A stretch of 64,000 nucleotides of DNA from the sequence record OP555981.1; one strand, given 5' to 3'. The translations under genes were made by a program, and so were the position numbers. This document shows, piece by piece, positions 1 through 64,000 of this stretch. Each line of letters starts with the position of its first letter. Within the stretch, counting starts at the first letter, position 1. The notes beneath the pieces were generated by a model. That model was not told the origin of the DNA. It saw only the letters and a list, made by a program, of their open reading frames with translations, and searched no databases. The DNA is from Escherichia phage vB_EcoM-UFV10.

Positions 1-2178
1 TTAGGCCGCAAGGGCCTTCATAGTTTTAGCGATTTGGGAAACTTCATCATCACTTAAAGAGTTGCGATAACCGATGAAGTCGGAAACAATACGGAATTTC
101 TTGGTAAACTCAGCAACCATTTTATCACTATTTTTTGAAGCATTACGTGATAATTCATCAAAGAGATTAGTTACTGTCCAGATATCATGACCGATGGTAT
201 CTTTTCCACCGTTGAAGTATACACCCTGTAATGAACTAACCATATTAGCGAGTCGTGTATATTCTTCAGAAACTTCATCTACACTGAAGTACTTCATCAT
301 AAAATCTAATTCAGGATACTTGATAATTTTATCAATATATCGTTTAGCTGAACTTGAATAACCTACATACTTATCATAATCTACATCATCAAAAGCATCT
401 ACATATAAATCACGCAAAGCTTCAAAAATACATTGGCACTGACCGAGTTCTTTTACCTTTTTCTGTAAAAGCGGACGAATAACATAAAATTCATTAATGC
501 CAATAAGATTAGCCATACGAATCAAAATATTCATAGATGGATGACAAAGCGATGTAGTACCATCCATAGAGAAAATATCAGAACGATGCATATACGCTAC
601 ATAACCAGTAATTTCATCTGCTTCTGATGTGAGCGTAAATAGTTCCTCTTTTTCCCAGCGCCCGTCTTTAATTTCAAACTTAAATGCTGTAGCAGCTTTA
701 GGACGAGGAGCTTTACTTTTAACTACCTTTGGAATATAGCTTTTAACTAAAGCTTCAATTTCTGACAAATAATGAATGTTAACTTCATCACTTTCAAACA
801 TTGCCATAATATCAGGTAGTAAATCAATCTGCGATTCTACTTCCGGATTAATAAACAGAAGGCGTTCGTTATGATGAATATTCAAAGTGTTATTAAATTC
901 ACTATCATCTAACGCTCGTGCTAATCCACGAACAATATTAACACGATTTTTAATATTATCAATAACGATATTAATTTTTGTTGTATTAATACCAAACAGA
1001 CGATAACTTGATGCAACGGCTGAAGTTTCATGACTTTGCTTAATGCGCTTCAGTCGAGGGTCAAGATTTACTTCATACACAACTCCTGCATTGCATAACT
1101 TACTGTCAGGTTCAAACATGCTCTGCATCTTCTTATATGACAGATTTTTAGTCGTGAATTTGACTGAATTACTAATCATATAATCTCGAGCAGAATACCC
1201 CATCTTCATCAATTCACGGTATGTGTGACGAGGAGATGTAGATTCTTTAAATCGTTTTACATCTTCATTAAATGCTTTCTCACTAAGCTCTTTAACTCGT
1301 TCAATAATATTTTTACGAGTGCGATCATCTAATGAAAGAGCTTCGCGTGATGGAGCAATATCCAGTGAACCCATTGGAAATTTAATGTAATTCACTTCAT
1401 TGCGAATGCTTAACCAGTTACGGTCTCTAATAACACCATCGATAGGATAAACAATACCGCCATAGATAGCGTACAATCCACCACGATCAGGCCAGTATCT
1501 TTCTGGATTTACACCGTAATAGTCATCAAAATCCGGAAAATAATCAATTTCGCGGTCAAGACCATTAATGATAGCCAAATCTTTGAATGGTCGCATGATA
1601 TAAGAAACTTCATAAGCAAAGTTTCTAAAGTCTTTTTCTTCAACTGGAACTACGATTTCAATACCAGTTTTATCATTTGGACCCATTTCTTTTACGAATG
1701 TAGGTTTAATTTGTGGACCATCGCCATCCATGTAAGCTACATAACCACGAATTTCACCTTTATGATATGAAGTAATACTAAATGTATCAGTATAACTAAA
1801 CGGAGATTTAGAACCTAAACCAAATCCACCAATGAAATCATTAGATTCAGCCTTAGATGAACTAAAGTATGAATTATACAACCCAGGAGAATTATCATCA
1901 CCCTGAATATCAAAATCACTCATACCCGGACCAAAATCTCGACAAACAAATCGTGGATCTAAACGTCCAGGAACTTGAATGATAAATTTTTCAGGATTTC
2001 CATTGAGAGCATGGGCATCAATCATGTTAGTAATCAATTCACGGACTACTGCGCGAATCTTGTTTGTATACAAATCAGATGACAGAATTTTAAATACTTT
2101 AGGAGATGCTGTGATGCTAAATGCTTTTGATTTAGAACCATTACCAAGAATTGTTTCTTTTTCAGTGGTGATAATCAT
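1..2178 (-). CDS. rIIA: rIIA protein (GHKL-like ATPase fold at N-terminus)
   Basis: 725-aa ORF; N-terminus [16 protein letters not shown] and [16 protein letters not shown] Bergerat-type motif; length and position before gene 39 match T4 rIIA; ATG start, stop at 1-3. Confidence 0.9.
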
Positions 2179-2188
2179 AATTTCCTCA

Positions 2189-2392
2189 TTAATTCATATT
2201 ACGCTTAATAACTTCGGCAACTTCTAGTAGTTCATCTTTAGTTGCGGTGTCGGATTGAATTTTATCTCTAATATCCTTAAAGCGGTTTTTAAATTCTTCG
2301 GCTTCTCCCATATCGAAAAAGCGTTGAATGATTCTATATTCTCGATGAACTGCTTTATCAAAAAGTTCTAAATTTACTTTATATGATTTCAT
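2189..2392 (-). CDS. small protein downstream of rIIA (rIIA.1-like)
   Basis: 67-aa ORF with ATG start, directly downstream of an early promoter; synteny. Confidence 0.55.
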
Positions 2393-2417
2393 TTCAATAT
2401 CCTCATTTGCCCAATTA

Positions 2418-2447
2418 ATTATACCACATCCTTGTGGTAAAGTAAAC
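2418..2447 (-). promoter_or_regulatory. early promoter (sigma70-like -35 GTTTAC / -10 TATAAT) for rIIA.1
   Basis: minus strand GTTTAC-17bp-TATAAT; spacer holds palindrome CCACAAGGATGTGG; approximate coordinates. Confidence 0.55.
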
Positions 2448-4264
2448 TACTGGCTCATCCATTCTTTACGAAGGTCAGCATTATCTCCCATGAGCATTTC
2501 AAAAAGCTCTTTCCAATTCTCAGGAAGTTTAACAACATCATATACTGGGTTTTGAATCATCTCACGATATTCAGATTTTTCCAAAGAGCCAAGTCCTTTA
2601 ATATAACGGATGCTATGTTTAGGTAGAGCATCTTTGGCACTCTCATATTCAGCGACTGTATAAAACCATTCTTGTTTTTTACCGACCTGAGCGATGATTA
2701 CAGGAGTTTTGACAAAGCGAATTCGTCCTTGCTCAAACAATTCTGGCCAATTACTAAAAAATCCGAGCAGAGAAGGATAAATGCTTCCTAAACCATCATG
2801 GTCAGCATCGGTCATAATAGCAATATTATGATAATTCAAGTTTTCAGCTTTTTCACCAAGAACTAATCCAGTGATTGCGCAAATATCAAACAGTTCTTTG
2901 TTTTTAAGCATATCAGCATATGACATACCCCAGCTATTAAGAACTTTACCACGCAATGGATAACCACCGTGAAGTTCTTTATCACGAACATCAATAAGAT
3001 ATCCGATAGCAGAATCACCCTCAGTCAAGAAAAGAGTAGTGTCAGCATCTTTACCACAAAGATTCGCTTTGATATGTTTATGAACCTTAGCTTTAGAAGC
3101 CTTTTTAGCTGCTTTAGTTTCTGCTGCTTTTTCTGCCGCCAATTTACGAGCAAGGGCAGCTTCAATGATTGGCATTAAAATTGCTTCATTATTTAGAATA
3201 GCGCGTGAAATCTTTTTAGCATCAAGTTGAATATGACTACGAATTTCGCCAAATGGAGAAGTCAAACGCTCTTTAGTTTGAGAATCAAATCGCATGTTTT
3301 TCATATCACGGACAAACATAACGATAGTCAAACATTCTTTGACACGTGCTTTAGTCACATCAATTTTGAACTTACGTTTGATTTGTGGAATAAGGTCTTC
3401 ACAAATATCATCCATAACACAGTCAATGTGATGGCCACCATTCTTAGTGTGAATGTTATTCACATAAGTTAATTGACGAAATCCATCCGGTGAACGACCA
3501 ACAGCAATAGAACAATTTTCTTGTTCTTGAACAATAGCATGTTCATCATACTGTCGTGCATATTTCTTAAAATTGCCCTGAACCTTTTTACCATTAAAGG
3601 TAAATTGAATATCAGGATAAACAACAGCAAGTGTCTGGAGACGATCTAGTGTAATGTCAAGATAAACTTGGGACAGCTCATTAGTTTCAAATGACATAAA
3701 ATCTGGAATGAAAGTAACACGAGTTCCTTTCCATTTTCCAGGAATAGTTTCCCAGGATTTATTTTCCATGCCATTTGAACAACGAACTACAATATTATTT
3801 TGACCATCGCCAGTTTCACCGACAAACATCACAGAAAAAATGTTAGTTAAACTAGAACCAACACCATTCATACCACCGGTGACGCGTTCTTTATCATCAC
3901 CAAAGTTACCACCCGCTTTTGGAATAGTCCATGCAGCAACAGGACCAGGAATTTCTTCACCGGTAGGTGTTTTAACCATCGCTTGCGGAATACCGCGACC
4001 GTTATCTTCAACTGTCACCTGATTATTTTTAATGGTAACATTAATTTTATTCGCGAATTTAAACTTAGTACGAATACCTTCATCGACTGAGTTATCGATA
4101 ATTTCATCAATAAGCTTAACAAGACCAGGTACATACTGAACACTTTCCCATTTACCAAACAGAAAGCGCTCATGCATTTCATTAGCAGAAGAGCCAATGT
4201 ACATGCCACTACGCTTTTTGATATGTTCAATATCGCTCAGAATTTTAATTTCATTCTTAATCAT
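2447..4264 (-). CDS. 39: DNA topoisomerase II large subunit, GyrB-like ATPase, single fused 39+60 ORF
   Basis: 605 aa from ATG (track ORF begins one codon earlier at GTG); MIKNEIKILSDIEHIKKRSGMYIGS, GHKL and toprim-like regions; continuous ORF with no gene 60 or mobA. Confidence 0.9.
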   Translation of the reverse strand: MIKNEIKILSDIEHIKKRSGMYIGSSANEMHERFLFGKWESVQYVPGLVKLIDEIIDNSVDEGIRTKFKFANKINVTIKNNQVTVEDNGRGIPQAMVKTPTGEEIPGPVAAWTIPKAGGNFGDDKERVTGGMNGVGSSLTNIFSVMFVGETGDGQNNIVVRCSNGMENKSWETIPGKWKGTRVTFIPDFMSFETNELSQVYLDITLDRLQTLAVVYPDIQFTFNGKKVQGNFKKYARQYDEHAIVQEQENCSIAVGRSPDGFRQLTYVNNIHTKNGGHHIDCVMDDICEDLIPQIKRKFKIDVTKARVKECLTIVMFVRDMKNMRFDSQTKERLTSPFGEIRSHIQLDAKKISRAILNNEAILMPIIEAALARKLAAEKAAETKAAKKASKAKVHKHIKANLCGKDADTTLFLTEGDSAIGYLIDVRDKELHGGYPLRGKVLNSWGMSYADMLKNKELFDICAITGLVLGEKAENLNYHNIAIMTDADHDGLGSIYPSLLGFFSNWPELFEQGRIRFVKTPVIIAQVGKKQEWFYTVAEYESAKDALPKHSIRYIKGLGSLEKSEYREMIQNPVYDVVKLPENWKELFEMLMGDNADLRKEWMSQ

Positions 4265-4292
4265 CACTTATCCTCGTTTGGTTTCGGGAATA

Positions 4293-4316
4293 TTATACTC
4301 CGGCAATCATAAAGCT
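4293..4316 (-). promoter_or_regulatory. putative MotA-box middle promoter for gene 39
   Basis: minus strand AGCTTTA then about 12 nt then TATAAT, followed by GAGGA and start; approximate. Confidence 0.4.
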
Positions 4317-4334
4317 AAAGGCCCGAAGGCCTTT
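4317..4334 (-). terminator. UUCG-tetraloop hairpin
   Basis: AAAGGCC-cgaa-GGCCTTT; loop is UUCG on the minus transcript; directly 3' of the lipoprotein gene. Confidence 0.6.
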
Positions 4335-4603
4335 TATTTAAAACGAATAGTTGAATCCTTAAAGAACAGCCCAGAACATACTGTTCCTTCTACTTTCTGC
4401 CCGGTAGGTCCAATAGCACGAAATCCAGTATGCTGGAAATCATTTTCAGAGCAACCGAACCAATTGTATCCAGTGATTTCAATATTCGTAAAACCACTTG
4501 ATGATAAAATTTTAGTTGCATTATCAGCATCAGTACATCCTACTAAAGATACTGCTAATACTAATGCTGCGATAGAACGATTAACATATTTCATAATTTT
4601 CAC
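4334..4603 (-). CDS. small lipoprotein
   Basis: 89-aa ORF with lipoprotein signal LAVSLVGC-T; GTG start at 4603 or ATG three codons in; followed by UUCG hairpin. Confidence 0.5.
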   Translation of the reverse strand: MKIMKYVNRSIAALVLAVSLVGCTDADNATKILSSSGFTNIEITGYNWFGCSENDFQHTGFRAIGPTGQKVEGTVCSGLFFKDSTIRFK

Positions 4604-4974
4604 TTAAATTTAATGGCTTGAAGGAGACTAATAATTCTCAAACGGCTTCTTTCATCTTTAACTGTAAAAGAAAGAGGGTCGCCAGATTTCATGGTAATAG
4701 TGCATTCAAAATCAAAATCTTCAGTGACTTCTTCGAAGAAGTCAAATTCTTCATCATAAATTAGAACACTACTTTGCAGACTGTGAAGAGTTTTTCCAGC
4801 ATTTCTGCTAACTGCTGTACTAATCATTGTAACATTATGACCTTTCATATCTTCAACGATAAATTCACTAGTCAATATTACAGCATTAATAGAACTATTC
4901 CTATTACTAACAGAAAGTAGAAATTTCTGTTCTTCACCTTCACGAATACGATATTTCTTACCAATTTTAAACAT
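4600..4974 (-). CDS. hypothetical protein
   Basis: 124-aa ORF, ATG start, stop overlaps next start. Confidence 0.45.
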   Translation of the reverse strand: MFKIGKKYRIREGEEQKFLLSVSNRNSSINAVILTSEFIVEDMKGHNVTMISTAVSRNAGKTLHSLQSSVLIYDEEFDFFEEVTEDFDFECTITMKSGDPLSFTVKDERSRLRIISLLQAIKFK

Positions 4975-4976
4975 AA

Positions 4977-5153
4977 TTACCCTTTAAGTAAATCGTAAAA
5001 TCCACCATTCACATGCTTAGGAGCAGAAGGCCGACGAGTAGACAAACGATGACATTTAGGACAAACATCATTTTCTCGTTCAGAAATCTTTTTAATTTTT
5101 TCATATTCATGCCCGCAATCTTCGGATTGGCATTTATAATCATACATTGGCAT
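4977..5153 (-). CDS. small zinc-ribbon protein (CxxC...CxxC)
   Basis: 58-aa ORF below the track cutoff, read by hand: MPMYDYKCQSEDCGHEYEKIKKISERENDVCPKCHRL...; fits exactly between neighbouring genes. Confidence 0.5.
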   Translation of the reverse strand: MPMYDYKCQSEDCGHEYEKIKKISERENDVCPKCHRLSTRRPSAPKHVNGGFYDLLKG

Positions 5154-5155
5154 AA

Positions 5156-5581
5156 TTATTCCTTAAAATGGGCTTTCAGCATCTGATACAAAGACCACGC
5201 CTGTTCATTATTTTCAATAGTAACTTTCATGACCGGGAATTCTGTGAAATCTTCTATCTGTTCTTGCTCTTTCTCTTCCTGCTCTTGCTCTTCGGCTGCC
5301 TGGTATGGATTTTCCACTTCATCAAAGAACACAGCTTCGCTCGTTGAAAGCCAGATAAAATCTTCATCCAAAATATCTTTACCAGAAGATAACGCCAATT
5401 TTCCACTAGATGTCACAAGTTTAGTAGGACGACCAAGATAGTCAATATCTGTAACTCTAAAAGGTTCCATACCAAGACGACGTGCATAAATTCCGTTTTC
5501 AGTATGGTCCTTGATAAAATCTTCTTGAGCTTGTTTATTTTTAAATTGATACCATTTATTAACTTCAAATTTAATAGCCAT
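5156..5581 (-). CDS. acidic hypothetical protein (possibly goF-like by size and position)
   Basis: 141-aa ORF with acidic [12 protein letters not shown] stretch; T4 goF is also 141 aa at this position but identity not verified. Confidence 0.45.
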
Positions 5582-5796
5582 TAATAAGTTTCCTTCCAGT
5601 AAGTTGTGCCATCTTCAGTAATTTCACGAAACACACCATAAATTGGTTGTTTATCACCAACTTTTTCGTACACATAAACCGAAGTCAAGTGAGTAAACTT
5701 AACGGTATGTTCCTTTTGAACCACTACCAAATCTGGATCAAATAATACATCTTCAAATTCGTCATTAGTGCAATTCTGAACAATTTTACGTTTCAT
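5581..5796 (-). CDS. hypothetical protein
   Basis: 71-aa ORF, ATG start, TAATG overlap with upstream gene. Confidence 0.4.
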
Positions 5797-5809
5797 TACA
5801 ATTTCCTCA

Positions 5810-6079
5810 TTAATTGAACAGTGGAGCGATGCGTTTCAGAAGAGTAGCAGCACCTTTAGCGAATTTTACATCATGAAAAACAGTTTCTTCTTCCGTTACA
5901 ACACGAGCTTTAATGTTTTCACAATCCCAATTTTTGCGAACAATCTTCAAAAGCTGCAGTAAATCTTTACATTCAACAATATCGATAACACATCCACGAG
6001 AATCTTCCATTATCGCACGATAACCGTAAGCCATACCATAATCGTTGAAAGATTGCTCGATGATAATTAAGTTTTCCAT
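5810..6079 (-). CDS. hypothetical protein
   Basis: 89 aa from internal ATG (track start is TTG inside the conserved leader); preceded by GGAGAATAAAATG leader and early promoter. Confidence 0.5.
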   Translation of the reverse strand: MENLIIIEQSFNDYGMAYGYRAIMEDSRGCVIDIVECKDLLQLLKIVRKNWDCENIKARVVTEEETVFHDVKFAKGAATLLKRIAPLFN

Positions 6080-6122
6080 TTTATTCTCCAAGTTATTTTC
6101 TGTATCAGTAGTTGATATTGAT

Positions 6123-6151
6123 ATAGTACCATAATCAACTACTGATGTATA
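6123..6151 (-). promoter_or_regulatory. early promoter with flanking 11-bp inverted repeat
   Basis: minus strand TATACA-17bp-TACTAT; inverted repeat CAGTAGTTGAT / ATCAACTACTG (about 6106-6116 and 6134-6144) brackets the -10. Confidence 0.45.
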
Positions 6152-6176
6152 TAGTTTTATGAAAAAATTTTAAACT

Positions 6177-6668
6177 TTATGCATAGCGAGCTTTGCTATA
6201 GTGTTTAATCCAACTTTCAGGAATGACTTTGTATGTTCCTAAATATACCGCGTTGTACAGCTTAACACCGTCTTCTACCCACTGATCAGTAATGTATGCA
6301 CACATAGCGCGAGTACGGTTAACAACACCTTCCTCACCTTCAGTAAATTCGAATTCATAAGGAGCAACGAACTTGATAGCTTGACCGAGTTTCCACTTAA
6401 AGTCTACACCTACATGTGAAGTATCAATCGTTTCAATTCCTTTAGCAGGAACAGCTTTCAAAAACGCAGACTCAAGAAATTTCGCACGAACATAGCCAAA
6501 CTGAGGTTTAGACTTTCCATCTTTAGGAATGATACGCACTTTTACTTCAGAATCTTCATCTTTAACACCATGTTTAAGCTGAATGCTTACAATTTCGACC
6601 AATTTTCCTGCTGCTTTAGAGCGGGATTTATCAGATACACGAGCTAATTCACCAATATTAATAATCAT
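6177..6668 (-). CDS. MotB-like protein (by size and synteny)
   Basis: 163-aa ORF at the motB position; C-terminal ITDQWVEDGVKLYNAVYLGTYKVIPESW motif shared with the next ORF. Confidence 0.45.
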   Translation of the reverse strand: MIINIGELARVSDKSRSKAAGKLVEIVSIQLKHGVKDEDSEVKVRIIPKDGKSKPQFGYVRAKFLESAFLKAVPAKGIETIDTSHVGVDFKWKLGQAIKFVAPYEFEFTEGEEGVVNRTRAMCAYITDQWVEDGVKLYNAVYLGTYKVIPESWIKHYSKARYA

Positions 6669-6706
6669 AGTTATCTCTCACTTGTTAAAAAGATTTTATA
6701 CTCCAC

Positions 6707-6742
6707 GGGACCATTATACTCTGGTCCCAAGAGTTTGTAAAC
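6707..6742 (-). promoter_or_regulatory. early promoter with -10 inside a hairpin-forming palindrome
   Basis: minus strand GTTTAC-17bp-TATAAT; GGGACC...GGTCCC arms enclose the TATAAT. Confidence 0.5.
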
Positions 6743-7176
6743 TAGCTTACACGAACATTAATCACTGCGCTACGAGGAACTACAGAGTATTCTCCAGCAT
6801 GAACTACGTTCAGAAGTTCAACGCCATCTTCAATCCACTGGTCAGTTACCCAACCGCCGACCGGATTCGCGAATGGACGACGAATGTAAACCGCCTTACA
6901 CAACAAATCAGTCGGATCTTCAGGTTTTTCAATTTCTGTCAATAGATTAAAATCTTCTTCATAGATGATGAATGATGATACCCTTCCATAATAGTTTCTA
7001 ATTTCCATGTACACTGTACCAATGAGAATTCCGCTATTAACCCTAATAACAGTAAAAGGATATCCGCCAGTTGTACCAAGAAGTTCCCAAAACTTGCTAT
7101 CAGTCGTATTCGACATTGTCTGGAAATCAATTTCAGATGGTTTTTTCATTTGATACGCAGTATTAATTTTAATCAT
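6742..7176 (-). CDS. hypothetical protein, paralog of 6177-6668
   Basis: 144-aa ORF; C-terminal VTDQWIEDGVELLNVVHAGEYSVVPRS resembles neighbour. Confidence 0.45.
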   Translation of the reverse strand: MIKINTAYQMKKPSEIDFQTMSNTTDSKFWELLGTTGGYPFTVIRVNSGILIGTVYMEIRNYYGRVSSFIIYEEDFNLLTEIEKPEDPTDLLCKAVYIRRPFANPVGGWVTDQWIEDGVELLNVVHAGEYSVVPRSAVINVRVS

Positions 7177-7185
7177 AATTTTCCT

Positions 7186-7698
7186 TTAATCTAAGGTAAT
7201 AAAGCCTTTTAATTCGGCATGCGATTTGCGGAACATTACTTGGTGACCGCCAATGATAACTTGGTCATCAGGAACTTCATAAATCGCAATGTACATTCCA
7301 CGATCTTTTAAGTCTTCACGCTCTTCTCGAGTAAACCATCTCATTATATCATATTCACTAGCGAAAGCAAAATGATATAATGCAATAAACCACAATGGAA
7401 TATAATTTTCAATTCGTGAATAATCTTTATTCCATTTAGTTTTAATAGCATCATTAGCATTTTCAACTAATAACTTATCATCGTGTGGAATAGGAATACT
7501 TTCATGACTTTCATAATCATTGCTATGATGATGAAATGACGATGAATTAATACCGCAAAATTTTAGCCAAGTTCGAGTTTTCATAGAATCAAATCCACGA
7601 TAAGGAGTTGATTGAACGCATAACTCTTGCCTAATTTTCACTATACCACTATCATCATTTAATGCGCTAAACGATGATTCAACACGATAAATTTTCAT
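7186..7698 (-). CDS. hypothetical protein
   Basis: 170-aa ORF, ATG start, early promoter upstream. Confidence 0.45.
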   Translation of the reverse strand: MKIYRVESSFSALNDDSGIVKIRQELCVQSTPYRGFDSMKTRTWLKFCGINSSSFHHHSNDYESHESIPIPHDDKLLVENANDAIKTKWNKDYSRIENYIPLWFIALYHFAFASEYDIMRWFTREEREDLKDRGMYIAIYEVPDDQVIIGGHQVMFRKSHAELKGFITLD

Positions 7699-7761
7699 TT
7701 TATTATCCTCAGTAGCTATGGTGTTATAATACCATAACTAACCGAGGAAGTAAACAACTTT

Positions 7762-8445
7762 TTATCGTTTTGTTGGAAGAGATAGAGGATCACACTCTTC
7801 CTCTGATGGAGCGTCTTCAAGACCCATAGCATAGCGCAAAGCATACTTCATCATCAGGATGTCTTTCGCACAGTCATGAATAGAATCATGCGCAACGAAT
7901 CCATCTAAAGTTCCTTTTGGAAGAGGACACGTGGTCATATCACGAACAAGGAGAAGTGCTTCAATTCTGGTACGAATATCACGCTGATTCCAAAATTTAC
8001 AAGGTTCTAACTTAAATGTATCAAGCTCATTCTCGGAAACGCCGTTAAAACGTTGAATATCGCGAATGAGATCGACTAAAATTGGAAAATCAAACGACAT
8101 TCCACGGCACCAGCCTTGAGATTTCCAAGGATCGATATTATGCGCATTGATGTAATCATTAAATTTTGCAATACCATCGATAGTGCTTACATCTTCATCT
8201 GATGGCGCAATATTTTTTCGAGCTTCAGGAGATTGATTCTTCCACCATTCAATAGTGCTTTTAGTAAAAAGACGGTGTCCTTTTTGACTTTTTAAGTCAA
8301 ATTTAATTTTAATGCCACGTGAAACTAGTTCATCGAATGTTTCAACAACTTCTGGGTTAGGGTCAAAAGCAATTACAGCCAAATCAATAACAGCTGCTTT
8401 TTCACCACTTCCCATCGTTTCAAAATCTATAATAAAATCAAACAT
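7762..8445 (-). CDS. dexA: exonuclease A (DEDD-type 3'-5' exonuclease)
   Basis: 227-aa ORF, N-terminal IIDFETMG exonuclease motif, length and position match T4 dexA. Confidence 0.8.
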   Translation of the reverse strand: MFDFIIDFETMGSGEKAAVIDLAVIAFDPNPEVVETFDELVSRGIKIKFDLKSQKGHRLFTKSTIEWWKNQSPEARKNIAPSDEDVSTIDGIAKFNDYINAHNIDPWKSQGWCRGMSFDFPILVDLIRDIQRFNGVSENELDTFKLEPCKFWNQRDIRTRIEALLLVRDMTTCPLPKGTLDGFVAHDSIHDCAKDILMMKYALRYAMGLEDAPSEEECDPLSLPTKR

Positions 8446-8687
8446 TAAACTTTCCTCGCTAAATCGCGAATTTGACCTACAGTATAATCTTGGATATAAA
8501 CTTTATTAATAGGCTCATCAATAAATTTTGCCATAGATTCAATATCTTTTTGCATCTCTTCAAGACTGTATACTATCTTTGAAGCTTTTTCACGAATAGT
8601 TGCATTTTCAGGTCCTGGATTTTCTTCAATGACAGCTTTAACATTTGCCATAAGAGATTTAAACTGATACCAACTTAATTCAATCAT
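8445..8687 (-). CDS. hypothetical protein
   Basis: 80 aa from internal ATG MIELSWYQ; track N-terminal extension overlaps upstream gene. Confidence 0.4.
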   Translation of the reverse strand: MIELSWYQFKSLMANVKAVIEENPGPENATIREKASKIVYSLEEMQKDIESMAKFIDEPINKVYIQDYTVGQIRDLARKV

Positions 8688-8925
8688 TAATAACCGCCTT
8701 ATAAAGATGGTTAATTTCACCCAAAACATAATCACTGATTGTGACAGTTTTCACTTCGCCGCAAAAGAATTCTAACGCAATTAAATCTCGTTCAATTTCT
8801 TCTAATTGAAGCATTAACTTGCCAGATTCAATTTTTACATTTCTACGATTTTTACTATAAGCTATTTCATAAATTTCGCTCACTTTATCTTGAAGCAGAT
8901 AAAACTGGTCTTTAGTTATTTCCAC
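8680..8925 (-). CDS. hypothetical protein
   Basis: about 81 aa from GTG behind GAGGAA; track start is TTG; start uncertain. Confidence 0.35.
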   Translation of the reverse strand: MEITKDQFYLLQDKVSEIYEIAYSKNRRNVKIESGKLMLQLEEIERDLIALEFFCGEVKTVTISDYVLGEINHLYKAVIND

Positions 8926-9172
8926 GAATAGCTTCCTCAAATTTAATTAGTAATTTACAGACACTTTCATCTAGTGTAATTACCGTATCTGTATTACTGT
9001 GATATGATTGTTTTTCAATTCGTTTAATTGCTAATATAGTATCACTTATAAGATAAAGCTTATGAAGGAGCTCAGCTCCTGTTACCATAACATCGAGATT
9101 ATCTTGCTTATTAGTATGCTTCCTTATACCATCTATTAGACGATTTAAATATTTTGAATTGATGTTAATCAT
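8912..9172 (-). CDS. hypothetical protein
   Basis: 86-aa ORF, ATG start. Confidence 0.4.
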   Translation of the reverse strand: MININSKYLNRLIDGIRKHTNKQDNLDVMVTGAELLHKLYLISDTILAIKRIEKQSYHSNTDTVITLDESVCKLLIKFEEAIRGNN

Positions 9173-9178
9173 ATATCC

Positions 9179-10498
9179 TCACACATAAAATACGTCATAA
9201 CGACCACGGGTAACACCAACATAAAGAAGTTGTTGAGCCAATTCAGCATCTGCATAATGAATACAAGGCGTATAAATGAAAGCACGGTCTACAGACATAC
9301 CCTGAGCTTTATGGAATGTTGATGCAGGAAGTGCTTTCACTTTACTAAACTGTGATTTAGCATCCCAAAAATCACTCCATGGAGCTTTTCCGCCTTTGTT
9401 CAAATTTTTATAAGTTTCTGCCGTTTTACCTAAAAATAAGTTAAACTTATACAGCTCTTCATCAGATGAAATTATTTTAATCTTTTCACGATAATATTCA
9501 TCATCGCCGTAAGTTTCTACTGTTAAATCCCAATGACGAATTAGATATTCTCCAGGAACACCACGAGCTTTAACAAATGTTGATGTATATTCTGCTTCTA
9601 TAATACGAACTAATTGTCCGTTATTAAAAATAATTTCTGACACAGGCTTTCCATCAATTTTATATGTTTTAATTAATGGTTCCTGCATTACAATAATTTC
9701 ACCGACAATAAAATCTTTATCAGTTTCAAAAATCTTTTTACGAATAATGCTATTTAACTTGTCAACAGATTTATTCGTAAATGCCATTACGCGATTTTCA
9801 AACAAATCATCTAGTGATTTGACGATTGAAAAATAATTTACCATAAAATCGCGTAAAGCGGTATCACCAGTAAATCCACGTACTCCATGCCCGTCAACAA
9901 CTTTATCATAAATCCACTTACCGTTGCGAACATCAGTAGCTACATCAATAATAGGAGCATTACTGCGTTTAACTTCAGTGAGTTCACACTGATAAAAATC
10001 TTTGTGTGTAAAAAATGGACTGATATAAGCAGTGTTTTCTCCTGGGTCAACAGGTCTAATTTGCTTATTATCACCTATTCCAATTATAGTACACCACGGC
10101 GGGATAGTTGAAAGCAGAATTTTAAATAGCTTTCTATCATACATTGACACTTCGTCGCAGATTAATACCCTGCATTTAGCTAAATCTGGTACTTCCTTCT
10201 GTTCAAAAAGAACGTTTTCTTCATATGTTACGGGGTTAATTTTAAGAATACTGTGAATAGTACTCGCTTCTTTCCCCGACAGTTTTGAAAGAATCTTTTT
10301 AGCTGCATGTGTAGGAGCTGCCAAAATGATACCAGTTTCGCCCGTAGATATTAAAGCTTCAATGATGAACTTAGTAAGAGTAGTCTTACCAGTACCAGCA
10401 GGTCCATTAATAGTTACATGATGTTTCTTTTCTTTAATAGCCCTCATAACGATGTTAAAGGCATTTTTCTGACCTTCGGTCAAATCATCAAATGTCAT
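9179..10498 (-). CDS. dda: Dda DNA helicase (SF1B)
   Basis: 439-aa ORF, Walker A GPAGTGKTT, length and position match T4 Dda. Confidence 0.9.
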   Translation of the reverse strand: MTFDDLTEGQKNAFNIVMRAIKEKKHHVTINGPAGTGKTTLTKFIIEALISTGETGIILAAPTHAAKKILSKLSGKEASTIHSILKINPVTYEENVLFEQKEVPDLAKCRVLICDEVSMYDRKLFKILLSTIPPWCTIIGIGDNKQIRPVDPGENTAYISPFFTHKDFYQCELTEVKRSNAPIIDVATDVRNGKWIYDKVVDGHGVRGFTGDTALRDFMVNYFSIVKSLDDLFENRVMAFTNKSVDKLNSIIRKKIFETDKDFIVGEIIVMQEPLIKTYKIDGKPVSEIIFNNGQLVRIIEAEYTSTFVKARGVPGEYLIRHWDLTVETYGDDEYYREKIKIISSDEELYKFNLFLGKTAETYKNLNKGGKAPWSDFWDAKSQFSKVKALPASTFHKAQGMSVDRAFIYTPCIHYADAELAQQLLYVGVTRGRYDVFYV

Positions 10499-10806
10499 CG
10501 TAAATTCCCTGCAATTGGTATACTAACAATACGCCCAGTATCTAAAATTCGCCGATATAATCTTTGTGTGTCTACATCAGGCTTAACGTGTTTAACTTCT
10601 ATTTTATTAAACCAAAACTTGCGTGGAGTCTCAACTAGTCTTGGAATTCCCATACCTAAAGCTAGTTTATATTGGTCTTTGAGAGTAGTAAAAACTCTAT
10701 CAGCAATCTCTCTTTCAAAAAACACAGCAGGACGATGTTCATCAAGAGGAACTGGCGCAGTAAATCCATCTTTGTCTCGGTAAACTATCGCATATACATA
10801 AACCAT
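10495..10806 (-). CDS. hypothetical protein (dda.1 position)
   Basis: 103-aa ORF, ATG start, ATGA overlap with dda. Confidence 0.45.
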   Translation of the reverse strand: MVYVYAIVYRDKDGFTAPVPLDEHRPAVFFEREIADRVFTTLKDQYKLALGMGIPRLVETPRKFWFNKIEVKHVKPDVDTQRLYRRILDTGRIVSIPIAGNLR

Positions 10807-10807
10807 A

Positions 10808-11563
10808 TTATCCTCGGATAAGTTTAAAAATTGAACAATTTAGCGGGTATCCTCTTTTCAGTTTAAGTTTATCAATAAAAGACAAGTTTTGATACCGCTC
10901 TACACCTTGAATAATTTTATCACACATATCATATTGCATTTCTGCTTCTGACAACTTTTTCACAATTTTCCAATCCGAGCCTTTAAGAAGAACGTTCAGT
11001 TTAACAACTTCAGCGCCTTCTGCTATGCGAGAACCATCAATACGAGCTTTAAGTGCTATAATCCTTAGCTTAATGTCAGAGGTCTGTTTTGATTTAGAAA
11101 GCTGAGAAATGTGTTCAATTCGATTTTCACGCTTTTTCTGTATAGCTTTAATTTGATTATAAGTCTTTTTGATTTTAGCCCATTTCTTTTCATCTAAATT
11201 TAGTTTATGAACTTTTTTCGCAGATGAACGACCAATTCGCAAAGCAAATAAATCACGCTTTTCAATCAACTCTTCTAAAGTATAATCAGAACGAAATGTA
11301 TTATACTTTTTCTTTACTGCAATAACGTTCCCTTTAATGTATCCAACGTTATTATCAAAACGTTCTAATGATAATTTCTCTCCTTCAATACGATTATCAA
11401 AAGGTTCTCCTGAATAGGCACAAACTTTTTGATCTAAAATGTTCTTAATGTAATTGAAGTCTAAGTTAAAATCTTTAGAACGTCTTTTTGCAGATGCCTG
11501 AGTGTGCTCTAAACGACGTTTAATTTTACGAATTTGATTATTAGACATATTATGCAGTTTCAT
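10808..11563 (-). CDS. basic hypothetical protein (srd position by synteny)
   Basis: 251-aa ORF, Lys/Arg-rich, ATG start; identity not verifiable from sequence alone. Confidence 0.4.
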   Translation of the reverse strand: MKLHNMSNNQIRKIKRRLEHTQASAKRRSKDFNLDFNYIKNILDQKVCAYSGEPFDNRIEGEKLSLERFDNNVGYIKGNVIAVKKKYNTFRSDYTLEELIEKRDLFALRIGRSSAKKVHKLNLDEKKWAKIKKTYNQIKAIQKKRENRIEHISQLSKSKQTSDIKLRIIALKARIDGSRIAEGAEVVKLNVLLKGSDWKIVKKLSEAEMQYDMCDKIIQGVERYQNLSFIDKLKLKRGYPLNCSIFKLIRG

Positions 11564-11685
11564 ATTTTTCTCACATCTTACGGACGGTTGACTACTATAC
11601 TATAACATTTTTACCTTAGCTTGTAAACAACTTTATGCAAAAATGCTTTAAAAATTTCATGGTATAATGAATCTAAGTCCTTCCA

Positions 11686-12387
11686 TTATAGATTAAATCC
11701 TTCAAAATCAAGAGTATAGATAGTGTATGTTGAATACTTTTTATACTCATATCTATCTGCAATTCTAAATACACTTCCAGCTGGTATCATTACTTCTTGT
11801 TCATCTGAAACTAATTCCATATTACGATAACGATGGCTATCCGGAAACTTAAAGTTTGGATTGTATTCTTTACAGCGTAGAGCTTTTATAGCTTCTTGTT
11901 CATCTGAAACTAATTCCATATTACGATAACGATGGCTATCCGGAAACTTAAAGTTTGGATTGTATTCTTTACAGCGTAGAGCTTTTATAGCATACTCCTG
12001 GAAATTGAATACCATAGGAGCTTTGAATTCAAAAATAACCTGTGTGTTATACTCTAAACCAGAAGCAAAATGTAGAGCTATATTTTTATCATATGAAGCT
12101 GATACGACTTTATCAAATGTAATAATATCAATTCCTTGATTTAACACCTGCTTAGTCTCAGCTGGAACACCTCTCCAAAGAGGTTTATCGTTTGGAACCA
12201 AACGAGATTTGATTATTTCATTTAACCAAGTATGGTCATCTGGTTTGTTGGTAATACAATGAATTAAAAGTTCAATTTCAGATAAATTAAACCCTTCAGA
12301 AAGTAATTCTTCACGAATAGAAGCACGCACCGATGCATCCATTGATTTTATTTTAAAATCTTTTAGTTGCATTACTGAGTATTTCAT
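11686..12387 (-). CDS. modA: ADP-ribosyltransferase ModA-like carrying an internal 33-aa tandem duplication
   Basis: 233 aa (T4 ModA is 200 aa; 200+33); ART motifs R (LWRG), S-x-S (SAS), E-x-E (EQE); duplicated block AIKALRCKEYNPNFKFPDSHRYRNMELVSDEQE. Confidence 0.7.
   Translation of the reverse strand: MKYSVMQLKDFKIKSMDASVRASIREELLSEGFNLSEIELLIHCITNKPDDHTWLNEIIKSRLVPNDKPLWRGVPAETKQVLNQGIDIITFDKVVSASYDKNIALHFASGLEYNTQVIFEFKAPMVFNFQEYAIKALRCKEYNPNFKFPDSHRYRNMELVSDEQEAIKALRCKEYNPNFKFPDSHRYRNMELVSDEQEVMIPAGSVFRIADRYEYKKYSTYTIYTLDFEGFNL
11793..11990. repeat. perfect 99-bp tandem direct duplication (2 copies) inside modA
   Basis: 11793-11891 and 11892-11990 identical base for base; in frame. Confidence 0.9.
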
Positions 12388-13007
12388 TCAACTACCTCAA
12401 TATCATAAACTTTAAATGTTCCAAATGAATCGTGTAATTTTTCTTTTGAAATAGAAGTTATTCTATACTTTCCAATTGGAATCATCCATTCTTGTTCACG
12501 CACAATCATCATTAAGTTATCAGTACGCTCTGAATCTAACCCATCAGTATCTTCATATGTATACTTAAACTCAGTATTAGGAGAAGAAAGTATAATATCG
12601 CTGATATGGTCAGAGTAATTAAAAGCTTTATCAGTTTTTAAGCGAAGTATTGTTTCAGTGAAATATTCAGCATAAGAAAAAGAACACGCTGTATGCAAAC
12701 TAGTAGTAAATGAATCTACCCTGTTCGTTGAAAACACTTCTCCAACTTGTAAATCTTTAATGAGTTCTTTTGTCGATTTTGATATACCACGATATAATTG
12801 ATAAGGCGATTTAGTTAAATGCTTTTTAATGATTTTATTCAACTGTCTGTGAAGAGCTTCATTCTTTTTGGCTTCCATACATTGCCAAAGAATTGACTGT
12901 TCAAAGTCAGTAAATTTTTCACAGACCTTTTTATACATATCATATTGAAAATCAACGCTTTCGGCTTTTATAGATAACTGTTCAACATCTGCAAGATTAA
13001 TAATCAT
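12384..13007 (-). CDS. modB: ADP-ribosyltransferase ModB-like
   Basis: 207 aa as T4 ModB; ART motifs LYRG, STN, EQEWMIP; ATGA overlap with modA. Confidence 0.7.
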   Translation of the reverse strand: MIINLADVEQLSIKAESVDFQYDMYKKVCEKFTDFEQSILWQCMEAKKNEALHRQLNKIIKKHLTKSPYQLYRGISKSTKELIKDLQVGEVFSTNRVDSFTTSLHTACSFSYAEYFTETILRLKTDKAFNYSDHISDIILSSPNTEFKYTYEDTDGLDSERTDNLMMIVREQEWMIPIGKYRITSISKEKLHDSFGTFKVYDIEVVE

Positions 13008-13074
13008 GATAGCCTCCGTATACTTCAGAAGCTATCATATCATCGTTAGAAAGGAAAGTAAACAACTTTTTGAA

Positions 13075-13257
13075 TTATTTTGCCCAGGGAGCCCAAGGCG
13101 GAGGGTCAAGATGGTATGAAGCTAGTTCTTCTAGAAGAGCATCTGGGGCTTCAATTCCATAATTCTGTAATACTATACGGTACTCTTTCTTATAATCACT
13201 AGAATCATTCTGGATATTCGTAGAATGATTATCTTCTAACATCTCAAATAAATCCAT
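13075..13257 (-). CDS. hypothetical protein
   Basis: 60-aa ORF, ATG start. Confidence 0.35.
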   Translation of the reverse strand: MDLFEMLEDNHSTNIQNDSSDYKKEYRIVLQNYGIEAPDALLEELASYHLDPPPWAPWAK

Positions 13258-13265
13258 ACTAATTC

Positions 13266-13736
13266 CTAGCGATAAAAACCAAATTGACGATTAGCTTCAA
13301 TAATCTTTCTTTCTTCTTCGGACATTCTCCAGCGTAGTCCAACATCAAAATGAGCCCAGACCATCTTAACAAATGCATTTATATCTTTAATATCTTCAAT
13401 AATGAATGTTTTACTTTTAGAAGGTTGACTCGCTAATTTAACTTTATCGTCTTCAAACAGGTCAAAAAGACTATATTCATGAGCTCTTTTATAGCCTTTA
13501 ATAGTTAAAGCTTCGGAAGAAGAAAACGGCGAATCAGTATTCTGCAAAATATCTTCAGTATGCTTTATAATTAGAATAACATTTTCTGGATATTTTCTTT
13601 CTTTTATATCTTTAATTAAAATATCCGGATTTTCTGCTAAAGGAATAATTAATGAGCACTTTTTATCAAGTGTATTTACTGATTTACCTTCTTTAGACAT
13701 AAATTCTATTGAATAATGTTTTGCTACTTCAATCAT
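13266..13736 (-). CDS. hypothetical protein
   Basis: 156-aa ORF, ATG start. Confidence 0.45.
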
Positions 13737-13889
13737 GTGATTTCCTTTTGCCTACTAATGGACCGTCAGGAATTTTATTTTCCTGAATGTATTTCTCATT
13801 TTCTTCCATCATTTTACTGCCAATTTTAAGAAGCAAATCCATTGCTTCATTTGCTTTAGCCTTGGCCTCTTCCAGCGTCATATCTTTGT

Positions 13890-14093
13890 TCATGATTTAT
13901 CACCATAGATGTCTCTCATCAATTTAAGCGCTGAGCGTTCTAATTTCTTTTCTTTCTCAGCACTAATCATTGATTTCATCCATTCTTCTGATTCGTTCTG
14001 CATTTCTTTATTTGCTTGTTCAACCCAACCATCATCAATATACATTGAGTTTGGTCTATTAAACCATTCAAGAATCTTCTTGAGAGCTTTCAT
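13890..14093 (-). CDS. hypothetical protein
   Basis: 67-aa ORF, ATG start; a further ORF of about 52 aa lies at 13740-13893. Confidence 0.4.
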
Positions 14094-14553
14094 TTATTTT
14101 ACCTAAAACAATAGTATGGACACCGTCAAATTTATGAATTTTTAGCAAATTAGGATTTAAATTATTCCATAAAGAGGTAATAAAATATGATAGCGCACTT
14201 TCGTCCGTAATTATAAATTTATTTCCCTTATCAATTTTCCAGTCATATATTGAATCATATGAATAGAAGGATAACGGTTTATTGTTATAGTATGCTTTAG
14301 CAACATCAATATAGTTAGATTTAGTAAATGCTTGAATTGCCATAAATGGAGAATTTTGTACAGTTTCAATAATTCCGATCTTTTTAAGTTTTATTTCAAC
14401 ATCTTCTGGAACTGGCATTGAAATAAAATCTTCTACTAGATACATGTTATTGTCATATCTTTTATCAATCATTACTGCTACGGTAATTGGAACATCCTTG
14501 ACAAACGCCATACTAATACTATTGATAGACATTTCAAACAAAATCGCTTCCAT
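14068..14553 (-). CDS. hypothetical protein
   Basis: 161 aa from internal ATG behind GAGGAA; track start is TTG. Confidence 0.45.
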
Positions 14554-14561
14554 AATTTTCC

Positions 14562-14903
14562 TCAATCGCAAGATGTAGATGAACAACTAGAATCACAAGA
14601 ACTTCCACATGAATCGCCCGTCCATACATGAACAGGAACATTAGTATCATATGAATCAGAACTAGACTGTGTATTCTGTGCATTAGATGATGTAGTAGGT
14701 GTTGACCAGCGCCAAGGATTTTTATAATATTCTTGGGCTTCTTCATAAGTCATAGTAACTGCTTCTACTGTTCCATCTCCCATATAAACATATTCAACTA
14801 CAGTTAAAGGAAGATAGTCATTTGAAATAGGAACTACACCTTCTCCGGGAGTTGTAGAGAAAAAATCTGTAAAGAAATTTTTAAACCAATTAAAGATAAA
14901 CAT
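14562..14903 (-). CDS. hypothetical protein with Cys/Ser-rich C-terminal tail
   Basis: 113-aa ORF ending [18 protein letters not shown]; ATG start. Confidence 0.45.
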
Positions 14904-15109
14904 TACAAAAAGCCTCTTTTGAATTCGACTTGTTTATCGCCATAATCATATCGAATCTCTGCGTTAAATTCAACAGAACCATCTGCGTACATCATAAATG
15001 AATGCACAACAACTTCTGTAGACCATGGTTGCAATTCATATTTCTTCATTACATGCCGTGAAATGATAATATCTAAATCTTCATTTGGTTTAATCCAACG
15101 ATTTAACAT
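14903..15109 (-). CDS. hypothetical protein
   Basis: 68-aa ORF downstream of an early promoter. Confidence 0.45.
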   Translation of the reverse strand: MLNRWIKPNEDLDIIISRHVMKKYELQPWSTEVVVHSFMMYADGSVEFNAEIRYDYGDKQVEFKRGFL

Positions 15110-15135
15110 AGTGCTCTCCTCTATAAGATAATTCT

Positions 15136-15165
15136 ATTATACCATACTCATTTTGGAAAGTAAAC
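15136..15165 (-). promoter_or_regulatory. early promoter downstream of the soc terminator
   Basis: minus strand GTTTAC-spacer-TATAAT with extended TGG; approximate. Confidence 0.5.
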
Positions 15166-15180
15166 CGGTAAAATGAAAAA

Positions 15181-15200
15181 AGGACTCCCGAAGGAGTCCT
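15181..15200 (-). terminator. UUCG-tetraloop hairpin after soc
   Basis: AGGACTCC-cgaa-GGAGTCCT, 8-bp stem, followed on minus strand by a T-run. Confidence 0.65.
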
Positions 15201-15207
15201 TGAATTA

Positions 15208-15444
15208 TTAACCACCTATTTCTGTGGGTGTAAACATTGCAGCATTCTTAGTTTTCCAGTCAGCTGCATCAGAAACTACAGTAGAATATGCCGCCTTTTC
15301 AGAAGGAAAGGTCTGATAATGAGAATCTGCAATACGATGCTCGTTAGAATAAATTTCAAACGGAACAGAAACTTCCATACCTTTAACTTCTTTGCCTTCA
15401 CCTGTTGGATGAGTAAAGGTCTTGATGTTAACGAAACCACCCAT
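15208..15444 (-). CDS. soc: small outer capsid protein
   Basis: 78 aa; VNIKTF...HYQTFPSEKAAYSTV matches T4 Soc; TATAAATA late promoter upstream, UUCG hairpin downstream. Confidence 0.85.
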   Translation of the reverse strand: MGGFVNIKTFTHPTGEGKEVKGMEVSVPFEIYSNEHRIADSHYQTFPSEKAAYSTVVSDAADWKTKNAAMFTPTEIGG

Positions 15445-15475
15445 AATAAACTCCTTTATTGTTTAATTACAGGTG

Positions 15476-15483
15476 TATTTATA
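15476..15483 (-). promoter_or_regulatory. late promoter (TATAAATA) for soc
   Basis: forward TATTTATA = minus TATAAATA about 30 nt upstream of the soc ATG. Confidence 0.6.
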
Positions 15484-15625
15484 ACTTACAATTTAGCGGC
15501 TTTCCAGAGTTGTTCAATAATCTCTTGGTCTATTTCTTTAGTTATTTCATTACGTAATAAAGCAGTAAGGGCTTTCGCCCTTTTCTTATTCAACTTTTTG
15601 AGTTGGCGTTTATTTAAACGGGACA

Positions 15626-16144
15626 TTAATAACCTCGGTCTTGACGTGCGAAATTTTCAGCATTTTTCAGATAATAAAGTTTAAAGATTTCTTCTGCTGT
15701 AAGACCAAGACCCTGGAACATATTCAGAACGAAATGAAGAATATCAATCATTTCAAATTTAATTTCTAACTGGTCTTGTGGAGACAAATCAGTAATCAGA
15801 GTTTCACGACGTTCACCATGCTGCGACTTCCAAGGTTTCCATACAGCAGATGCGTCTTTTTCACCATTACTCATACCACCAAGAGAAGTCAGAAGTTCAC
15901 GGAATTCATCGTCAATATAATCTTTCTGATTACGCAACCAATCAACAACTTCACCGGCAGTAGCTAAGTCATCAGGATGACGATTATATTCAGGTTTATC
16001 TTTAGCTAAACGAACCTGCAAAGATTTCTGCATATCAAGCATTACCTGCAGCGGGTCTTTTTCATCGCCGAGAATATCCCAATATTCATTTTGAGCTTTA
16101 TCAGCGCCTTCAATCAGTTGTGAACATTCGTTAAAGTAAGCCAT
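15626..16144 (-). CDS. 56: dCTPase/dUTPase (MazG-like dCTP pyrophosphatase)
   Basis: 172 aa from ATG MAYFNECSQ (track adds 31 codons of leader); size and position match T4 gp56. Confidence 0.8.
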   Translation of the reverse strand: MAYFNECSQLIEGADKAQNEYWDILGDEKDPLQVMLDMQKSLQVRLAKDKPEYNRHPDDLATAGEVVDWLRNQKDYIDDEFRELLTSLGGMSNGEKDASAVWKPWKSQHGERRETLITDLSPQDQLEIKFEMIDILHFVLNMFQGLGLTAEEIFKLYYLKNAENFARQDRGY

Positions 16145-16178
16145 TATTTTTCCTTTCAATTCATGGGTTAGTAGATTA

Positions 16179-16203
16179 ATTATACAATAAATATATAAAG
16201 CAA
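16179..16203 (-). promoter_or_regulatory. MotA-dependent middle promoter for gene 56
   Basis: minus strand TTGCTTTA then 11 nt then TATAAT, about 35 nt upstream of the gene 56 ATG. Confidence 0.55.
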
Positions 16204-16215
16204 TAAGGAGGACAT

Positions 16216-16416
16216 ATGGTACAAAAATTAATGGCACTTGTTAATGCCATCAAAGGTAATAAGAAACGTATAGCTTTTACTATTTCTGCTATGGTAGGAA
16301 TTTTACTCTGGAACTTTATTTTATCACCAATTGCAATTGCGCATGGTGTTAATATTCCAGTAGTTACTCTTGATACATTCGTAGATCTAGCATTTGCTTT
16401 AGTTGGGTTGATTTAA
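16216..16416 (+). CDS. putative small membrane protein on the opposite strand
   Basis: 66-aa ORF, AAGGAGG 4 nt before ATG, two hydrophobic segments; sits in the 56-61 intergenic region. Confidence 0.35.
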   Translation: MVQKLMALVNAIKGNKKRIAFTISAMVGILLWNFILSPIAIAHGVNIPVVTLDTFVDLAFALVGLI

Positions 16417-17441
16417 ATCTTAGCATATTTAGATAGCCGCATTTTAGCCATCAACCCCTGGGCAATATTATTTTTCATATATTCCATAATTTGTTCAGGG
16501 GTTGCACCTTCCTTTCTAATCATATCATTAACATCTTTAGATTTCCAGGGAGATTTATCCCAAAACATAACCCTTTCTCCTGCATCAACTAATTTAGTCA
16601 TTCGTTTGATAGTGTCAGGGTGACGAGGTTCATTATCTAAAACCCACACTCGTCTATCTTTAAATGGAACAATTTCTAGGTCTAATTGACCACCCGTAAT
16701 AGCTATACCATTTTCAATAAAAAGTGAATCTATAGGTCCTTCTAGAACATATACATCGCCATCTTTAACTCGTTCGACTCCATAGATTTTTGTTGCCTCA
16801 GGATAAGCTTTAATGGTGATATATTTTTGAGGAGCATTTTTCTTTAATGCACGCCCTTGAAACGACTCGGCTTTTCCGTTAGCATTATAAATTGGAATAA
16901 CAAGACGAGGCTCAGGTATTTCCTTTTTATATGTTCCCGGTGCTATGCTATTAACCAATTTAGGCCATTCGGTTGTAAACCAAAGATATTTCCATTTATC
17001 CTTTGGAATACAACGAGCTTTTACGTATTTTATAATTGGATGGTCTTCCGCCAGTTTATCTAATCTAACACATGACGGAAGAGATTTAATTATTTTCTTC
17101 TCAGGTTGTTTAGGAAGTTCTTTAGGTTTTTCTACTGGACGACTTTTACCTTTTTCTTTTCTTATTTCAAAGATATACTCACGATATAAATCAGGTTCAA
17201 ACTCCTTTAAATATATTCCGATTGGTGCGTGATAGTTACAGTTATAACAATGAATATTTCCTTCATTATTATCACCATAATACCATCCACGAGCTTTATT
17301 CTGGTCGGTTTTTGAATCTCCACAAACGGGGCATCTAAACCGCAATTTAAAAGTTGAACTATTATTTACTTGTGTGAATTTAGGTAAATGAGCCAATGCA
17401 CGATACGCAAACTCATTATCAATCCAAGGTATTGATGACAT
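16413..17441 (-). CDS. 61: DNA primase
   Basis: 342 aa, zinc-binding CPVCGDSKTDQNKARGWYY..., toprim region; matches T4 gp61 length and position. Confidence 0.9.
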   Translation of the reverse strand: MSSIPWIDNEFAYRALAHLPKFTQVNNSSTFKLRFRCPVCGDSKTDQNKARGWYYGDNNEGNIHCYNCNYHAPIGIYLKEFEPDLYREYIFEIRKEKGKSRPVEKPKELPKQPEKKIIKSLPSCVRLDKLAEDHPIIKYVKARCIPKDKWKYLWFTTEWPKLVNSIAPGTYKKEIPEPRLVIPIYNANGKAESFQGRALKKNAPQKYITIKAYPEATKIYGVERVKDGDVYVLEGPIDSLFIENGIAITGGQLDLEIVPFKDRRVWVLDNEPRHPDTIKRMTKLVDAGERVMFWDKSPWKSKDVNDMIRKEGATPEQIMEYMKNNIAQGLMAKMRLSKYAKI

Positions 17442-17443
17442 TT

Positions 17444-17608
17444 TTACTCTTCTTTTTCTTTAGATTCCTCTTTTTTCTTTTTAGGAATCTGTTCAGGACC
17501 TTTATTTACTACAGCACCTGATGTTGTTCCAGTAGAGATATTTTCAGGATTACCACCTGAATCTCCAGCAACCATATCTTCTTTAATAAATTCTTTATAT
17601 GTTTTCAT
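17444..17608 (-). CDS. small protein with capsid-targeting-sequence-like N-terminus
   Basis: 54-aa ORF read by hand: MKTYKEFIKEDMVAGDSGGNPENISTGTTSGAVVNKGPEQIPKKKKEESKEKEE; GAGGT SD; same MKTYKEFI start as 62759-63232 and 63249-63566. Confidence 0.5.
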   Translation of the reverse strand: MKTYKEFIKEDMVAGDSGGNPENISTGTTSGAVVNKGPEQIPKKKKEESKEKEE

Positions 17609-17652
17609 ATTAACCTCTATTCATAAAAGCATTAAAAATTTGGTCATCAATC
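17606..17652. repeat. 47-bp junction repeat, copy A
   Basis: CATATTAACCT(C/T)TATTCATAAAAGCATTAAAAATTTG...; 3 mismatches to copy B at 17964-18010. Confidence 0.8.
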
Positions 17653-17966
17653 GATGGAATAGCAACTTTTTCTGCATCATTTAGCAAATCATTAATTTCA
17701 TCAGATAGCATAACACATGTACCTTTATTTCCTGTAATTGTTACTGCACAATTACGAACGTTTTCTTTATTAAATTTTAGGTTAATATTTTCGTAATGAA
17801 AATCCTTTAATGCTGAATATATTTTTAAAATAAAATTGTCTTTTACTACAATAAACCCAACCTCACTATTAAAACGTGGTTCATGGAAACTGTAATAAAC
17901 CTTTTCATCTATAAAATCGTATGAAATTTTTTCCATTTTTAAATATGAAAATTCAGAACTATACAT
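17610..17966 (-). CDS. hypothetical protein
   Basis: 118-aa ORF; C-terminus SIDDQIFNAFMNRG shared with upstream ORF. Confidence 0.45.
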   Translation of the reverse strand: MYSSEFSYLKMEKISYDFIDEKVYYSFHEPRFNSEVGFIVVKDNFILKIYSALKDFHYENINLKFNKENVRNCAVTITGNKGTCVMLSDEINDLLNDAEKVAIPSIDDQIFNAFMNRG

Positions 17967-18010
17967 ATTAACCTTTATTCATAAAAGCATTAAAAATTTG
18001 ATCGTCAATA
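17964..18010. repeat. 47-bp junction repeat, copy B
   Basis: near-identical to 17606-17652; covers C-terminal codons, stop, SD and next start. Confidence 0.8.
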
Positions 18011-18600
18011 GAAACTTTTACTTTAGGATGTTCTTCAAACGGTAATTCATATCCACATATTACAATTTTGTGATCGATACCAAAATACACAGAAGCAATA
18101 TGATTAATATTATTTTCAGTGAAATCTAAATCAACATCAATATCTTTTTGACTAACGCTCAAAGGATAATTAATACGAATAATTCGATTATCTTTAACAA
18201 AGATTCCACCGACATACTCTGTGTTGCGTTTAAAGTTTACACGTTTCCTAAATGAAAAATATTCAGGTTCTTTATGAGCCCGACTCATAGGACACAATGA
18301 GTAGCTAGAATAAGAGATGTCAAATCCTACACCTTCAATATGAGCCAACGTGTCATGATTAAACCAATTATAATCATACGCCAAATCCATTATATTGTAA
18401 TATGTGAAAGGCACCGGATTAACATCATATATTGTACCTTTAAAATCTGCCCAGGCAACGATTTCATTATCTTTAACAATTACAAAAATTGTGCCAATAA
18501 GATATCCACGGTTATTTTCATCAGGCGTTATATTATAACATTGTGCATCAGGAAATTTACCGTATTTAAACGGTGGATTTTTGTGCATATAATAAATCAT
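17968..18600 (-). CDS. hypothetical protein
   Basis: 210 aa from ATG (track start is GTG); C-terminus SIDDQIFNAFMNKG. Confidence 0.45.
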   Translation of the reverse strand: MIYYMHKNPPFKYGKFPDAQCYNITPDENNRGYLIGTIFVIVKDNEIVAWADFKGTIYDVNPVPFTYYNIMDLAYDYNWFNHDTLAHIEGVGFDISYSSYSLCPMSRAHKEPEYFSFRKRVNFKRNTEYVGGIFVKDNRIIRINYPLSVSQKDIDVDLDFTENNINHIASVYFGIDHKIVICGYELPFEEHPKVKVSIDDQIFNAFMNKG

Positions 18601-18601
18601 A

Positions 18602-18895
18602 TTATTCACCTGTGATTTCGGTTACGATATCTTTGTTATCAAAATTAGGGTCACAATACAAAACATAGTTATACTGCATCACACCACCTGATTTAAGCTG
18701 TTTTTGTACTTCAACTTTCATATTGGGACGATCACGCTCAACGATATTCATAATATCCGCTTCAATTTGAGTTTCAACTTCAGTCTGATCTGCAGTCATA
18801 GACCATTCACACAAATCTTTATCATAACCTGCCATAGCAGGCTGAGCAGCACAAGAAGCTAAAGCAAAAATTGCAGCAAAGATAAATTTTTTCAT
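18602..18895 (-). CDS. sp: periplasmic spackle-like protein
   Basis: 97 aa with signal peptide MKKFIFAAIFALASCAAQPAMA; size and position match T4 Sp. Confidence 0.65.
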   Translation of the reverse strand: MKKFIFAAIFALASCAAQPAMAGYDKDLCEWSMTADQTEVETQIEADIMNIVERDRPNMKVEVQKQLKSGGVMQYNYVLYCDPNFDNKDIVTEITGE

Positions 18896-18923
18896 GATAA
18901 TCTCCTCAGTAGTTTATGTTTAT

Positions 18924-18953
18924 ATAGTATCTCAATTTCCAACAAAAGTAAAC
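18924..18953 (-). promoter_or_regulatory. early promoter for sp
   Basis: minus strand GTTTAC-18bp-TACTAT; approximate. Confidence 0.45.
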
Positions 18954-18955
18954 AG

Positions 18956-19213
18956 CTATTTTAAAACTTCTGCATAATCACATGTTACAAACTGTTTCTC
19001 TAACTTGACGATTTTACGAAAATACCTTTTACACTGACGAATCTGTCGCTTCGTAGGACGTACAGCAAACTTAATAAATTCCACTCGACCAAATGGAGGA
19101 CTTTCTTCTGCTGGAATATCTAGCACCAATTCCCACGTATCTGCAATAAGTGCTTTGAATTGCGTATTTTTCCTGACGTTATACGGAGTAGGTTTAAATA
19201 AAACAATATGCAT
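18956..19213 (-). CDS. hypothetical protein
   Basis: 85 aa from ATG behind GAGGATAAT; track start is TTG. Confidence 0.4.
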   Translation of the reverse strand: MHIVLFKPTPYNVRKNTQFKALIADTWELVLDIPAEESPPFGRVEFIKFAVRPTKRQIRQCKRYFRKIVKLEKQFVTCDYAEVLK

Positions 19214-19214
19214 A

Positions 19215-19397
19215 TTATCCTCGGCAATCCACTTCGCACACTTTCTTGTCATCAATGAAAGCTTCAACTAATGCTTTATTAACTTCAGCATATTGAGTAG
19301 TAGCCCATTGAACGTCATCTTTCATCATTGTGGTTTCTTTAGTAAACATGCTTTCATTCTTAAACCACCCCATAAAAACTACCTTTACCAATTCCAT
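19215..19397 (-). CDS. dmd: Dmd, antitoxin against host RnlA/LsoA endoribonucleases
   Basis: 60 aa, MELVKVVFMGWFKNESMFTKE...DDKKVCEVDCRG matches T4 Dmd as remembered. Confidence 0.85.
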   Translation of the reverse strand: MELVKVVFMGWFKNESMFTKETTMMKDDVQWATTQYAEVNKALVEAFIDDKKVCEVDCRG

Positions 19398-19426
19398 AAC
19401 AATCTCCTCATTTAACCAACAAAACT

Positions 19427-19456
19427 ACTATACCATAGTCTTGTCAGCTTGTAAAC
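19427..19456 (-). promoter_or_regulatory. early promoter for dmd
   Basis: minus strand GTTTAC-18bp-TATAGT with extended TGG; -35 overlaps the gene 41 stop. Confidence 0.45.
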
Positions 19457-20883
19457 TAAAATTTTAATTCATTTGCCAAAGCATCTAACTGAGCTCGAGC
19501 TGATTCGTTTCTTTGATAGCGATTCTGTTCAGCCTGAATCTGCTGTGAACCTGCTACTTCACTCACTTCGGTTGGAGTAGAATCTTGTTCAATTTCTACC
19601 CATTTTTGATTTCCTTTTTGAACACCCATCAAAAACTTATTCCACTTATTCTTATCACCATATCGTGATTTGATTTGCTTAATGAGTTGTTGTTCAGCAG
19701 CTGCTAGCTCCTCGGTTTCAATGACCGCAAGCATAAAATCAGCTGTTGCTGGAAGACCAGCAGATTCTGCAATATCGCTCATGTTAACATCGGAAGAGTC
19801 CCAAGCTTGTTTACCGACCTGTGCTGCAGTCCAAAGAACAGTTTCTGTTTCAACAGCCAGAGCACGTAATTCCTCTGCAATAGCTTTAACAGTGGTGTAA
19901 CTATTTTCTGAATAAACTCTAATGCGGCAAGATTTACAAATACCTAGATAGTCGACAATAATGATTGTTGGAACAAAATTCTTTTTGAGCTTCAATTCAT
20001 TCAAGAGAGACCTGAATGTGTTAGCGTCTGCTCCACCAGTAGGATATTGCTTAACGATTAAACGACCGAGAGTAGATTTCTCACGCCATTTTTCCATTTT
20101 TCCTTTATACTCGGCATAAGAAATATGTCCATCATCAATATCGTCAAGAGAAACATCGAGCATGTTAGCATCAATACGTTTAGCACAGACTTCTTCTGCC
20201 ATTTCCATGGAGATATAAAGAACGTTATGACCAAGCTGCAAATAATCTGCTGCTAATGAACAAAGTCCTAATGATTTACCAACGTTAACGCCAGCCATTA
20301 AAACGTTCAGTGTTCCAGTCTCAGCTCCGCCTTTAGTAATTTTGTTTAGAATTCTGAGTTTAAATGGAACCTTACGAGCTTTATTCATATAAGATAGCCA
20401 ACGCGCTTCATAGTCATCCATCCAATCATGACCAACGTAGCTATCAAATGAAATTGATAATGCTTGGCGCATGATGTCAGGAATAGCACCTACATCTGGC
20501 ATTTTCTTATTTCGTTTTTCCGGAGGAAGCTCAGCATTAGTTTGAATTTCAATTATTTTAGATGTGGCGTTAAACATCGCCCTTTGCTGAACATATTTTT
20601 CTGTTTCTTTTACTAACCAGCTATGGTCTTCCGGAGAATCGGCCAGTTTTGAAATAAGTGTTTTTACACCAGAATATTCTGTTTCAGTAAATGAACTATT
20701 TTCTAATGCAACATTTAACGCATTAATAGATGGAACGTTATGGTATTCATTAACATGAGATTTAATTAATTTGAATGTATTTTTAGCTGGACCACTTTCA
20801 AAATATTCTGAATCCATATATGGCCAAACTTTTGAAAAATAAGCTTGATCAAATATGAGATGAGAAAGAATAATTTCTACCAC
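19456..20883 (-). CDS. 41: replicative DNA helicase (DnaB-like)
   Basis: 475 aa, MVEIILSHLIFDQAYF..., Walker A GVNVGKS; first codon reads GTG behind AAGGAG. Confidence 0.9.
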   Translation of the reverse strand: MVEIILSHLIFDQAYFSKVWPYMDSEYFESGPAKNTFKLIKSHVNEYHNVPSINALNVALENSSFTETEYSGVKTLISKLADSPEDHSWLVKETEKYVQQRAMFNATSKIIEIQTNAELPPEKRNKKMPDVGAIPDIMRQALSISFDSYVGHDWMDDYEARWLSYMNKARKVPFKLRILNKITKGGAETGTLNVLMAGVNVGKSLGLCSLAADYLQLGHNVLYISMEMAEEVCAKRIDANMLDVSLDDIDDGHISYAEYKGKMEKWREKSTLGRLIVKQYPTGGADANTFRSLLNELKLKKNFVPTIIIVDYLGICKSCRIRVYSENSYTTVKAIAEELRALAVETETVLWTAAQVGKQAWDSSDVNMSDIAESAGLPATADFMLAVIETEELAAAEQQLIKQIKSRYGDKNKWNKFLMGVQKGNQKWVEIEQDSTPTEVSEVAGSQQIQAEQNRYQRNESARAQLDALANELKF

Positions 20884-20892
20884 ACTTACTCC

Positions 20893-21237
20893 TTAAAAGA
20901 ATTTAAATTTTTTCTTTGACCTTTTATTAAATGCATCTTGTAGTTGCATTGTAATACATTTTTCTACATGAGGAGCTAACTCAGCTTTTCTTTCTTGGTC
21001 AAGAACAGCAAAGTCCATTACGACTTTTCCATCAACCCAATCTAATTTTGTCACATACACAATGTGTGTAGAACCGTCTTCTAGTTTAATGACAATCTCC
21101 TGGATAACATTTTCCATGGCAGATTTAATTATCTTAAGAGATTCATTAAAAAGACGTTCTTTTCTTTCTTCTTCCCCCTCCGAAGAGGGGGATTCATCGA
21201 TAATTTTTAGATCTAAATCTAAATCATCTTTATTCAT
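20893..21237 (-). CDS. 40: gene 40-position protein (head vertex assembly chaperone in T4)
   Basis: 114 aa from internal ATG; between 41 and uvsX as in T4; acidic N-terminus. Confidence 0.5.
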   Translation of the reverse strand: MNKDDLDLDLKIIDESPSSEGEEERKERLFNESLKIIKSAMENVIQEIVIKLEDGSTHIVYVTKLDWVDGKVVMDFAVLDQERKAELAPHVEKCITMQLQDAFNKRSKKKFKFF

Positions 21238-22411
21238 TAAATTCTTCCATATCACTTAACTGATCTAGGTCAGTTTCTAAATCAGCTGCTGATTTACTTT
21301 TACTTTCTGGAGATTTAAATTTTTCAACCTTTGAGTTAATCAATTCATCAACTTCAGCTTCAACAATTTCATTACTATCAATAGCACCTAACTGATAAGC
21401 ACGTTTAATAGCATCTCGGAACGGTTGATGCTTAAATAAAGGACCCCAGAATGTAGTGCAATTGGTATCTTTTGCACGCCAAGATTTTTCTTCGCGAATC
21501 ATCTCGCCGGTTTCTTCGTCAAGAAATTCACGAGCATACCAGCCATTTTTAGGTTTTACCACAAATCCTAATTCTAAAGCCATATCTAACAATCCAGAAT
21601 AAGGATCGATGCCACCGTCAAATTTAACATCAATAAAGAATTTACTTTTTTCTTTGACGGTACGAGATTTTTCTACATTTAGAACAAATTGATACCCCTG
21701 AAGATCAGAACCATCTTTAATCTGGCGCTTACCGATAATGAATACGGTATCAGCCGAATACATTACACCTGTACCACCTGTCATCACGGTTTTACTAAAC
21801 ATTTCAATTGTTTCAATTGTGTGGTTAACCGCAACACATGGAATATTTTTAATACTAAAATAAGGAGTAACAATACGGAATAATGACTTCAGTGATTTAG
21901 CACGAGTCATATCTGCCACAGATTTTTCATTCAAGGCATCTTCCGTTTCTTTCTTAGAAGCCATATTACCGATTGAGTCGATGAATACAATAACTTTTTC
22001 ACCACGCTCAATAGCTTCAAGCTGATTCACCATATCAATTTTCAGCTGTTCAACTGACTGAATTGGTGTATGAATTACTCGTTCCGGATCAACTCCCATG
22101 GATCGCAAATAAGCTGGAGTAATACCAAATTCGCTATCATAGAATAGACACACCGCGTCAGGATATTTGTTCAAATACGCCGCAACCATAGTCAAAGACA
22201 TATTTGATTTAAAGTGTTTAGAAGGACCTGCAAAAATGGTTAAACCAGACTGCATACCACCATCAATCGCACCTGAAATAGCGATATTAAGCATTGGGAT
22301 TTTTGTACGGATTACATCCTTTTCATTAAAGAATTTAGATGTAGTCAGTTCAGCAGTCATTTTAGAAGTGGAAGCTTTAATCAAACGGGATTTTAAATCT
22401 GCAATAGACAT
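21230..22411 (-). CDS. uvsX: UvsX recombinase (RecA-like)
   Basis: 393 aa, near-identical to remembered T4 UvsX across N- and C-termini; Walker A GPSKHFKS. Confidence 0.9.
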   Translation of the reverse strand: MSIADLKSRLIKASTSKMTAELTTSKFFNEKDVIRTKIPMLNIAISGAIDGGMQSGLTIFAGPSKHFKSNMSLTMVAAYLNKYPDAVCLFYDSEFGITPAYLRSMGVDPERVIHTPIQSVEQLKIDMVNQLEAIERGEKVIVFIDSIGNMASKKETEDALNEKSVADMTRAKSLKSLFRIVTPYFSIKNIPCVAVNHTIETIEMFSKTVMTGGTGVMYSADTVFIIGKRQIKDGSDLQGYQFVLNVEKSRTVKEKSKFFIDVKFDGGIDPYSGLLDMALELGFVVKPKNGWYAREFLDEETGEMIREEKSWRAKDTNCTTFWGPLFKHQPFRDAIKRAYQLGAIDSNEIVEAEVDELINSKVEKFKSPESKSKSAADLETDLDQLSDMEEFNE

Positions 22412-22488
22412 TCATTTTTTCCATAGGCATCATTATATTTTCCTCACTGGTTAAAGATAAAGTAATTATAACACAATAAATTTAGGCA

Positions 22489-23331
22489 TTAATCAACTGC
22501 TATTGGATGAATAGCATTAAACTTATGAAACGCTTCTGATTTTTCTTTGCGCGAAACACACATGCGAAGAACCTTTAATGGCTCGTCTTCTTCACCCAAC
22601 GATTTTCTCTTTTCAATATTAGAAGTTTTCCAACGAGCTTGCTCTGGAAACTCTCTATTGATTTGCTCAAGAGCTCTATTATGTTTTGAATTACTACGAA
22701 TTGAACTACATCCGCCTGGAGCTTGTGCTTTTCCAGATACAACCAGATATTTGAACAAGGCCAAATGCGGATAACCTTGATTAATTAAATTGAGAAATGC
22801 ATACATATCTTCGCATAAATCAATTTTTCCATACCCAATTTGTTCTGTTGTAAGTTTCCCGAGGTCATACCAAGTATTCGTGAATCCATATGAATTTTCA
22901 CGATAATTACCCCAAGATGAAGTAATTTTAAAAATTGGTAAACGAGCATGGCCATGATAATACCCGCAATCCATGGCATCTTCAACGTATTGAATCAATT
23001 CATAGAACTGTTCACGAGTTAACTGATTAATTTTATCTACGCAGCGACGGTCATCTTTCTTTCGCATTGAACTCATACGAATAGTAGTATCATCGTCAAT
23101 CATCCAAATTCGTTGACCTGCATACATATCAGTAATTGCTTTACGAGTACCAGCAATTCCGTTAACATCATCAGGAATAGTTATAATTTTAGCTCTAGAC
23201 CCGTAAGCGTCATAATAAGCTTTTTCTTCGTGTTCACGTACTACAATATGTGGTTCATAATCAGTCGGAAACATATCAAGGGCAGAAACTGCCCCTACGC
23301 GTTGATAGCTTGGAATTACGAATTGAATCAT
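22489..23331 (-). CDS. GT-A family glycosyltransferase at the beta-gt locus (possibly beta-glucosyl-HMC alpha-glucosyltransferase)
   Basis: 280 aa from ATG; DxD-type motif IWMIDDDTT; not T4 beta-gt (351 aa, different sequence); ATGA overlap with gene 42. Confidence 0.55.
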   Translation of the reverse strand: MIQFVIPSYQRVGAVSALDMFPTDYEPHIVVREHEEKAYYDAYGSRAKIITIPDDVNGIAGTRKAITDMYAGQRIWMIDDDTTIRMSSMRKKDDRRCVDKINQLTREQFYELIQYVEDAMDCGYYHGHARLPIFKITSSWGNYRENSYGFTNTWYDLGKLTTEQIGYGKIDLCEDMYAFLNLINQGYPHLALFKYLVVSGKAQAPGGCSSIRSNSKHNRALEQINREFPEQARWKTSNIEKRKSLGEEDEPLKVLRMCVSRKEKSEAFHKFNAIHPIAVD

Positions 23332-24068
23332 TTCCACTCACCGTTATAATCTTTTTTCGCAATATGAGTTTCGCCAGTTTTCCACCAATGGTCAACCAAA
23401 TAAAAATGACGGGAATACACATGAAGGCTCCCGACATTCCATATAATGGAACCTGCTTTATACTGACGGGTTGAATCACCTGCATTCAAATCAGATACTA
23501 ATTTATCTAGTACGTATTTTTGCCATGCATAATCATTACGGAATCCGAAGACCACGTCATTTGAACGCATGCTTACTACTGCATTGACTTTCTTATCACG
23601 AATCAGGTACTGTACTGTATTCGTACACATGAAATCTGACATACCATCTTTATTGTAGTCAAACTGCATGGATGGACGAGTATAAATCATGATACCACGC
23701 CGAGAATCAGGATTTTGACCAAGTTCAGCTAAACACATATCATACTGAGCATAGTTATCTTCTGACCAAATAGCCCAACCATAATTCGAGTTAATTTCGC
23801 CTTTAGAAGATGCTACCTGTTGCCAAATCTTCGGTGTTTCACCTGGAATATCTTTAACAAACAGGCTTTGAGACTTATACCATTCAAGTTCACGCTGAAT
23901 GTATTCATCATTAAGAGCGCCAAAAATAAAAGGTTCATCTGCTACAAATGATGCACCAATAATTTCAATAGTTTTAACACCAGTTTTATCAATTACGAAA
24001 TCTTTTTCCTTTAATGCAAGACCCAAATCAAGACGGATTTCTTCAACTGTCATATAATCGTTAATCAT
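23328..24068 (-). CDS. 42: dCMP hydroxymethylase (thymidylate-synthase fold)
   Basis: 246 aa, position between the glycosyltransferase and imm; length matches T4 gp42. Confidence 0.8.
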   Translation of the reverse strand: MINDYMTVEEIRLDLGLALKEKDFVIDKTGVKTIEIIGASFVADEPFIFGALNDEYIQRELEWYKSQSLFVKDIPGETPKIWQQVASSKGEINSNYGWAIWSEDNYAQYDMCLAELGQNPDSRRGIMIYTRPSMQFDYNKDGMSDFMCTNTVQYLIRDKKVNAVVSMRSNDVVFGFRNDYAWQKYVLDKLVSDLNAGDSTRQYKAGSIIWNVGSLHVYSRHFYLVDHWWKTGETHIAKKDYNGEWK

Positions 24069-24075
24069 TTAAACC

Positions 24076-24225
24076 TCAATTGATGCATTCATATTTAATT
24101 TGTAACAGTAATAAACCCCAACCTATAATAAGTGTCGGAATCATACAAGGAACCGTTACGCTATAGTATATACTTATTATAATCATCAAGATTAAAAGCA
24201 ATACTGCTAAAATTTTGCTTTTCAT
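24076..24225 (-). CDS. small membrane peptide (imm.1-like)
   Basis: 49-aa hydrophobic ORF read by hand (MKSKILAVLLLILMIIISIYY...); ATGA overlap with imm stop. Confidence 0.35.
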   Translation of the reverse strand: MKSKILAVLLLILMIIISIYYSVTVPCMIPTLIIGWGLLLLQIKYECIN

Positions 24226-24473
24226 TCCTTCTCTCTGATGATAATTACTTGATTTGGTTGTACAGATTTTTTAGTTTCACCTGCAATTGACCAAATAAAT
24301 GTAATAAACCAACCAATGATTGACCAGTTAAACAGTAAAGATGTGAAAAAGATTCCTACTGTCGATTTTGACCCACGCATCAAGGCGATGAACCATGGAA
24401 GCATGTATATAATAATAGCCAACACGCCTGAAACTAAAACCATAAAAATTGAACCTGCTACTAAAGTTTCCAT
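24222..24473 (-). CDS. imm: immunity to superinfection membrane protein
   Basis: 83 aa, two transmembrane segments, size and position match T4 Imm. Confidence 0.65.
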   Translation of the reverse strand: METLVAGSIFMVLVSGVLAIIIYMLPWFIALMRGSKSTVGIFFTSLLFNWSIIGWFITFIWSIAGETKKSVQPNQVIIIREKE

Positions 24474-24480
24474 ATTTTCC

Positions 24481-24861
24481 TCACTTAGTCAAATTTTTTA
24501 CGCATGAATTATAAGAATTCACTACATACTCCATCGGAGCATTTTTACCTGTACGCCATTGGTAATTATTAGCCCAATTAGCCCAAAGCTCAGCGCAGTA
24601 GTTTTCAATTTTTTCTTCGCGTGTAATTACATCTGAATTACGATATGCTTGAGCAGATTCATCTGGGCGAATAGCTTCGTCAAAATTCGCCTGCATCTGT
24701 TCTACTGTCTGTTTTGGAGCTTCTTTATAACACTTAACATTAGGATTATAAAATTTGCTTGAACAGTTTACAATTTTTCCTACATCAGATTGATTTACTA
24801 CCGGTCCTTGAGCTACACAGCCAGTAAGACCTAATGCAATAACCAAAATAGCGATTTTCAT
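24481..24861 (-). CDS. lipoprotein
   Basis: 126 aa with lipobox LTGC-V. Confidence 0.5.
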   Translation of the reverse strand: MKIAILVIALGLTGCVAQGPVVNQSDVGKIVNCSSKFYNPNVKCYKEAPKQTVEQMQANFDEAIRPDESAQAYRNSDVITREEKIENYCAELWANWANNYQWRTGKNAPMEYVVNSYNSCVKNLTK

Positions 24862-24871
24862 AATAATTTCC

Positions 24872-25108
24872 TCAAATACAAGTAGTAATTACTCCAGTAG
24901 TGCTTACACAGGTATTACCTAATTGAACACCCAACGTTCCATTAGTATTCATATGAAGATTATCATCAATTTTTGTTGATACTTTACCATTCATGTGAAT
25001 AATAGTATTAGATTCAATCACATTCTGAGTGTCATTTTCAATATCAATAAATGGAACAGTTGCTAATGCAACTAAACACACTGCTAAACAACCATAAACA
25101 ATTTTCAT
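24872..25108 (-). CDS. small secreted protein
   Basis: 78 aa from ATG MKIVYGCLAVCLVALA; track extension is translated promoter/leader. Confidence 0.5.
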   Translation of the reverse strand: MKIVYGCLAVCLVALATVPFIDIENDTQNVIESNTIIHMNGKVSTKIDDNLHMNTNGTLGVQLGNTCVSTTGVITTCI

Positions 25109-25143
25109 TTTATTCTCCAAATCCGTATCAGTTGATAGTTGTA

Positions 25144-25172
25144 TAGTACCATGGAAGAACGGGGATGTAAAT
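25144..25172 (-). promoter_or_regulatory. early promoter plus conserved leader (TTTACA / TACTAT / ...GGAGAATAAAATG)
   Basis: same promoter-leader module as at about 6100, 51350, 52800, 56380. Confidence 0.5.
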
Positions 25173-25260
25173 AGTTTTGTGAAAAAATTTTTAATGAATT
25201 TACAGGACCTAGAATCATCTATTTTTCCTAAGTATAGATTTATATTACTTGTATGAAAAA

Positions 25261-25276
25261 GGGACCCGGAGGTCCC
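25261..25276 (-). terminator. hairpin terminator after gene 43
   Basis: GGGACC-cgga-GGTCCC followed on minus strand by CTTTTTC. Confidence 0.6.
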
Positions 25277-25289
25277 TAGATTTATTCTA

Positions 25290-27986
25290 TCAGCCAAACA
25301 GGAAGTCTAACGAAGCTTTTTCCTCATAGTCCATACCTGCCGATTCACACATGCCCGCAAGCGGTTTAACAAACGATTTTTGGAACAAAGTTGAGTAGTC
25401 AATCCAAGATAGTACGTCAGAACGAATTTCTTTTGGAAGTTCCGTACCCGATGGCCAAGCAATGCACTTGTCACCAAATGGATTTCCCTCACGTAACGGA
25501 AGAACCATTACCTTATTTCCATCCAAAATTGGAGCTACACCTAAACCGCTAACAGCTCGACGATAAGTTAGCACCCCACGAATATGGAACGGGCATTTAA
25601 ACCCTGGCCAACCTTTATCGTCATATTTCGCTATATCGTTCGCGGTTTTTACTTCAGCAATAACTTTATAGTCAAGTTGACGGTATTCTTTCTCAAAGTT
25701 CTTATAGTATTCTTGGACAGACTCTTCGCCTTCCTGAAGAATACGACGAATACTTTCTTCGAGAGCTTCTTGCACTGCTTTTGGTGTTGAACTCTGCTGA
25801 GTTTCCATACCCATGATTTTTAGATGTGGTTCAGCGAATCGCTTATCTTCCATATCATAAACGTTCAGAGCATAACGCTTTTTCGCTTTCCAAAATCCAC
25901 CAACGCCCTTTGAACCAAGTGGAGGGCAAGAAATAGCTTCACGGTCCATATGCATCAGATGCTCGCGGTTATTCATATAATCACATAACTCACGATATGC
26001 AACATCAATCATAGGTTCCATCTTTTTCTTACCGAACTGATTCATGAATTCAACTAAATCGTTCTGCTCTTTGAATCGGTCAAGACCAACTTTTTCAATA
26101 ACTTTATCTACACAAACATATACCGAATCAGTATCACCTGCTGCAATGAAATCTTCGCCATTAGTTCCGCACACTTTATTCAGATACTCATTAATTTTAC
26201 GAGCAATCCACTGAATACCAACTTGGCCGAAAATTGTGATAGCAGTAGCATTTCGCAAATCATAGTAACGGAAATGAATATTACCAAGAGCACCATAAAG
26301 ACTGTTAATAAGAATTTTACGGTTCAGCTGATTTGTGTTAGCAAGTGTAGCTGCTTTTTCACATTCTTCAATCAAACTATTGAGAACAGATTCAGTGTAA
26401 TTCGATAATTCATTTAAGAAATCATCGCTGAACTTAACATATCGTTCAACTTCTGGTTTAGTTGAACAAGACCCTGCACCTTTCATAATAATCTTTTTAA
26501 TAGCTTCGGCATTCATTTCTTCAGCGAACATTTTCTTTTTCCAATCTTTACGCTGGAAAAATACTTTAGCGATTTCCTTTGGAATGATACCTTCTTGATG
26601 CTTATCATACATCCATCCATTCGGAGAACAAGAATATTCATCACTTGGCTTAGGAGCTGTTCCTGCGATATATTCATGAATTGGATGAACTTTAAACTGA
26701 CCACGAATAGTTTCAGGACTAATGTTAACCTGGCGAATAATGCTCGGATACAGAGACGTCAAGTCAAAACTCATAATATATCGACGAGCAATTGGTTTAG
26801 GTTCAAACACAAATGCACCCGGAAAACTCTGTTTAACGTGTGAACCTTGTTGAGGAATAACCTTATGTTCACCTTTCAATGAGTTAAAAATAATAGCATC
26901 CCAAGTTTTAATAGGACTCATTACACCAGAAAAAGGCATTTTAGCGTAATAAGACATACTTAAAACTAGATCAATAAACCCACGAATTTTATCAATTGCT
27001 TGAACTGATTCTACGTCAATGATGTTATAACTAATGTATCGTTGATGATTAGTCTCACGAAGTTTATTAATAGGACCGTCGTATGGTAATTTACCTTTTT
27101 TGGTTTCATGCTGAGCAACTGATTCCAAAGAGAATGACGGCAAATTAGTAAATGCGAATTTCTTATACAAATCTAAATAATCAAGAATAGATACGCCATC
27201 AATAGAATAAATTTCTTTGCTACCGTACATATTTTGGATAAGTTTAGATTTTACTCGACCGATTGGAGAGAAGCGTTTCATACTGCGTTCACCAAGAACC
27301 ATTTTAACGCGATTCATGATATACGGAACGTCAAATCCCTCAATATTCCAACCAGTAAAAATAGCAGGTCGTTTCTGTTCCCAGAGATTGATATATTCCA
27401 TGAGCATATCACGCTCATTATCGAATGGCATATAAATTACTCGGTCAAGAATTTCTTGAGGAACTTCATCACCACCTTCACAGTCAAGCTTAGCAGCTAA
27501 CTTTGCATCCCATTTTGATACTGAACCGTACATTGAATTCAAAAGGTCGAAAACATAAAAACGATCATCAATTGAATCATAATGAGTGATAGCATCAATT
27601 TCATATTCTGCTTTCATTGGGTCAGGAAATTTATCACCAGTAACCTCAATGTCACAGTTAGCTACACGAACAAATTTTCGGTCATAAACAATTTCTGAAC
27701 CGTATGTATCACTGATATAAGCGAGTTTAAAATCGTTCATACCGAGAGCTTCGAGACCGATGTCTTCCATTCGCTTCATCCAATCTCGAGCATCTTTCAT
27801 TGATGGAAATTTTTGAGGAGCGCAATTTTTACCATAGATGTCTTTGTATTTTGACTCTTCCTTACAATGCCTAAACATAGTTGGAAGATATTCTACTTCA
27901 CGAGTACGTTCCTTTCCGTTTTCATCAATATAACGTTCAACAATGTTATTTCCGACTGTTTCAATAGAGATATAAAATTCTTTCAT
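25290..27986 (-). CDS. 43: DNA polymerase (family B)
   Basis: 898 aa exactly as T4 gp43; exonuclease and polymerase motifs; hairpin terminator downstream. Confidence 0.95.
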   Translation of the reverse strand: MKEFYISIETVGNNIVERYIDENGKERTREVEYLPTMFRHCKEESKYKDIYGKNCAPQKFPSMKDARDWMKRMEDIGLEALGMNDFKLAYISDTYGSEIVYDRKFVRVANCDIEVTGDKFPDPMKAEYEIDAITHYDSIDDRFYVFDLLNSMYGSVSKWDAKLAAKLDCEGGDEVPQEILDRVIYMPFDNERDMLMEYINLWEQKRPAIFTGWNIEGFDVPYIMNRVKMVLGERSMKRFSPIGRVKSKLIQNMYGSKEIYSIDGVSILDYLDLYKKFAFTNLPSFSLESVAQHETKKGKLPYDGPINKLRETNHQRYISYNIIDVESVQAIDKIRGFIDLVLSMSYYAKMPFSGVMSPIKTWDAIIFNSLKGEHKVIPQQGSHVKQSFPGAFVFEPKPIARRYIMSFDLTSLYPSIIRQVNISPETIRGQFKVHPIHEYIAGTAPKPSDEYSCSPNGWMYDKHQEGIIPKEIAKVFFQRKDWKKKMFAEEMNAEAIKKIIMKGAGSCSTKPEVERYVKFSDDFLNELSNYTESVLNSLIEECEKAATLANTNQLNRKILINSLYGALGNIHFRYYDLRNATAITIFGQVGIQWIARKINEYLNKVCGTNGEDFIAAGDTDSVYVCVDKVIEKVGLDRFKEQNDLVEFMNQFGKKKMEPMIDVAYRELCDYMNNREHLMHMDREAISCPPLGSKGVGGFWKAKKRYALNVYDMEDKRFAEPHLKIMGMETQQSSTPKAVQEALEESIRRILQEGEESVQEYYKNFEKEYRQLDYKVIAEVKTANDIAKYDDKGWPGFKCPFHIRGVLTYRRAVSGLGVAPILDGNKVMVLPLREGNPFGDKCIAWPSGTELPKEIRSDVLSWIDYSTLFQKSFVKPLAGMCESAGMDYEEKASLDFLFG

Positions 27987-28046
27987 AGATATTCCTTAGT
28001 TTATAGCCCGAGTTATTAGGCTCTTGATATATTATACTCCAAATAA

Positions 28047-28060
28047 GGGGCCGAAGCCCC
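28047..28060 (-). terminator. UUCG-tetraloop hairpin
   Basis: GGGGC-cgaa-GCCCC immediately 3' of the small ORF and upstream of the gene 43 promoter. Confidence 0.5.
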
Positions 28061-28067
28061 TTTGCTT

Positions 28068-28304
28068 TTAAATTTCTATTGTATGACGCGATATAACGGA
28101 CTTGCCATCTTTATTTGTGGTTTTGATAATCGCATGAAATACGCGTTGGCGTGGGTAAACTAATCGTTGGAATTCTTTTTGGAATTCTATTTGTTTATCT
28201 TCTGGGAGGTCAAAAACCAGTTGGGTAGAAGACAGACCATATGTTTGTTTTAGATTTTCGAATATTAGAAAAGCTTCGGTAAACTGAATCTTTGATTGTG
28301 TCAT
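28068..28304 (-). CDS. small hypothetical protein between regA and 43
   Basis: 78 aa from ATG behind AAGG; stop abuts UUCG hairpin; track version begins inside regA. Confidence 0.4.
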   Translation of the reverse strand: MTQSKIQFTEAFLIFENLKQTYGLSSTQLVFDLPEDKQIEFQKEFQRLVYPRQRVFHAIIKTTNKDGKSVISRHTIEI

Positions 28305-28314
28305 ATAATTTACC

Positions 28315-28683
28315 TTAATTACCAATCGTATATTTAGGAACGAGTTTCCATTCATGTTTTTGTTTAAAAGAAATAACTCGGAAGTTATTAGTTAAATCTT
28401 TCATAAAAGTTCTTTGACCAGGAACGATTTCAATCAGTCCCCAATCTTCTAACAGCCATGCAATCGAATCACGACGAACTTCATCTTCTTCTGTCATTTC
28501 AACTTGACGGCCATCCATACGAAGCATTTCTTTAAAATGAACGATATAGTATAGTCCTTTTTTCTGGAGAATGTGGCAGGACTGATACAGAACTTTATCT
28601 TTATTATTAGCAATTCCCATACGAGTCAAAGTTTCTTTTACTTTCAGAAAATCTTCAGGTTTTTTAAGAGTAATTTCAATCAT
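28315..28683 (-). CDS. regA: translational repressor RegA
   Basis: 122 aa; MIEITLKKPEDFLKVKETLTRMGIANNKDKVLYQSCHILQKKGLYYIVHFKEM matches T4 RegA as remembered. Confidence 0.85.
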   Translation of the reverse strand: MIEITLKKPEDFLKVKETLTRMGIANNKDKVLYQSCHILQKKGLYYIVHFKEMLRMDGRQVEMTEEDEVRRDSIAWLLEDWGLIEIVPGQRTFMKDLTNNFRVISFKQKHEWKLVPKYTIGN

Positions 28684-28684
28684 T

Positions 28685-29248
28685 TTACCATTCCAATGCT
28701 AGTTTTTTGAGTTGTTTCTGTTCTTTTACATTCTTAGTCACTTCTTTTAAAAAATCATCCGTGACTAAACCTTTTAGTTCTTTTAATACTAAAGGAAGTT
28801 TTCCATTTTTAGTAAGAATTGATTTATAGTTAATTGCATCATTTGTATTAACTTGATACCGCTTAGCAAGTAACTTAATAATCAATACTTCAGTAGAATC
28901 TTCGACCAGTTTTGCCCATTTACCATATCTTTTACCCCGAGGAACAGCAGCCATCAGGTAATTAAAATGGGCTTCATCGCTTAAACCTGATCCAATTAAA
29001 TTCATAGCATATACAGCTGGCATGCATTCAGGAAATTGTGATAATGCATTCTCAACCATGTATTTTGAATAATCTTTTTGAGCAATAGAGCATTTAGTTT
29101 TATTATTAATAGCTCCAATTATTTCAAAAAACTCATTTTCAGCTTTTTCTTTAAAAGAATCAGCAGCAGATTGGACAGCTGTCCAATCTTTTGAATACCA
29201 AGCAACTTGATGCTCGTTTAATTGAATATCATCTTCAAATAAGCTCAT
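28685..29248 (-). CDS. 62: clamp loader small subunit
   Basis: 187 aa from internal ATG (track start is GTG); size and position as T4 gp62. Confidence 0.8.
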
Positions 29249-29249
29249 A

Positions 29250-30209
29250 TCACTTCCACTGCATTTCACATGCTAACTGAATGAAAAGATAAACTAGATG
29301 CAATTCAGTATTAGCTGCAATACCATGATACTGATTATTTTCGCCGACAATTTCGTACATACGAATAATACTCTGTGGAGTTACACGTGAATAGATTTCT
29401 TCGGCAAGTTTACCCACGAACCACGAATAATCGGCTGCATATTTTGGCGCTAAAGCTCTGAGTTGTTTAACATCTTTATTTTTGAGAGACTCAAGAACAT
29501 CATCAATAGCACCACGATCGTTAGTAACCAGTGATAAAATACCAGCATCCAAAACACCTTTAGATGAATAACTATCGAGCTCGCCAATAGTTTTACGAAA
29601 ATCAGGAAAATTCTTTTTAACCAAAGCTGCTACAACTTTCATATCAGCTATAGCAATTCCTTCATGCTTACAGATTTCAGTCAACCGACGAATCATCTGC
29701 TTCATCATTTCAATTTTATCTTCATCGGTCGGTTGACCGAATGTGATAACTCGGCAGCGTGACTGAAGCGGTTTAATAATACCATCAATATTGTTAGCAG
29801 TAATAATAATACTACAGTTTGAGCTGTAAGCTTCCATAAAGGAACGAAGATGTCGCTGAGACTCTGCTAATCCTGAACGGTCAAATTCATCAATAACGAT
29901 TACTTTTTGACGACCGTCAAATGAAGCTGCGCTAGCAAAATTAGTCAAAGGACCACGAACGAAATCAATTTTACAATCTGATCCATTCACAAACATCATA
30001 TCAGCATTTACATCATGGCACAATGCTTTTGCTACAGTTGTTTTACCTGTTCCTGGAGAAGGAGAATGAAGAATAATATGTGGAATCTTACCTTTACTTG
30101 TAATAGATTTAAAGGTTTCTTTATCAAAGGCGGGAAGAATACATTCATCGATAGTAGATGGACGATATTTCTGTTCAAGAATGTGTTCTTTTTCATTTAC
30201 GGTAATCAT
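29250..30209 (-). CDS. 44: clamp loader AAA+ ATPase subunit
   Basis: 319 aa from ATG (track start is TTG); Walker [11 protein letters not shown], Walker B VIVIDEFD. Confidence 0.9.
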
Positions 30210-30241
30210 AATTTCCTCATTCAAGTTTTAGTGTAAATTAT

Positions 30242-30255
30242 AAAGGGCCGAAGCC
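30242..30255 (-). terminator. UUCG-tetraloop hairpin after gene 45
   Basis: AGGGC-cgaa-GCCCT. Confidence 0.5.
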
Positions 30256-30260
30256 CTCTA

Positions 30261-30947
30261 TTAAAAATCGTGGGTAGAATCAGCTTCAAGAGCTACTACA
30301 TAATTCGCGTGTTCACCTTCAAATTTAGCAGCACCTTGTTTACCTTTTGCCCAGAGCAGAAGTTTATAATTTCCTGGTTGCATTTTCATATTTGCCATAT
30401 TGATAATGAAATTAAATGTATTTTCACCATCATAATCACCAAGAGTCAAAGAATATTTAACACGGGTCAGAGCAGAATCTTCTACTTTATTAAAACCGTT
30501 AATTACGATTTTACCTTCTTTTACCGTGATAGCAATTGTATCAATCTGCAGACCACGAGATACACGCAACAGTTGTTGAAGGTCTTCAGCTTTAATTTCA
30601 GTAACAACAGATGCTACCGGGAATGGAATTGGTTTATTAGGAGCAACTACTGTACTCGGATCGGCTGCTGGCCAAAAAATTGTTGAACGGGCATCAGCAA
30701 TTTTAATATTTCCATCTTCTGACTGGGAAATTTCTGCATCATCATTAACTAGAGACAGAATACCGAGAAAACCGTTCAAATCGTAAATTGCTACATCAAA
30801 ATCAATAACGTCAGAAATATTTGCTTCCGCATAAGTTGTACCATTAACTGCGCGAGTCATAATAAATTGACCGGATTTAAGCATAATACCAGAGTTAATA
30901 GTAGCGAAATTTTTAAGCAGAGCAGTAGTATCTTTAGACAGTTTCAT
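30261..30947 (-). CDS. 45: sliding clamp
   Basis: 228 aa as T4 gp45; position after 44/62; hairpin downstream. Confidence 0.85.
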   Translation of the reverse strand: MKLSKDTTALLKNFATINSGIMLKSGQFIMTRAVNGTTYAEANISDVIDFDVAIYDLNGFLGILSLVNDDAEISQSEDGNIKIADARSTIFWPAADPSTVVAPNKPIPFPVASVVTEIKAEDLQQLLRVSRGLQIDTIAITVKEGKIVINGFNKVEDSALTRVKYSLTLGDYDGENTFNFIINMANMKMQPGNYKLLLWAKGKQGAAKFEGEHANYVVALEADSTHDF

Positions 30948-31002
30948 GTAATTTCCTTCAATTCAAATGAGATTTAATTTTATAACTAATTTAATAAAGC
31001 AA

Positions 31003-31392
31003 TTAACGATTAAAATCAGCCGCAATTGTTTCCACAACAATTTGAGCAGCAACAATTAGACGTTCATCTGCATTACCACAATAATCATCTTCAAGGCGTT
31101 CACCGCATGAAGTCATAATAAATTTAGCACCGGCGTTTAGGGATTCTGTAGTATGTTTGCGCATTAGTTCAATCCATTTATTACTTACTTCACGATCGAT
31201 AGCTTCATAATACGCATGACGAGCAGGTGCAGATTTAATTTTGTTCTGAATAACTTCCATTGCGTTATCAGAAAGAGACAAAACCCATGCTCGACGAATT
31301 TTATTTTGGTTTTGTGGATTTGATTCAGAACGCACGTGTTTTGGCTGAATATCTTTTACGTCAACAGTATAATTCACAGTAATTTTAGTCAT
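31003..31392 (-). CDS. rpbA: RNA polymerase-binding protein A (by size and synteny)
   Basis: 129 aa, immediately downstream of gene 45 as in T4. Confidence 0.55.
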
Positions 31393-31401
31393 AATACACC
31401 T

Positions 31402-31593
31402 TTAGTCATAATAATCAGTAACAGTCCAAGCTTCATTTCTATTGGACATTATTTTTGTATATTCTGCTTTAAATGCATTCCTAAGCATAGATTCAGTAAC
31501 TATATGCTCTTCATTAGAAAAATTATTTCTCAGAATATATCGTTTTATTTCAGGAATAGTTAATAGATGCTGTCCAGTTGAATATTCTGCCAC
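31402..31593 (-). CDS. hypothetical protein
   Basis: 63-aa ORF with apparent GTG start behind GGAGG; overlaps the late promoter on the opposite strand. Confidence 0.35.
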   Translation of the reverse strand: MAEYSTGQHLLTIPEIKRYILRNNFSNEEHIVTESMLRNAFKAEYTKIMSNRNEAWTVTDYYD

Positions 31594-31603
31594 AGTTCCT
31601 CCG

Positions 31604-31611
31604 TATAAATA
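31604..31611 (+). promoter_or_regulatory. late promoter (TATAAATA) for the plus-strand HNH endonuclease
   Basis: exact TATAAATA on forward strand about 33 nt upstream of the ATG at 31645; AAAAGGA SD. Confidence 0.55.
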
Positions 31612-31644
31612 TGTTTATCACTCGCTGTATCAAAAGGATATGTT

Positions 31645-32361
31645 ATGAATTATAAACTAATTTATGAAAAGTTAATCTCTAATGCTAAATCTCGAAAACT
31701 TGATTGCTATACTGAATCTCATCACATTATACCGCGCTGTTTAAATGGAAGTGATGATGCTTCAAACTTAGTAGATTTAACACCAGAAGAGCACTATGTA
31801 GCTCATCAACTTTTAGTAAAAATTTATCCTTCTGAACCAAAATTAGTCTATGCTGCTAACATGATGACAGTTTCTACGAAATACGCTAAACGCAACAATA
31901 AAACTTTCGGTTGGATTCGTCGTAAACTCTGGGAAATAGAAAAGAACAAAGAATTCTCCCAGGAGACACGAAAGAAAATGTCTGATGCAGTAGCTAATAA
32001 AGCAAGATTAACTTGTCCTCATTGCGGTAAGTCTGGATTAAGCGGAAATATGAATCGTTGGCATTTTGATAACTGCCCAAATCACCCTAATCCTAAAATT
32101 AGACCACCAATGTCTAAAGAACACAGAAATAATATCTCAAACGGGCTTAAAGCAATCGTTCTTGAAGAAACATCCTGCGAATTCTGCGGAATGATAGGCA
32201 AGAAATGCGTTATCGCAGCGCATAGAAATTTCTGCAAGAAAAATCCAAATGGACGCAAGAAAACTGAAAAGACTGGTACTTGCGTCCATTGTGGTAAAGT
32301 TACCACTTTCGGAAATTTATCAAGATGGCATAATGATAACTGTAAATATAAACTTAGCTAA
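31645..32361 (+). CDS. HNH homing endonuclease with three C-terminal zinc-finger repeats
   Basis: 238 aa; HNH core ESHHIIPRCLNGSDDASNLVDLTPEEHYVAHQLL; three CxxCG...RWHxDNC repeats; plus strand with TATAAATA upstream. Confidence 0.8.
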   Translation: MNYKLIYEKLISNAKSRKLDCYTESHHIIPRCLNGSDDASNLVDLTPEEHYVAHQLLVKIYPSEPKLVYAANMMTVSTKYAKRNNKTFGWIRRKLWEIEKNKEFSQETRKKMSDAVANKARLTCPHCGKSGLSGNMNRWHFDNCPNHPNPKIRPPMSKEHRNNISNGLKAIVLEETSCEFCGMIGKKCVIAAHRNFCKKNPNGRKKTEKTGTCVHCGKVTTFGNLSRWHNDNCKYKLS

Positions 32362-34042
32362 TCTTAGCTAAACTAAATCTACCAACTTTTTCCATCTGAA
32401 TATGCTGACCATATTCTTGTGGGTCATGGTCTTTATGTGAAATTATGAAGAAGTTGGTATCCTTCAAACCATCTAAAATTTTAGCTACATTTTTAATACC
32501 TTCAGCATCAAATGCACCGTCATACACTTCATCAAGAAATAAACAACTTATTTTAACACCTGAAACTTTTTCAGCAATATCACGCCAAGTAAATAAAAGA
32601 GCAATATCAATTCGCGCTTTTTCACCTTGACTGAATGAAGCATAACTAAAATCTTCACGACCACGGGATTTAATTGTCTCATTAAATTCTTCATCTAATG
32701 TAAACACATAATCCGCTTCCATTATTTTAAGATAATGGTTAATCTGCTTATTAAATAATGGAATGTACTTTTTAATAATAGCACCTTTAATACCAGAATC
32801 TTTGAGCATATCAGTCAAAATTCCTCGGTGGTATTTTTCCATTACTAAATTAGTTTTTGTCTTAACAATTTTATCAAGTTCTTCTTGAAGCAGTGCTATT
32901 TCATCAGCATGGTCAATAAACTCAGAAGATGCTTTTTCTATAGCCGCTTTAACCTTTTTAGCTTTATCTACTGCTGCGATCAGAGATTGCTTTTTATTGC
33001 GAATATCATTTGCCAACGACTGCTGGGTTTTAATATTATCTCGGTATTCATCAACAAGAACTTTTAAATTATCACGATGTGTTGAAAGATGTTCAAACGA
33101 ATGCGTGCATTCAGAAACTTTATCTTTAATTTTAGAAACAACTTTATCACCGGAACTTAATTGTGACAAACAGGTTGGACATAATCCACCTTCGTGATAC
33201 ATATTAATGACTTTATTATACGAGTCAATTTTTGATTTAATTAAAACTGCTTCTTGACCGATTTTATTAAATGCATCAGTCGGGTCTTCATCTAAAACAA
33301 TATTAACTAATCTTTCATTAGCTTCTTCTATTTCCGATTTTAGCGTTCTAGCTTCTTTTGCCAAATCATCATACATATTTTGAAGACGAGTAAGGTTGTC
33401 ACCCGTTAATTTTTTCTGGCGTTCAACGTTATCATTATATATTTTAATTTGTTGGATAATACTATCTTTTTTAACATCAAGCACTTGGTTTTGTGAATTT
33501 AATTCACGTATTAGTGCTTTATTAAGCTTATCCATTTCAGCTAATGTTCCTACCTCGAGCAGGTCTTCCACAAGCTTTCTTCGCGCAGGGGTCGACAAAC
33601 CCATGAAAGGGGTATACCCTGCTGTACCAAGGACAACAATCTGCTTGAAACTGGCATATGACATTCCGATAAGCTGTTCAAATTCTGCTTGGAAATCTTT
33701 ACTGCTGGCAGATTCATTAAGACGTGTACCGTTAACGGTGATTTCGAAAACGTTTGGTTTTTGTCCTCTTTTGATATAATACTTTTTCTCATCATATTCC
33801 ATCCACAGTTCAACTAAAAGTTCTTTCTTATTTGTGCTGTTTATTAATTGACCTTTCTTTACATCACGAAATGGCTTGCCAAAAAGCCCAAATGTGATGG
33901 CTTCTAACATAGTAGACTTACCACCGCCATTTCGTCCAGTAATAAGAGTTTTTTGAACCTTATCTAATTGAATGTCAATAGGATTTCCACCTACTGACAT
34001 TATATTTTGATACCTAACTCGGTTTAGTTTAAAATTCTTCAC
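32354..34042 (-). CDS. 46: recombination endonuclease subunit (Rad50/SbcC-like ATPase)
   Basis: 562 aa; Walker A GRNGGGKST, central coiled coil, C-terminal signature/Walker B; first codon reads GTG. Confidence 0.9.
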   Translation of the reverse strand: MKNFKLNRVRYQNIMSVGGNPIDIQLDKVQKTLITGRNGGGKSTMLEAITFGLFGKPFRDVKKGQLINSTNKKELLVELWMEYDEKKYYIKRGQKPNVFEITVNGTRLNESASSKDFQAEFEQLIGMSYASFKQIVVLGTAGYTPFMGLSTPARRKLVEDLLEVGTLAEMDKLNKALIRELNSQNQVLDVKKDSIIQQIKIYNDNVERQKKLTGDNLTRLQNMYDDLAKEARTLKSEIEEANERLVNIVLDEDPTDAFNKIGQEAVLIKSKIDSYNKVINMYHEGGLCPTCLSQLSSGDKVVSKIKDKVSECTHSFEHLSTHRDNLKVLVDEYRDNIKTQQSLANDIRNKKQSLIAAVDKAKKVKAAIEKASSEFIDHADEIALLQEELDKIVKTKTNLVMEKYHRGILTDMLKDSGIKGAIIKKYIPLFNKQINHYLKIMEADYVFTLDEEFNETIKSRGREDFSYASFSQGEKARIDIALLFTWRDIAEKVSGVKISCLFLDEVYDGAFDAEGIKNVAKILDGLKDTNFFIISHKDHDPQEYGQHIQMEKVGRFSLAKIS

Positions 34043-34302
34043 AAAAGATTCCTTTTAATGTATCTTTTAGACCATTCTATCATATCATCATAATCTAAAA
34101 AGTATTCATCAAATTCAGCCATGCAAACAACACCTTGTGCTGCTTTTGATGTGATATAAATTATTCCAACATATCTAGAATCTTCTTCGGTATAATCAAT
34201 ATTTGCTATGAATTCATCATTAATGTCAAATGTCGAAAACTTCACAGTATGCATCCTTAATACAAGATACAGCCATATCTTGTAATGATTTAGGTGTATC
34301 AT
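34039..34302 (-). CDS. hypothetical protein
   Basis: 87-aa ORF, ATG start. Confidence 0.4.
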   Translation of the reverse strand: MIHLNHYKIWLYLVLRMHTVKFSTFDINDEFIANIDYTEEDSRYVGIIYITSKAAQGVVCMAEFDEYFLDYDDMIEWSKRYIKRNLL

Positions 34303-34489
34303 TATCTAAAATGTTGAAGTTAAAAGATACAGCCCAATCTGTACAGACCGTAACCTTTTTAATACAATTATCTTCAACCTCTAACGGTTCAAACCAATAT
34401 TCAATAATTTCTTTATGCCCAATATCATCTTTTACTTCGCATTCAAAATGCTGACTCATCATAACATTTTTAAATTCATCAAAAGTCAT
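34226..34489 (-). CDS. hypothetical protein
   Basis: 87-aa ORF, ATG start. Confidence 0.4.
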   Translation of the reverse strand: MTFDEFKNVMMSQHFECEVKDDIGHKEIIEYWFEPLEVEDNCIKKVTVCTDWAVSFNFNILDNDTPKSLQDMAVSCIKDAYCEVFDI

Positions 34490-35505
34490 TGTGTTGCCTC
34501 TACATATAGCTGGTTTGCATATTGAATAAGTGCTTCACGATCAGAATCAGTGATGTCTGGAATTGCATTAATGTATTCTTCCATCAACGTCTGAAGAGAT
34601 TGAACTTCAACTTCTTCACTGTCATCTGACTCGACAGAGTTATCAATTTTTGACACAACTCGTAATGAATGCACAACTTTTTCTAGTTCAGATTCGAACT
34701 TCGTCAGATTTTTGTCTACTTCAGTTACTATAACACGTACTGATAGATTTGTAAAATCTTTATAGTCAATTTTTCCTTTAAATGGATAATGAATTCTACG
34801 ATGCCAGGTAGTATTGTTTGGAATAAATTCCATTCGTTCTGTTTCTGTATCAAACATCCAGAACCCACGAGGGTCATTCTCGTCACCTGCAGTTAGTGTC
34901 CATGGTGTCCCAATATATCTGACGTTAGCAGCCTCAGAGATAGTATGGAAGTGACCAGACCACACTTCTTTATAAGTCTTAAGGAAATCAGGTTCAAGAC
35001 CATGAGATTTCATTCCTTTATAAAAATAAAATCCGTTCAGTTCCCAGTGACCGACGCAAAAAGAAGCAGATGAAGTTTTGATGTGCTCAAGAATTTCACC
35101 AGTATTTTCTTCACACATCCAAGGAATTAAATCAATTAAACATCCGTCAAAATCTACTGTAGTAGGCTTATCATATACTTTAACATTAGGATATTTAGCC
35201 AAAAGCTCAGTAGAAGCATTTGGATGCATTACATTTTTATAGTGGAGATCGTGATTTCCTACAATAGTATGTAGGGTAATACCAGCATCATCAAGCATTT
35301 GAACTATTTCACGGGCAAACTCCATAGTTTTATGCGTGATCGCTTTTCGCACATCAAAAATATCACCGTATTGAATCCAAGTAGTAATTCCATTTTTCTT
35401 AGAATATTCTATCGCTTGCTTAATTCCATCAATTTGAATACCGCGAATCCACTCATCATCGGCTTTAACGCCTAAATGCCAATCACCTAAATTTAAAATT
35501 TTCAT
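34486..35505 (-). CDS. 47: recombination endonuclease subunit (Mre11/SbcD-like)
   Basis: 339 aa; calcineurin-like phosphoesterase motifs (GDWHLG, GNHD, GHWE). Confidence 0.9.
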   Translation of the reverse strand: MKILNLGDWHLGVKADDEWIRGIQIDGIKQAIEYSKKNGITTWIQYGDIFDVRKAITHKTMEFAREIVQMLDDAGITLHTIVGNHDLHYKNVMHPNASTELLAKYPNVKVYDKPTTVDFDGCLIDLIPWMCEENTGEILEHIKTSSASFCVGHWELNGFYFYKGMKSHGLEPDFLKTYKEVWSGHFHTISEAANVRYIGTPWTLTAGDENDPRGFWMFDTETERMEFIPNNTTWHRRIHYPFKGKIDYKDFTNLSVRVIVTEVDKNLTKFESELEKVVHSLRVVSKIDNSVESDDSEEVEVQSLQTLMEEYINAIPDITDSDREALIQYANQLYVEATQ

Positions 35506-35665
35506 ATATCAAGAACCGTCATTGAAATGCAAAATAAAATTATTGAAATAAAACCATCTGGAGTACTAAAGAATCCAACCCAACACGCTCTAGTGAAAAG
35601 ATAAAACGCGAGAAAAAGTATCACATATCCAAGAAATATCATTATATCAAACTCCATATAAAGCT

Positions 35666-35683
35666 AAAGGGCCGAAGCCCTTT
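35666..35683 (-). terminator. UUCG-tetraloop hairpin after a-gt
   Basis: AAAGGGC-cgaa-GCCCTTT. Confidence 0.55.
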
Positions 35684-36884
35684 ATTTTGTAATAATGTCA
35701 AACTGCTCTTTAAAGCAGAAGCTTGAATCTTGGTGCTGATACAAAAATTCATAAGCTTTTTCGCGTTCACGGTCATAAAGAGTTCGGTCAGATGACAGTT
35801 CTTTAATACGTTCAAATGTTGATTCCATGTCATTTTCATCAAACCAAATGATACCGCTATCATGCGAGGTCAAAGGAGTATTATCAACACGGAATTTTAA
35901 ATTTTCGCCTGTAGATTTCCAAAATACCGGAATTGTTCCACATGCACCAAGCTCGAGATGAGTATATTCTAAAGAACGTTGTAGATATTTTTTGTCCAAC
36001 TTACTCAGCTGATAACCAAATCCGGATTTACTCATGCGTTCAAGCATTTCGCTATTTACATAACGGTCAAGAATTTGCGTTGGCAAATTAGGAGCAATTT
36101 TAATTTGGTCTACTTGATGAAGACGATAATACTCGTATGGAATTCCTTTTTCTTTAATAGGAATGAACGCTGGAGAACGTTCCAGACCTTCCATAATAGT
36201 ACTTAGTCCTGCAGGTTTAAGATGTTTTTCATGAAAATCAAACATCTGATAAAAACCTTTCCACGTAGTAGTACGACCAATCCAACGATTGATATTCATG
36301 TTAATTTCAGAAACATCTTTCCAGTAGGTTGATCGAACCTTTGCAATATCCATCGGAGGCTGAAAGTTATATACTGTCGGTGCTTCTTCAATATCATCAA
36401 ACAGAGAAACTGTTTCAGGATACCATTCTTTCATCAGAACTTTATTAAAATCGCCATTATCAGAATGGCTAAAAATAACATCAGCTCGACGAACAGTTTC
36501 TTCTAATCCCAAATTTCGACGCAAAGAAAGAGAAGAATGGTCATGTTGATAAACTACAACACGAACAGAAGGTTTAATGTTATCAATAATTTTTTTATAG
36601 TTATTAATAGTGTCTTCTTCAACTGAAGTAGCAGGAACTGAATTGATAATTAGAATATCACAATCATTTACCAGCTTAAGTGTTTTATCGTATTCTTTTG
36701 CCAATAAAACCGGAATTGAAAATGATTTATAATCATGCGCGCAATTACGAGTAAATGATTTATCTTTAGCATAAACCAAAGTTACTTCATGACCATTTTT
36801 AATAAACCAATCACGTTGCTCAAGAGAAAATTTAGTTACACCACAACCTTCAAGACCTCGAGCCATAAAAATACATACTTTCAT
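35682..36884 (-). CDS. a-gt: DNA alpha-glucosyltransferase
   Basis: 400 aa as T4 AGT; N-terminus M-VCIFMARGLEGCGVTKF close to remembered T4 AGT; MotA-box promoter upstream. Confidence 0.8.
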   Translation of the reverse strand: MKVCIFMARGLEGCGVTKFSLEQRDWFIKNGHEVTLVYAKDKSFTRNCAHDYKSFSIPVLLAKEYDKTLKLVNDCDILIINSVPATSVEEDTINNYKKIIDNIKPSVRVVVYQHDHSSLSLRRNLGLEETVRRADVIFSHSDNGDFNKVLMKEWYPETVSLFDDIEEAPTVYNFQPPMDIAKVRSTYWKDVSEINMNINRWIGRTTTWKGFYQMFDFHEKHLKPAGLSTIMEGLERSPAFIPIKEKGIPYEYYRLHQVDQIKIAPNLPTQILDRYVNSEMLERMSKSGFGYQLSKLDKKYLQRSLEYTHLELGACGTIPVFWKSTGENLKFRVDNTPLTSHDSGIIWFDENDMESTFERIKELSSDRTLYDREREKAYEFLYQHQDSSFCFKEQFDIITK

Positions 36885-36904
36885 TTAATATCCTCTTTGT
36901 TTTG

Positions 36905-36932
36905 GTTTATTTTACCAAAAATTTATAAAGCA
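36905..36932 (-). promoter_or_regulatory. putative MotA-box middle promoter for a-gt
   Basis: minus strand TTGCTTTATA then about 12 nt then TAAAAT; approximate. Confidence 0.4.
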
Positions 36933-36934
36933 AT

Positions 36935-36954
36935 ATAGGAGCCGAAGCTCCTAT
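36935..36954 (-). terminator. UUCG-tetraloop hairpin
   Basis: ATAGGAGC-cgaa-GCTCCTAT. Confidence 0.5.
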
Positions 36955-37124
36955 CCGCATAATACACCATACAAAGGCTCATTAGAGCTTCTAAATTTTA
37001 TGCGCTTATATGTTATAGTTCCTTCTGCTTTAGCTTTATCATGAGACTCTTTAAAGCGTCTCATCATTTCCTTTTTAGAGGAACGAATTTTATAATCTAT
37101 TTCAGAAGTCTGGGTGTTCATCTT

Positions 37125-37328
37125 TCATAACTGCCACCATTTTTTGACTTGATAAGAATCAACCCACACTTTCATATTAGGGTCTGCTCTTACAATAGGA
37201 GGATTAACTTCTTTAATTGAACTATCATGGTATTCTTTTTCAGAAATTTTCACACAAAGATGACCATTCAAAGATTCAGTAAATCCTGCATTAATTTTAA
37301 GACGCTTGAATTTTACGTGTGTAAGCAT
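37125..37328 (-). CDS. hypothetical protein
   Basis: 67 aa from ATG (track start is TTG). Confidence 0.4.
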   Translation of the reverse strand: MLTHVKFKRLKINAGFTESLNGHLCVKISEKEYHDSSIKEVNPPIVRADPNMKVWVDSYQVKKWWQL

Positions 37329-37614
37329 CAATCATATCCTCAATCTGCGATCTAGTAGTCTTCCAAAGAATACTAATGAGTTCATCGTTATATGGCTGTT
37401 TTAGAATATCCCGACTTTTCTTGATAGCATATTCGTATTGAGCAAAATTATTATTTTCAGCTGCAATCTGAGCGTGCTTATAAAGACGATTCAGTTCGCG
37501 TTTGTTTTTAGACAATAACTTATTTGCTTTTCTTTCTGCTTCAAGACGGTTCTTTTCTTCAATAGAAGAAATAAGCTTTTCCACTTCATCATTAATTTCG
37601 GGTTTATCAGTCAT
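37297..37614 (-). CDS. hypothetical protein
   Basis: 105-aa ORF, ATG start. Confidence 0.4.
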   Translation of the reverse strand: MTDKPEINDEVEKLISSIEEKNRLEAERKANKLLSKNKRELNRLYKHAQIAAENNNFAQYEYAIKKSRDILKQPYNDELISILWKTTRSQIEDMIDAYTRKIQAS

Positions 37615-37615
37615 A

Positions 37616-37834
37616 TTATTTCTCTAATATAAAATAAAAATCATCATCTGTTAAATGATACCGATAGTTTAATTCTACACCATTAGATTTAAAAGCGGTA
37701 TCATACGGATTTTCTGGATCAATATCAATGTCAAGAGCTAAAACTTCCCTGAGATACATTTTAAGTAAATAGGGAATAGCTTCAACTTCAGGTATTTCTT
37801 CCAAGAATCCGGAGAGGTTAATCGTTAGCCTCAT
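37616..37834 (-). CDS. hypothetical protein
   Basis: 72-aa ORF, ATG start. Confidence 0.4.
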
Positions 37835-38375
37835 ATAAAAAATCCAAACTAGGAGAATCGTCTACAACACTTTTCTTTTCAGCCCCCGGTGTTCTATAGG
37901 TTGATTCTTCGTAATGCGTCATTTTATCGTAGATGTCTTGAATAAAAGTTTCATCTACTAACGCAACCATATCGTCGTCACGGCTGTCATAGACATTGTG
38001 AACGAAGTAACTATATTTCTTTGCAACTTCCTTACGTTCTTTTTTAATACGTTGGACGAATGCATTAAAACAAGCTTGAGTTATATACGCATGTGGGTTT
38101 TTATATTTCGTTTCATCAAAATTATGAAGCCCCTTAATAGAAGCTTCTATACCATCTGCAATCATTTCTTGTTTCCAAGATTGGGTGTATCCTGAAAAGT
38201 TGAAACGTTTAGATAAGCCTTCTGCAATAAGCATAATGGCTAATCCGATAGTATCATTCTGACGAACTACTTTATTTGGGTCTTTATTATTTGCTAATTC
38301 TGTTTTCCAATCAATAATAGCTTGTAAAAGCTCTTTATTGTTTACGTAATTATATTTAGGCTTAGTTTCTGACAT
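37818..38375 (-). CDS. 55: late-transcription sigma factor gp55
   Basis: 185 aa from [26 protein letters not shown]; size and position match T4 gp55. Confidence 0.85.
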
Positions 38376-38453
38376 TTTCACCTCTTAGCTCAATTCATAG
38401 ATCTATTATATCATAATATTTGAAGATCTATCTTAAAGCATAGAGGATATCAG

Positions 38454-38723
38454 TTATCTAAGTAAACAGTATGCTTGGAACACTTTCTCCATCATCTTTT
38501 TAAATTCATGAATATCTATATAATGACTAGTTAGATCAGCATGATATAAAAAGTCTAAAAACTTTTCATGTGTACTAACATATTCGCTTTCATTTAATTC
38601 AGAAACATGGCTTTCCCAATATCCAACACCAGTCTTATTTGGGAAAAATGAAATTTTCATGTATTGGTCAACATAGAAAATGCCATAATTTTCAATAGTA
38701 ATAGAAATATTAATAAATTTCAT
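38454..38723 (-). CDS. hypothetical protein
   Basis: 89-aa ORF, ATG start. Confidence 0.4.
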   Translation of the reverse strand: MKFINISITIENYGIFYVDQYMKISFFPNKTGVGYWESHVSELNESEYVSTHEKFLDFLYHADLTSHYIDIHEFKKMMEKVFQAYCLLR

Positions 38724-38935
38724 ACATTCATCAACTTAGCCGCTTCAAGAGCTGCATCTAGTGAATCAAATTGGTCAACATATTCAATCAATTCGCCGTA
38801 ATTAGCGTATAACCACCATTGACTGAATTCATATTCAAGGATAAATCCATTTCCCTCAATTTGAGTTAAACCATTGCCGTTTGTATTTACTTCATATCCG
38901 GCAAGACGCAAATCGTTAATAAGAGCTTCGTTCAT
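38720..38935 (-). CDS. hypothetical protein
   Basis: 71-aa ORF, ATGA coupling. Confidence 0.4.
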   Translation of the reverse strand: MNEALINDLRLAGYEVNTNGNGLTQIEGNGFILEYEFSQWWLYANYGELIEYVDQFDSLDAALEAAKLMNV

Positions 38936-38937
38936 AA

Positions 38938-39264
38938 TTATACCTTAGTAATTTTCAGGTCTGCAAATTTTTTCTTGCGTTGATTTTTCATGCGACGAAT
39001 AGTTTTATCGGAAATTTCATGCTTTTGATAAGCTTTAGATTCTACACCGAAAGCTTTAACATCAAATTCTGACAAGATATATTGAACCAACAATTCGCGG
39101 ATAGTGTTGCGTCCAATCTTCTGATCATTCTGTTTCATCGTCTGATGAAGCTCTTTTTCCCATTTATCCAAAATTTGAGGAGTTACAATATCGCCTTTTT
39201 CTAACAAAGAAACTACTTTATCATATGCGTAAGAATTGATGGCGTTTTTAATTTGAATAGTCAT
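38938..39264 (-). CDS. hypothetical protein
   Basis: 108-aa ORF, basic C-terminus. Confidence 0.4.
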   Translation of the reverse strand: MTIQIKNAINSYAYDKVVSLLEKGDIVTPQILDKWEKELHQTMKQNDQKIGRNTIRELLVQYILSEFDVKAFGVESKAYQKHEISDKTIRRMKNQRKKKFADLKITKV

Positions 39265-39303
39265 ACATTATCCTCAATTGCATTAAAATTTTATTATCCA
39301 AAA

Positions 39304-39319
39304 AAGGGCCGAAGCCCTT
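39304..39319 (-). terminator. UUCG-tetraloop hairpin
   Basis: AAGGGC-cgaa-GCCCTT. Confidence 0.5.
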
Positions 39320-39518
39320 AGCTAAACTTTTTGGCACCCTTCCAGCCTTCGTACATCATTGCGGCTGATATTAATATTGCTCCTGAGCAACTTGAATATT
39401 TGTGATTCCAAAACCAGTTTAGAAAAACTTCGTCATCAATACCTTGGGCTATCATATTTTCAAAGAACTGACGACGAGATTCGGCAATTCGTTGCGATAA
39501 TTTAGATTCAGGATTCAT
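39318..39518 (-). CDS. hypothetical protein
   Basis: 66-aa ORF; hairpin downstream. Confidence 0.4.
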   Translation of the reverse strand: MNPESKLSQRIAESRRQFFENMIAQGIDDEVFLNWFWNHKYSSCSGAILISAAMMYEGWKGAKKFS

Positions 39519-39650
39519 TTAAATTTTCCAGTTACCATTTTCATCAATAAATTTAATCCAGTCATTTACTGACCACTTAGTTGTATCACCTTTTGGAGTA
39601 ACATTTAAAGTATATAACCCCTGCTTAAAAAGCATTCGTTTGATATTCAT
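39519..39650 (-). CDS. hypothetical small protein
   Basis: 43 aa from internal ATG behind GAGGAA; track N-terminus overlaps upstream gene. Confidence 0.35.
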   Translation of the reverse strand: MNIKRMLFKQGLYTLNVTPKGDTTKWSVNDWIKFIDENGNWKI

Positions 39651-39657
39651 ATTTTCC

Positions 39658-39951
39658 TCAGCTGTAACGATAACACTCGTTTGATTTACGTTTAGCAACT
39701 CGTTGAGAAGTATTATAATCAAAATCATCGTCAATGTAAACTGATTTTTTCAACTTTCTTACTTCACCACGCAGTTGACGATTTAACTCATCTTTAACTT
39801 CTGAATCAATACCTTTCATTCTACGCCATTTATCTGAGCGAAAAATGTTTTCAACCATATCTTTATGACTTACACCATCAGGAGCTTTACGCTTTCCGAA
39901 ATAGTCATAATCACGTACTTTTAAATCTCTACGACGATACGTTTTACCCAT
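39658..39951 (-). CDS. basic hypothetical protein
   Basis: 97 aa from internal ATG MGKTYRRRD; Arg/Lys-rich. Confidence 0.4.
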   Translation of the reverse strand: MGKTYRRRDLKVRDYDYFGKRKAPDGVSHKDMVENIFRSDKWRRMKGIDSEVKDELNRQLRGEVRKLKKSVYIDDDFDYNTSQRVAKRKSNECYRYS

Positions 39952-40260
39952 GGAGTTTAATTTCCTTAGCAACTGAACTAAATACAGCACGGTCACAAAT
40001 CATACGTTTGTTCCATTTAATCACGGTATAATGAACATCTAAATCATCGACTGCTGTGACAATAACGATATGTCCGTTAACACGATAGTACTGGTCAATT
40101 TTAATCTCTTTATCAACCATATCAATTCCTCAAAGGTAATTCATATGTTAATAATACCACGGTTTGAACTTGTTGTAAACAACTTTGTGAAAAATATTTT
40201 ATGGAATGATAAGAAAGGAACGATAGCTTACAATGGTAATATACAGAATGTGAGAAAGAA

Positions 40261-40275
40261 GGGCCCAGAGGGCCC
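40261..40275 (-). terminator. hairpin (GGGCCC palindromic arms)
   Basis: GGGCCC-aga-GGGCCC immediately 3' of the glutaredoxin-like gene. Confidence 0.45.
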
Positions 40276-40278
40276 GTC

Positions 40279-40602
40279 TTAGTCTTCTATGATATCTCTA
40301 TCATATCCAAGTGAAATGAGAGTTTCTTTGAAGTGTTTAATGTTCTTTTGTCTAGAATCATTAATGAAAATGACAGGATACCGAATATTAAGAGATGTGA
40401 ATCCGGCGCGTTTGGCAAGAGATACAATCAGTGGACGATCATACTCAATCTTACCATTATTAGTAAGAACTTTATAGAAAGTAAAAGGAGCATTGAGCTC
40501 CTTTAGAAGTTTTGTAACTGATTGACATCCAGGACAACGACCTACTTCATCTGGAATTCCATAGACTTCAATCTTATTCTTTAAGTTCGAGTTTTGTTCC
40601 AC
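40279..40602 (-). CDS. glutaredoxin/NrdH-like redoxin (CPGC active site)
   Basis: Redoxin-like region KIEVYGIPDEVGRCPGCQSV...; no in-frame ATG nearby, probable GTG behind AAGGAA; track adds a hydrophobic extension overlapping the upstream gene. Confidence 0.45.
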   Translation of the reverse strand: MEQNSNLKNKIEVYGIPDEVGRCPGCQSVTKLLKELNAPFTFYKVLTNNGKIEYDRPLIVSLAKRAGFTSLNIRYPVIFINDSRQKNIKHFKETLISLGYDRDIIED

Positions 40603-40885
40603 GAGAAATAATTCCTTGGTAAGCCCAATAAGGAGGATTAACAGAATCCTCACCAGAGTTTTCTTCAGGAAAATAAACCTGGATAACGAAGCCGGATTCA
40701 TCAAAGGTGAAATAAGTAGTAGGCAGTTCACCTAACAAATCGGCACGAGCATTAATTTCTTCGAGGTCTTGTTCACGTCCAACCCAGAAGCTTGGGTTCA
40801 GACTACATTCATAGAAATAATAGTCATTACCGAACATATCAAAACCATTCCAACTCTCTACTACATACCGCTCAAAACTAATCAT
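40574..40885 (-). CDS. hypothetical protein
   Basis: 103-aa ORF, ATG start. Confidence 0.4.
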   Translation of the reverse strand: MISFERYVVESWNGFDMFGNDYYFYECSLNPSFWVGREQDLEEINARADLLGELPTTYFTFDESGFVIQVYFPEENSGEDSVNPPYWAYQGIISRGTKLELKE

Positions 40886-40887
40886 AA

Positions 40888-41103
40888 TTAAGCCTTTTTA
40901 TCAAGAACAGCATTCAGCTTGTTAGTAATTTTATCCAGACGCTCATTGAACTCACTAGAAGATAAGCCCTTTTCTGGAGAAATTAAACTAATAACGAAAA
41001 ATACAACAATAAAAGGAATAAGGAAAATAGCTCCAACTGCCATAAACAGAAAGAATGTTACAGTTGTAAGAAAATCAGCTAAACCTTTACGAAATTTATA
41101 CAT
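40888..41103 (-). CDS. small membrane protein
   Basis: 71 aa with one long hydrophobic segment. Confidence 0.4.
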   Translation of the reverse strand: MYKFRKGLADFLTTVTFFLFMAVGAIFLIPFIVVFFVISLISPEKGLSSSEFNERLDKITNKLNAVLDKKA

Positions 41104-41218
41104 ATTTTACCCTTAATTGATTAACCAAGCATTGATAAACACTAAACTATATTGGGAATAAAATTCTGGACCAAAATGAAAAATCATATCATTTATAGTA
41201 TCCATAATGTAATTCAAT

Positions 41219-41689
41219 TTAATCATGTTTCCACACCCCATCGGTATTTGACCAAAGTCGCTGATTATCTGATCCTCGCCACAGCTTTTTAGTCGGAAGA
41301 TTTTTCTCATACTTCCCATCAATAATAACATCAACATATTTAAGCATTTCTAGTTGTTTAATATCTTCAAACTTATATCCTGTCCACAACCAAATGCTTT
41401 TATTAGGATAAAGATTTTTAATAGTTTGAACCACAGAGTGAATCACGTCTCTGTTATCAGGATAGAGAGGGTCACCTCCAGTTATAGTTAATCCTTCTAT
41501 ATAATCATTATTCAAACATTCAATTAATTGTTCTAGTGTTTCACCAGTGAATGGAACGCCATTTCTAGCATTCCATGTTGATTTATTATAACACCCTTCA
41601 CATTTATGCAAACAACCTGTAACGAAAAGAACGACCCTGCATCCAGGGCCATTCACAAAATCACAGGGATAAAATCTATCGTAATTCAT
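41219..41689 (-). CDS. nrdG: anaerobic ribonucleotide reductase activating protein (radical SAM)
   Basis: 156 aa as T4 NrdG; CxxxCxxC cluster GCLHKCEGC; overlaps nrdD stop. Confidence 0.85.
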   Translation of the reverse strand: MNYDRFYPCDFVNGPGCRVVLFVTGCLHKCEGCYNKSTWNARNGVPFTGETLEQLIECLNNDYIEGLTITGGDPLYPDNRDVIHSVVQTIKNLYPNKSIWLWTGYKFEDIKQLEMLKYVDVIIDGKYEKNLPTKKLWRGSDNQRLWSNTDGVWKHD

Positions 41690-43503
41690 TGGTGTTTAAC
41701 CCTATGCATGATTTCTTTATTTTTGCCGAGATTAAATCCGCGTTCGTTCGGATTTCCCAAATAACCACATGTTCTTCTTATTGTGTTCATCTTTTTAGGA
41801 TCAGTTTCTCCACAAATAGAACAAACAAATCCGTTTTCAGTAGGAGTCATTTCATGGGTACTTCCACATGTAAAACATTTATCTACTGGCATATTAACAC
41901 CAAAATAATCTAAATGTTGTGCAGCATAATCCCATACGGCCTCAAGACCCTTTAAGTTATTTTTCATATCAGGAAGTTCAACATAAGAAATGTGGCCGCC
42001 TGTCGCAATGAAATGATATGGTGCTTCGCGAGAAATCTTTTCAAACGGAGTAATATTTTCTTCTACTGAAACATGGAAACTGTTAGTGTACCAACCTTTA
42101 TCGGTAACATCCTTTACACTTCCATATTTTTCGGTATCAAGTTTACAGAAGCGATAACAAAGGTTTTCAGCAGGAGTAGAATACAAACTAAAAGCAAACC
42201 CAGTTCTTTCAGTCCACTGTTTAAGACGAGCATTCATTTTAGTTAAAATTTCCTGTCCAATATCACGACCGACAAGAATATTCAATTCGTGAATACCAAT
42301 GTATCCTAGAGACACTGAACTTCTGCCATTTTTAAATAACTCAATTATATCGTCATCAGGTTTAAGACGAACCCCGAATGCACCTTCTTGATAAAGAATA
42401 GGAGCAACAGTCGCTTTAACTCCTTTTAAGGAACTAATTCTACACATCAAAGCTTCAAAACATAAATCCATTCGTTCATTGAATAATTCAACAAATTTCT
42501 GTTCATTGAACTGTGTTCCAATATAAGAATCTAATGCGATACGAGGAAGATTCAGTGTTACAACACCGAGATTATTACGTCCATCAAGAATTTCATTGCC
42601 AGTCGAATCTTTCCATACGCTCAAGAAACTACGACAACCCATTGGAGAAACAGGAATAGATGAGCCGGTGATAGCTTTATTGTTCTTAGCCGAAATAATA
42701 TCAGGATACATTCTTTTGCTTGCGCACTCTAGAGCAAGCTGTTTAATATCATAGTTCGGATCGTCTTTATAAAGATTAACACCTTCTTCAACGAACATAA
42801 CAAGCTTAGGGAAAATAGGAGTTATCCCATCACGACCAAGACCTTTAATACGATTTTTCAGAATTGCTTTCTGAATCATTCGTTCAGTCCAGTCAGTTCC
42901 TGTACCAAATGTAATTGTTACAAAAGGTGTTTGTCCGTTTGAGCTAAAGAGAGTATTTACTTCATATTCATAAGCTTGGAATGCATCGTATACATCTTTT
43001 TCTGTTTTAGATTGAGCATAATTCAACGCATCAGCGATTTGCCATTTTTCTGCATCCTCAATATGTTTTGCATAGGTGCGTTTAACATAAGGAGAAAGTA
43101 CTTTATCTACATTAGCAAAAGTCGTTCCGCCGTATTGATGGGAAGCAACCTGTGCAGTAATTTGTGCCATAATTGCAGTAGCAACACCGATTGATTTAGG
43201 AGTTTCAATCTGTGCATTACCAAGCTTAAATCCGTTCTCAAGCATTCCTTTTAAATCTACTAAACAACAATTAGTAAATGGAAGAGCAGGGGAATAATCA
43301 ATATCGTGGAAATGAATAATTCCGCTTTCATGCGCTTTCATAATAAAAGACGGGACCATATTTTTGGCAATGTGTTTAGACACAATACCAGCCATAAGGT
43401 CCCGTTGAGTTGGAAAAACACGAGAATCTTTATTAGCATTCTCGTTTAAAAGGTCTTTATTAGTTTTATGAATCAATCCTTCAATTTCTTTTTCAATTGT
43501 CAT
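41686..43503 (-). CDS. nrdD: anaerobic ribonucleoside-triphosphate reductase (glycyl radical enzyme), uninterrupted
   Basis: 605 aa continuous ORF; C-terminal glycyl-radical motif RRTCGYLG and Zn-ribbon CxxC...CxxC. Confidence 0.9.
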   Translation of the reverse strand: MTIEKEIEGLIHKTNKDLLNENANKDSRVFPTQRDLMAGIVSKHIAKNMVPSFIMKAHESGIIHFHDIDYSPALPFTNCCLVDLKGMLENGFKLGNAQIETPKSIGVATAIMAQITAQVASHQYGGTTFANVDKVLSPYVKRTYAKHIEDAEKWQIADALNYAQSKTEKDVYDAFQAYEYEVNTLFSSNGQTPFVTITFGTGTDWTERMIQKAILKNRIKGLGRDGITPIFPKLVMFVEEGVNLYKDDPNYDIKQLALECASKRMYPDIISAKNNKAITGSSIPVSPMGCRSFLSVWKDSTGNEILDGRNNLGVVTLNLPRIALDSYIGTQFNEQKFVELFNERMDLCFEALMCRISSLKGVKATVAPILYQEGAFGVRLKPDDDIIELFKNGRSSVSLGYIGIHELNILVGRDIGQEILTKMNARLKQWTERTGFAFSLYSTPAENLCYRFCKLDTEKYGSVKDVTDKGWYTNSFHVSVEENITPFEKISREAPYHFIATGGHISYVELPDMKNNLKGLEAVWDYAAQHLDYFGVNMPVDKCFTCGSTHEMTPTENGFVCSICGETDPKKMNTIRRTCGYLGNPNERGFNLGKNKEIMHRVKHQ

Positions 43504-43973
43504 TTTAAACTCTTTCTAAGCTGCTTCTTAAATGAAGCTATTAATTGTGTTTTAGTGTCAGATTCATTATATTCAAATCCTCTTTGAAGCATCTCGGCCA
43601 TCATTTCCTCTTTTCCCAAACGAGAAAATTCCTTTGATTTATCTCCAACAAAGTTAGGGTGAATATTATTTTGGGTGTAATCGGATTTTAAATAAGTAAG
43701 TAAATTTTCTAACCATTCAAGATAATCAACACCTTGTCCCTTTAAGCCAGAACGATTAAATTTATGCTTCATTTGACCTTCTGCGGCATTACAGAGATTA
43801 CAAAGCAATCCACGCACCTTTCCTGCTTTCGGTCCATTTAATTCATGGTCATGGTCGAGGTGATTAGCTTGAACATCAGGATTTAGTTCTCGTTGGCAAA
43901 TTAAACATTTACCATTTTGTGCATCATAAAATTTCTGTTTTTCTTCTTTGTATAATTTGCCAGTCAATAACAT
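43500..43973 (-). CDS. 49: endonuclease VII (Holliday junction resolvase)
   Basis: 157 aa as T4 EndoVII; zinc motif CLICQRE...HLDHDHE...CNLCN. Confidence 0.85.
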   Translation of the reverse strand: MLLTGKLYKEEKQKFYDAQNGKCLICQRELNPDVQANHLDHDHELNGPKAGKVRGLLCNLCNAAEGQMKHKFNRSGLKGQGVDYLEWLENLLTYLKSDYTQNNIHPNFVGDKSKEFSRLGKEEMMAEMLQRGFEYNESDTKTQLIASFKKQLRKSLK

Positions 43974-44190
43974 AATAAACCCTTACCTTAAATAGATAAG
44001 GGTATTTATTATTTTCAAGTATTGTAAAAGGCTCGATGCAATCGCTTATACTGCCGAATCATCTTTTTAGTAGGACGAGAATAAGTTCCTACACAAGTGG
44101 TCATATTAGGGTCGGTAGGACTTCCTTTAATAAAAAGTTTCCAAACCTTACCACCATTTAACTTTTCAGTATAAATCAATTCAGTTTTCA

Positions 44191-44637
44191 TTAAAACGCT
44201 CGGTCAGAAAAAGATTTTTGGGTTTCAAGCCATTCAATATATTCTGCCGCAGCTTGCATCAAATTTCCTTCATAGCCATCGTTATTTTCTTGTGCAGCTA
44301 ATTTAGCCAATGCGTATGAAATACGTTCACCTTGAAAATCAGCTTTAGGCTTCTGGACAACTTGATTAGTTCGCTCTACAACTTCTTCAATTTCGCCATT
44401 TTCGACTGATTCAGTATTCCACAAGCACCAATACGTAATTGGCTTATCGTAGATGTTAATAATCTTTCCATCAGAAAGTTCAATTTCAATAATTCCAGTG
44501 TCAGGCTCTATATCATCTTCACATTCTTTTGCAAGTTCACGAACTTTAAAGACAGTACCTGCACTAAGTTCCGGCCAGTAATTACATAGCCCTGTATCAG
44601 CACGATTAATTCTAAACCACTTATCTACTGTAATCAT
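44191..44637 (-). CDS. hypothetical protein
   Basis: 148 aa from ATG behind GGAG; track start is TTG; a further ~58-aa ORF lies between this and gene 49. Confidence 0.4.
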   Translation of the reverse strand: MITVDKWFRINRADTGLCNYWPELSAGTVFKVRELAKECEDDIEPDTGIIEIELSDGKIINIYDKPITYWCLWNTESVENGEIEEVVERTNQVVQKPKADFQGERISYALAKLAAQENNDGYEGNLMQAAAEYIEWLETQKSFSDRAF

Positions 44638-44760
44638 GTCCCATCTCCATATCAATTAAGTCATTTATCGTTGGTTCATTATATACTGTTTCTTCATCAG
44701 TGTAAACCGGTTCTTCCGGCTCTGGCTCTACAGTTTCCCATCTAGCCGCCCACCAAGGTT

Positions 44761-45081
44761 TTATAGCGTAATCCATTCTCGTACTATCTGAGTTACTACA
44801 CGTTCACGGGGCTCGACTAGTTCAACAGTCGGAACTGCATAATACCAGTCAGAATGATAGGAACCTGACCGAGATTCATTTACAGCCACATGTACATTAT
44901 GTTTTGGACTAAAGTAAACACACTGACGATATTGGCATTTACCATCTTGCACCCAGTCTTCTATTTCGATAGGTTTAAGATAATCGGAAAAATCGAAATC
45001 ATAGTTTTCCGAAAATGCATCATGGTCTTCAATGATTTCGCTCAGAACTGCATCAACATCTAATTTATTTTCAATAGTCAT
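44761..45081 (-). CDS. hypothetical protein
   Basis: 106-aa ORF. Confidence 0.4.
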   Translation of the reverse strand: MTIENKLDVDAVLSEIIEDHDAFSENYDFDFSDYLKPIEIEDWVQDGKCQYRQCVYFSPKHNVHVAVNESRSGSYHSDWYYAVPTVELVEPRERVVTQIVREWITL

Positions 45082-45264
45082 TTTTCACCAATTAATTTCG
45101 CAATTTATTAAGTTCTTCATCATCAATCCAGGATTCTAATCCTGATGGCAGGGCACATTCAATTTCCCAAAGAAGTTCTTCAATTTTCTGAAGACGATCT
45201 AGTTCTTCGGCTGGAATAGTAACCATTGACGGAGCTCGTGATACATTAATATCGTAAATCATAT

Positions 45265-45480
45265 TTACCCCAATTTAACCATACAATCGCCGTATTTCCA
45301 CTTAGAAATAGACTTTTCACCATTAGAATAATAAACTTCGAGTTTAGCACGATTATTTTTAATTTGAATAACCTTTGCTGTCATCAAAGTTCCATACCCA
45401 TAATAAACTGCAACTTCATCACCTACATATACCGCGCTTCCGCGGTAATCATGGATATAATCAGTTCCTTCGAGAATCAT
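45265..45480 (-). CDS. hypothetical protein
   Basis: 71-aa ORF, ATGA coupling to nrdC. Confidence 0.4.
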   Translation of the reverse strand: MILEGTDYIHDYRGSAVYVGDEVAVYYGYGTLMTAKVIQIKNNRAKLEVYYSNGEKSISKWKYGDCMVKLG

Positions 45481-45740
45481 TTAAAGTATTCTCGCAGTTG
45501 GTCAAATCCACCAATATGACTTCCATCAGGAGCAAATACCTGAGGCATTGTCAAGCCGATTTGAGTATCACGACTTAGTTTAGTCAGAAGCTCAGCGATT
45601 TTCTCATCATCAAAAACACCTTTTTCCGGCATAATGTTGATAAATTCAAACGGCTGTTTCTTCACGGTCAAAAGACGTTTTGCATTATCACAATACACAC
45701 ATTTATGGATGTTGCTATCATAACCATATAATTTAAACAT
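45477..45740 (-). CDS. nrdC: phage thioredoxin/glutaredoxin
   Basis: 87 aa; CVYC active site; sequence close to remembered T4 NrdC. Confidence 0.8.
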   Translation of the reverse strand: MFKLYGYDSNIHKCVYCDNAKRLLTVKKQPFEFINIMPEKGVFDDEKIAELLTKLSRDTQIGLTMPQVFAPDGSHIGGFDQLREYFK

Positions 45741-45741
45741 A

Positions 45742-45984
45742 TTATTCCTTAATTCCTAGTACTTGTTTAAAAGTCTCGTCGTAATCAAGACTTTGGCCCG
45801 TTTGTTCTTTATGTTTGTATATAATATCACTTACTTCTGATAGCATATTTTTATATGAACGAGTTAAAGCAGATTTAAGCACGCTGTATCTATCAGGAAA
45901 TTTACCGTGTTCATTATAATAAGCTATTGCTAATTCACGGACTGCCTTTTCAGCAGCCTCCATATATTCTTTACGCTTGGTCAT
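45742..45984 (-). CDS. hypothetical protein
   Basis: 80 aa from internal ATG MTKRKEY (track start is GTG). Confidence 0.4.
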
Positions 45985-45985
45985 T

Positions 45986-46375
45986 TTAATCCAAAATATT
46001 ATTAGGCATTGGTTGAACACTCACAAGTTCTTTAAAGAACTCAGTAGAGTCAGGCAATTTAACCATTTCCGGAGCATGCTTACTGAATTTATGTTTACAT
46101 TGACGGCATTTATATTCAAGCTCTGGTTTACGCCAGTTAATCAATTGAACTTGTTCAGTACCGCATTCAGGGCAATTAGGAACGTTTTTAGAAGCTCTTT
46201 CACGTCGTTCAACCATAGCCATAATAGCATCCCATGCTGGAGGTTTAAAATCTAAATCGTCGCAGCCGTGAATCTTTCCACGCATTTCCATATCATCTTC
46301 CTCACCAGCCATAATAATTTTAATTAGACTAGAATTACTTGAAGCTGCAATGTCTTCTAATAAACGCTTTTTCAT
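45986..46375 (-). CDS. zinc-ribbon protein
   Basis: 129 aa; CPECGTEQ...CRQCKHKF. Confidence 0.45.
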
Positions 46376-47298
46376 TTCAATACCTCAATAGCATTACGTA
46401 AACCATTTGCTTTTGCGTTAAGAGATTTTAACAATTTGGTGTGTTCTGCAATTTGGGCTTCAACTTCAATCAAACGGGCATTGAGATATTCGCGTTCTTC
46501 TTTCATAGTATCATTCCCATGATTGGGTTTTGGTGCAGATTTAAATTCACTAGGGTCCTTTAACTTAATAACAAATTTAGTTTCAAACAGTGAAAGACCA
46601 TAATTCGTATTATCATCAAAGGATTTAACTACATCCATATTAGATAATAACTCATGCAAATTATAAGACAAAGAACTAATAGTTTCATTGTGTTTATTAG
46701 CTTCGCGTGGTTTCATATACGGAAGATTTTTATATATCTCATGCGGAGCACAAATGATAATTGACAATTCAAATTGTCCATTCTGGGACGATGGAGTGAA
46801 TTTAGCCGTAACCCAGTCTTTTACATTCACATTAATAGTACGGTTATCACCATGACAAAACAATCTACGAGAATGCTTAAAAAGCATATTCACGTTATTA
46901 TTGAATTCGTGTGAAAATTCACTGGCAAATTTTTCTTTACTATCTTTAGAAAACCATTCTTCTAAATAAGTTCTTTTCACGTCGTTAATAATATTAAATG
47001 TAACAACATTAGCATTTGATACATTAGTCTCAATGTAGCTTGGATACATAAATTTTTTAACATTATTAACAGCTATCACAGAAGATAGTAATCGGGAACG
47101 TTTGAACCACTCGAGCAAAGAACCAAGAGAATGTGAATACGCGTTTTGCGTATCTTTACAAATATGGTTTTCCCATCCAATATAGTCTAAAAAATCACGA
47201 AGAATATTATTGATTACTGCTCTGTGTCCTATCTGATAATTACGATGTTTAGTAATAAGACTGTCAAAATAATCAATATAATGTTTACGAGTTTTCAT
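46372..47298 (-). CDS. paralog family member 1 (C-terminal coiled coil)
   Basis: 308 aa; C-terminal heptad-like [42 protein letters not shown]. Confidence 0.5.
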   Translation of the reverse strand: MKTRKHYIDYFDSLITKHRNYQIGHRAVINNILRDFLDYIGWENHICKDTQNAYSHSLGSLLEWFKRSRLLSSVIAVNNVKKFMYPSYIETNVSNANVVTFNIINDVKRTYLEEWFSKDSKEKFASEFSHEFNNNVNMLFKHSRRLFCHGDNRTINVNVKDWVTAKFTPSSQNGQFELSIIICAPHEIYKNLPYMKPREANKHNETISSLSYNLHELLSNMDVVKSFDDNTNYGLSLFETKFVIKLKDPSEFKSAPKPNHGNDTMKEEREYLNARLIEVEAQIAEHTKLLKSLNAKANGLRNAIEVLK

Positions 47299-47352
47299 GT
47301 TCTTCTCACTTGGTTAATGATTTATACTCCGAGCCATCCTTGGCTTTAAATT

Positions 47353-48354
47353 TTACTTAATTAACTGTAAAGCTTGTTCAAGACGATCAAGACGATTAAC
47401 GGATTCTTCCCAAATCTTTTTAGCCTTCTCATATTCTTTCTGTGCTTTATTAGAAATTTCTAGAGCTCCTTTATAAGCTTTTTCTAATGCAATAATTTCT
47501 GGACGAATTTCTACCGGTTCAGGCGAATCATCAAGATTATCCATTAGTTCCTCAAGGGTAGTTTCTTCTTTAGGGGTATTCACAATTTCTTCGCATTTTT
47601 GTTGGTAAATTTCTTTATCAGTCGGTGAATACGCACATTTCACTTCACGAAGACTAACTACAATTTTGTATCCTTCCCAACCACACATATTCTTAAAAGG
47701 ATATGTATGAATATTTTCTACTGTTTCCATACAAAGTAATGCAGTCTCTAACTGACGAGTTATAGTGCTAGCAATTGAGAAAAATTTATTAATATTCTTT
47801 TGGTTAGCGTTTGGTGTAAAAAATCCATAATTCACAAAAATAGCTACTTTATTTTCGTCAAGCTCATATTCTTTTACGATAATCATATCAGAAGCCAAAG
47901 GATGAATTTGACGATAATCGCCATAACATAATTTAGAAGCTGATTTTAGAATTTGTCCTTTGAAAAGTCTGAAATTACTAATCCAACGACGAGTAAAAAT
48001 ATTCTCAGGGTCTTCTTTATTATTAAGATGATAAGAATTAACATCACCGAACCAATTGTATCCTACTACATTTTTAGTTCGTTTAATTTCTTTCCCAAAT
48101 TTACCAAGAATATCTCTGTTAACTAAATATGAAAGAAGACGAGACCCTTTAAAGGTTTCCTTAATATCATCTTTATCTGCACGACTAGAAATTTTATGAA
48201 CTTCATGAATAAATTTGCTGGAAGAAACAATGCTTGCATCAGTATTATTGAGCCATTGATTGATAATAGAAATAACACTATTCTGACTAGACATAGGTTT
48301 AACTTTATCATCAATAACGCTATTGAATGATTTGATATATTCGTTGCGAGTCAT
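47353..48354 (-). CDS. paralog family member 2 (C-terminal coiled coil)
   Basis: 333 aa from ATG MTRNEY behind GAGGAG; the track ATG is the G of the promoter -10; shares SRLLS motif with member 1. Confidence 0.5.
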   Translation of the reverse strand: MTRNEYIKSFNSVIDDKVKPMSSQNSVISIINQWLNNTDASIVSSSKFIHEVHKISSRADKDDIKETFKGSRLLSYLVNRDILGKFGKEIKRTKNVVGYNWFGDVNSYHLNNKEDPENIFTRRWISNFRLFKGQILKSASKLCYGDYRQIHPLASDMIIVKEYELDENKVAIFVNYGFFTPNANQKNINKFFSIASTITRQLETALLCMETVENIHTYPFKNMCGWEGYKIVVSLREVKCAYSPTDKEIYQQKCEEIVNTPKEETTLEELMDNLDDSPEPVEIRPEIIALEKAYKGALEISNKAQKEYEKAKKIWEESVNRLDRLEQALQLIK

Positions 48355-48383
48355 ATTAATCTCCTCAGTAGAAAGTAAGAACA

Positions 48384-48412
48384 TTATACCACATCCTTGT
48401 GGCGAAGTAAAC
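48384..48412 (-). promoter_or_regulatory. early promoter, near-duplicate of the one at 2418-2447
   Basis: minus strand GTTTAC-spacer with CCACAAGGATGTGG-TATAAT; 20-bp core identical to the rIIA.1 promoter. Confidence 0.55.
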
Positions 48413-49431
48413 TAGTTTAGTGCATTTAGTGCATTGTTCAATTTAGAACGTTGCTTTGTCAGATTTTGAACCCTTGACTGAGCTTGTTCTAACACCTTTT
48501 CAGCTTCTAGCACTTCATTGGTCGCTTTAATGAGTTCAGCATCTACTGCCTTAAGAGACTTCTCAATCGCGTCAGCGTGCCATTTTTCTACAGGTTTAAA
48601 ATTTGAATTTTCAGTAGGAAGAAAATTCACTTTATTAAATTTCCATGCATCTTTATTACCTGAGCTATACATCCAAAATTTAGGATCGTTTGATGAGCAA
48701 TTAGATAAATTTAAGTTATCTTGTACTTCCTGCTTTTTCTCTTGCGGGACTTCATCCTTTCTCAAAAAATCGTATTTAAATGAAACGATCATATCAAGTT
48801 CATACGTTGTTGTATGTTCCCAATTTCGCTCAAAATGAGGTAAAATCTTAGACTGAACAGCGGCAACAACATCCATATACTTAAATGCTTCTGTCAACTG
48901 TGATTTAAGGCATTCACAAATTGAAAGAGAATTTTTTGTATTAGGCTTAAAGCTAATTCGTGCAGTTCTATTATTTTCTTTTAACGGTCTTACTTCCATC
49001 TGAAGAGTATAACCATCAAATTTCAGGTTCTTTAAGTTAATGTCAGAACCTTTTAATCGACTAGCAGTAGACAAAATTTGCTTTAATTGTTTACGGAATA
49101 AAGCAATAAATCTCCATTCAAGACGATAATGATTTGGATTAAAAAATCCTGTTGATAAATCAACCTTACTCTGACCAACGCCTTGAACAAATAGAGGATT
49201 TTTATAATCAATAGTTTTACAGAAATCGGTGAGCTGCTCACGAGCAGTCATTTGTGTAATATATCCCGCTTTACTAAAATGACGTAACCATTCACTGCTA
49301 TTCATATACTTAAAGTGAATGGAACTATTAACTCTATCAGGGTCTAAATTATTTTGGCACAAAAATGTCATAACATTACGGGTATAGCTAGCATTACGAA
49401 CCATATCTTCAATTTGAGAACGAGTTTTCAT
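48412..49431 (-). CDS. paralog family member 3 (C-terminal coiled coil)
   Basis: 339 aa; N-terminus MKTRSQIEDM resembles member 1 MKTRKHYIDY; C-terminal coiled coil. Confidence 0.5.
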   Translation of the reverse strand: MKTRSQIEDMVRNASYTRNVMTFLCQNNLDPDRVNSSIHFKYMNSSEWLRHFSKAGYITQMTAREQLTDFCKTIDYKNPLFVQGVGQSKVDLSTGFFNPNHYRLEWRFIALFRKQLKQILSTASRLKGSDINLKNLKFDGYTLQMEVRPLKENNRTARISFKPNTKNSLSICECLKSQLTEAFKYMDVVAAVQSKILPHFERNWEHTTTYELDMIVSFKYDFLRKDEVPQEKKQEVQDNLNLSNCSSNDPKFWMYSSGNKDAWKFNKVNFLPTENSNFKPVEKWHADAIEKSLKAVDAELIKATNEVLEAEKVLEQAQSRVQNLTKQRSKLNNALNALN

Positions 49432-49439
49432 AGTGTTCC

Positions 49440-50327
49440 TTAAGATTTAAGTAAATCAACAATTTTAATTAATTTTTCACGCTCAGATTTAGCTTTACTA
49501 CTCAATCCAGATAGTCTGAAAATTTCATCGTCATACTGTTGAATAGAAATATTTAGCTCTTCAATTTGCTTATTAAAATAATCAATTTGCTCAGAATGTT
49601 TTTCATTACTGCGAACTGGTATAGGGTTTGTAGGCAATTTAGTTGAACTAGATTCATCCGGGCGATAAATTAAAATACAACTTGAACCAATTGGACATTT
49701 TGCACCAGATGAATATTCTAATGTTCCGGCTTCTTTTAAAACTTCAAAAGCTAAACAGAGATGATGCCCCATATTAACATAATCTGTAGAGCGAGCTCTG
49801 ATGTAATAATCATCTCCGCGAATACTAAATTTAAAGCATTTAAGGTCTTCTGTATTATTGGTCTTAAAAATCATTTGTTTATCTAGACCTTTAGCTAATC
49901 GAGCGCCTAATGCTAATAATCGTCGTTGATTTTCCCACAAATCTGCGATCATTTGGTCAAATGATAATTTCGGCATTAGTCGACCATAAAGGTCATATCC
50001 TTTATTATAATTACGAAGGATTTCACTCGCGTTAATACGAGACAATGCTCCAATTTTATTAAGGGCTTTCATAATGCGATTAGATAAACCCATTCCAGAC
50101 CCGTTTGTTCGCTGCAAATGTTTTTCTAATCCAAATCCAATATCAACTTTAAACTTATCTAAAATTTCTGCATGAACATCTCTGTCAATAACATTCAAAT
50201 CCAAAGTTGGGTTAAATCTATGAAAAAATTTATCTGGCTCTCCACGACGAAGTACAGTCCATTCATTCATTTTTTTATTAACTAAAGATTTAATTACTGT
50301 ATTGACATTATTAATTACTACTGACAT
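49440..50327 (-). CDS. paralog family member 4 (C-terminal coiled coil)
   Basis: 295 aa from ATG behind GAGGAA (track start is TTG); C-terminal coiled coil. Confidence 0.45.
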   Translation of the reverse strand: MSVVINNVNTVIKSLVNKKMNEWTVLRRGEPDKFFHRFNPTLDLNVIDRDVHAEILDKFKVDIGFGLEKHLQRTNGSGMGLSNRIMKALNKIGALSRINASEILRNYNKGYDLYGRLMPKLSFDQMIADLWENQRRLLALGARLAKGLDKQMIFKTNNTEDLKCFKFSIRGDDYYIRARSTDYVNMGHHLCLAFEVLKEAGTLEYSSGAKCPIGSSCILIYRPDESSSTKLPTNPIPVRSNEKHSEQIDYFNKQIEELNISIQQYDDEIFRLSGLSSKAKSEREKLIKIVDLLKS

Positions 50328-50334
50328 ATTTTCC

Positions 50335-50742
50335 TCACTCAATTTCAATTTTACTAAATATACAGAATATGATGGAAAAGACTATATAAGCACCACAAAC
50401 AGATTGAACTAATACCATTCCAAAGAACCAAACAATATTATCAAACCATGTCTGTTTTACGTCGAAAGGACGTAAACTTACAGTAATATTATCACCTTTT
50501 TCTATTGAAGAATACATCTCTGGGGAAATATATTCACTAAATCTATAACCGTCTTTGAGTTCATATACAGCAATAAACGATAAACTAGACCCCTTTCCTT
50601 GTGTTCCTGTAATAGTATTAACTACAGTAACATCATAATCTTTATAATGCATATAATCATTAATTGCGTAATAACCATATGCAACTACTACACATAAACA
50701 ACATATCAATAAATTCAATCTTTTAATTATCAACTGTTTCAT
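50335..50742 (-). CDS. membrane protein (two TM segments flanking a soluble domain)
   Basis: 135 aa; hydrophobic N- and C-terminal segments; MotA-box promoter upstream. Confidence 0.45.
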   Translation of the reverse strand: MKQLIIKRLNLLICCLCVVVAYGYYAINDYMHYKDYDVTVVNTITGTQGKGSSLSFIAVYELKDGYRFSEYISPEMYSSIEKGDNITVSLRPFDVKQTWFDNIVWFFGMVLVQSVCGAYIVFSIIFCIFSKIEIE

Positions 50743-50797
50743 AATAATCTCAATTAAAAGGGCTTAGAACCATTATACCATCCTTGGTATAAAGCGG

Positions 50798-51325
50798 TTA
50801 TGCGAGTACCGTCTTTAACCGTTCTTCAAACTTCCGAAGAGTATTCTGGCGTTCAGCTCTTTGCTTTTTGTAAGTTTCAATACGCTCTGAAATGAGAGTG
50901 TATCGTTCATTTACTGATTCTTTCATAAAATCAGGAATTTCACGAGAAGCTTTAATCTCGTCAAATTTATCAATAACAGCTTGCTCTTCAGCAATTAAGT
51001 TATCATACATCAAAATATCTTTCTTGATGAACTCAATATCTTCTTGAGTTACACGAGATAATTTAAATGCTTTATCCTTTTTGTACTGTTCGTTAGTATC
51101 ACGAGACCAGTGTAATGTACGATTTTTATTCGTATTCTTATAAATTTCTACAATACCAATATCATCAATAATAACGATCCAATTCCAACGGGATTTGTAA
51201 ATTTGTCCTCCATCAACTGTGATTTCACCTCCGATTGAGATGTCATTAAAGAACTTGCTTTGTGCTTCTGATTTAAATTTACCATCGTTGTAATTTACCA
51301 AGTTGAAAATATCTTTAGCGTTCAT
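50798..51325 (-). CDS. hypothetical protein
   Basis: 175 aa from ATG MNAKDIF; track extension is translated leader. Confidence 0.45.
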   Translation of the reverse strand: MNAKDIFNLVNYNDGKFKSEAQSKFFNDISIGGEITVDGGQIYKSRWNWIVIIDDIGIVEIYKNTNKNRTLHWSRDTNEQYKKDKAFKLSRVTQEDIEFIKKDILMYDNLIAEEQAVIDKFDEIKASREIPDFMKESVNERYTLISERIETYKKQRAERQNTLRKFEERLKTVLA

Positions 51326-51353
51326 TTTCTGTTCCTCCGTAGTTGATAGTTGT

Positions 51354-51383
51354 ATAGTACCACAGAGGAACAGTCTTGTAAAC
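51354..51383 (-). promoter_or_regulatory. early promoter
   Basis: minus strand GTTTAC-18bp-TACTAT then conserved leader; approximate. Confidence 0.45.
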
Positions 51384-51385
51384 AA

Positions 51386-51700
51386 CTAAAAGAAACTTCT
51401 TTCACAATTTTTTCCACTGAACCACGCGCTCACTGCTTTCTTAGTCTCAGGAGCAGTGTTATCCATAAACCATTCAAAGGCAGCCTTTTTATGATTCTGG
51501 AGGGCTTCTCGGGCTTTAATCTGCTCACGGTCTATTAACACTAACATATGAGCCTTTCTTGTCACCATGGGCTTCTTATGATTTTTTGAATATTCCCAAT
51601 CATTTGTCCATCGCATCGTTGTTGCGAATTGAAGTACAGCTTCTTTAATTTTAGTTTCGTAAATTTCACGAGCCTTTGAGTATAACATTACTACCTCCAT
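51386..51700 (-). CDS. hypothetical protein
   Basis: 104-aa ORF. Confidence 0.4.
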   Translation of the reverse strand: MEVVMLYSKAREIYETKIKEAVLQFATTMRWTNDWEYSKNHKKPMVTRKAHMLVLIDREQIKAREALQNHKKAAFEWFMDNTAPETKKAVSAWFSGKNCERSFF

Positions 51701-51789
51701 TTACCAGTTTAATTCTAGTCATCTTTTTGATGGCAGTCCATATAATCTATTTCTGAACTGCCTTTTTATCTTAGAAGGCCTCTTATGAA

Positions 51790-52758
51790 TTATTTCAGAA
51801 GAGTAACCTCAGCGATTTCTTCCCAACCGTTTTTGTCGGTCATAATAAAGTCAGCAAGATAAAGAGCAGTACGCAGTGAAACATTGCGTAAACGATTAAC
51901 ATTGACTTTCATCCATGATAATGCTTTATAAGTTTCTTCATCAGAAAGACCGCGCTTTTGCATCATGTCAGTTGAAAGAATAACATCTTCAACCCTGACC
52001 ATAATTTCTTCATTAGTGTGAACACCCAAATCCAAATAAACTGAGCGGGACACTAATGCTTGTAAATGTGGAGCAAGTTTAGTACCACGGTCTAATTCGC
52101 GGTCAATGTCAACGTTTGTGATAAAAACAATCGTTCCTTTAAATTCAAACTCACGCTCAATGCCTTTTTCTTCTAAGTAAGAAGATGCAGTGCTCCAGCA
52201 GACTTTACGGGTCTCTCCAGTGTCCAGAGCAGCTTTCAGAAGATTAAGAATGTCCATATCAGAGAAAACATCCACATCATCAATCAAAAGGACAGAATTC
52301 TCTTCACGATTATTCCAAAGCTGCTCATAAAGACCAATACCAGAGATTTTACCATTAATGCTTTTATATTCAATGTATCCAATATCATTTGCTTTATTTA
52401 AAGCTTTATCTAAAGAATACGTTTTACCAATACCCGCCGCACCAGAGATAATTAATGAACGAATGTTTCCGTTAATAATACCATTCGTCATCATTCCCAT
52501 AACATTAAATCTTTTATTAATGCGGGTTTTCATATCTTCATATGATTCTTTAACTTCTTCAACTTTTACACCATCATATGAAATGTCTGATTTGTAAACC
52601 CAAACACCGCGACGTTTACCGTCAATTTCAACAAAAACTTTACCATCTCCTTGTGCATCTACTGGGGCATTATCAGGGAACCACTCACCTAAGAGTTCAA
52701 AAGTTCCAGAGATTTCTTTGCCAAAGTAGATACCCTTATTGATAGTTACAGTTTTCAT
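51790..52758 (-). CDS. P-loop/AAA+-like ATPase
   Basis: 322 aa from ATG MKTVTINKG; Walker A GAAGIGKT, Walker B VLLIDDVD, sensor-like FITN; early promoter and conserved leader upstream. Confidence 0.55.
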   Translation of the reverse strand: MKTVTINKGIYFGKEISGTFELLGEWFPDNAPVDAQGDGKVFVEIDGKRRGVWVYKSDISYDGVKVEEVKESYEDMKTRINKRFNVMGMMTNGIINGNIRSLIISGAAGIGKTYSLDKALNKANDIGYIEYKSINGKISGIGLYEQLWNNREENSVLLIDDVDVFSDMDILNLLKAALDTGETRKVCWSTASSYLEEKGIEREFEFKGTIVFITNVDIDRELDRGTKLAPHLQALVSRSVYLDLGVHTNEEIMVRVEDVILSTDMMQKRGLSDEETYKALSWMKVNVNRLRNVSLRTALYLADFIMTDKNGWEEIAEVTLLK

Positions 52759-52792
52759 TTTATTCTCCAAATCCGTATCAGTTGATAGTTGT

Positions 52793-52822
52793 ATAGTACC
52801 ATAAAGCTTTATGCTTGTAAAC
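52793..52822 (-). promoter_or_regulatory. early promoter for the ATPase gene
   Basis: minus strand GTTTAC-18bp-TACTAT then leader ...GGAGAATAAAATG; follows the hairpin at 52854-52871. Confidence 0.5.
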
Positions 52823-52853
52823 TGTTTTGTGAAAAAATTTTTGAAATAAAAAA

Positions 52854-52871
52854 GGGAGCCCGAAGGCTCCC
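52854..52871 (-). terminator. UUCG-tetraloop hairpin after the nucleotidyltransferase gene
   Basis: GGGAGCC-cgaa-GGCTCCC. Confidence 0.55.
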
Positions 52872-52873
52872 TA

Positions 52874-53887
52874 TCATTTATAATAACTTCGGTGGTTTTC
52901 AAGATAGACCTTCTCAAGGAAGTCATCCCAGAAACCCATGTCTACTTTTTGCTGCATACCGTTCTTAGAAGCTTCAGTAGATGCTGCTTCTACTTGATCG
53001 ACCACATCTTCCAAAAACTCTTGAACTGTTTTAAATGGATGTTTACCCAACTTCACGTCGAGAATAAATGGAGCGTCTTGAAGTGGATAAACTAAGTCAC
53101 CAGTTTTGTAAATTTCCAATAGTTGAAGTCCACCACGACAGGCATGGCTCAGAGCTTTCCAGTCAATACCTTCATTGGCTTCGGCCTTACGAGCACGTTC
53201 ACCATATTCAGCATCTAATTTGTTCAGTGACTGCTTAAGCTCAATAAGAGAAAGCGTTGTCTGATATTTACGACCCAACACAGTGTAGAACGTTTGTGGG
53301 CCTGTTTTCTCATGATTATGGAACACCCATTCACAGAATTCGTTTTCTGGAAGACGATGCTTAATATCTTCAATTTTAGTGCGACGTTGTCCTTGTGTTC
53401 CATCTTCTCGGTAGACATTCCGTTGATCAGGAATTTGATTAACTACTTTCAACACATCACGTAATGCAGCCAAACGAGAACCCTTGACACCGTATTTAGA
53501 AGCTTGCTTGCGAACATATCCTAAATAGGATTTCATGTTAGTCGTATAAAAACGAGAACGATTGTCTTGAATAAACTTCCACACATCAGGCAAATCAGAT
53601 TTAACCACTAGTTCAGGTGGAGTGTGAAGCATATCCAATGCTACAGTTTCACCATCTGCTGCTAATTTAAAGAAATACTTAAGACTATACAATTCGTGGT
53701 CAATATCATCTTTAGTGTTTTTAGATGATGTGTTGTTAGTGTTTTTACTCATGTGCTCTTTGACATTTCCAATAAGAATATCGCGAGCAGGAGGAACAAA
53801 GATTTCTTTAAAATCTACATCAGATTCTGGAGTAGAAGTTCCATAAAGATGACTACCAAAATAGCTTTTCATTACTGTTTTCATCAT
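52874..53887 (-). CDS. Pol-beta-superfamily nucleotidyltransferase
   Basis: 337 aa; N-terminal GS-x10-DVD motif (YFGSHLYGTSTPESDVDF); hairpin downstream. Confidence 0.55.
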   Translation of the reverse strand: MMKTVMKSYFGSHLYGTSTPESDVDFKEIFVPPARDILIGNVKEHMSKNTNNTSSKNTKDDIDHELYSLKYFFKLAADGETVALDMLHTPPELVVKSDLPDVWKFIQDNRSRFYTTNMKSYLGYVRKQASKYGVKGSRLAALRDVLKVVNQIPDQRNVYREDGTQGQRRTKIEDIKHRLPENEFCEWVFHNHEKTGPQTFYTVLGRKYQTTLSLIELKQSLNKLDAEYGERARKAEANEGIDWKALSHACRGGLQLLEIYKTGDLVYPLQDAPFILDVKLGKHPFKTVQEFLEDVVDQVEAASTEASKNGMQQKVDMGFWDDFLEKVYLENHRSYYK

Positions 53888-54345
53888 TCAGCCTTATATT
53901 CAATAACAGGACATACTTTAGCTTTACGGGCTTTTAAAAATTCGACGATAATAGATTTCTTGGGTTGAATAGGAGGTAAACCTTTATACGCCCTATCAAT
54001 ATTTTCTACATGTAAAGCATAATCCTTTTTCCATTTATAATCTTTATATTTTTCATGCAGTTGTGCAGGAATAACAAATGAACCAATAATAAGTAAAACA
54101 AGCAAAATGGCAAGTATAAATGCCGATGGAATAAGAGTCCATAAACTACCAAAAATAAGCCATTTCTGTATGATTTCTGCGCAGATAATAGTTAGACCTG
54201 CGAGTATAGTACATCCGAAAAAAGAAACGAAAAATGTAGGGATAACAATAGACCAAAAGTATGCACACAGTGTCTTAGGTCGTTTCCATTCGTCGTTAAA
54301 CAGTTTGAATAATTTATAGTGCCAAGAGTTTTCATTAATAATCAT
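53884..54345 (-). CDS. integral membrane protein
   Basis: 153 aa with 3 predicted TM segments; ATGA-coupled to the nucleotidyltransferase. Confidence 0.45.
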   Translation of the reverse strand: MIINENSWHYKLFKLFNDEWKRPKTLCAYFWSIVIPTFFVSFFGCTILAGLTIICAEIIQKWLIFGSLWTLIPSAFILAILLVLLIIGSFVIPAQLHEKYKDYKWKKDYALHVENIDRAYKGLPPIQPKKSIIVEFLKARKAKVCPVIEYKAE

Positions 54346-54347
54346 AA

Positions 54348-54869
54348 TTATCCTTTCATTGAAGGTGTAACAGTTGTTAAATACTTAATCATAGCTTCAG
54401 CTTCTGATTTTGATAATGAAATTTCTCCATTGTTTTGACGAATAGAAATAAAATCCGGATGACGGTCACCACCAGCTTTTAAAACACACATATAAGTATC
54501 AGTTTCATCTTCAATATCTGAAATGATTGAAGCAGTTCCGCATGAATGTGGTTTTTGATAAATCAATACAGCTTTTCTTCCACCATTTGACTGTTCATAG
54601 GCTTTTAATACATCAAACAAATCAGTTCTTTTATCAATAGCTAAAATGTTATTTTCATCTTCAATGTTAAATCCTTCGGATACTTCATAAAGTGTTACCC
54701 ATAAATCACCGATGTCAATAACAGCATTTCCTTTTCCACGACTTTCAAGAATATGACAAATTTTCTTTATTTCGTCATAACTCATTTTAATAATATCATC
54801 TCCTTGAATAAGGAAGATGTCATTTTTAAATTTAACGCGAATTAAACCGCTTTCACTAGAAATAAACAT
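54348..54869 (-). CDS. hypothetical protein, paralog of 54876-55433
   Basis: 173 aa; C-terminus ...ISIRQNNGEISLSKSEAEAMIKYLTTVTPSM resembles neighbour. Confidence 0.45.
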   Translation of the reverse strand: MFISSESGLIRVKFKNDIFLIQGDDIIKMSYDEIKKICHILESRGKGNAVIDIGDLWVTLYEVSEGFNIEDENNILAIDKRTDLFDVLKAYEQSNGGRKAVLIYQKPHSCGTASIISDIEDETDTYMCVLKAGGDRHPDFISIRQNNGEISLSKSEAEAMIKYLTTVTPSMKG

Positions 54870-54875
54870 ATTTCC

Positions 54876-55433
54876 TCACTTTGAAATCATAGTTGGAATA
54901 ACAGAATCAAGATAAGTTTTTAGTGCAATAGCTTCGTCTTTGTTTAATGTAATGATATGTGATCGAAAATCGTCAATTTGACGAATAGATACTACATCTC
55001 CCTCTTCATAGCATTTTGAAACATTTAAAATAGTTTCATCATTCTGATTACAGGAGTTAGTAATAATAGCATTACATTTTTTAAACCATTTTAAATTATG
55101 TTTTCTTTTAGTAGAATCATAAAAATATTTAATGTTAGTTATAAAATTATCCCAATTATTAATTGATAAGCACATTGACTCGCTTTTAATATTAAATCCT
55201 GGGCATGAAGAATAAAAATGAATTTTATGCTCATCATTAATGCTTACAATTTTATCAGTGTAAGCATATTCAATTTGGGTTAAACGAACAATTTCACTAG
55301 GCGTAAAATATAACATGTCGTCTTCTTGCGTCAAACGATACATGTTATTTACTTTTTCGATCGCTAATTCACCAAAAAGCACACTATCTTCTAATACTAA
55401 TCGTTTCATATTGATTCTCTTCGACTCACTCAC
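54876..55433 (-). CDS. hypothetical protein, paralog of 54348-54869
   Basis: 185-aa track ORF (first codon appears GTG; alternative ATG 8 codons in); C-terminus ...VSIRQIDDFRSHIITLNKDEAIALKTYLDSVIPTM. Confidence 0.45.
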   Translation of the reverse strand: MSESKRINMKRLVLEDSVLFGELAIEKVNNMYRLTQEDDMLYFTPSEIVRLTQIEYAYTDKIVSINDEHKIHFYSSCPGFNIKSESMCLSINNWDNFITNIKYFYDSTKRKHNLKWFKKCNAIITNSCNQNDETILNVSKCYEEGDVVSIRQIDDFRSHIITLNKDEAIALKTYLDSVIPTMISK

Positions 55434-55763
55434 AATTACATACTCCTCTGAATCATATCAATAATGTTGTTCACCAGATTATAAGTAAACATTGGGTAAT
55501 TATATTGAATCATCACATACACAACAAACAAAACTTTCATTCTCTTCTCCTTGGCAGTTGACAAGATTACTATACCATAACCTTGCCAACTTGTAAACCA
55601 TTAAATGACGTTTTCAATAAAATTCTGAAGCTTTGTGTGAGCATCAACCATGATTTTCATTTCTTCTTTGGCGAAAGCTGTACCTCTTTCCCGAGAAGAA
55701 CACTCATAGTCAGAAACTGCATTAGCATATTCTTCAATTAGTTTCATTAAAAACATCTGCTTT

Positions 55764-55958
55764 TCAGTTTTCATTATTCCACCTAATCATTTCAAGATAT
55801 TGAACTAACTTAGCTTTAGATTTATCCAAATCCTTTTTAGCTGCTTCTATACCGTCGTATGAATATCCTTCACAATGCTCAACTGCTAATTGATATGAAT
55901 CTATTTCAACATCACGTGCTAATTTAATGATTTTTTCAAACTGTTCGTGTGTCAGCAT
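55764..55958 (-). CDS. hypothetical protein
   Basis: 64-aa ORF. Confidence 0.4.
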   Translation of the reverse strand: MLTHEQFEKIIKLARDVEIDSYQLAVEHCEGYSYDGIEAAKKDLDKSKAKLVQYLEMIRWNNEN

Positions 55959-55960
55959 AC

Positions 55961-56164
55961 TTAAACTCTCGTATTGTGATCGATAATTTCATCAAGAAAC
56001 ATATCTAAAGCTTCCACAGCATTATCAACTTTAGCTTCAAGTTCATCAATACCTTTATTTGCAATGCCTGACGAAAACCAAGCAAAGTCGCTAAGTTCCT
56101 CATCTGCTTTACGAATTAAAGCTACCAATTCCTTAATTTTATCCGCTTGTTCGATACTAATCAT
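55961..56164 (-). CDS. hypothetical protein
   Basis: 67 aa from internal [12 protein letters not shown]. Confidence 0.4.
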   Translation of the reverse strand: MISIEQADKIKELVALIRKADEELSDFAWFSSGIANKGIDELEAKVDNAVEALDMFLDEIIDHNTRV

Positions 56165-56352
56165 TATTCCACCACATATGAAAGAGAGAATATTGCACAT
56201 GCCATGTGAGTTGCAACTTCATCACACATATTATAACGTTTCTTAAGAAGTTCTACAAGTTTTTCACTAGTAACTTCATCCATGTTGACGAAAAAATCAC
56301 CATTAATGATGACGTAGATATTTCCTTCTTGATTGAGTGCTTCAATTTTCAT
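56164..56352 (-). CDS. hypothetical protein
   Basis: 62 aa from [11 protein letters not shown] (track start is TTG inside the leader). Confidence 0.4.
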
Positions 56353-56380
56353 GATGTTCTCCTCTTTATCCGATAGTTGT

Positions 56381-56410
56381 ATAGTATAACAGCTCAAACG
56401 GAAAGTAAAC
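56381..56410 (-). promoter_or_regulatory. early promoter
   Basis: minus strand GTTTAC-18bp-TACTAT; part of a terminator-promoter cassette also seen at about 15150-15200. Confidence 0.5.
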
Positions 56411-56425
56411 CGGTAAAATGAAAAA

Positions 56426-56443
56426 AGTCTCCCGAAGGAGACT
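56426..56443 (-). terminator. UUCG-tetraloop hairpin
   Basis: AGTCTCC-cgaa-GGAGACT; flank identical to the soc terminator cassette, stem differs by compensatory changes. Confidence 0.55.
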
Positions 56444-56447
56444 AATG

Positions 56448-56834
56448 TTATTCGAGGGAAAGAAGATACTTACTCTGGTAAAACATCCCAGTAATATCAT
56501 CTATCGTGCTTTGGATGGCTGGAGGCATTTCTTTATAAATGCTGTTAGATTGGTCTAGTATGCGATCAATCATTTTAATTGTGTCGGTAGGAAGTTTACT
56601 GGCATCTGGAATTGAAGGCGTGTATTTTCTACCAGAATACCCCAAATATTGCTCACCAAATTTATCAATCAAATCTGGCAACTCGGAAAAAATAAAATCG
56701 TATGCTTTGTGTCTAGCATAACTTTTAGTTTCAAAATGTGCAGAATGAAAATAAGCTTGTGCAGCCATTAATAAACCTAAGTATTCATCTGCCTTTGAAG
56801 GTTTTCCACTTTGTGAAAAGTCGCTGAATTTCAT
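56448..56834 (-). CDS. hypothetical protein (rI.-1 position)
   Basis: 128-aa ORF upstream-adjacent to rI; hairpin downstream. Confidence 0.45.
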
Positions 56835-57124
56835 TCAGTCTCCAATTTAATGTTCATAATTCTAGCGTATGATTGTGCCATCTCCGCGCCTCGTTCTATA
56901 CATTCAAAATCAGAAGAGCACGGGTCATTTTTATAGGTCGTTCTCATAAAACTATAGAATTGTTCAGACGATTCTACGCTTTTATTTTCAAAAAGTGTAT
57001 AAACGTGCCTAATACCAGATTCCATAAATTTATCAAAATGAGGATCGACATTCGCTTCAATTGATGGAGATAAAACAAATGACAATCCTAGCATGGCAAA
57101 AAGTGCCGTTGCTTTTAAGGCCAT
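56831..57124 (-). CDS. rI: lysis inhibition regulator rI (periplasmic, signal-anchored)
   Basis: 97 aa; MALKATALFAMLGLSFVLSPSIEANVDPHFDKFMESGIRH... matches T4 rI as remembered. Confidence 0.8.
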   Translation of the reverse strand: MALKATALFAMLGLSFVLSPSIEANVDPHFDKFMESGIRHVYTLFENKSVESSEQFYSFMRTTYKNDPCSSDFECIERGAEMAQSYARIMNIKLETE

Positions 57125-57136
57125 AAAGGCCTCCTA

Positions 57137-57349
57137 TCATTTTTGTCCTGTATTTACTTTATGCCGATGCACGGCCTTAACTTTATCAAGGTATTTTTCA
57201 AAATTTCGCAATCTAGTATAGTCTGCCGGAGATTGGTTGAGTGATACTTCTCGACGCAAAGCTGAAATGATATTTCCAACTTCCCTACGAATTTCATCTA
57301 ATTGAAGCACAGTAAGATTGCGAAGTTGCTTTTCAGTTAATTGTAGCAT
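57137..57349 (-). CDS. hypothetical protein (rI.1 position)
   Basis: 70-aa ORF; coordinates taken from the ORF track. Confidence 0.4.
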
Positions 57350-57391
57350 ATATACCCCTTTAGTTAGATAAACCTATTTATAACTTTTGCA

Positions 57392-57973
57392 CTAACCGAG
57401 CTTTTTAGTTAATTCATTCCAATGTTTTCTACACAAAGAAACATAAATTTCATCACCAATACAGATTTGATTACCTTCTTTAACTGGTGTTCCATCTTCC
57501 ATTAATCGAGCTGTCATAATCGCTTTTTTACCGCAATGACAAACTGCCTTTAGTTCAATAAGTTTATCTGCAATCGCTAAAAGTTCTTTAGAACCTTCAA
57601 ACAATTTTCCAGCGAAATCAGTCCTTAATCCATAAGCCATAACAGGAACATTATATGTATCAACAATTCGACTTAATTGATGCACCTGTTCAGTTTTTAA
57701 AAACTGAGCTTCATCTACAAATACGCAATGAATATCTTTTTGTGCTTCAGCCCATTTATAGAACTCGAAAATATCCATATCATCTGTAATAATATTCGCT
57801 TCCTGTTTAATTCCAATGCGAGAAACAACTTCACAGACAGAATCGCGAGTATCAATAGCAGGCTTAAGAACTAATACACTCATTCCACGTTCTTTATAAT
57901 TATGTGCAGCAGTCAAAAGAGAAGCAGATTTTCCAGCATTCATTGCTGCATAAGTAAAAATTAAACTCGCCAT
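57392..57973 (-). CDS. tk: thymidine kinase
   Basis: 193 aa as T4 Tk; P-loop AAMNAGKSASLL; C-terminal zinc ligands. Confidence 0.85.
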   Translation of the reverse strand: MASLIFTYAAMNAGKSASLLTAAHNYKERGMSVLVLKPAIDTRDSVCEVVSRIGIKQEANIITDDMDIFEFYKWAEAQKDIHCVFVDEAQFLKTEQVHQLSRIVDTYNVPVMAYGLRTDFAGKLFEGSKELLAIADKLIELKAVCHCGKKAIMTARLMEDGTPVKEGNQICIGDEIYVSLCRKHWNELTKKLG

Positions 57974-57982
57974 ATCACCTTC

Positions 57983-58168
57983 TTAAAGCGTATTCACATA
58001 AGCTATTAATTCATTTTCTTTCTTATCAAACCGATCAGCAAATTCTTCCTGCTGCTCGGGAGATAGCGGGCCGTATTCATCATAAAAGGTGTTTGCTTCT
58101 ATATGCTCATCTAGAAGTTCATGGATAAGCTCAAACAATTTATCTTTTTGTTCTTTGCTTAGACTCAT
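57983..58168 (-). CDS. hypothetical protein
   Basis: 61-aa acidic ORF. Confidence 0.4.
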   Translation of the reverse strand: MSLSKEQKDKLFELIHELLDEHIEANTFYDEYGPLSPEQQEEFADRFDKKENELIAYVNTL

Positions 58169-58334
58169 ATATTAATTTCCAGGAGTTTTAAAATAATTCG
58201 CTTTTGCTTAAATATTTCCATAGTTAAATGACCAGTATCTTTTTGACCGATTCCAATGGCAAAACCTTTATTAACAGCGAGTTCAATTAAATTATCAAGC
58301 TCACGTAACACTTCGTATTGTAACTCAAAACTAT

Positions 58335-58541
58335 TCATTTTGGTTTACCTTCTTTAACGAAATCAGGATAAGGGTAAAATCCTGAATAAAATCCTTCACC
58401 TTTATGATTGATGCATCCTTTATTAGAACAATAGCACCAATAATCGAAATCACAAGCCATTTCATCGTTGCATAAAGCAAAAACAACCGGCCACTTACAC
58501 TTTTCACAGTGGGCATTTTTAAGAATACTAGTTTGGCTCAT
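58335..58541 (-). CDS. Cys-rich putative zinc-binding protein
   Basis: 68 aa from ATG overlapping upstream stop (ATGA); CEKCKW...CNDEMACDFDYWCYCSNKGC. Confidence 0.4.
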   Translation of the reverse strand: MSQTSILKNAHCEKCKWPVVFALCNDEMACDFDYWCYCSNKGCINHKGEGFYSGFYPYPDFVKEGKPK

Positions 58542-58750
58542 AACCATGTAACCTTTAAGCAATATTCTTCTACATGTTGTTTACGACCTTTCTTATCAAT
58601 AAAGGTATATTCAACGAATGTTCCAATGTAGTCTTTATCTACATCATGTGGACTATTAATTGGACATTTAGTACGGCAAATGCGTTCCCATTGACGAATA
58701 ATTTCCACTTTGTTTTTAGGATCAAACGGATGTGGGTAATGTACTTTCAT
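58538..58750 (-). CDS. hypothetical protein
   Basis: 70-aa ORF. Confidence 0.4.
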   Translation of the reverse strand: MKVHYPHPFDPKNKVEIIRQWERICRTKCPINSPHDVDKDYIGTFVEYTFIDKKGRKQHVEEYCLKVTWL

Positions 58751-59201
58751 AATCCACCACTATTAAATCAATATCAGGAGTAAACATGTCGATTAATTTA
58801 GAAACCTTATCCCAATCGCCGCCAGCAATACCACAACCTATGCGTGGAATGTAAATTACTGGTTTAAACAAAAGGGTTTCTGCCTGTAGATTTAATTCTA
58901 TCATGCAGTTTACTAAAGCACCATAATCAAGATTAGGACCTGGTTCGTATTGCGTATACAAGTTATAACATATGCCAAAACCATTAGGTTTATGTTTAAA
59001 AACAATAGACATATCGCCTAATTTATCACGAGAACCGTACTCGGTAGTGGTTTTATCTATTTCTAAAATTTTGGGATAGGCTCTTGCTAATTGACCAGCT
59101 ACACCACTGCCCATTGTATGAAAACAATTGCACCCGTGCGCAATAATATTACCTTCAAGAAAGAGGGCGACAATATCGCCCTTGATATATTTTACAATCA
59201 T
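58722..59201 (-). CDS. macro-domain protein (ADP-ribose binding/hydrolase fold)
   Basis: 159 aa; IIAHGCNCFHTMGSGVAGQLARAYP and IPRIGCGIAGGDW resemble macro-domain glycine-rich loops. Confidence 0.5.
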   Translation of the reverse strand: MIVKYIKGDIVALFLEGNIIAHGCNCFHTMGSGVAGQLARAYPKILEIDKTTTEYGSRDKLGDMSIVFKHKPNGFGICYNLYTQYEPGPNLDYGALVNCMIELNLQAETLLFKPVIYIPRIGCGIAGGDWDKVSKLIDMFTPDIDLIVVDYESTLPTSV

Positions 59202-59545
59202 CTAGTACTCAATCCTCGATTATAAGAATCTACCAAACGGTCAACCATTGAATGACAAGCGGCTTTATCTTTCTCCTCCGCAACTGAACATTCTAAGGTA
59301 TTCCACTTTTTAGCATATCGTTTTAATAATGTATCGTTTTTGTATCTGCTTGATTTATCTCTTTCTCCGTCTTTATATGCATATATTAATTTCTGCGCAA
59401 ATTCAGCTTGGCATGCTTTATTTTTCCCACAATAATCTGCCGCAGTGCGGTTCACATACTCCCTAATTTCAGTATATGATGTATCTGCTGACGCATAAGC
59501 AGAAAATGAAATTAATCCTATACATAAAACCAAAATTTTAGTCAT
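59198..59545 (-). CDS. secreted protein (signal peptide)
   Basis: 115 aa; signal peptide MTKILVLCIGLISFSAYASA; Cys-containing mature part. Confidence 0.45.
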   Translation of the reverse strand: MTKILVLCIGLISFSAYASADTSYTEIREYVNRTAADYCGKNKACQAEFAQKLIYAYKDGERDKSSRYKNDTLLKRYAKKWNTLECSVAEEKDKAACHSMVDRLVDSYNRGLSTR

Positions 59546-60083
59546 TTACTATTTCCAAAAGTTTATTATTTTTAAGGTAGTTAGCCTTTTCTAGGACTTC
59601 AGAAGCATATTTAGAACCTGCTTTAACATTCCATCCCGAATTATAAGAGGATATTGCTTTTCTTATATCGCCCTTATGTATATTTAACCAATAAGAAAGT
59701 TCAATGTACGCCCAGGAAGCTGAATTGGATCGTTTATTCAACATTCTTTTTATTTCAGCATCGGTCATATTATAACCAAGTTCCTTAACTCTTGCTCGCA
59801 TAGTAGGCAAATAATTTTGGAACATTCCATAAGCGTGATGCTTTGGTTTAGATTTTAAATTAACTCCGCCAGAGCTTTCTTGCCATAAAATAGCAGCCAT
59901 TATATGACCTAATCCGCTCTTGTGGATATTTTTATGTGTTTTATATTTTCCATCCTTAGAAAACTGTTCCCCGAATTGATACGCGTAACGCATGTTATCG
60001 AGTTGGACATTACTGAAAGTATGCTCGGAGCTATGTGCCATCATTGAAATGGCCAATAGACCAGCGAGTAGTGCTTTTCTCAT
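59538..60083 (-). CDS. lytic transglycosylase-like protein (SLT domain) with signal peptide
   Basis: 181 aa; signal peptide; SLT motifs WQESSGG and AYGMFQ. Confidence 0.55.
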   Translation of the reverse strand: MRKALLAGLLAISMMAHSSEHTFSNVQLDNMRYAYQFGEQFSKDGKYKTHKNIHKSGLGHIMAAILWQESSGGVNLKSKPKHHAYGMFQNYLPTMRARVKELGYNMTDAEIKRMLNKRSNSASWAYIELSYWLNIHKGDIRKAISSYNSGWNVKAGSKYASEVLEKANYLKNNKLLEIVND

Positions 60084-60090
60084 GCTTACC

Positions 60091-60552
60091 TCATTGAGTT
60101 TTAATTACTGCTTTAGAAGCCTTTCCTGGTAAACGACGACTGTTAATAATTGCCATCCTGCATTGAAGCGACGGGTCTTTGAACTTCGCATTAGGTTTAC
60201 AAACTGTAAATCCAAGCCAAAGATTTCCATCTGTGATTTCTAAACGTCCAGGACGATATTCAACCCCATCAATAAAATCCTCGTCAATGTCAGGACGCGG
60301 AGGCATACTCAGGAATTCATTAACTTCTAAAACATGGTCTTTTATTTTATGGAATAATTCAAAAACGTATGTCTCATCAATCTCCCGTTGAATTGCGCGA
60401 TCAAGAAGATGTTGAGAATATTTTAGATGAAACGATGAGACCCCTGCTGCTTTTGATGCCTCACGAATCTCATTGTTAATTTGACGAAACTCCGACTCAA
60501 AGTGACGACGAAGCTTATTTCGACGGATAAAAACTTCTGTGTTGATAGTCAT
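60091..60552 (-). CDS. regB: RegB endoribonuclease
   Basis: 153 aa as T4 RegB; position between the vs-region and tk-proximal genes. Confidence 0.7.
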   Translation of the reverse strand: MTINTEVFIRRNKLRRHFESEFRQINNEIREASKAAGVSSFHLKYSQHLLDRAIQREIDETYVFELFHKIKDHVLEVNEFLSMPPRPDIDEDFIDGVEYRPGRLEITDGNLWLGFTVCKPNAKFKDPSLQCRMAIINSRRLPGKASKAVIKTQ

Positions 60553-60611
60553 GTTATTCTCCTCTTAACTGATAGAAAAATTATACCACAGTCAAGAGGA
60601 AAAGTAAACAG

Positions 60612-60890
60612 TTATTCTTTAAATCTAATCAATTTATTCATAGACTTTGAAACTTCTGTACGAACCTCATGTAGATTTTTGAGTTGTTCAAGACGCTGCG
60701 TATAGTAAGCAATTTCATCTTCTTCGAGACAGTCCTGTGAATCTTCTTTAAGATAGCGTGCATAGTCCTGGAAAGCGTTACGGATTACTTCCTGGAAATC
60801 ATCAAGACTTTGAATTTTCTTAGGAGCAGCAGATACACGACGAGGGGCAGTATAATACTCATAACCAAACCCTGCGCTTAATTGAGCCAT
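60612..60890 (-). CDS. hypothetical protein
   Basis: 92 aa from internal ATG behind AGAGG (track start is GTG). Confidence 0.4.
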
Positions 60891-61156
60891 TAGTATTTTT
60901 CCTCTGGTTGGAACACAGCACGACAAGCCCACATACTGGCTTCTTTGAGTTTCGTTTTAGCAATAGTTAACTGATCGAGGCTTTCGGCGTAATTCTTCGC
61001 GAGTTCATCATCTTCACAGCTATCAAATGCTTCCCAAAATTCATCGTATAAAGCATCAAAGATAAGTCCTAAACGAACTTCAGCGTCTTTAATAGCATTT
61101 ACTTTACCGATTTTTTCGTCGGTATGTGGCTTATAACCTTTAATATCTTCAATCAT
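60890..61156 (-). CDS. hypothetical protein
   Basis: 88 aa from internal ATG behind GAGGAA (track start is TTG). Confidence 0.4.
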
Positions 61157-61370
61157 ATTTGACTTCCTCACCAGTACATAAATCGTATTCAACTAAACGA
61201 ATAGGTTCATGAATGCCATATCCCTGAACAGAAATTTCTGTCGTAGGATAAATTCCATCAATATCACCCATATTCCAGGCTTCGTTAAATTGCTGTTCGC
61301 CTGAATTACTAAACCACTCGGCGAAAGCATTTAGCACATCTTTAGAACCTTCAATAATTATCTTTGCCAT
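61149..61370 (-). CDS. hypothetical protein
   Basis: 73-aa ORF. Confidence 0.4.
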   Translation of the reverse strand: MAKIIIEGSKDVLNAFAEWFSNSGEQQFNEAWNMGDIDGIYPTTEISVQGYGIHEPIRLVEYDLCTGEEVKYD

Positions 61371-61732
61371 TACAAACTCTCGGTAAAGGTACGAGCGATA
61401 ACGTCGCGCTGCTGTTCCGGAGTCAGAGAGTTAAAGCGAACTGCATAACCGGATACACGGATGGTCAGCTGCGGATATTTTTCCGGATGCTTAACTGCAT
61501 CTTCCAGAGTTTCACGACGCAGAACGTTAACGTTCAGGTGTTGACCACCTTCAATTTTAACTGTAGGCTGTTGCTCAATTTCAATTTCACGGGCATGCAA
61601 ACCGTAGAAAATTTCTGGGTCTACAAAAGAGTCCTCTTTAAAAGTTTTAGAGACAATAATTCGTGCTTGAATACCATCTTCAAAATAAATAGTACCTTTA
61701 TGCGTGCCTTCAAGAATTTGATATGCTTTCAT
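61370..61732 (-). CDS. autonomous glycyl radical cofactor (GrcA/YfiD-like spare-part protein)
   Basis: 120 aa; C-terminal [59 protein letters not shown] resembles E. coli GrcA; 3' half GC-rich. Confidence 0.75.
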
Positions 61733-61739
61733 ATAAACC

Positions 61740-62069
61740 TCAATTAGAAAATAAATTTATCCAAGATTGTTCTTTAATTAAAAATGGCTCAGAATCATAT
61801 GCCATTAAACTCTGCGTGATTAGTCCTTTAAAAGGTCCATCAATAAATTCCATGGTAAAATATGGAATTTTATTCATTAGCCGTGCGTTAGGAGCAGTAC
61901 ATAAAACTCTGCATCCTTTGAATACGCCTTTTTGTAATTTGTATTGCTTAGGATAAAATTCGCTCAAGACGTTGTTATTTGCCAAAATTTCAAAATGATT
62001 CACCAATTTATTTTTAATAGTTTTTGGCGAAAAATAAAGATATTCGAAAAGTTGCGTGTCTGTCATCAT
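61740..62069 (-). CDS. hypothetical protein coupled to upstream P-loop gene
   Basis: 109 aa from ATG overlapping upstream stop (ATGATGA). Confidence 0.4.
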
Positions 62070-62605
62070 TGCATTCCGATTATGAAAAACTGTGGACGAG
62101 TAATACCACCAATGCAACATTTAATATTACAGCAGCAGTGTACAGTTTCAATATGGACACTATAAATCTTATCCATATCAGGAGATTTGACAGGTTCATC
62201 AATTATATACAAAATTCGCGAAAGCGATAAACCTCTGAACTTGCTTCCTTTATTACCAATAAAACTGCGCACAGAATCAGCAAATAAACGAAAACGTATA
62301 TCATCATTAGAATAACGCGAAAATTCCTTTTTAATGTTATTTGAAGAAATTTTAGCGTAAGCTGAAGTATTAGAAAGAACAATAACTGTTCCGCCATCAT
62401 ACAACCAATTAGCGGCAAAATTAGTTACTGCAGTTGATTTACCGGATTGACGTCCACCATCTAGTCGAAGTGTGCAATACTGCTTAAGTAAGTCTTCAAA
62501 TGGTGGGATATAATCGTTTTTACAAATTTCTTCTACTCTAGCGTCAGAATGGTGTGTAAAAGCATTCATCAGGGATAGATAAGGACCAGTTAAAAATGTT
62601 CTCAT
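62066..62605 (-). CDS. small P-loop NTPase with Cys-rich C-terminus
   Basis: 179 aa from ATG MRTFLTG behind GAGAGAATAAA; Walker A GGRQSGKST, Walker B ILYIIDEP; tail HCCCNIKCC. Confidence 0.45.
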   Translation of the reverse strand: MRTFLTGPYLSLMNAFTHHSDARVEEICKNDYIPPFEDLLKQYCTLRLDGGRQSGKSTAVTNFAANWLYDGGTVIVLSNTSAYAKISSNNIKKEFSRYSNDDIRFRLFADSVRSFIGNKGSKFRGLSLSRILYIIDEPVKSPDMDKIYSVHIETVHCCCNIKCCIGGITRPQFFIIGMQ

Positions 62606-62758
62606 TTTATTCTCTCTAAATTTGGGCCATTCCATGGCGCATGAATTGTCCATTTCTGTATTTACCCATTACCGCACTTGGGCTCGACCTTATTACAGGT
62701 TGGCGGGAATCCCTCACAGAATCATGAGGTCCAGCTTGTTCCCATATTTCTTATTTGC

Positions 62759-63232
62759 TTATTTGAATGATTTAACGTACTGAATAGAACCTTTACTATT
62801 CACAAAGGCAATTTTACCATTTTTGTTATACATAGTAGCAGTACGTTGATAGCCATAAGTTTGTTTACCAGATTGATAACCAACTAATGCGAAATTATCT
62901 TCACCCATTTTATTCTGTTTAGCGCGAATGCGTTCATGACCATGTGCCATAAGAACCTTAGCATCACCAGTTGCAATGGACCGACGAGTTTTTTCATCTT
63001 CAACTGTATTAACAAAGTCGTCAAATGAATCAAATTTAGCATGAGATTTATTATACAGTTTTCCATCTACTGCATAATTATATCCTTGTACATCCATCTC
63101 AACTTCTGTACCATCATCTAATACCGCAGTAATTTTCTGTCCTTTTTTAAATTTCAAAAGATCAGTAAAAGATTCAGCAATAATTTGAGAATTAATAGCT
63201 GCTTCAGTAATAAATTCTTTATACGTTTTCAT
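62759..63232 (-). CDS. internal head protein with capsid targeting sequence
   Basis: 157 aa; N-terminus MKTYKEFITEA like the T4 IPII/IPIII CTS; adjacent to e. Confidence 0.65.
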   Translation of the reverse strand: MKTYKEFITEAAINSQIIAESFTDLLKFKKGQKITAVLDDGTEVEMDVQGYNYAVDGKLYNKSHAKFDSFDDFVNTVEDEKTRRSIATGDAKVLMAHGHERIRAKQNKMGEDNFALVGYQSGKQTYGYQRTATMYNKNGKIAFVNSKGSIQYVKSFK

Positions 63233-63248
63233 GTGTATCCTTTAATTT

Positions 63249-63566
63249 TTATTCTTTAGGGAAGTTTTTAGAATATGCATCATAAAGCTTATTTCCAATA
63301 CGGCGGAAAACTCTAGCCGCAAAACGATTTTCTGGGTTTTTAATCATGATTTGCATCATATAAGTACCCGCGTCAGAAAGAGCTTCTTCATAGTACCCGT
63401 TAATTTCTTTAAGAGTCCTACGTTTACCACCAGGACCATCAACAGTGATTTTCCATTTACCTGTAGAAGTGCGACTTGGCGGTTCAACTTGTTCAATCCA
63501 GATATAACCGCCTTCTACACGCTGTCCTGCAACAGATTCTGCAATAAATTCTTTATACGTTTTCAT
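63249..63566 (-). CDS. internal head protein with capsid targeting sequence
   Basis: 105 aa; N-terminus MKTYKEFIAES; basic; directly downstream of e. Confidence 0.65.
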   Translation of the reverse strand: MKTYKEFIAESVAGQRVEGGYIWIEQVEPPSRTSTGKWKITVDGPGGKRRTLKEINGYYEEALSDAGTYMMQIMIKNPENRFAARVFRRIGNKLYDAYSKNFPKE

Positions 63567-63603
63567 GTGTTTCCTTTAAATATTTTAATTAGTAACTGTG
63601 AAT

Positions 63604-63633
63604 ATACTATCACAGTTTTAGGAGAAAGTAAAC
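63604..63633 (-). promoter_or_regulatory. promoter for the internal protein gene
   Basis: minus strand GTTTAC-18bp-TAGTAT upstream of the 63566 start; approximate. Confidence 0.4.
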
Positions 63634-63637
63634 AACT

Positions 63638-64000
<363 letters not shown>

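Follow-up and report, generated by a model that had tools for sequence, protein, structure and literature searches.

Two early promoters of a Tequatrovirus share a hairpin-bearing spacer of the PeSL kind

Our analysis shows that two early promoters in the stretch of Escherichia phage DNA analysed here (64,000 nucleotides; the window) carry the same inverted repeat between their -35 and -10 elements, and that this shared feature is genuine and not due to chance. It represents a local case of the promoter-early stem-loop (PeSL) cassettes that have already been described and not a new regulator site. In our judgment, both sites are probably copies of one sub-family of T4-type early-promoter cassettes of the PeSL kind, with a hairpin that would act by analogy with the published ones. 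As promoters, the two sites are nothing out of the ordinary and are of the well-understood T4 early type.

Over its full length, the window matches positions 1-64000 of Escherichia phages vB_EcoM-UFV06 and UFV09 (genus Tequatrovirus) with 100% identity, and statements about the whole genome refer to the window plus the remainder of UFV06 (165,858 bp). Site 1, which separates gene 39 (coding for the large subunit of topoisomerase II) from rIIA.1, reads GTTTAC-TTTA-CCACAAGGATGTGG-TATAAT on the minus strand (2447..2418); site 2, in the nrdC.x region between nrdC.5 and nrdC.4, reads GTTTAC-TTCG-CCACAAGGATGTGG-TATAAT on the same strand (48412..48383). A genome-wide search of the kind suggested in the earlier note found the exact 14-mer CCACAAGGATGTGG at these two places only in the 165,858 bp. 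At both sites the upstream gene ends in TAG, and this stop codon shares its G with GTTTAC. At site 1 this is the stop of gene 39 (2447..2449; ORF 2447..4267, minus strand, as annotated in identical records), whose G is the first base of the -35 element (2442..2447; bases kept in 30-32 of the 32 other early promoters). It is followed by the 5' arm of the hairpin, TACCACA (2433..2439, core CCACA at 2433-2437), the loop AGGA (2429..2432; wGGA is conserved across genera), the 3' arm TGTGGTA (2422..2428), in which TGTGG (2424-2428) doubles as the extended -10 (TRTGn) according to column frequencies, and the -10 hexamer TATAAT (2418..2423). The Shine-Dalgarno sequence GAGGA (2400-2404) and the ATG (2390-2392) of rIIA.1 come next (2390..2404), and spacing alone places the predicted transcription start near 2411. 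At site 2, the stop of nrdC.5 (48412..48414) overlaps the -35 of the nrdC.4 promoter (48407..48412), and the 5' arm GCCACA (48398..48403, core CCACA at 48398-48402), the loop AGGA (48394..48397), the 3' arm TGTGGT (48388..48393, with TGTGG at 48389-48393 as the extended -10) and the -10 hexamer TATAAT (48383..48388) follow. The first base of this hexamer, T48388, closes a G.U pair with G48403. The nrdC.4 Shine-Dalgarno sequence GAGGAG (48361-48366) and ATG (48352-48354) complete the unit (48352..48366); the longest listed nrdC.4 ORF starts at 48384, within the promoter, and the ATG at 48354 is probably where translation truly starts. The gene that the earlier note called paralog member 2 is nrdC.4, one of four similar-sized ORFs at 46372-50348 (the nrdC.3 to nrdC.6 region) that it regarded as paralogs; this finds no support in a pairwise BLASTP of nrdC.4 against nrdC.5, which is not significant (E about 0.4), so that the paralogy, if real, is remote. 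Within the nrdC.3 to nrdC.6 region, only nrdC.4 has its own early promoter.

That both sites are early promoters, as previously proposed, is borne out by the order of their elements: a -35 GTTTAC, a 17-bp spacer, TGn and TATAAT, with a Shine-Dalgarno sequence and an ATG downstream. Both have a sigma-70 promoter score of 10/12 with TG before the -10, with TGG at -15..-13 as the extended -10 (TGn), and both have the right strand and position, a short way ahead of an early gene's Shine-Dalgarno sequence and start codon. T4 early promoters consist of UP, -35, TGn and -10 elements with additional consensus regions (Hinton 2010, PMC2988021); they read GTTTAC at -36..-31, and a stretch rich in G and T precedes -12 on the 5' side (Nolan et al. 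2006, PMC1524935). Like these promoters, which are read by the unmodified host sigma-70 polymerase, sites 1 and 2 have GTTTAC at -36..-31, TGn and TATAAT; unlike them, both lack an A/T-rich UP element at -40..-60, because the 3' end of a coding sequence lies there, and their positions -26..-18 are specific to a sub-family and fall outside the class consensus. Promoter matrices, including one iterated to convergence over the complete genome, recover 34-36 sites on the early strand (36 with the iterated matrix) and none on the opposite strand, and both sites are among them. Their full-matrix scores of 28 and 33 are low within the set (range, 14-60), in which promoters with aaaaatttttcacaaa upstream score up to 60. 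In T4, site 1 is unchanged and site 2 differs by one spacer base (TTTG for TTCG), and in Yersinia phages fPS-2 and fPS-90 both sequences are annotated as "predicted early promoter." Judging from the sequence, it is nearly certain that both sites are promoters used by host sigma-70 polymerase. An antisense extended -10 promoter (TGTGG then TAAAGT at site 1) was rejected because the key bases are missing at site 2 (CGAAGT) and in the JS98-type sequence (TGTTGT).

The two promoters had been reported to share an identical 20-bp core, and this holds: the core, CCACAAGGATGTGGTATAAT, is the same at both sites, as is the upstream TAGTTTACTT, giving 30 identical bases out of 32. Their spacers agree at 16 of 18 positions, compared with a mean of 7.05 (sd, 2.3) over 561 early-promoter pairs. 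Since four other promoter pairs in the genome share 15-18 of 18 spacer bases, near-identical pairs are recurrent there. A second pair of early promoters, at genome positions 118704 and 134012 on the minus strand, is identical over more than 50 bp (GTTTACaagtccctcgtgttgtgtTATAATaatcttactgacataacatgagga); duplicated promoter cassettes are therefore not peculiar to sites 1 and 2. Part of the identity is what the class prescribes. Positions -36..-31 and -17..-7 (TGTGGTATAAT) fit the class consensus and cover 11 of the 20 "core" bases; among the other 32 promoters, T-17 occurs in 69%, G-16 in 56%, T-15 and G-14 in 88% each, and G-13 in 50%. For these positions we accept the simple view that both promoters are near consensus. 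For positions -26..-18 (CCACAAGGA) that view is ruled out: each base occurs in 6-41% of the other 32 promoters, and their joint frequency is about 1e-6. Because CCACAAGGA departs from the class consensus, the identity of the two sites is not a matter of chance, and because its bases are at background frequency, -26..-18 belongs to a sub-family and not to the class.

These comparisons bear on a serious rival, namely, that the hairpin has no function at all. The two sites would then be recent copies, made by duplication or gene conversion, of a strong promoter in which TGTGG is retained for its role as extended -10; CCACA would be a mere passenger that may have stayed complementary through template-switch mutation. 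The frequency of near-identical promoter pairs, including the 118704/134012 pair, speaks for this explanation, as does the fact that TGTGGTATAAT is class consensus. A degenerate copy in phage CJY920 (79768; CAACAaggacTATGG) also fits it, as the hairpin is broken there and a good promoter is kept intact. We nevertheless regard it as rather unlikely in view of the properties of the repeats themselves, which we describe below.

The earlier note had spoken of a 14-bp palindrome between -35 and -10. An inverted repeat is indeed present at that position; a perfect palindrome is not, as the reverse complement of CCACAAGGATGTGG is CCACATCCTTGTGG. In CCACAAGGATGTGG, two 5-bp arms, CCACA and TGTGG, form an inverted repeat and enclose AGGA, which is not symmetric. 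When flanking bases are included, the stem grows to 7 bp at site 1 (TACCACA/TGTGGTA) and to 6 bp, including the G.U pair, at site 2, and the predicted RNA hairpin energies are -8.2 kcal/mol (z, -3.6) and -7.2 kcal/mol (z, -2.9), respectively.

Inverted repeats are more frequent in the early promoters than base composition predicts. Promoters were drawn with a spacer-masked matrix, and therefore spacer content could not bias their selection; the null for the repeat counts was a column permutation, which preserves column composition. Perfect inverted repeats of at least 5 bp within the spacer occur in 6 of the 34 UFV06 promoters (expected, 1.09; P = 0.0007), in 3 of 23 in Jiaodavirus W14-4 (expected, 0.50; P = 0.012) and in 8 of 31 in Mosigvirus TH12 (expected, 1.57; P = 0.0007). 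One further early promoter in the window (52793..52822, minus strand; GTTTAC aagCATAAagctTTATGg TACTAT) carries a different spacer-internal inverted repeat. Inverted repeats of at least 6 bp that span the -10 are likewise in excess, with 9/34 in UFV06 (expected, 1.16), 6/23 in W14-4 (expected, 0.76) and 9/31 in TH12 (expected, 1.54); in each genome, 0/1,000 permutations reach the count. Such an enrichment in three genera over a composition-preserving null argues against a repeat without function. In the -10-spanning repeats the left arm lies in the spacer and the right arm just past the -10, as in the 13-bp repeat ATCAGTAGTTGAT...ATCAACTACTGAT of the promoter at 6152. On the minus strand of the window, their -35 elements are at 6152, 6742 and 63633, and elsewhere in the genome they are found at 70615, 70978, 127668, 130688, 142452 and 146753. 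Their stems vary by genus at apparently equivalent promoters (GGGACC/GGTCCC versus GGGAGC/GCTCC and TGAGAGC/GCTCTCA).

The stems of the spacer-internal hairpins change in sequence and yet stay paired, which also speaks against the no-function explanation. Within the TH12 genome alone there are five different arm sequences, all self-complementary (CCACAA-GGA-TTGTGG, ACACCA-AGGA-TGGTGT, ACACA-TGGA-TGTGT, CACCA-AGGA-TGGTG and AACCA-AGGA-TGGTT), and UFV06 has the variant ACACC-AAGGAC-GGTGT. Across the elements, loop length ranges from 3 to 6 nt, and the position relative to the -10 differs by 0-4 nt. In an alignment of 11 distinct elements (A1), which was assembled after the inverted repeats had been noticed, takes three rows from a pattern search with fixed arms and leaves out the copies with 5-nt loops as well as the broken copy CJY920 79768, 88% of cells are paired versus 67% in shuffles (0/500), and 13 cells are changed on both sides versus 5.0 in shuffles (0/500); because promoters are related by descent, these shuffle statistics overstate independence. 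The slid controls of A1 are 18-53% paired. The variable inner pairs 3-5 are 100% paired and include 4, 4 and 2 double changes, i.e., compensatory changes in the stem. Complementary arms could be maintained in the absence of selection by template-switch (quasipalindrome) mutation; selection on the hairpin is likely.

Because the arms change and stay complementary while loop and position shift, the variation points to base pairing in a single strand and not to a fixed operator; it also argues against a specific polymerase contact for the 5' arm. The earlier note had proposed a binding site for a phage or host regulator, i.e., an operator at which a dimeric protein would bind the double-stranded spacer and repress or time a subset of early promoters. 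Dyad symmetry, conservation and a position where a bound protein would block RNA polymerase are in line with this idea, as is the still unexplained mechanism by which T4 early promoters are shut off (PMC2988021). We nevertheless consider it highly improbable: arms that covary as in TH12, together with loops and distances that vary as above, do not provide the fixed half-site and geometry that an operator needs, and the element is present in only about 2-8 of the 23-34 promoters per genome. We know of no candidate regulator for this model. CRP half-sites (TGTGA-N6-TCACA) do not match in orientation and spacing, and a CRP-like site was therefore rejected. A target of RegB (GGAG/GGAU) in the loop was rejected as well, given that the loops AGGAC and TGGA and the AT-rich loops of marine relatives (see below) do not fit.

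The earlier note had also suggested that the repeat might form a hairpin in the non-template strand. The potential to form a hairpin is evident from enrichment and covariation; formation in the open complex is another matter, since the bubble spans only about -11 to +3 (Hinton 2010, PMC2988021) and the spacer thus stays double-stranded. A hairpin in the open complex is, accordingly, unlikely. The virion RNA polymerase of phage N4, which is N4's own enzyme, requires an extruded promoter hairpin. The N4 promoters resemble ours in having a 5-7 bp stem with a short loop within a phage early promoter and differ in that the host enzyme uses T4 early promoters in duplex form.

As the arms lie upstream of the start site, the hairpin is possible only in read-through RNA (from gene 39 or nrdC.5, respectively) or in single-stranded DNA. 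The hairpins are short (5-7 bp; -7 to -8 kcal/mol) and no U-tract follows the stem; in combination with a terminator scan that returned nothing at either site, this makes strong intrinsic termination unlikely. We rejected an intrinsic (Rho-independent) terminator because neither site has a G+C-rich stem with a U-run. At gathering thresholds, no Rfam covariance model matched anywhere in the window. Canonical intrinsic terminators, consisting of tccttcgggagtcc and a subsequent T-run, do exist on the minus strand at 15166-15195 and 56411-56440, directly upstream of the -35 of two other early promoters, which is the PeSL arrangement published for PST/T4.

Hairpins that include an internal promoter and occlude the ribosome binding site of a late gene are known from the T4 lysozyme gene (e), soc and I-TevI. 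They share with sites 1 and 2 that the stem-loop can form only in upstream read-through RNA, transcripts from the internal promoter lacking one or both arms. They differ in that sites 1 and 2 have both arms upstream of the start, and the Shine-Dalgarno sequence is 30-40 nt away from them.

Of about 483 Tequatrovirus records with the locus, about 479-484 have an exact site 1, with flanks that are about 98% identical; the site is thus more tightly conserved than its flanks, another point against a repeat without function. Site 2 has the exact TTCG form in 85 records, and T4 and most other sampled relatives have TTTG. A search for related loci with rIIA.1 and nrdC.4 returned five Tequatrovirus contigs only, and whole unannotated phage genomes were compared instead. 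As to whether the palindrome is absent from orthologous promoters of relatives, a point raised in the earlier note, the outcome is divided: after gene 39 in Mosigvirus, Gelderlandvirus and Jiaodavirus, the promoter is absent and a terminator-like hairpin takes its place, and the palindrome is present at other promoters of Mosigvirus and Jiaodavirus. CCACAAGGATGTGG occurs in the same register (GTTTAC to -10) upstream of cef and a second gene in Klebsiella Jiaodavirus phages; JS98-like and other enterobacterial T4-like contigs have it at one or two promoters, and the same element lies at non-orthologous early promoters in Jiaodavirus, Dhakavirus-like phages and Mosigvirus (TH12). Altogether, the hairpin sub-family, in which two stem arms flank a wGGA loop and the 3' arm serves as extended -10, is found in at least 4 enterobacterial T4-like genera. 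Among the copies of the 14-mer across genera, the arms are constant, with variation in the four bases that follow the -35, in the -10 hexamer and at the first position of the loop (A, T or C); this is a further point against a passenger.

Further copies extend the range of the element. Outside the window, UFV06 has CCACA-AGGAC-TGTGG in an early promoter (genome position 164024) and CCACA-TGGAG-TGTGG, with a 5-nt loop, in a MotA-box middle promoter (atGCTTCCACAtggagTGTGGTACTAT; 135187, minus strand); because a middle promoter of the MotA-box type carries the same arms, the element is not confined to early promoters. This middle promoter sits upstream of an RNA ligase gene. Marine contigs, recognised as T4-like by their gp32 and gp59 homologues, contain TTTAC-N4-CCACA-N4-TGTGG-TATAAT with AT-rich loops, directly upstream of gene 32 in contig L144 and elsewhere in contig L145. 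In several of the marine contigs (L144 at 4976-5036, L148, L149, L152 near 1601, L158, L169 and L172), a conserved non-coding stretch, aagtggataattcagtaa, follows the hairpin promoter; it precedes gene 32 in L144 and may be a leader or regulatory RNA. An orphan exact CCACAAGGATGTGG without a recognisable -35/-10 in the usual register, at 86056 in PQ349265.1 (CJY920), may be a cassette remnant. IMG/VR scans with the bare 14-mer and with AGTTGTTTAC-N18-TANNAT yielded mostly chance hits among the matches listed, and in the papers searched, the exact sequence matched only an unrelated primer.

The distribution of the cassettes raises the possibility that the hairpin is a DNA-level recombination signal, with extruded or single-stranded hairpins as preferred crossover points through which genes would pass from one cassette to another, as in the PeSL mini-circle model. 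The same cassette stands before unrelated genes in different genera, and twice or more in a single genome, and the place after gene 39 is without it in three other genera, both of which fit such a signal. A stem of 5-7 bp, however, is too short for stable cruciform extrusion. Moreover, sites 1 and 2 are 46 kb apart in direct orientation with essential genes between them, so that an exchange between the two would be lethal. We therefore think it very unlikely that recombination is what the hairpin is for, and regard a role of the hairpin in cassette recombination as possible within the preferred reading of a PeSL-type cassette. In Jiaodavirus (IMG/VR contig 2974754850; JD18), two unrelated genes, cef and an ORF starting with MKRCEL, lie behind almost identical cassettes of ~75 bp that run from an A-rich upstream region to the ATG. 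This pair is what the mobile-cassette model leads one to expect. From promoter to ATG, site 2 and the Jiaodavirus cef cassette have about 81% identity over 68 bp.

PeSLs were described in RB49/phi1 as units made up of an upstream stop codon, an A/T-rich region, a sigma-70-like early promoter, a stem-loop, a Shine-Dalgarno sequence and an ATG, the stem-loop being most often located between -35 and -10 (Arbiol et al. 2010, PMC2839356). Further PeSLs were found in PST/T4, with the promoter TTTACW-N17-TAYWAT, and in nt-1/KVP40; in PST/T4 the stem-loops (AGNA-loop-TCNT) lie just upstream of the promoter and not in the spacer (Comeau et al. 2014, PMC4122927). Sites 1 and 2 agree with this structural definition except for the A/T-rich region: each spans from an upstream stop codon, through a sigma-70-type early promoter with the stem-loop between -35 and -10, to a Shine-Dalgarno sequence and ATG. 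As in the published cassettes, the conserved motif is repeated in the genome before different, unrelated genes and in hyperplastic regions. Spacer-internal and -10-spanning repeats correspond to the two commonest PeSL sub-classes. There are differences as well. The stems at sites 1 and 2 are short and A/C-rich with a conserved wGGA loop, whereas published ones are polyG/polyC, and the published T4/PST stem-loops are upstream of the promoter. PeSLs have been proposed to attenuate upstream transcription, and one of them, a longer, G/C-rich stem-loop from RB49, cut lacZ read-through in an experimental test like rrnB T1 does; they also recombine and shuffle genes, with crossovers mapped in or near the loop (PMC2839356).

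Putting these observations together, we suggest the following. The cassette consists of the upstream stop, a GTTTAC -35, a 17-bp spacer, a TGn-extended -10, a Shine-Dalgarno sequence and an ATG, and host sigma-70 RNA polymerase would use it without phage factors to start early transcription of rIIA.1 (and rIIA) and of nrdC.4. The spacer also encodes a short predicted hairpin, the 3' arm of which, TGTGG, doubles as extended -10. Our best guess for its role, by analogy with the published PeSLs, is that it attenuates read-through transcripts, or protects their 3' end, shortly ahead of initiation at the next promoter. Homology for recombination would be a further contribution of the conserved cassette, and the near-identity of the two copies would be due to common descent (by duplication or recombination) and purifying selection.

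A bolder proposal is that the wGGA-loop hairpin is a specific recognition element for a putative phage or host factor, conserved across several Tevenvirinae genera; we hold this to be quite unlikely. Candidates for such a factor would be an RNA-binding or RNA-processing protein or a structure-specific recombination enzyme. If the proposal is true, it would link a defined set of early promoters, along with some middle ones, to read-through control or cassette mobility, and recognition of wGGA would be relevant to the as yet unexplained way in which T4 early transcription is shut off.

The new information is modest and consists in the cross-genus conservation and covariation of one hairpin sub-family and in the several-fold enrichment of promoter-embedded inverted repeats in each of three genera. 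On comparative grounds, our findings strengthen the PeSL idea outside the three phage pairs of its original description, and they provide a small, easily mutated element with which to tell whether such hairpins act on read-through RNA, in recombination or not at all.

Follow-up and report, generated by a model that had tools for sequence, protein, structure and literature searches.

A perfect inverted repeat surrounds the -10 hexamer of an apparent early promoter in a T4-like phage, and the question raised by this arrangement is whether the repeat is read as duplex DNA by a regulatory protein, as an operator would be, or takes effect as a structure in RNA. Our analysis covered a stretch of 64,000 nucleotides (hereafter the window) from record OP555981.1, which belongs to Tequatrovirus. 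Over positions 5500-6800 it is 100% identical to Escherichia phage vB_EcoM-UFV09 and shares 96-98% identity with hundreds of Tequatrovirus genomes. The genes around the repeat lie on the minus strand throughout:

2447-4267, minus strand: gene 39
5156-5581, minus strand: goF
5581-5796, minus strand: cef
5810-6079, minus strand: 89-aa ORF (phrog_3720, unknown function), first gene under the focal promoter
6177-6668, minus strand: motB (Pfam PF17613, E = 6e-100; annotated as MotB in relatives), upstream of the hairpin
6742-7176, minus strand: motB.1
7186-7698, minus strand: motB.2
7762-8445, minus strand: dexA

The repeat falls inside the 97-nt gap that separates the motB stop codon (6179-6177) from the ATG at 6079. 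A few relatives share with this phage an intact 89-aa ORF from this ATG; in T4 and most others, the ORF is reduced to a stub of ~11 codons. The T4 deletion has its junction at an AAAA microhomology within the ORF, and not between two copies of the repeated promoter cassette described below. Every genome with a shortened ORF, T4 included, retains the promoter and hairpin upstream. Since the interior of the ORF is gone from T4 and most relatives and the promoter and hairpin are kept, the element also serves cef and goF.

The elements of the promoter and of the repeat interlock, and in minus-strand order they are arranged as follows:

6154-6172, minus strand: A/T-rich stretch AAAATTTTTTCATAAAAC where an UP element would lie, conserved in every paralogous cassette
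6146-6151, minus strand: -35 hexamer TATACA, aligning with the annotated -35 of T4 PE 54.4
6134-6146, minus strand: 5' arm of the repeat, ATCAGTAGTTGAT, occupying the greater part of the 17-bp spacer, from -30 to -18
6117-6133, minus strand: 17 nt between the arms, TATGGTACTATATCAAT, containing TG (6131-6130) and the -10 TACTAT (6128-6123)
6104-6116, minus strand: 3' arm of the repeat, ATCAACTACTGAT, supplying the transcript's first 13 nt for a +1 at about 6116
6079-6089, minus strand: predicted RegB-type site GGAGAATAAAA, spanning GGAG (6089-6086) to the first base of the ATG and matching the consensus perfectly

The preliminary description of this locus had placed an early promoter here, with its -10 TACTAT between the arms and facing the 5810-6079 ORF. 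Alignment with paralogs, an annotated paralog in T4 and the match to consensus all agree with that placement, and we regard a genuine T4-type early promoter in the 6104-6172 region as well supported at the level of sequence. The order of elements, from the A/T-rich stretch through TATACA, a 17-bp spacer, TGg and TACTAT to a leader of 37 nt (for a +1 at about 6116), GGAG and ATG, is consistent with the description of T4 early promoters as being of the UP/-35/TGn/-10 type (PMC2988021). The segment TATACA-N17-TGgTACTAT agrees at 11 of 12 positions with TTTACW-N17-TAYWAT, the early promoter consensus of the PST/T4 pair (PMC4122927); the -35 of the cassette family is TTTACA, and that of the focal copy is TATACA. 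The last base of this hexamer (6146) is also the first base of the 5' arm. Downstream lie the ribosome-binding site GGAGAATAAA, with the Shine-Dalgarno (SD) sequence GGAG at 6089-6086, and then the ATG at 6079.

Based on a spacing of 7 nt after the -10, we infer a transcription start at about 6116. The 3' arm begins at this very base, so that RNA initiated at the promoter itself would lack the 5' arm and be unable to form the hairpin; RNA arriving from upstream could form it. Two other promoter assignments were rejected. An upstream candidate, TTTAAA-N15-TATATA, which would place the hairpin at the 5' end of the mRNA, has the wrong spacing and lies in a stretch that aligns with the A/T-rich region of the family. 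A MotA box (middle promoter) in the upstream sequence ATGCATAAA was judged by eye to be a poor match at the wrong spacing.

The repeat itself is more extensive than first described. The perfect 11-bp repeat that had been reported, CAGTAGTTGAT at 6106-6116 and ATCAACTACTG at 6134-6144 on the plus strand, is present, and its perfect arms extend to 13 bp each (ATCAGTAGTTGAT at 6104-6116 and ATCAACTACTGAT at 6134-6146, plus strand). Within the intervening 17 nt, five inner pairs (TGGTA/TATCA, one of them G.U) close a 3-nt loop, CTA. The total stem is thus 13 + 5 = 18 bp, with the -10-like TACTAT (6128-6123, minus strand) at its tip, and the whole forms a helix of roughly 20 bp interrupted by a 2x2 internal loop. 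Only 4 of the 13 outer pairs are G-C. Among perfect inverted repeats with loops of 25 nt or less, this is the longest in the 64-kb window; arms of at least 13 bp are expected 0.08 times per dinucleotide shuffle and were seen in 5 of 60 shuffles. The fold has a z-score of -4.5 as RNA (116 nt) and -5.1 as DNA (51 nt). An Rfam scan of 5700-6800 on both strands returned no family. Inverted repeats with arms of at least 11 bp number six in the window, against 0.7 expected from shuffles; the other perfect ones, with arms of 11-12 bp and loops of 18-25 nt, are at 32248-32290, 32717-32763, 9737-9781, 7342-7382 and 14389-14428.

The promoter belongs to a family of repeated cassettes, and comparison within this family indicates which arm is new. 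The 97-nt gap matches paralogous stretches of the window at 25194-25109 (74%) and 52841-52759 (71%) and, more weakly, at 51385-51323, giving three full copies and one partial copy in the window; across about 600 related genomes, the cassette is matched at 3-6 places per genome. One of the paralogous cassettes (25109-25194, 52759-52841 and 51323-51385, all on the minus strand) closely follows the DNA polymerase gene, and the others are in the nrdC.x region. Matches to the RegB-type consensus also occur in two of them, at 25109-25120 and 52759-52770. The alignment of orthologs and paralogs defines a shared cassette consisting of AAAATTTTTTCAYAAAAC, TTTACA, N17, TGGTACTATA, a segment containing ATCAAC, and TTGGAGAATAAAATG. 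In T4 (U76612.1), the paralog upstream of nrdC.10 carries the annotations "terminator", "-35" and "-10, early promoter 54.4"; in a 95-nt alignment, its -35 and -10 line up with those of the focal copy, and the -10 is the same heptamer, TACTATA. The closest paralog, at 84% identity, lies upstream of e.8 in T2L, a site that we take to be near an internal-protein (IP) locus on the T4 map.

Across the family, the 3' arm is a conserved initial transcribed sequence, identical upstream of T2L e.8 and in EC.W1-1 and with one mismatch in ESh27. The 5' arm is absent from the paralogs, whose spacer is CCCTGTTCTTCC or GCATAAAGCTT, neither complementary to the transcribed side. Because the paralogs carry the 3' arm together with a different spacer, the 5' arm is the derived, complementary side. 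The segment just past the -10 has also changed, from ACAACT in paralogs to ATCAAT here, and this change creates the five inner pairs. The 17-bp spacer therefore became the reverse complement of the first 13 transcribed bases, leaving the -10 at the tip of an 18-bp hairpin.

The same design occurs at other early promoters in the window. Scanning for T[TA]TAC[AT]-N17-TAnnnT and folding each match from the -35 hexamer to about +24, we required a hairpin of -16 kcal/mol or lower, with at least 12 pairs, that encloses the -10. Seven of the 26 early-promoter matches in the 64-kb window passed this threshold, six of them in addition to the focal one:

7754, 51382, 60608, 6151 (focal), 6741, 55597 and 19455, minus strand: -35 starts of the hairpin-enclosed promoters

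Swapping downstream halves among the promoters yielded 4 passing combinations of 650 (Fisher p = 1.6e-8), and shuffled spacers gave an expectation of 0.02 against the 7 of 26 observed. The arm sequence differs at each of these promoters. At 7754, 51382 and 60608, the 3' arm contains the SD sequence of the next gene, and at 7754 the modeled folds predict clear gating (SD pairing 1.00 versus 0.31). Weaker pairing between spacer and transcript was also seen at -35 starts 15164 and 63632 (minus strand).

Orthologous loci outside Tequatrovirus preserve the geometry with other sequences. In Dhakavirus (IME08, MN04 and locus L009), the promoter downstream of motB retains GCATAAAGTTTAAAA, TATACA, N17 and TAYTAT. 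Its arms, GGTAGGGTA(GTG) and TACCCTATC, are unrelated to the focal ones; they contain G.U pairs and have the -10 at their center. At the same position, a hairpin, GATAGGG..CCCTATC, persists in Gaprivervirus (SP18, RZ and a VR25-like contig), with no recognizable -35 or -10. In RB69, RB27, LF82-1 and pSe_SNUABM_01, the best motB match directly precedes a second motB-like gene, which leaves no intergenic region to compare with the focal one. A parallel comparison was made for the promoter of motB itself, covering window positions 6713-6741 and six orthologs (loci L042, L044-L047 and L049). The arms of the motB promoter hairpin show compensatory differences, GGGACC/GGTCCC in Tequatrovirus against GGGGTC/GACCCC in Gaprivervirus, and in Dhakavirus this hairpin has the unrelated arms GAGAGCCAT/ATGGCTCTC.

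Within Tequatrovirus, the focal element is nearly uniform. A 49-nt core is shared without a single difference by 474 of about 500 orthologous records (T4 among them), and the arms are likewise invariant in metagenomic and IMG/VR orthologs retrieved by the loop sequence; the upstream A/T run and four leader sites vary. Owing to this invariance of the arms across the genus (about 500 genomes and the metagenomic orthologs), no column-wise covariation is obtainable for the focal helix. In JE01 and IME340, the -10 TATTAT replaces TACTAT, a change at the equivalent of window position 6126; the changed base sits in the 3-nt loop, leaving the hairpin unaffected. In one of 515 records, that of Escherichia phage Pinarejo (PP925831.1, locus 401-443), the 17-nt interval that separates the arms is inverted, which represents either a real flip of the hairpin loop or an assembly error. 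An invertible switch built on this flip was considered and rejected, given its occurrence in 1 of 515 records and the fact that the flipped form still presents TGaTATAGT at the -10 position, which is not an on/off difference.

The strand on which these structures pair best bears on the level at which they act. Compared with the antisense strand, the sense strand gives the more stable fold in 8 of 9 cases in the window, owing to 1-5 G.U pairs, and in all 5 orthologs from other genera, again through G.U pairs; such pairs work only in sense RNA. At the focal hairpin, which has a single G.U pair, the difference is small (2.2 kcal/mol; sense -20.2, antisense -18.0), and it is larger at most other sites. 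Arms that are specific to each site, arms that are specific to each genus within a constant geometry, and G.U pairs that favor the sense strand together suggest that the structure has been selected in sense RNA and is not a duplex read by a protein. We infer that the focal hairpin, too, acts in RNA.

We therefore lean toward the view that the focal element is a composite of promoter and stem-loop of the type known as PeSLs, with a hairpin that exists only in RNA read through from motB, and that it is not an operator. The nearest source of such RNA is the early promoter of motB:

6713-6741, minus strand: motB early promoter, TTTACA-N17-TATAAT, matching the consensus at 11 of 12 positions

The -10 of this promoter is enclosed by a hairpin of its own (-19.7 kcal/mol), and a terminator scan found no terminator-like site between it and the focal hairpin. 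Read-through RNA from motB would fold into the focal hairpin; transcripts from the focal promoter would start with the 3' arm, carry no 5' arm and remain open. The hairpin could then mark the 3' boundary of the motB message, and it might attenuate or pause the read-through. The predicted RegB site, which lies 15 nt downstream of the stem, offers two other possibilities. The strong cleavage consensus for RegB is GG*AGRAYARAA (PMC3014915), and once this site is cut, the hairpin might block 3'-to-5' exonucleases, thereby protecting the motB message, or alternatively offer a double-strand site for processing. Canonical intrinsic termination does not fit: the terminator scan found no intrinsic terminator at the hairpin, and the stem is followed by ACAGAAAAUAAC, with no U-tract. 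Translational gating of the downstream 89-aa ORF was rejected, because the SD sequence lies 14 nt outside the stem and its predicted pairing is similar in the two RNAs (modeled probability 0.78 in read-through and 0.71 in self-started RNA).

Other readings of the repeat must be weighed against this one. An operator would entail a dimeric DNA-binding protein of phage or host that occupies two half-sites of 11-13 bp (-30 to +13), occludes polymerase and shuts off the early promoter. The dyad symmetry is perfect, is centered on the -10 and covers the polymerase footprint, as in palindromic operators such as lac O1 and the LexA boxes, where symmetry likewise spans the region bound by polymerase; moreover, the core is highly conserved, and the shut-off of T4 early transcription is not fully explained (PMC2988021). 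However, unlike lac O1 and the LexA boxes, the focal repeat comes with neither a repeated half-site nor a candidate protein. Exact matches to the half-site in the 64-kb window are limited to the two arms, and allowing up to one mismatch gives 5 matches, the two arms included, against 1.2 expected; a half-site with no further copies beyond chance implies that there is no regulon. The sister promoters and the Dhakavirus ortholog share the geometry but have unrelated arms, so no single protein could read them all, and many palindromes of the class are imperfect on duplex DNA and good only in sense RNA, through G.U pairs. Repression or anti-termination control, as put forward in the preliminary description, is thus left with the geometry in its favor, and we regard an operator as highly improbable. 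The repeat might instead be a neutral by-product: a single template switch (quasi-palindrome) would have copied the initial transcribed region into the tolerant spacer, and the result would have been kept by descent without function. Templated quasi-palindrome mutation is well documented in T4. The derived state of the 5' arm, with paralogs that share the 3' arm and have a different spacer, agrees with such an event, as do the tolerance of promoter spacers to sequence change and the flipped 17-nt loop in Pinarejo, which suggests that the palindrome engages in strand switching; related genomes are only 2-5% diverged here, such that identity could reflect inheritance. Template switching is indeed a plausible way for the repeat to have arisen. 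Yet six other promoter matches show the design independently, many more than spacer shuffling or partner swapping would predict, and it is found in another genus, Dhakavirus, with different arms. Additional substitutions in the loop add the five inner pairs, and the arms are invariant next to variable flanks. The enrichment at the level of the class argues against a neutral origin as the whole account, which we consider unlikely.

Two further readings accept the structure or its palindromic core and assign it a different activity. In one, an enzyme of the RNase III type would cut the helix in read-through RNA, separating the motB message from the downstream unit, much as processing of this type occurs between the early genes of phage T7. 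The length of the helix and its internal loop (13 + 5 bp), its intergenic position 30 nt after the motB stop codon and the missing U-tract, which calls for something other than intrinsic termination, would suit such a role. Against it, a review of T4 does not mention RNase III in T4 mRNA processing, and the sister hairpins and the Dhakavirus and Gaprivervirus orthologs have 7-15 bp, under the usual substrate length; we judge this reading quite doubtful. In the other, the plus strand would carry an extended -10 promoter, TGaTATAGT (6119-6127), firing antisense into motB. Extended -10 promoters can work without a -35, and the sequence TGaTATAGT is what speaks for this proposal. The TGn class of promoter has been mentioned for T4 (PMC2988021). 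However, the corresponding -35 position reads TCTGTA (2 of 6 matches), with no A/T-rich stretch upstream; the promoter scan did not return the site, and it would have no ORF or conserved feature to serve. A palindromic core makes the plus strand read as an extended -10 look-alike, which explains the motif without invoking function, and we find an antisense promoter scarcely credible.

A promoter joined to a stem-loop that forms in motB read-through RNA is therefore the reading carried forward here, and it has several relatives among described systems. PeSLs couple an early promoter to a stem-loop that may be placed in the interval from the -35 to the -10 or extend over the -10 (Arbiol et al. 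2010, PMC2839356). In phi1 and RB49, the stem-loop most often occupies one of these two positions, and terminator or attenuator activity has been shown only for a phi1/RB49 stem-loop (PMC2839356). A later study reported PeSLs in the PST/T4 pair as well (Comeau et al. 2014, PMC4122927). The focal element resembles PeSLs in being intergenic, in combining an AT-rich upstream region, an early promoter of the form -35/N17/-10 and a stem-loop with an SD sequence and ATG that follow, in being one of many repeats per genome and in adjoining small variable ORFs, here the 89-aa ORF that is present or deleted among relatives. It also differs from them. Its arms are AT-rich, with neither polyG/polyC nor a U-tract, making terminator activity doubtful; the figure legend for PST/T4 puts the stem-loops just upstream of the promoter, whereas the focal stem encloses the -10 (PMC4122927); and the T4 deletion of the neighboring ORF falls at a microhomology inside that ORF and not between two cassettes.

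A second comparison is with the "IP-associated" repeats of T-even phages (Repoila et al. 1994), which a later paper describes as based on T4 early promoters and as having AT-rich stem-loops that are weaker and vary in size (PMC2839356). Judging by that later description, the focal cassette is probably of the same kind; this copy is located between motB and cef, not at an IP locus. A parallel to the proposed logic comes from the T4 genes e, soc, 49 and I-TevI, each of which has a promoter within a hairpin; long transcripts fold, and those started at the internal promoter are missing the 5' strand (PMC3014915). The focal promoter similarly lies inside the structure, and its own transcript would lose the 5' strand, given the +1 placed here. 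The promoters of e, soc, 49 and I-TevI, however, are late, and their SD sequence or AUG is buried, whereas the focal promoter is early and its ribosome-binding site lies 14 nt outside the stem.

For this locus, the outcome is mainly one of clarification: the repeat is no sign of an unknown repressor, and the element looks like an instance of a cassette of promoter and stem-loop already known from T4-like phages. The wider pattern, in which roughly one in four of the window's early-promoter matches hides the -10 in a hairpin between the spacer and the first transcribed bases, may be of interest to specialists. The T4 reviews covered by the analysis make no mention of pairing between spacer and transcript at T-even early promoters. 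We raise as a tentative possibility that such pairing is a selected, general design of T-even early promoters, which tells read-through RNA from self-started RNA at gene boundaries. If this is true, read-through RNA would be folded, and hence processed, stabilized at its 3' end or blocked for translation, and self-started RNA would be open; the logic of the late genes e, soc, 49 and I-TevI would then extend to a large share of the early program, with the focal 18-bp hairpin as its most extreme example. If functional, the design would constrain the building of synthetic T4 promoters and gene insertions, and it could allow tandem, co-directional early units to treat read-through and self-initiated RNA differently.

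What the first reader, a model, noticed from the sequence alone, without database searches (positions are those of the whole stretch)
11793..11990. Perfect 99-bp in-frame tandem duplication inside modA, duplicating the catalytic E-x-E region
Positions 11793-11891 and 11892-11990 are identical base for base. The result is a 233-aa ModA-like protein (200 + 33) in which the block AIKALRCKEYNPNFKFPDSHRYRNMELVSDEQE occurs twice, so the E-Q-E motif expected to be the ADP-ribosyltransferase active-site loop is present twice. Zero divergence implies a very recent event. It could inactivate, retarget or regulate the enzyme.
Basis: seen in the sequence. Interest (0 to 1): 0.6.

Follow-up and report, generated by a model that had tools for sequence, protein, structure and literature searches.

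The report
Assembly-artefact duplication in phage modA
The perfect 99-base repeat inside the phage gene modA is almost certainly a leftover of genome assembly (an untrimmed 99-base contig-end overlap), not a biological duplication, because near-identical sister genomes each carry one repeat of the same length at a different random place.

Summary
Window 11793-11891 and 11892-11990 are identical, and the modA ORF (11686-12387, minus strand) reads as 233 aa, with residues 133-165 repeated, ending in the catalytic E163-Q-E165.

The biological reading is not supported. The window is the first 64 kb of Escherichia phage vB_EcoM-UFV10 (protein UYL84162.1, contig 165,859 bp). With one copy removed, it differs from sister records UFV09 and UFV11 by one base in 63,901, and from UFV06 by four.

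Each sister has single-copy modA but carries its own single perfect 99-bp tandem duplication elsewhere:
- UFV09 at 148,775 (long tail fibre gene)
- UFV11 at 55,601 (small ORF)
- UFV06 at 83,384 (baseplate wedge gene)

None of the four junctions has microhomology or a shared motif. The modA junction is absent from 50,697 phage records, IMG/VR, and the metagenome and genome collections.

One exact 99-bp repeat per assembly at a random site is the signature of a de Bruijn assembler's k = 99 end overlap on a pseudocircular contig. The overlap was kept when the genome was re-opened at rIIA. Because 99 is divisible by 3, the repeat is automatically in frame.

Verdict: not a real feature; interest very low.

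The parts
11793..11891 (.). Copy 1 of the perfect 99-bp repeat. On the minus strand it encodes approximately ModA residues 166-198 of the 233-aa ORF, the second protein copy.
   Evidence: identical to 11892-11990.
11892..11990 (.). Copy 2 of the perfect 99-bp repeat. On the minus strand it encodes approximately ModA residues 133-165, the first protein copy. One of the two copies is inferred to be the redundant k = 99 contig-end overlap.
   Evidence: With one copy removed, the window is collinear with UFV06, UFV09 and UFV11 with 4, 1 and 1 mismatches over 63,901 bases.
11872..11911 (.). Duplication junction (11891|11892), inferred to be the point where the two ends of the original contig were joined. 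The 40-mer is unique to this record.
   Evidence: Found once in the window. Absent from 50,697 phage records, IMG/VR, metagenome contigs and 185,579 species genomes.
11686..12387 (-). modA ORF as deposited (233 aa, UYL84162.1, 'ribosyltransferase'). The true gene is inferred to be 603 nt / 200 aa, with R72 and E163-Q-E165.
   Evidence: All 60 listed relatives span 603 nt. PHROG 832 match.
12384..13007 (-). modB (207 aa), the paralogous ADP-ribosyltransferase immediately upstream of modA. It provides synteny context and is unaffected.
55690..55788 (.). Control site. This 99-nt unit is single-copy here but perfectly duplicated in sister record UFV11 (55,601-55,798).

Best explanation
The duplication is an assembly artefact, not phage biology.

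T4-type phages package circularly permuted, terminally redundant DNA, so short-read de Bruijn assemblers return a pseudocircular contig. The first k bases of that contig are repeated at its end. Here the largest k was apparently 99, a standard value in the SPAdes k series. For UFV10, the contig happened to break inside modA.

The depositors then re-opened the sequence to start at the rIIA stop codon, like other T4-like records, by joining the old ends without trimming the 99-base overlap. That converted a terminal redundancy into an internal perfect tandem duplication. Because 99 is a multiple of 3, gene callers read through it and produced a 233-aa ModA.

The real phage is inferred to encode the ordinary 200-aa ModA with a single R72 / E163-x-E165 active site.

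Shown: the repeat, its uniqueness, and the one-per-assembly, same-length, different-site pattern in the sisters.
Inferred: the assembler, the k value and the rotation step.
For: 1. The window's 233-aa protein is UYL84162.1 of vB_EcoM-UFV10, on a contig of 165,859 bp. PMC10698182 gives UFV10 = OP555981.1.
2. With one copy removed, the window matches sisters over 63,901 bases: 1 mismatch to UFV09, 1 to UFV11 (itself de-duplicated), 4 to UFV06. It starts at the same base as UFV06. These are therefore independent assemblies of essentially one genome.
3. A full scan of UFV09 (165,859 bp) for perfect tandem repeats of period 15-600 finds exactly one: period 99 at 148,775 in the long tail fibre CDS. 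That CDS is 3969 nt, against 3870 nt in UFV06.
4. UFV11 (165,859 bp) has one in its first 100 kb: period 99 at 55,601. The ORF there is 273 nt, against 174 nt in UFV09. The window has that unit once.
5. UFV06 (165,858 bp) has one in the interval examined: period 99 at 83,384. The baseplate wedge CDS there is 1104 nt, against 1005 nt in UFV09. The unit is single-copy in UFV09 and UFV11.
6. The modA unit is single-copy in UFV06, UFV09 and UFV11 and in all listed relatives among 501 phage records.
7. The junction 40-mer is absent from every collection searched.
8. Identity runs are 99, 99, 99 and 100 bases, so the junctions have 0-1 nt of microhomology. They share no sequence motif.
9. Equal genome lengths (165,859) despite the different duplication sites fit a 165,760-bp genome plus one 99-base overlap in each record.
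10. Trimming a k-mer-length terminal repeat from pseudocircular SPAdes phage contigs is described as a known artefact in PMC12007190.
11. The same laboratory re-opens assemblies to be collinear with a reference phage (PMC5146434).
Against: - No reads are available, so the junction could not be tested directly.
- No paper or record field seen here states the assembler or the k-mer used for UFV05-UFV11.
- Only the first 64 kb of UFV10 was readable, so 'exactly one duplication in UFV10' rests on its total length.
- UFV11 was scanned to 100 kb only. UFV06 was scanned only over 1-64,200 and 82,600-95,100.
- A 33-aa in-frame insertion in a non-essential gene such as modA would be biologically tolerable, so the real-event reading is not impossible in principle.
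Confidence: 0.93

Rival explanations
1. A genuine, very recent in-frame tandem duplication of modA codons 133-165 arose in the UFV10 stock by replication slippage or illegitimate recombination. It would give a 233-aa ModA in which one copy of the segment ending in E-Q-E sits in its native context (the second copy is followed by the native VMIPAGS strand) and the other forms a 33-aa insertion.
For: - The sequence as deposited contains the duplication and leaves an intact ORF.
- modA is dispensable in T4 (established knowledge), so such a variant could persist.
- T4-type phages are known to form tandem duplications (own knowledge).
Against: - Three sister assemblies of essentially the same genome carry their own single perfect duplication of exactly the same 99-bp length at unrelated sites. 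Two of those sites are essential structural genes, baseplate wedge and long tail fibre.
- No biological mechanism fixes duplication length at 99 bp across unrelated sequences.
- There is no microhomology at the junction (1 nt).
- The junction is seen nowhere else.
- The genome length equals that of the sisters.
Confidence: 0.03
2. An artefact of another kind: for example a manual cut-and-paste error during re-orientation, or a reference-guided scaffolding or polishing step that pads joins by a fixed 99 bases, rather than an assembler k-mer overlap.
For: - The same one-per-record pattern would arise from any systematic pipeline step that joins ends with a fixed overlap.
- The assembler is undocumented.
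Against: - 99 is a standard odd de Bruijn k value, and the k-length terminal repeat of pseudocircular contigs is a documented behaviour (PMC12007190).
- The random positions fit arbitrary contig break points better than a deliberate edit.
- For the finding, the consequence is the same: it is not biology.
Confidence: 0.05

Closest known systems
k-mer-length terminal repeat of pseudocircular de Bruijn (SPAdes-type) contigs, left untrimmed and internalised by genome re-orientation
   Same: - The two copies are perfectly identical.
- The length equals a standard k value (99).
- There is one repeat per assembly, at an arbitrary position, with no junction microhomology.
- The genome type is circularly permuted.
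- The repeat is absent from independent assemblies of the same genome.
- The artefact is described in PMC12007190.
   Different: The repeat is internal rather than at the record ends, because the record was rotated to start at rIIA. The assembler and k are inferred, not documented.
Bacteriophage T4 ModA (200-aa R-S-EXE mono-ADP-ribosyltransferase that modifies RNA polymerase alpha)
   Same: - The gene is the modA orthologue. It lies directly downstream of modB in the dda-to-modB gene cluster on the minus strand.
- It has 99-100% nucleotide identity to annotated modA genes.
- R72 and E163-Q-E165 are present. E165 is essential (PMC11404850).
   Different: The deposited ORF is 33 aa longer, with residues 133-165 repeated. 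This difference is attributed to the artefact, not to the protein.
Genuine tandem duplications in T4-type phages (illegitimate recombination or slippage)
   Same: Head-to-tail arrangement with zero divergence.
   Different: Genuine events vary in length and typically form at short direct repeats. Here four events in four sister records are all exactly 99 bp with 0-1 nt microhomology.

Membership tests
Untrimmed k-mer end-overlap assembly artefact | The two copies are 100% identical | tested here: met
Untrimmed k-mer end-overlap assembly artefact | The repeat length equals the assembler's largest k (odd; standard series 21/33/55/77/99/127) | tested here: inconclusive
   The length is exactly 99 in all four records, which is a standard k value (own knowledge). 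The assembler and k actually used are not documented in any paper found.
Untrimmed k-mer end-overlap assembly artefact | Exactly one such repeat per assembly, at a position unrelated to sequence features, differing between assemblies of the same genome | tested here: met
   Window at 11,793; UFV09 at 148,775 (whole genome scanned); UFV11 at 55,601 (first 100 kb scanned); UFV06 at 83,384. The genomes differ by 1-4 SNPs over 63.9 kb.
Untrimmed k-mer end-overlap assembly artefact | The genome assembles as a circle (circularly permuted, terminally redundant packaging) | not testable with these tools
   The window is a Tequatrovirus. Headful packaging of T4-type phages is established knowledge. No reads were available to test it here.
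Untrimmed k-mer end-overlap assembly artefact | No sequencing read spans the junction with unique anchors on both sides | not testable with these tools
   No read data are accessible. The junction is absent from all assembled collections searched.
T4 ModA ADP-ribosyltransferase | Sequence homology to characterised T4-type modA | tested here: met
   501 phage records match, and the listed ones are annotated modA / RNA polymerase ADP-ribosylase at 99-100% identity. PHROG 832 matches at E = 6.7e-34. There is no Pfam model and no PDB relative.
T4 ModA ADP-ribosyltransferase | Catalytic R ... E-x-E motif (R72, E163, E165) | tested here: met
   WRG with R72 and DEQE with E163/E165 are read from the translation. 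E165A is inactive in T4 (PMC11404850).
T4 ModA ADP-ribosyltransferase | Synteny: modA directly downstream of modB in the dda-to-modB gene cluster on the minus strand | tested here: met
T4 ModA ADP-ribosyltransferase | ADP-ribosylation of RNA polymerase alpha | not testable with these tools
   This needs a biochemical assay.
Genuine slippage or illegitimate-recombination tandem duplication | Short direct repeat (microhomology) at the duplication boundaries | tested here: not met
   The identity run is 100 for period 99, so 1 nt, as expected by chance. It is 0 nt at the three sister junctions.
Genuine slippage or illegitimate-recombination tandem duplication | Independent events have independent lengths | tested here: not met
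   All four are exactly 99 bp.

The most novel reading that the evidence does not exclude
The UFV10 stock really carries a 33-codon tandem duplication in modA, coincidentally the same length as the assembly artefacts in its sister records. It would produce a ModA with two copies of the segment that ends in the catalytic E-x-E, and so with altered activity or target choice.
Probability: 0.02. Interest if true: 0.3.

Novelty: not a real feature. Interest (0 to 1): 0.03.

Why it matters
Biologically it does not matter: the phage is inferred to have an ordinary 200-aa ModA.

Practically, it shows that at least four public GenBank phage records carry a spurious 99-bp duplication and therefore a spurious 33-aa insertion in an annotated protein:
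- UFV10 (OP555981.1): ModA
- UFV09 (MZ291552.2): long tail fibre
- UFV11 (OP555982.1): a small ORF
- UFV06 (OP555980.1): a baseplate wedge protein

These errors propagate into protein databases (UYL84162.1 is already in NCBI nr). They could be mistaken for natural variation in receptor-binding or catalytic proteins.

A useful screening rule follows: a single perfect tandem repeat whose length equals a common assembler k (55, 77, 99, 127) in a circularly permuted phage genome should be treated as an artefact until reads say otherwise.

Tried and rejected
- A 100-base junction query against the phage collection was uninformative, because the tool joined the two halves as separate pieces in single-copy records. 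It was replaced by a 40-base junction query that can only seed across the junction.
- The UFV10 record itself (OP555981.1) is not in the phage collection. The exact protein is not in the contig index. The rest of the UFV10 genome could therefore not be scanned.
- Three papers from or about the UFV phage series gave no assembler or k-mer for UFV05-UFV11. Only the older UFV13 method was found: SeqMan NGen, with the consensus re-opened to match a reference.
- Pfam has no family for ModA or ModB, and the PDB has no sequence relative. The duplicated segment could therefore not be mapped onto a solved structure.
- Structure prediction and the large homology searches were deliberately not run. Once the artefact pattern was established, they could not change the verdict.
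- I considered that the duplication might be real in UFV10 and artefactual only in the sisters. I rejected this because UFV10's total length equals that of the sisters that carry a single 99-bp repeat.
- UFV05 (165,776 bp) was not examined.

Full report
**Observation.**
Window 11793-11891 and 11892-11990 are identical base for base. Tandem Repeats Finder reports period 99, 2.0 copies, 100% matches, score 398. A scan for perfect tandem repeats of period 15-600 finds no other in the window. The ORF 11686..12387 on the minus strand is 233 aa. The block AIKALRCKEYNPNFKFPDSHRYRNMELVSDEQE sits at residues 133-165 and again at 166-198.

**What the gene is.**
The ORF matches 501 phage records. The listed ones are Tequatrovirus genomes in which it is annotated modA / RNA polymerase ADP-ribosylase, at 99-100% nucleotide identity. 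It matches PHROG 832 (RNA polymerase ADP-ribosylase) at E = 6.7e-34, as does the upstream 207-aa ORF, modB. Pfam has no model for either, and no PDB chain is related by sequence. With one repeat copy removed, the protein has R72 and E163-Q-E165. E165A abolishes T4 ModA activity (PMC11404850).

**Where the window comes from.**
The exact 233-aa protein is UYL84162.1, 'ribosyltransferase [Escherichia phage vB_EcoM-UFV10]', seen on one contig of 165,859 bp. PMC10698182 gives UFV10 as OP555981.1. That record is not in the searchable phage collection. Four sister records from the same Brazilian sewage series are:

| Phage | Accession | Length (bp) |
|---|---|---|
| UFV09 | MZ291552.2 | 165,859 |
| UFV11 | OP555982.1 | 165,859 |
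| UFV06 | OP555980.1 | 165,858 |
| UFV05 | OP572230.1 | 165,776 |

All four have a 603-nt, single-copy modA that is 100% identical to the window's.

**Uniqueness of the junction.**
A 40-base query centred on 11891|11892 finds nothing in 50,697 phage records, IMG/VR, metagenome contigs or one genome for each of 185,579 species. It occurs once in the window.

**The decisive comparison.**
With one copy removed, the window is collinear without gaps with the sisters over 63,901 bases:
- 4 mismatches to UFV06, which starts at the same base.
- 1 mismatch to UFV09 (position 9402).
- 1 mismatch to UFV11 after de-duplication (position 9402).

These records are therefore independent assemblies of essentially one genome. 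UFV10 has the same total length as UFV09 and UFV11 despite 99 extra bases in modA, so I looked for compensating differences.

| Record | Region scanned | Perfect tandem repeat found | Affected CDS |
|---|---|---|---|
| UFV10 (window) | 1-64,000 | period 99 at 11,793 | modA, 702 nt vs 603 |
| UFV09 | whole genome | period 99 at 148,775 | long tail fibre, 3969 nt vs 3870 in UFV06 |
| UFV11 | 1-100,000 | period 99 at 55,601 | small ORF, 273 nt vs 174 in UFV09 |
| UFV06 | 1-64,200 and 82,600-95,100 | period 99 at 83,384 | baseplate wedge, 1104 nt vs 1005 in UFV09 |

Additional points:
- The window has UFV11's unit only once, at 55,690.
- For UFV06, comparing CDS coordinates with UFV09 placed a +99 shift between 82.6 and 95.1 kb. 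That interval contains the repeat.
- Each sister's repeated unit that could be checked is single-copy in the other records. The modA unit is single-copy in all three sisters.
- The identity runs are 99, 99, 99 and 100 bases, so there is no junction microhomology. The four junctions share no motif.

**Interpretation.**
Four assemblies of one genome each carry one perfect duplication of exactly 99 bp, at four unrelated sites. Two of those sites are essential structural genes. No biological process fixes the length of independent duplications at 99 bp.

A de Bruijn assembler does exactly this. A circularly permuted genome is emitted as a pseudocircular contig whose first k bases recur at its end, and 99 is a standard k value (own knowledge). 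The need to trim such a k-length repeat from SPAdes phage contigs is stated in PMC12007190.

The records all start at or within 11 bases of the rIIA stop codon. The same laboratory describes re-opening an assembly to be collinear with a reference phage (PMC5146434). Rotating a contig without trimming the overlap turns the terminal repeat into an internal tandem duplication at the original, arbitrary break point.

Because 99 = 3 x 33, any such repeat inside a CDS is in frame, which is why all four affected ORFs stay open. The lengths fit a 165,760-bp genome plus 99.

**Rivals.**
A genuine duplication in UFV10 is not formally excluded without reads, and modA is dispensable. But it would have to coincide in length with the sisters' artefacts and leave the total genome length equal to theirs. 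I give it about 3%. A different pipeline artefact with a fixed 99-base join is possible (about 5%), but it has the same consequence for the finding.

**If it were real (inference only).**
The second protein copy is followed by the native VMIPAGS segment and preceded by a native copy of residues 133-165. One copy could therefore occupy the native fold, with the other as a 33-aa insertion after residue 132. Activity could be retained or lost. This was not modelled.

**Verdict.**
The gene and motif identification are correct. The biological interpretation is not supported. This is not a real feature of the phage but an untrimmed assembly overlap (confidence about 0.93). Interest is very low. The only practical value is flagging four erroneous public records and their derived protein entries.

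Noticed in passing
L005/L006 (MZ291552.2, UFV09) record 148,775-148,972: A perfect 99-bp tandem duplication inside the long tail fibre (gp34-like) CDS makes it 3969 nt, against 3870 nt in UFV06. It has the same artefact signature, in a receptor-binding-apparatus gene where it could be mistaken for host-range variation.
   Followed up: yes
L008 (OP555982.1, UFV11) record 55,601-55,798; L015 (OP555980.1, UFV06) record 83,384-83,581: There are perfect 99-bp tandem duplications in a small ORF (273 vs 174 nt) and in a baseplate wedge subunit CDS (1104 vs 1005 nt). Each is unique to its record.
   Followed up: yes
window 9402 (in the 439-aa helicase ORF 9179-10498, minus strand, annotated 'DNA helicase' in the sisters and likely dda): This is the only base that differs between the de-duplicated window and UFV09 or UFV11 over 63,901 bases (A here, C in UFV06, UFV09 and UFV11). 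UFV06 differs additionally at window 14298, 14307 and 36264. The separately named UFV phages are essentially one genome.
   Followed up: partly
window 13075-13893 (three small minus-strand ORFs next to modB): In the sister records, the corresponding ORFs are annotated 'molybdenum ABC transporter, periplasmic molybdenum-binding protein'. This is implausible for 54-156-aa phage early proteins. It looks like a gene-name confusion with bacterial modA in the RASTtk annotation.
   Followed up: no
window 5253-5302: There is a short imperfect tandem repeat (periods 15 and 21, 79-84% matches, TRF scores 54-55) within a coding region. It is CT-rich on the plus strand.
   Followed up: no
OP572230.1 (UFV05), whole record: Its length is 165,776 bp. 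That is neither 165,760 nor 165,859, so this sister may have been trimmed differently or may carry other differences. It was not fetched.
   Followed up: no
window 11686-13007 (modA, modB): Neither ModA nor ModB matches any Pfam-A family (E up to 0.01). ModA, the only one of the two searched, has no sequence relative in the PDB. These long-studied T4 ADP-ribosyltransferases still lack a curated domain model.
   Followed up: partly

Follow-up and report, generated by a model that had tools for sequence, protein, structure and literature searches.

Two intergenic sites of this phage genome, 41 kb apart, carry the same block of 28 nucleotides beside hairpins whose stems differ, and the question is what such a repeated element does and how the identity between its two copies should be read. 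The window, i.e. the whole stretch of 64,000 nucleotides that was analysed, comes from Escherichia phage vB_EcoM-UFV10 (OP555981.1). In a sequence search the 3-kb and 2.5-kb pieces around sites 1 and 2 showed 100% identity to Escherichia phage vB_EcoM-UFV09 and 94-98% identity to hundreds of Tequatrovirus (T4-like) genomes, and on these matches the window is that of a Tequatrovirus, a T4-like coliphage. The genes in this part of the genome are carried by the minus strand. Annotation transferred from wV7 and T4 places site 1 at the junction between soc, the upstream gene, and mrh.2, while transfer from relatives including SA21RB and T4 places site 2 at the junction between rI.-1 (mobD.6) and mobD.5:

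15208..15444, minus strand: soc (small outer capsid protein) open reading frame (ORF scan; wV7 and T4 annotation of the orthologous region)
14903..15109, minus strand: mrh.2 open reading frame, 68 aa, with a GAGGAG Shine-Dalgarno sequence ahead of it; the gene served by the site-1 promoter (ORF scan, annotation, sequence)
56448..56834, minus strand: rI.-1 (mobD.6) open reading frame (ORF scan; annotation transfer)
56164..56352, minus strand: mobD.5-like open reading frame, ATG at 56350-56352, with a GAGGAG Shine-Dalgarno sequence ahead of it; served by the site-2 promoter (ORF scan, annotation)

Both cassettes are placed between a stop codon and the next ATG, and the hairpin follows the stop codon of soc by 6 nt and that of rI.-1 by 4 nt. 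The order of elements on the minus strand is the same at both sites, i.e. stop codon, hairpin, a run of six U residues, CATTTTACCG, the -35 element (G)TTTACT, a 17-nt spacer, the -10 element, a GAGGAG leader and the ATG. The region upstream of the promoter is A/T-rich in both cassettes and includes a T6-CATTTTA block, and the distance from the end of the stem to the -35 element is 15 nt at site 1 and 16 nt at site 2. The individual parts are as follows:

15180..15201, minus strand: site-1 hairpin AAGGACUCC-UUCG-GGAGUCCUU, 9 bp (5 G-C), C(UUCG)G loop at 15189-15192 (sequence, hairpin scan)
15176..15181, minus strand: U6 run of the putative site-1 terminator (T6 on the minus strand), partly within the stem (sequence)
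15136..15165, minus strand: predicted site-1 early promoter for mrh.2, -35 (G)TTTACT at 15159-15165, 17-nt spacer with TG, -10 TATAAT at 15136-15141 (promoter scan)
56426..56443, minus strand: site-2 hairpin AGUCUCC-UUCG-GGAGACU, 7 bp (4 G-C), loop at 56433-56436 (sequence, hairpin scan)
56421-56426, minus strand: site-2 U-run, partly inside the stem
56381..56410, minus strand: site-2 early promoter ('early promoter 57.9' in T4), -35 (G)TTTACT at 56404-56410, N17, -10 TACTAT at 56381-56386 (pattern scan, T4 annotation)

On the sense strand the UUCG loop is closed by a C-G pair at both sites (CC-UUCG-GG). The site-1 hairpin has a dG of -14.5 kcal/mol, and its fold in a 66-nt context has a minimum free energy of -19.5 kcal/mol with a z-score of -3.2. 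The corresponding values for site 2 are -10.3 for the hairpin and -11.2 kcal/mol in context, where the z-score of -1.15 is only a modest gain over shuffled sequence. For both sites, the centroid structure in the 66-nt context is the hairpin. The stems are G+C-rich and at least 5 bp long, the loops are short and a U-run lies 3' of each stem, as the sequence criteria for intrinsic terminators require, and a pattern scan returned both hairpins as terminator-like on the minus strand. On the plus strand, no T-run follows the hairpin at site 1 or site 2. The elements by which T4 early promoters are recognised, (G)TTTAC, a spacing of about 17 nt and a TAnnnT -10, are likewise present at both sites. 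One difference is found in the site-2 promoter, where the extended -10 TG is gone (GTTATACTAT here as opposed to GTGGTACTAT in T4). A simple sigma-70 scan called the site-1 promoter, and the site-2 promoter stayed under the threshold; the latter may be weaker here than in T4.

Some of these elements are annotated in public records. The T4 GenBank record U76612.1 has site 2 as a 'terminator' plus the -35 and -10 of 'early promoter 57.9', the same terminator and a T4-type early promoter are annotated at site 2 in OL960580.1, and 'terminator' features lie under site 1 in MK327937.1 and KJ668714.2. A gathering scan of the whole window against Rfam matched no family, and our search for T4 transcriptome or 3'-end mapping literature gave no usable paper. 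The initial annotation had read the sites as terminators followed by early promoters. The former reading is supported by the position of the hairpins 4-6 nt past the stop codon, by the U-run, by the terminator-like scan calls and by the public 'terminator' annotation; the latter is supported by public annotation at site 2 and by the scan at site 1.

Cassettes of this build are known as PeSLs (promoter-early stem-loops). They were defined in RB49 and phi1, where promoter and terminator activity was tested in reporters (Arbiol et al. 2010, PMC2839356). Later work added the T4/PST pair, whose promoters have the consensus TTTACW-N17-TAYWAT and whose stems vary (Comeau et al. 2014, PMC4122927). We consider it very probable that each of our sites is such a two-function cassette, terminator plus early promoter, acting on the minus strand. 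The transcript of the upstream gene (soc or rI.-1) would fold past its stop codon into a G+C-rich hairpin with a C(UUCG)G cap and, together with the U-run, this would form an intrinsic (Rho-independent) terminator. The same hairpin may keep exonucleases away from the 3' end once the transcript is complete. A strong sigma-70 early promoter, with its -35 element 15-16 nt past the stem, would then restart transcription for mrh.2 or mobD.5. Cassettes of this type would insulate small gene modules transcriptionally, and they may also supply short homologies for recombination.

The two functions may even use the same nucleotides. Counted from the -10 element, the T6 run of site 1 is found at about -52 to -47 relative to the next promoter. 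In strong E. coli promoters, the T-tract of the distal UP subsite is at about -52 to -47. The T-run of the terminator probably also serves as this distal T-tract, and the T-run and C(A/G)TTTTA, at about -52 to -37, probably double as the UP element of the promoter. Such a role would explain the family-wide conservation of both the sequence and the spacing between stem and -35 element. T4 early promoters have been described as UP/-35/TGn/-10 'uber' promoters (Hinton 2010, PMC2988021).

The UUCG loop is found in other parts of the window as well. Ten UUCG hairpins with stems of at least 6 bp are located on the minus strand, whereas 200 dinucleotide shuffles gave 0.68 on average and at most 4; one is located on the plus strand. 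The initial annotation had counted at least nine further hairpins with this loop, which is too many: there are eight with a perfect stem of at least 6 bp, plus one hairpin with a UCCG loop at 25260:

4317..4334, minus strand: UUCG hairpin where an 89-aa ORF stops; a MotA-box-like GCTTTA and a TATAAT come next (by homology, the middle promoter P39; T4 middle-promoter table, PMC2988021)
21173..21192, minus strand: UUCG hairpin UCCCCCUC-UUCG-GAGGGGGA, 37 nt past the uvsX stop, within the coding sequence of gene 40, without a U-run (hairpin and ORF scans)
25260..25277, minus strand: UNCG-class hairpin AGGGACC-UCCG-GGUCCCU with a U-run, 12 nt past the gene 43 stop (scans)
28045..28062, minus strand: UUCG hairpin 5 nt past a stop codon, directly upstream of the gene 43 promoter/operator region (P43; PMC2988021)
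30240..30261, minus strand: UUCG hairpin where gene 45 stops, ahead of gene 44 in the space between the two; its G.U pair is A-U in other phages (hairpin and ORF scans, orthologues)
35665..35684, minus strand: UUCG hairpin where a-gt stops; the MotA box and the TATAAT of P47 come next (by homology; PMC2988021, scans)
36935..36954, minus strand: UUCG hairpin where a 56-aa ORF (a-gt.2) stops; next comes a TGCTTTA MotA box, which is upstream of a-gt (scans)
39304..39319, minus strand: AAGGGC-UUCG-GCCCUU, a UUCG hairpin that has a U-run, where a 66-aa ORF of the 55.3/55.2 region stops (scans)
52853..52872, minus strand: third full cassette of hairpin and early promoter, AGGGAGCC-UUCG-GGCUCCCU with a U-run, 1 nt past the nrdC.11 stop, GTTTACA 31 nt downstream (hairpin, ORF and promoter scans)

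For nine out of the ten UUCG hairpins, the first nucleotide lies at -4 to +6 nt from a stop codon. An early promoter comes next after three of them (15180, 52853 and 56426) and a MotA-box-like GCTTTA with TATAAT after at least three (4317, 35665 and 36935); those with neither an early nor a MotA-like promoter next stand alone, if 28045, which lies by P43, is set aside. Viewed from the side of the promoters, TTTACW-N17-TAnnnT matches the minus strand of the window 23 times and the plus strand 3 times, and only three of the 23 have a strong hairpin within 70 nt upstream, in all three cases a UUCG hairpin.

A U-run is present only in the hairpins at 15180, 39304, 52853 and 56426. The loop motif alone therefore does not imply termination, as six out of ten UUCG hairpins lack the run. 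The loop marks stable 3' or intercistronic hairpins in general, with only a subset of them likely terminators. The missing U-runs also bear on a different explanation, namely that the hairpins are mainly stabilisers of mRNA 3' ends, processing barriers or folding nucleation sites, and that transcription mostly reads through them. Several hairpins placed directly before middle promoters or between co-transcribed genes (e.g. 45 and 44) agree with this idea, as does the thermodynamic stability of the UUCG tetraloop of T4 mRNA, which is independent of context (PMC4371310). At sites 1 and 2, however, a U6 run directly follows the stem as in intrinsic terminators, T4 records annotate site 2 as a terminator, and the stem-loops of PeSLs terminated transcription in the reporter constructs (PMC2839356); we regard read-through with a mainly stabilising role as unlikely. 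Terminator and stabiliser roles are not mutually exclusive.

The stems of the two sites vary in a manner that points to selection on structure. Counted from the loop, pair 5 is A-U at site 1 and U-A at site 2, and pair 7 is G-C and A-U, respectively, so that both pairs are changed on both sides and pairing is kept. This is what the initial annotation had described as paired substitutions, and it had taken them as evidence of selection for RNA structure. Two copies alone are thin evidence for such a claim, but it is upheld by the orthologues of site 1 and by a set of 17 distinct stem-loops. In Tequatrovirus, Dhakavirus and Mosigvirus the site-1 hairpin is kept and its stems differ:

Stem AAGGACUCC/GGAGUCCUU: window, T4, wV7, HEMP5 and BCH953P4
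Stem AAGGAAUCC/GGAUUCCUU, a C-G to A-U swap: ES12, RB32, Dhakavirus VR5 and Mosigvirus phi25-307
Stem AAGGAACC/GGUUCCUU, a paired deletion of one base pair: WG01 and JS10
Stem with G.U pairs: T2 and one IMG/VR contig

The loop of these orthologues is UUCG, except for UCCG in RB32 and CUAG in wV7. The site-2 stem is unchanged across 12 sequences. The orthologues of the other UUCG hairpins give little covariation because they are near-invariant in six Tequatrovirus genomes; it was the orthologues of site 1 from other genera, together with cassettes from other loci, that supplied useful variation.

The 17 distinct 18-nt stem-loops from cassettes of T4-type phages have 98.3% of their cells paired, and six of the seven pairs are changed on both sides. 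The covariation score is 1.046 as compared with 0.241 in column shuffles, none of 500 shuffles reached this value, and registers slid along the alignment score at most 0.26. The closing C-G pair is invariant (17 out of 17), and there are seven G.U cells and zero A.C cells. This set combines orthologues with cassettes from other loci that possibly have no common ancestry, hence these numbers speak for structure as the conserved property and are not a tally of independent evolutionary events. The picture holds in a broader sample. When IMG/VR was scanned for exact matches to the promoter spacers of the two sites, only 4 and 3 loci came back. A degenerate pattern gave 34 loci; it fixed the loop, the G with which the 3' arm begins, the T-run, C(A/G)TTT and GTTTAC and set no condition on the 5' arm. 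Together with the loci gathered previously this makes 46 unique cassettes at more than 12 gene junctions, and in 45 out of the 46 the stem is 5-12 bp long, while its sequence differs greatly from one to another. With a random 5' arm, 7 out of 7 pairs form in only 0.1% of trials.

Does this selection act on RNA or on DNA? The palindromes could work as DNA, e.g. as a cruciform or as a protein-binding or recombination site for a recombinase, endonuclease VII or a homing enzyme. The hairpins do lie at mosaic boundaries, and three unrelated soc 3' ends meet the same hairpin and promoter in different phages. The authors of the PeSL study also speculated that a DNA-binding protein might target the stem (PMC2839356), and both strands of a perfect palindrome fold nearly equally well in silico. 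A palindrome, however, has no favoured loop orientation, and in the window the loop reads UUCG on the sense strand in ten out of ten hairpins. The CTTCGG hexamer itself is without strand bias (13 sense and 17 antisense copies), but strong stems flank 10 of the 13 sense copies and none of the 17 antisense copies. A study of T4 from 2020 reported the same tendency, with complementarity flanking CTTCGG in 'more than half' of the sense copies and in none of the antisense ones (PMC7165471). Moreover, the seven G.U cells of the stem-loop set can pair in the sense-strand RNA only, and A.C cells, which would be G.U on the other strand, are absent; the position after the stop codon and the U-run also suit an RNA function. 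Since the wobbles pair on the sense strand only and the loop orientation is fixed, the selected structure is that of an RNA and not of a DNA palindrome. We rejected the cruciform or protein-site reading on these two grounds, loop orientation and sense-strand-only G.U pairs, and consider it very improbable. Selection acts on the RNA structure and not on the stem sequence: the stems drift by compensatory change, whereas there is no such drift in the loop, its closing C-G pair, the U-run or the promoter. The cassettes thus illustrate selection on sense-strand RNA structure.

The 28-nt identity itself needs a separate discussion. The initial annotation was right that both quoted sequences are in the window and that they share an identical stretch, and its start for site 1 (15155) is exact. 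The start for site 2 is 56400 and not 56401, and the length is 28 nt and not 27: the exact block, GGAAAGTAAACCGGTAAAATGAAAAAAG, lies at 15155-15182 and 56400-56427. As had been claimed, it contains the -35 element of the next early promoter, (G)TTTACT, with N17 to TATAAT at site 1 and to TACTAT at site 2. GGAAAGTAAACCGGTAAAATGAAAAAAG matches nowhere else in the window, even when 3 mismatches are tolerated, and 100 dinucleotide shuffles contain no match. Near-identical long stretches between early-promoter regions are frequent in the window, e.g. 32 nt at 94% and 55 nt at 98%, therefore the identity is non-random yet unexceptional for this genome. Over 33 nt (GTTTAC itself with the 22 nt before it and the 5 nt behind it), site 2 is matched at 18-27 positions by unrelated cassettes and at 29 by site 1 of the window. 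Judged by these comparisons, the 28-nt identity, although far above what random sequence would give, is the top of a strong-consensus family and not clear evidence for recent duplication. This refines the initial interpretation of the cassettes, which is otherwise supported: much of the identity is family-wide promoter consensus.

We may still ask whether the two sites have exchanged short patches. At site 1, T4 reads CATTTAAATGG and the window reads CATTTTACCGG, i.e. there are three differences within 4 nt in a region that is otherwise 3.6% divergent between window and T4, and at each of the three the window's site 1 is the same as its site 2. The same haplotypes upstream of the promoter are in fact found at both sites in different phages, as counted among 50,697 phage records:

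Site 1, TTTTACCGG (window state): about 142 records
Site 1, TTTAAATGG (T4 state): about 134 records
Site 1, TTTAAACGG: about 40 records
Site 2, TTTTACCGG: about 431 records
Site 2, TTTAAACGG: RB32 and RB33 only

The 29-mer containing TTTAAACGG that RB32 and RB33 carry at site 2 is found at site 1 in 35 other phages, e.g. T6. As T4 recombination requires short homologies only, and PeSLs do recombine (PMC2839356), the 28-nt identity could have arisen by gene conversion of a non-allelic, short-patch kind, either between the cassettes, which are 41 kb apart, or between phages that infect the same cell, and not by old duplication or by convergence on a consensus. A number of observations go against this. 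The orthologue in Dhakavirus VR5, TTTTACTGG, is only one step away from the window state, so that the site-1 identity may be the ancestral state. At site 1 the variable positions occur in all four combinations, which fits recurrent mutation too. AAA in the proximal UP subsite results from the T-to-A and C-to-A changes, and parallel selection there could yield the haplotype twice. Finally, the family consensus already gives 18-27 identities out of 33 between unrelated cassettes. As an explanation of the 28-nt identity, conversion seems to us somewhat less probable than its alternatives taken together, and we do not claim it, since the outgroup polarity of the site-1 and site-2 haplotypes is ambiguous. 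The shared haplotypes are nevertheless a hint of exchange between the sites. The more general proposal, that sites 1 and 2 swap short patches by non-allelic conversion within a genome or between co-infecting phages, is more tentative still. If it is true, cassettes of the PeSL type would be homogenised in concert even where crossover is lethal, with essential genes in between, and the site-2 haplotype of RB32 and RB33, otherwise a site-1 haplotype only (e.g. in T6), would be the footprint of such an event. The sharing of haplotypes by distant cassettes is one small addition to the known picture, and it bears on the recombination model of PeSLs.

It remains to compare the cassettes with the known systems. 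Terminator plus early-promoter cassettes have been described before, in a group of phages that is very well studied, and their weight as a discovery is limited: the UUCG hairpins of T4 mRNA have been known since 1988, the PeSL architecture since 2010/2014, and site 2 is already annotated in the T4 record. With PeSLs our sites share the order of stem-loop terminator, A/T-rich region, sigma-70-type early promoter, Shine-Dalgarno sequence and start codon, and their promoters fit the T4/PST consensus given above. They are also placed between small non-essential genes at mosaic boundaries, in repeated copies with short common homologies. The surroundings are hyperplastic, with differences in gene content, as is typical of PeSLs. 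At site 1 the hairpin is abutted by the three unrelated soc 3' ends, and segF and other small ORFs upstream of soc differ in presence among phages; at site 2 the mobD region differs among T4, T2 and RB32. As far as can be read from sequence, each structural criterion of a PeSL that was tested is found at both sites. There are differences as well. The stems are not of the GGGG...CCCC type of RB49 and phi1, although those of T4/PST were already reported to be more variable (PMC4122927). Insertion or deletion between sites 1 and 2 was not seen, and loss of the intervening 41 kb of essential genes would be lethal.

The second system to be compared is that of the C(UUCG)G tetraloop hairpins of T4 mRNA, reportedly described by Tuerk et al. 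in PNAS in 1988. Here we see the same loop, the same C-G closing pair, the same intercistronic or 3' position and the same restriction of stems to the sense strand, and nothing substantive differs, the window being that of another Tequatrovirus. The link to the known T4 UUCG hairpins that the initial annotation had drawn is therefore correct (PMC4371310, PMC7165471). The overall architecture of the hairpins also bears similarities to intrinsic terminators of E. coli and its phages, inasmuch as a G+C-rich stem of 7-9 bp and a short loop are directly followed by a U-run; the difference is that the T-run, probably shared by terminator and promoter, is here common to the upstream region of the next promoter, and that the arrangement is unusually compact. 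Finally, the promoters resemble T4 early promoters in their GTTTAC -35 region, 17-nt spacing, TAnnAT -10 and conserved A/T-rich upstream region, with TG at site 1, whereas site 2 is without TGn in this phage and has TACTAT as its -10 element.

The stems of the UUCG hairpins (C(UUCG)G tetraloop stem-loops on the sense, minus strand) are also kept in relatives in which the loop itself has changed, as seen in three orthologues:

wV7, orthologue of the site 1 hairpin (window 15180-15201, minus strand, between soc and mrh.2): loop CUAG, stem intact
RB32, orthologue of the same hairpin: loop UCCG, stem intact
HEMP5, orthologue of the hairpin at window 35665: loop UUUG, stem intact

Intact stems under these variant loops indicate that UUCG is strongly preferred without being obligatory. 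One member of the set lies within a coding sequence:

21173-21192, minus strand: UUCG hairpin UCCCCCUC-UUCG-GAGGGGGA, 37 nt beyond the uvsX stop and inside the coding sequence of gene 40

This hairpin is very stable (dG about -16 kcal/mol), is not followed by a U-run and is unchanged across six Tequatrovirus genomes; possible roles are to mark the 3' end of uvsX transcripts or to protect it.

At site 1, alignment of the orthologues shows close relatives carrying any of three sequence types, unrelated to one another, at the 3' end of soc (window 15202-15260), whereas conservation is found throughout from the hairpin onward. The hairpin thus marks a recombination or mosaic boundary. The promoter of site 2 (between rI.-1 and mobD.5) differs between lineages as well: positions 56381-56395 read GTTATACTAT here, as opposed to GTGGTACTAT in T4 and GTGATACTAT in most relatives. 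The extended -10 TG is thus gone from the window genome, a loss that may have weakened the promoter in this lineage.

A further pair of near-identical segments, 25098-25152 and 52748-52802, belongs to two different genes and agrees at 98% of 55 nt (52 nt identical on alignment). The -10 element of the early promoter (TACTAT) falls within the shared stretch, as do the leader, Shine-Dalgarno sequence, ATG and initial codons, and the UP regions of the two promoters resemble each other too. Both copies lie downstream of a hairpin, which is the UCCG one at 25260 for the first copy and the UUCG one at 52853 for the second. The pair is a second, longer case of repeated promoter cassettes.

The product of modA, an RNA polymerase ADP-ribosyltransferase, has 200 aa in T4; at its position the window carries a minus-strand ORF of 233 aa (11686-12387) containing a perfect, in-frame 99-nt tandem duplication (11793-11990) that doubles 33 residues, AIKALRCKEYNPNFKFPDSHRYRNMELVSDEQE. 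This could be either a genuine lineage-specific duplication or an assembly artefact. In the T4 reference (NC_000866), two UUCG hairpins, orthologous to those at window positions 39304 and 30240, are each one C short in the 3' arm, whereas the corresponding stems are perfect in all five other Tequatrovirus genomes compared; the missing residues are more plausibly old sequencing errors, caused by gel compression in G+C-rich hairpins, than true differences.
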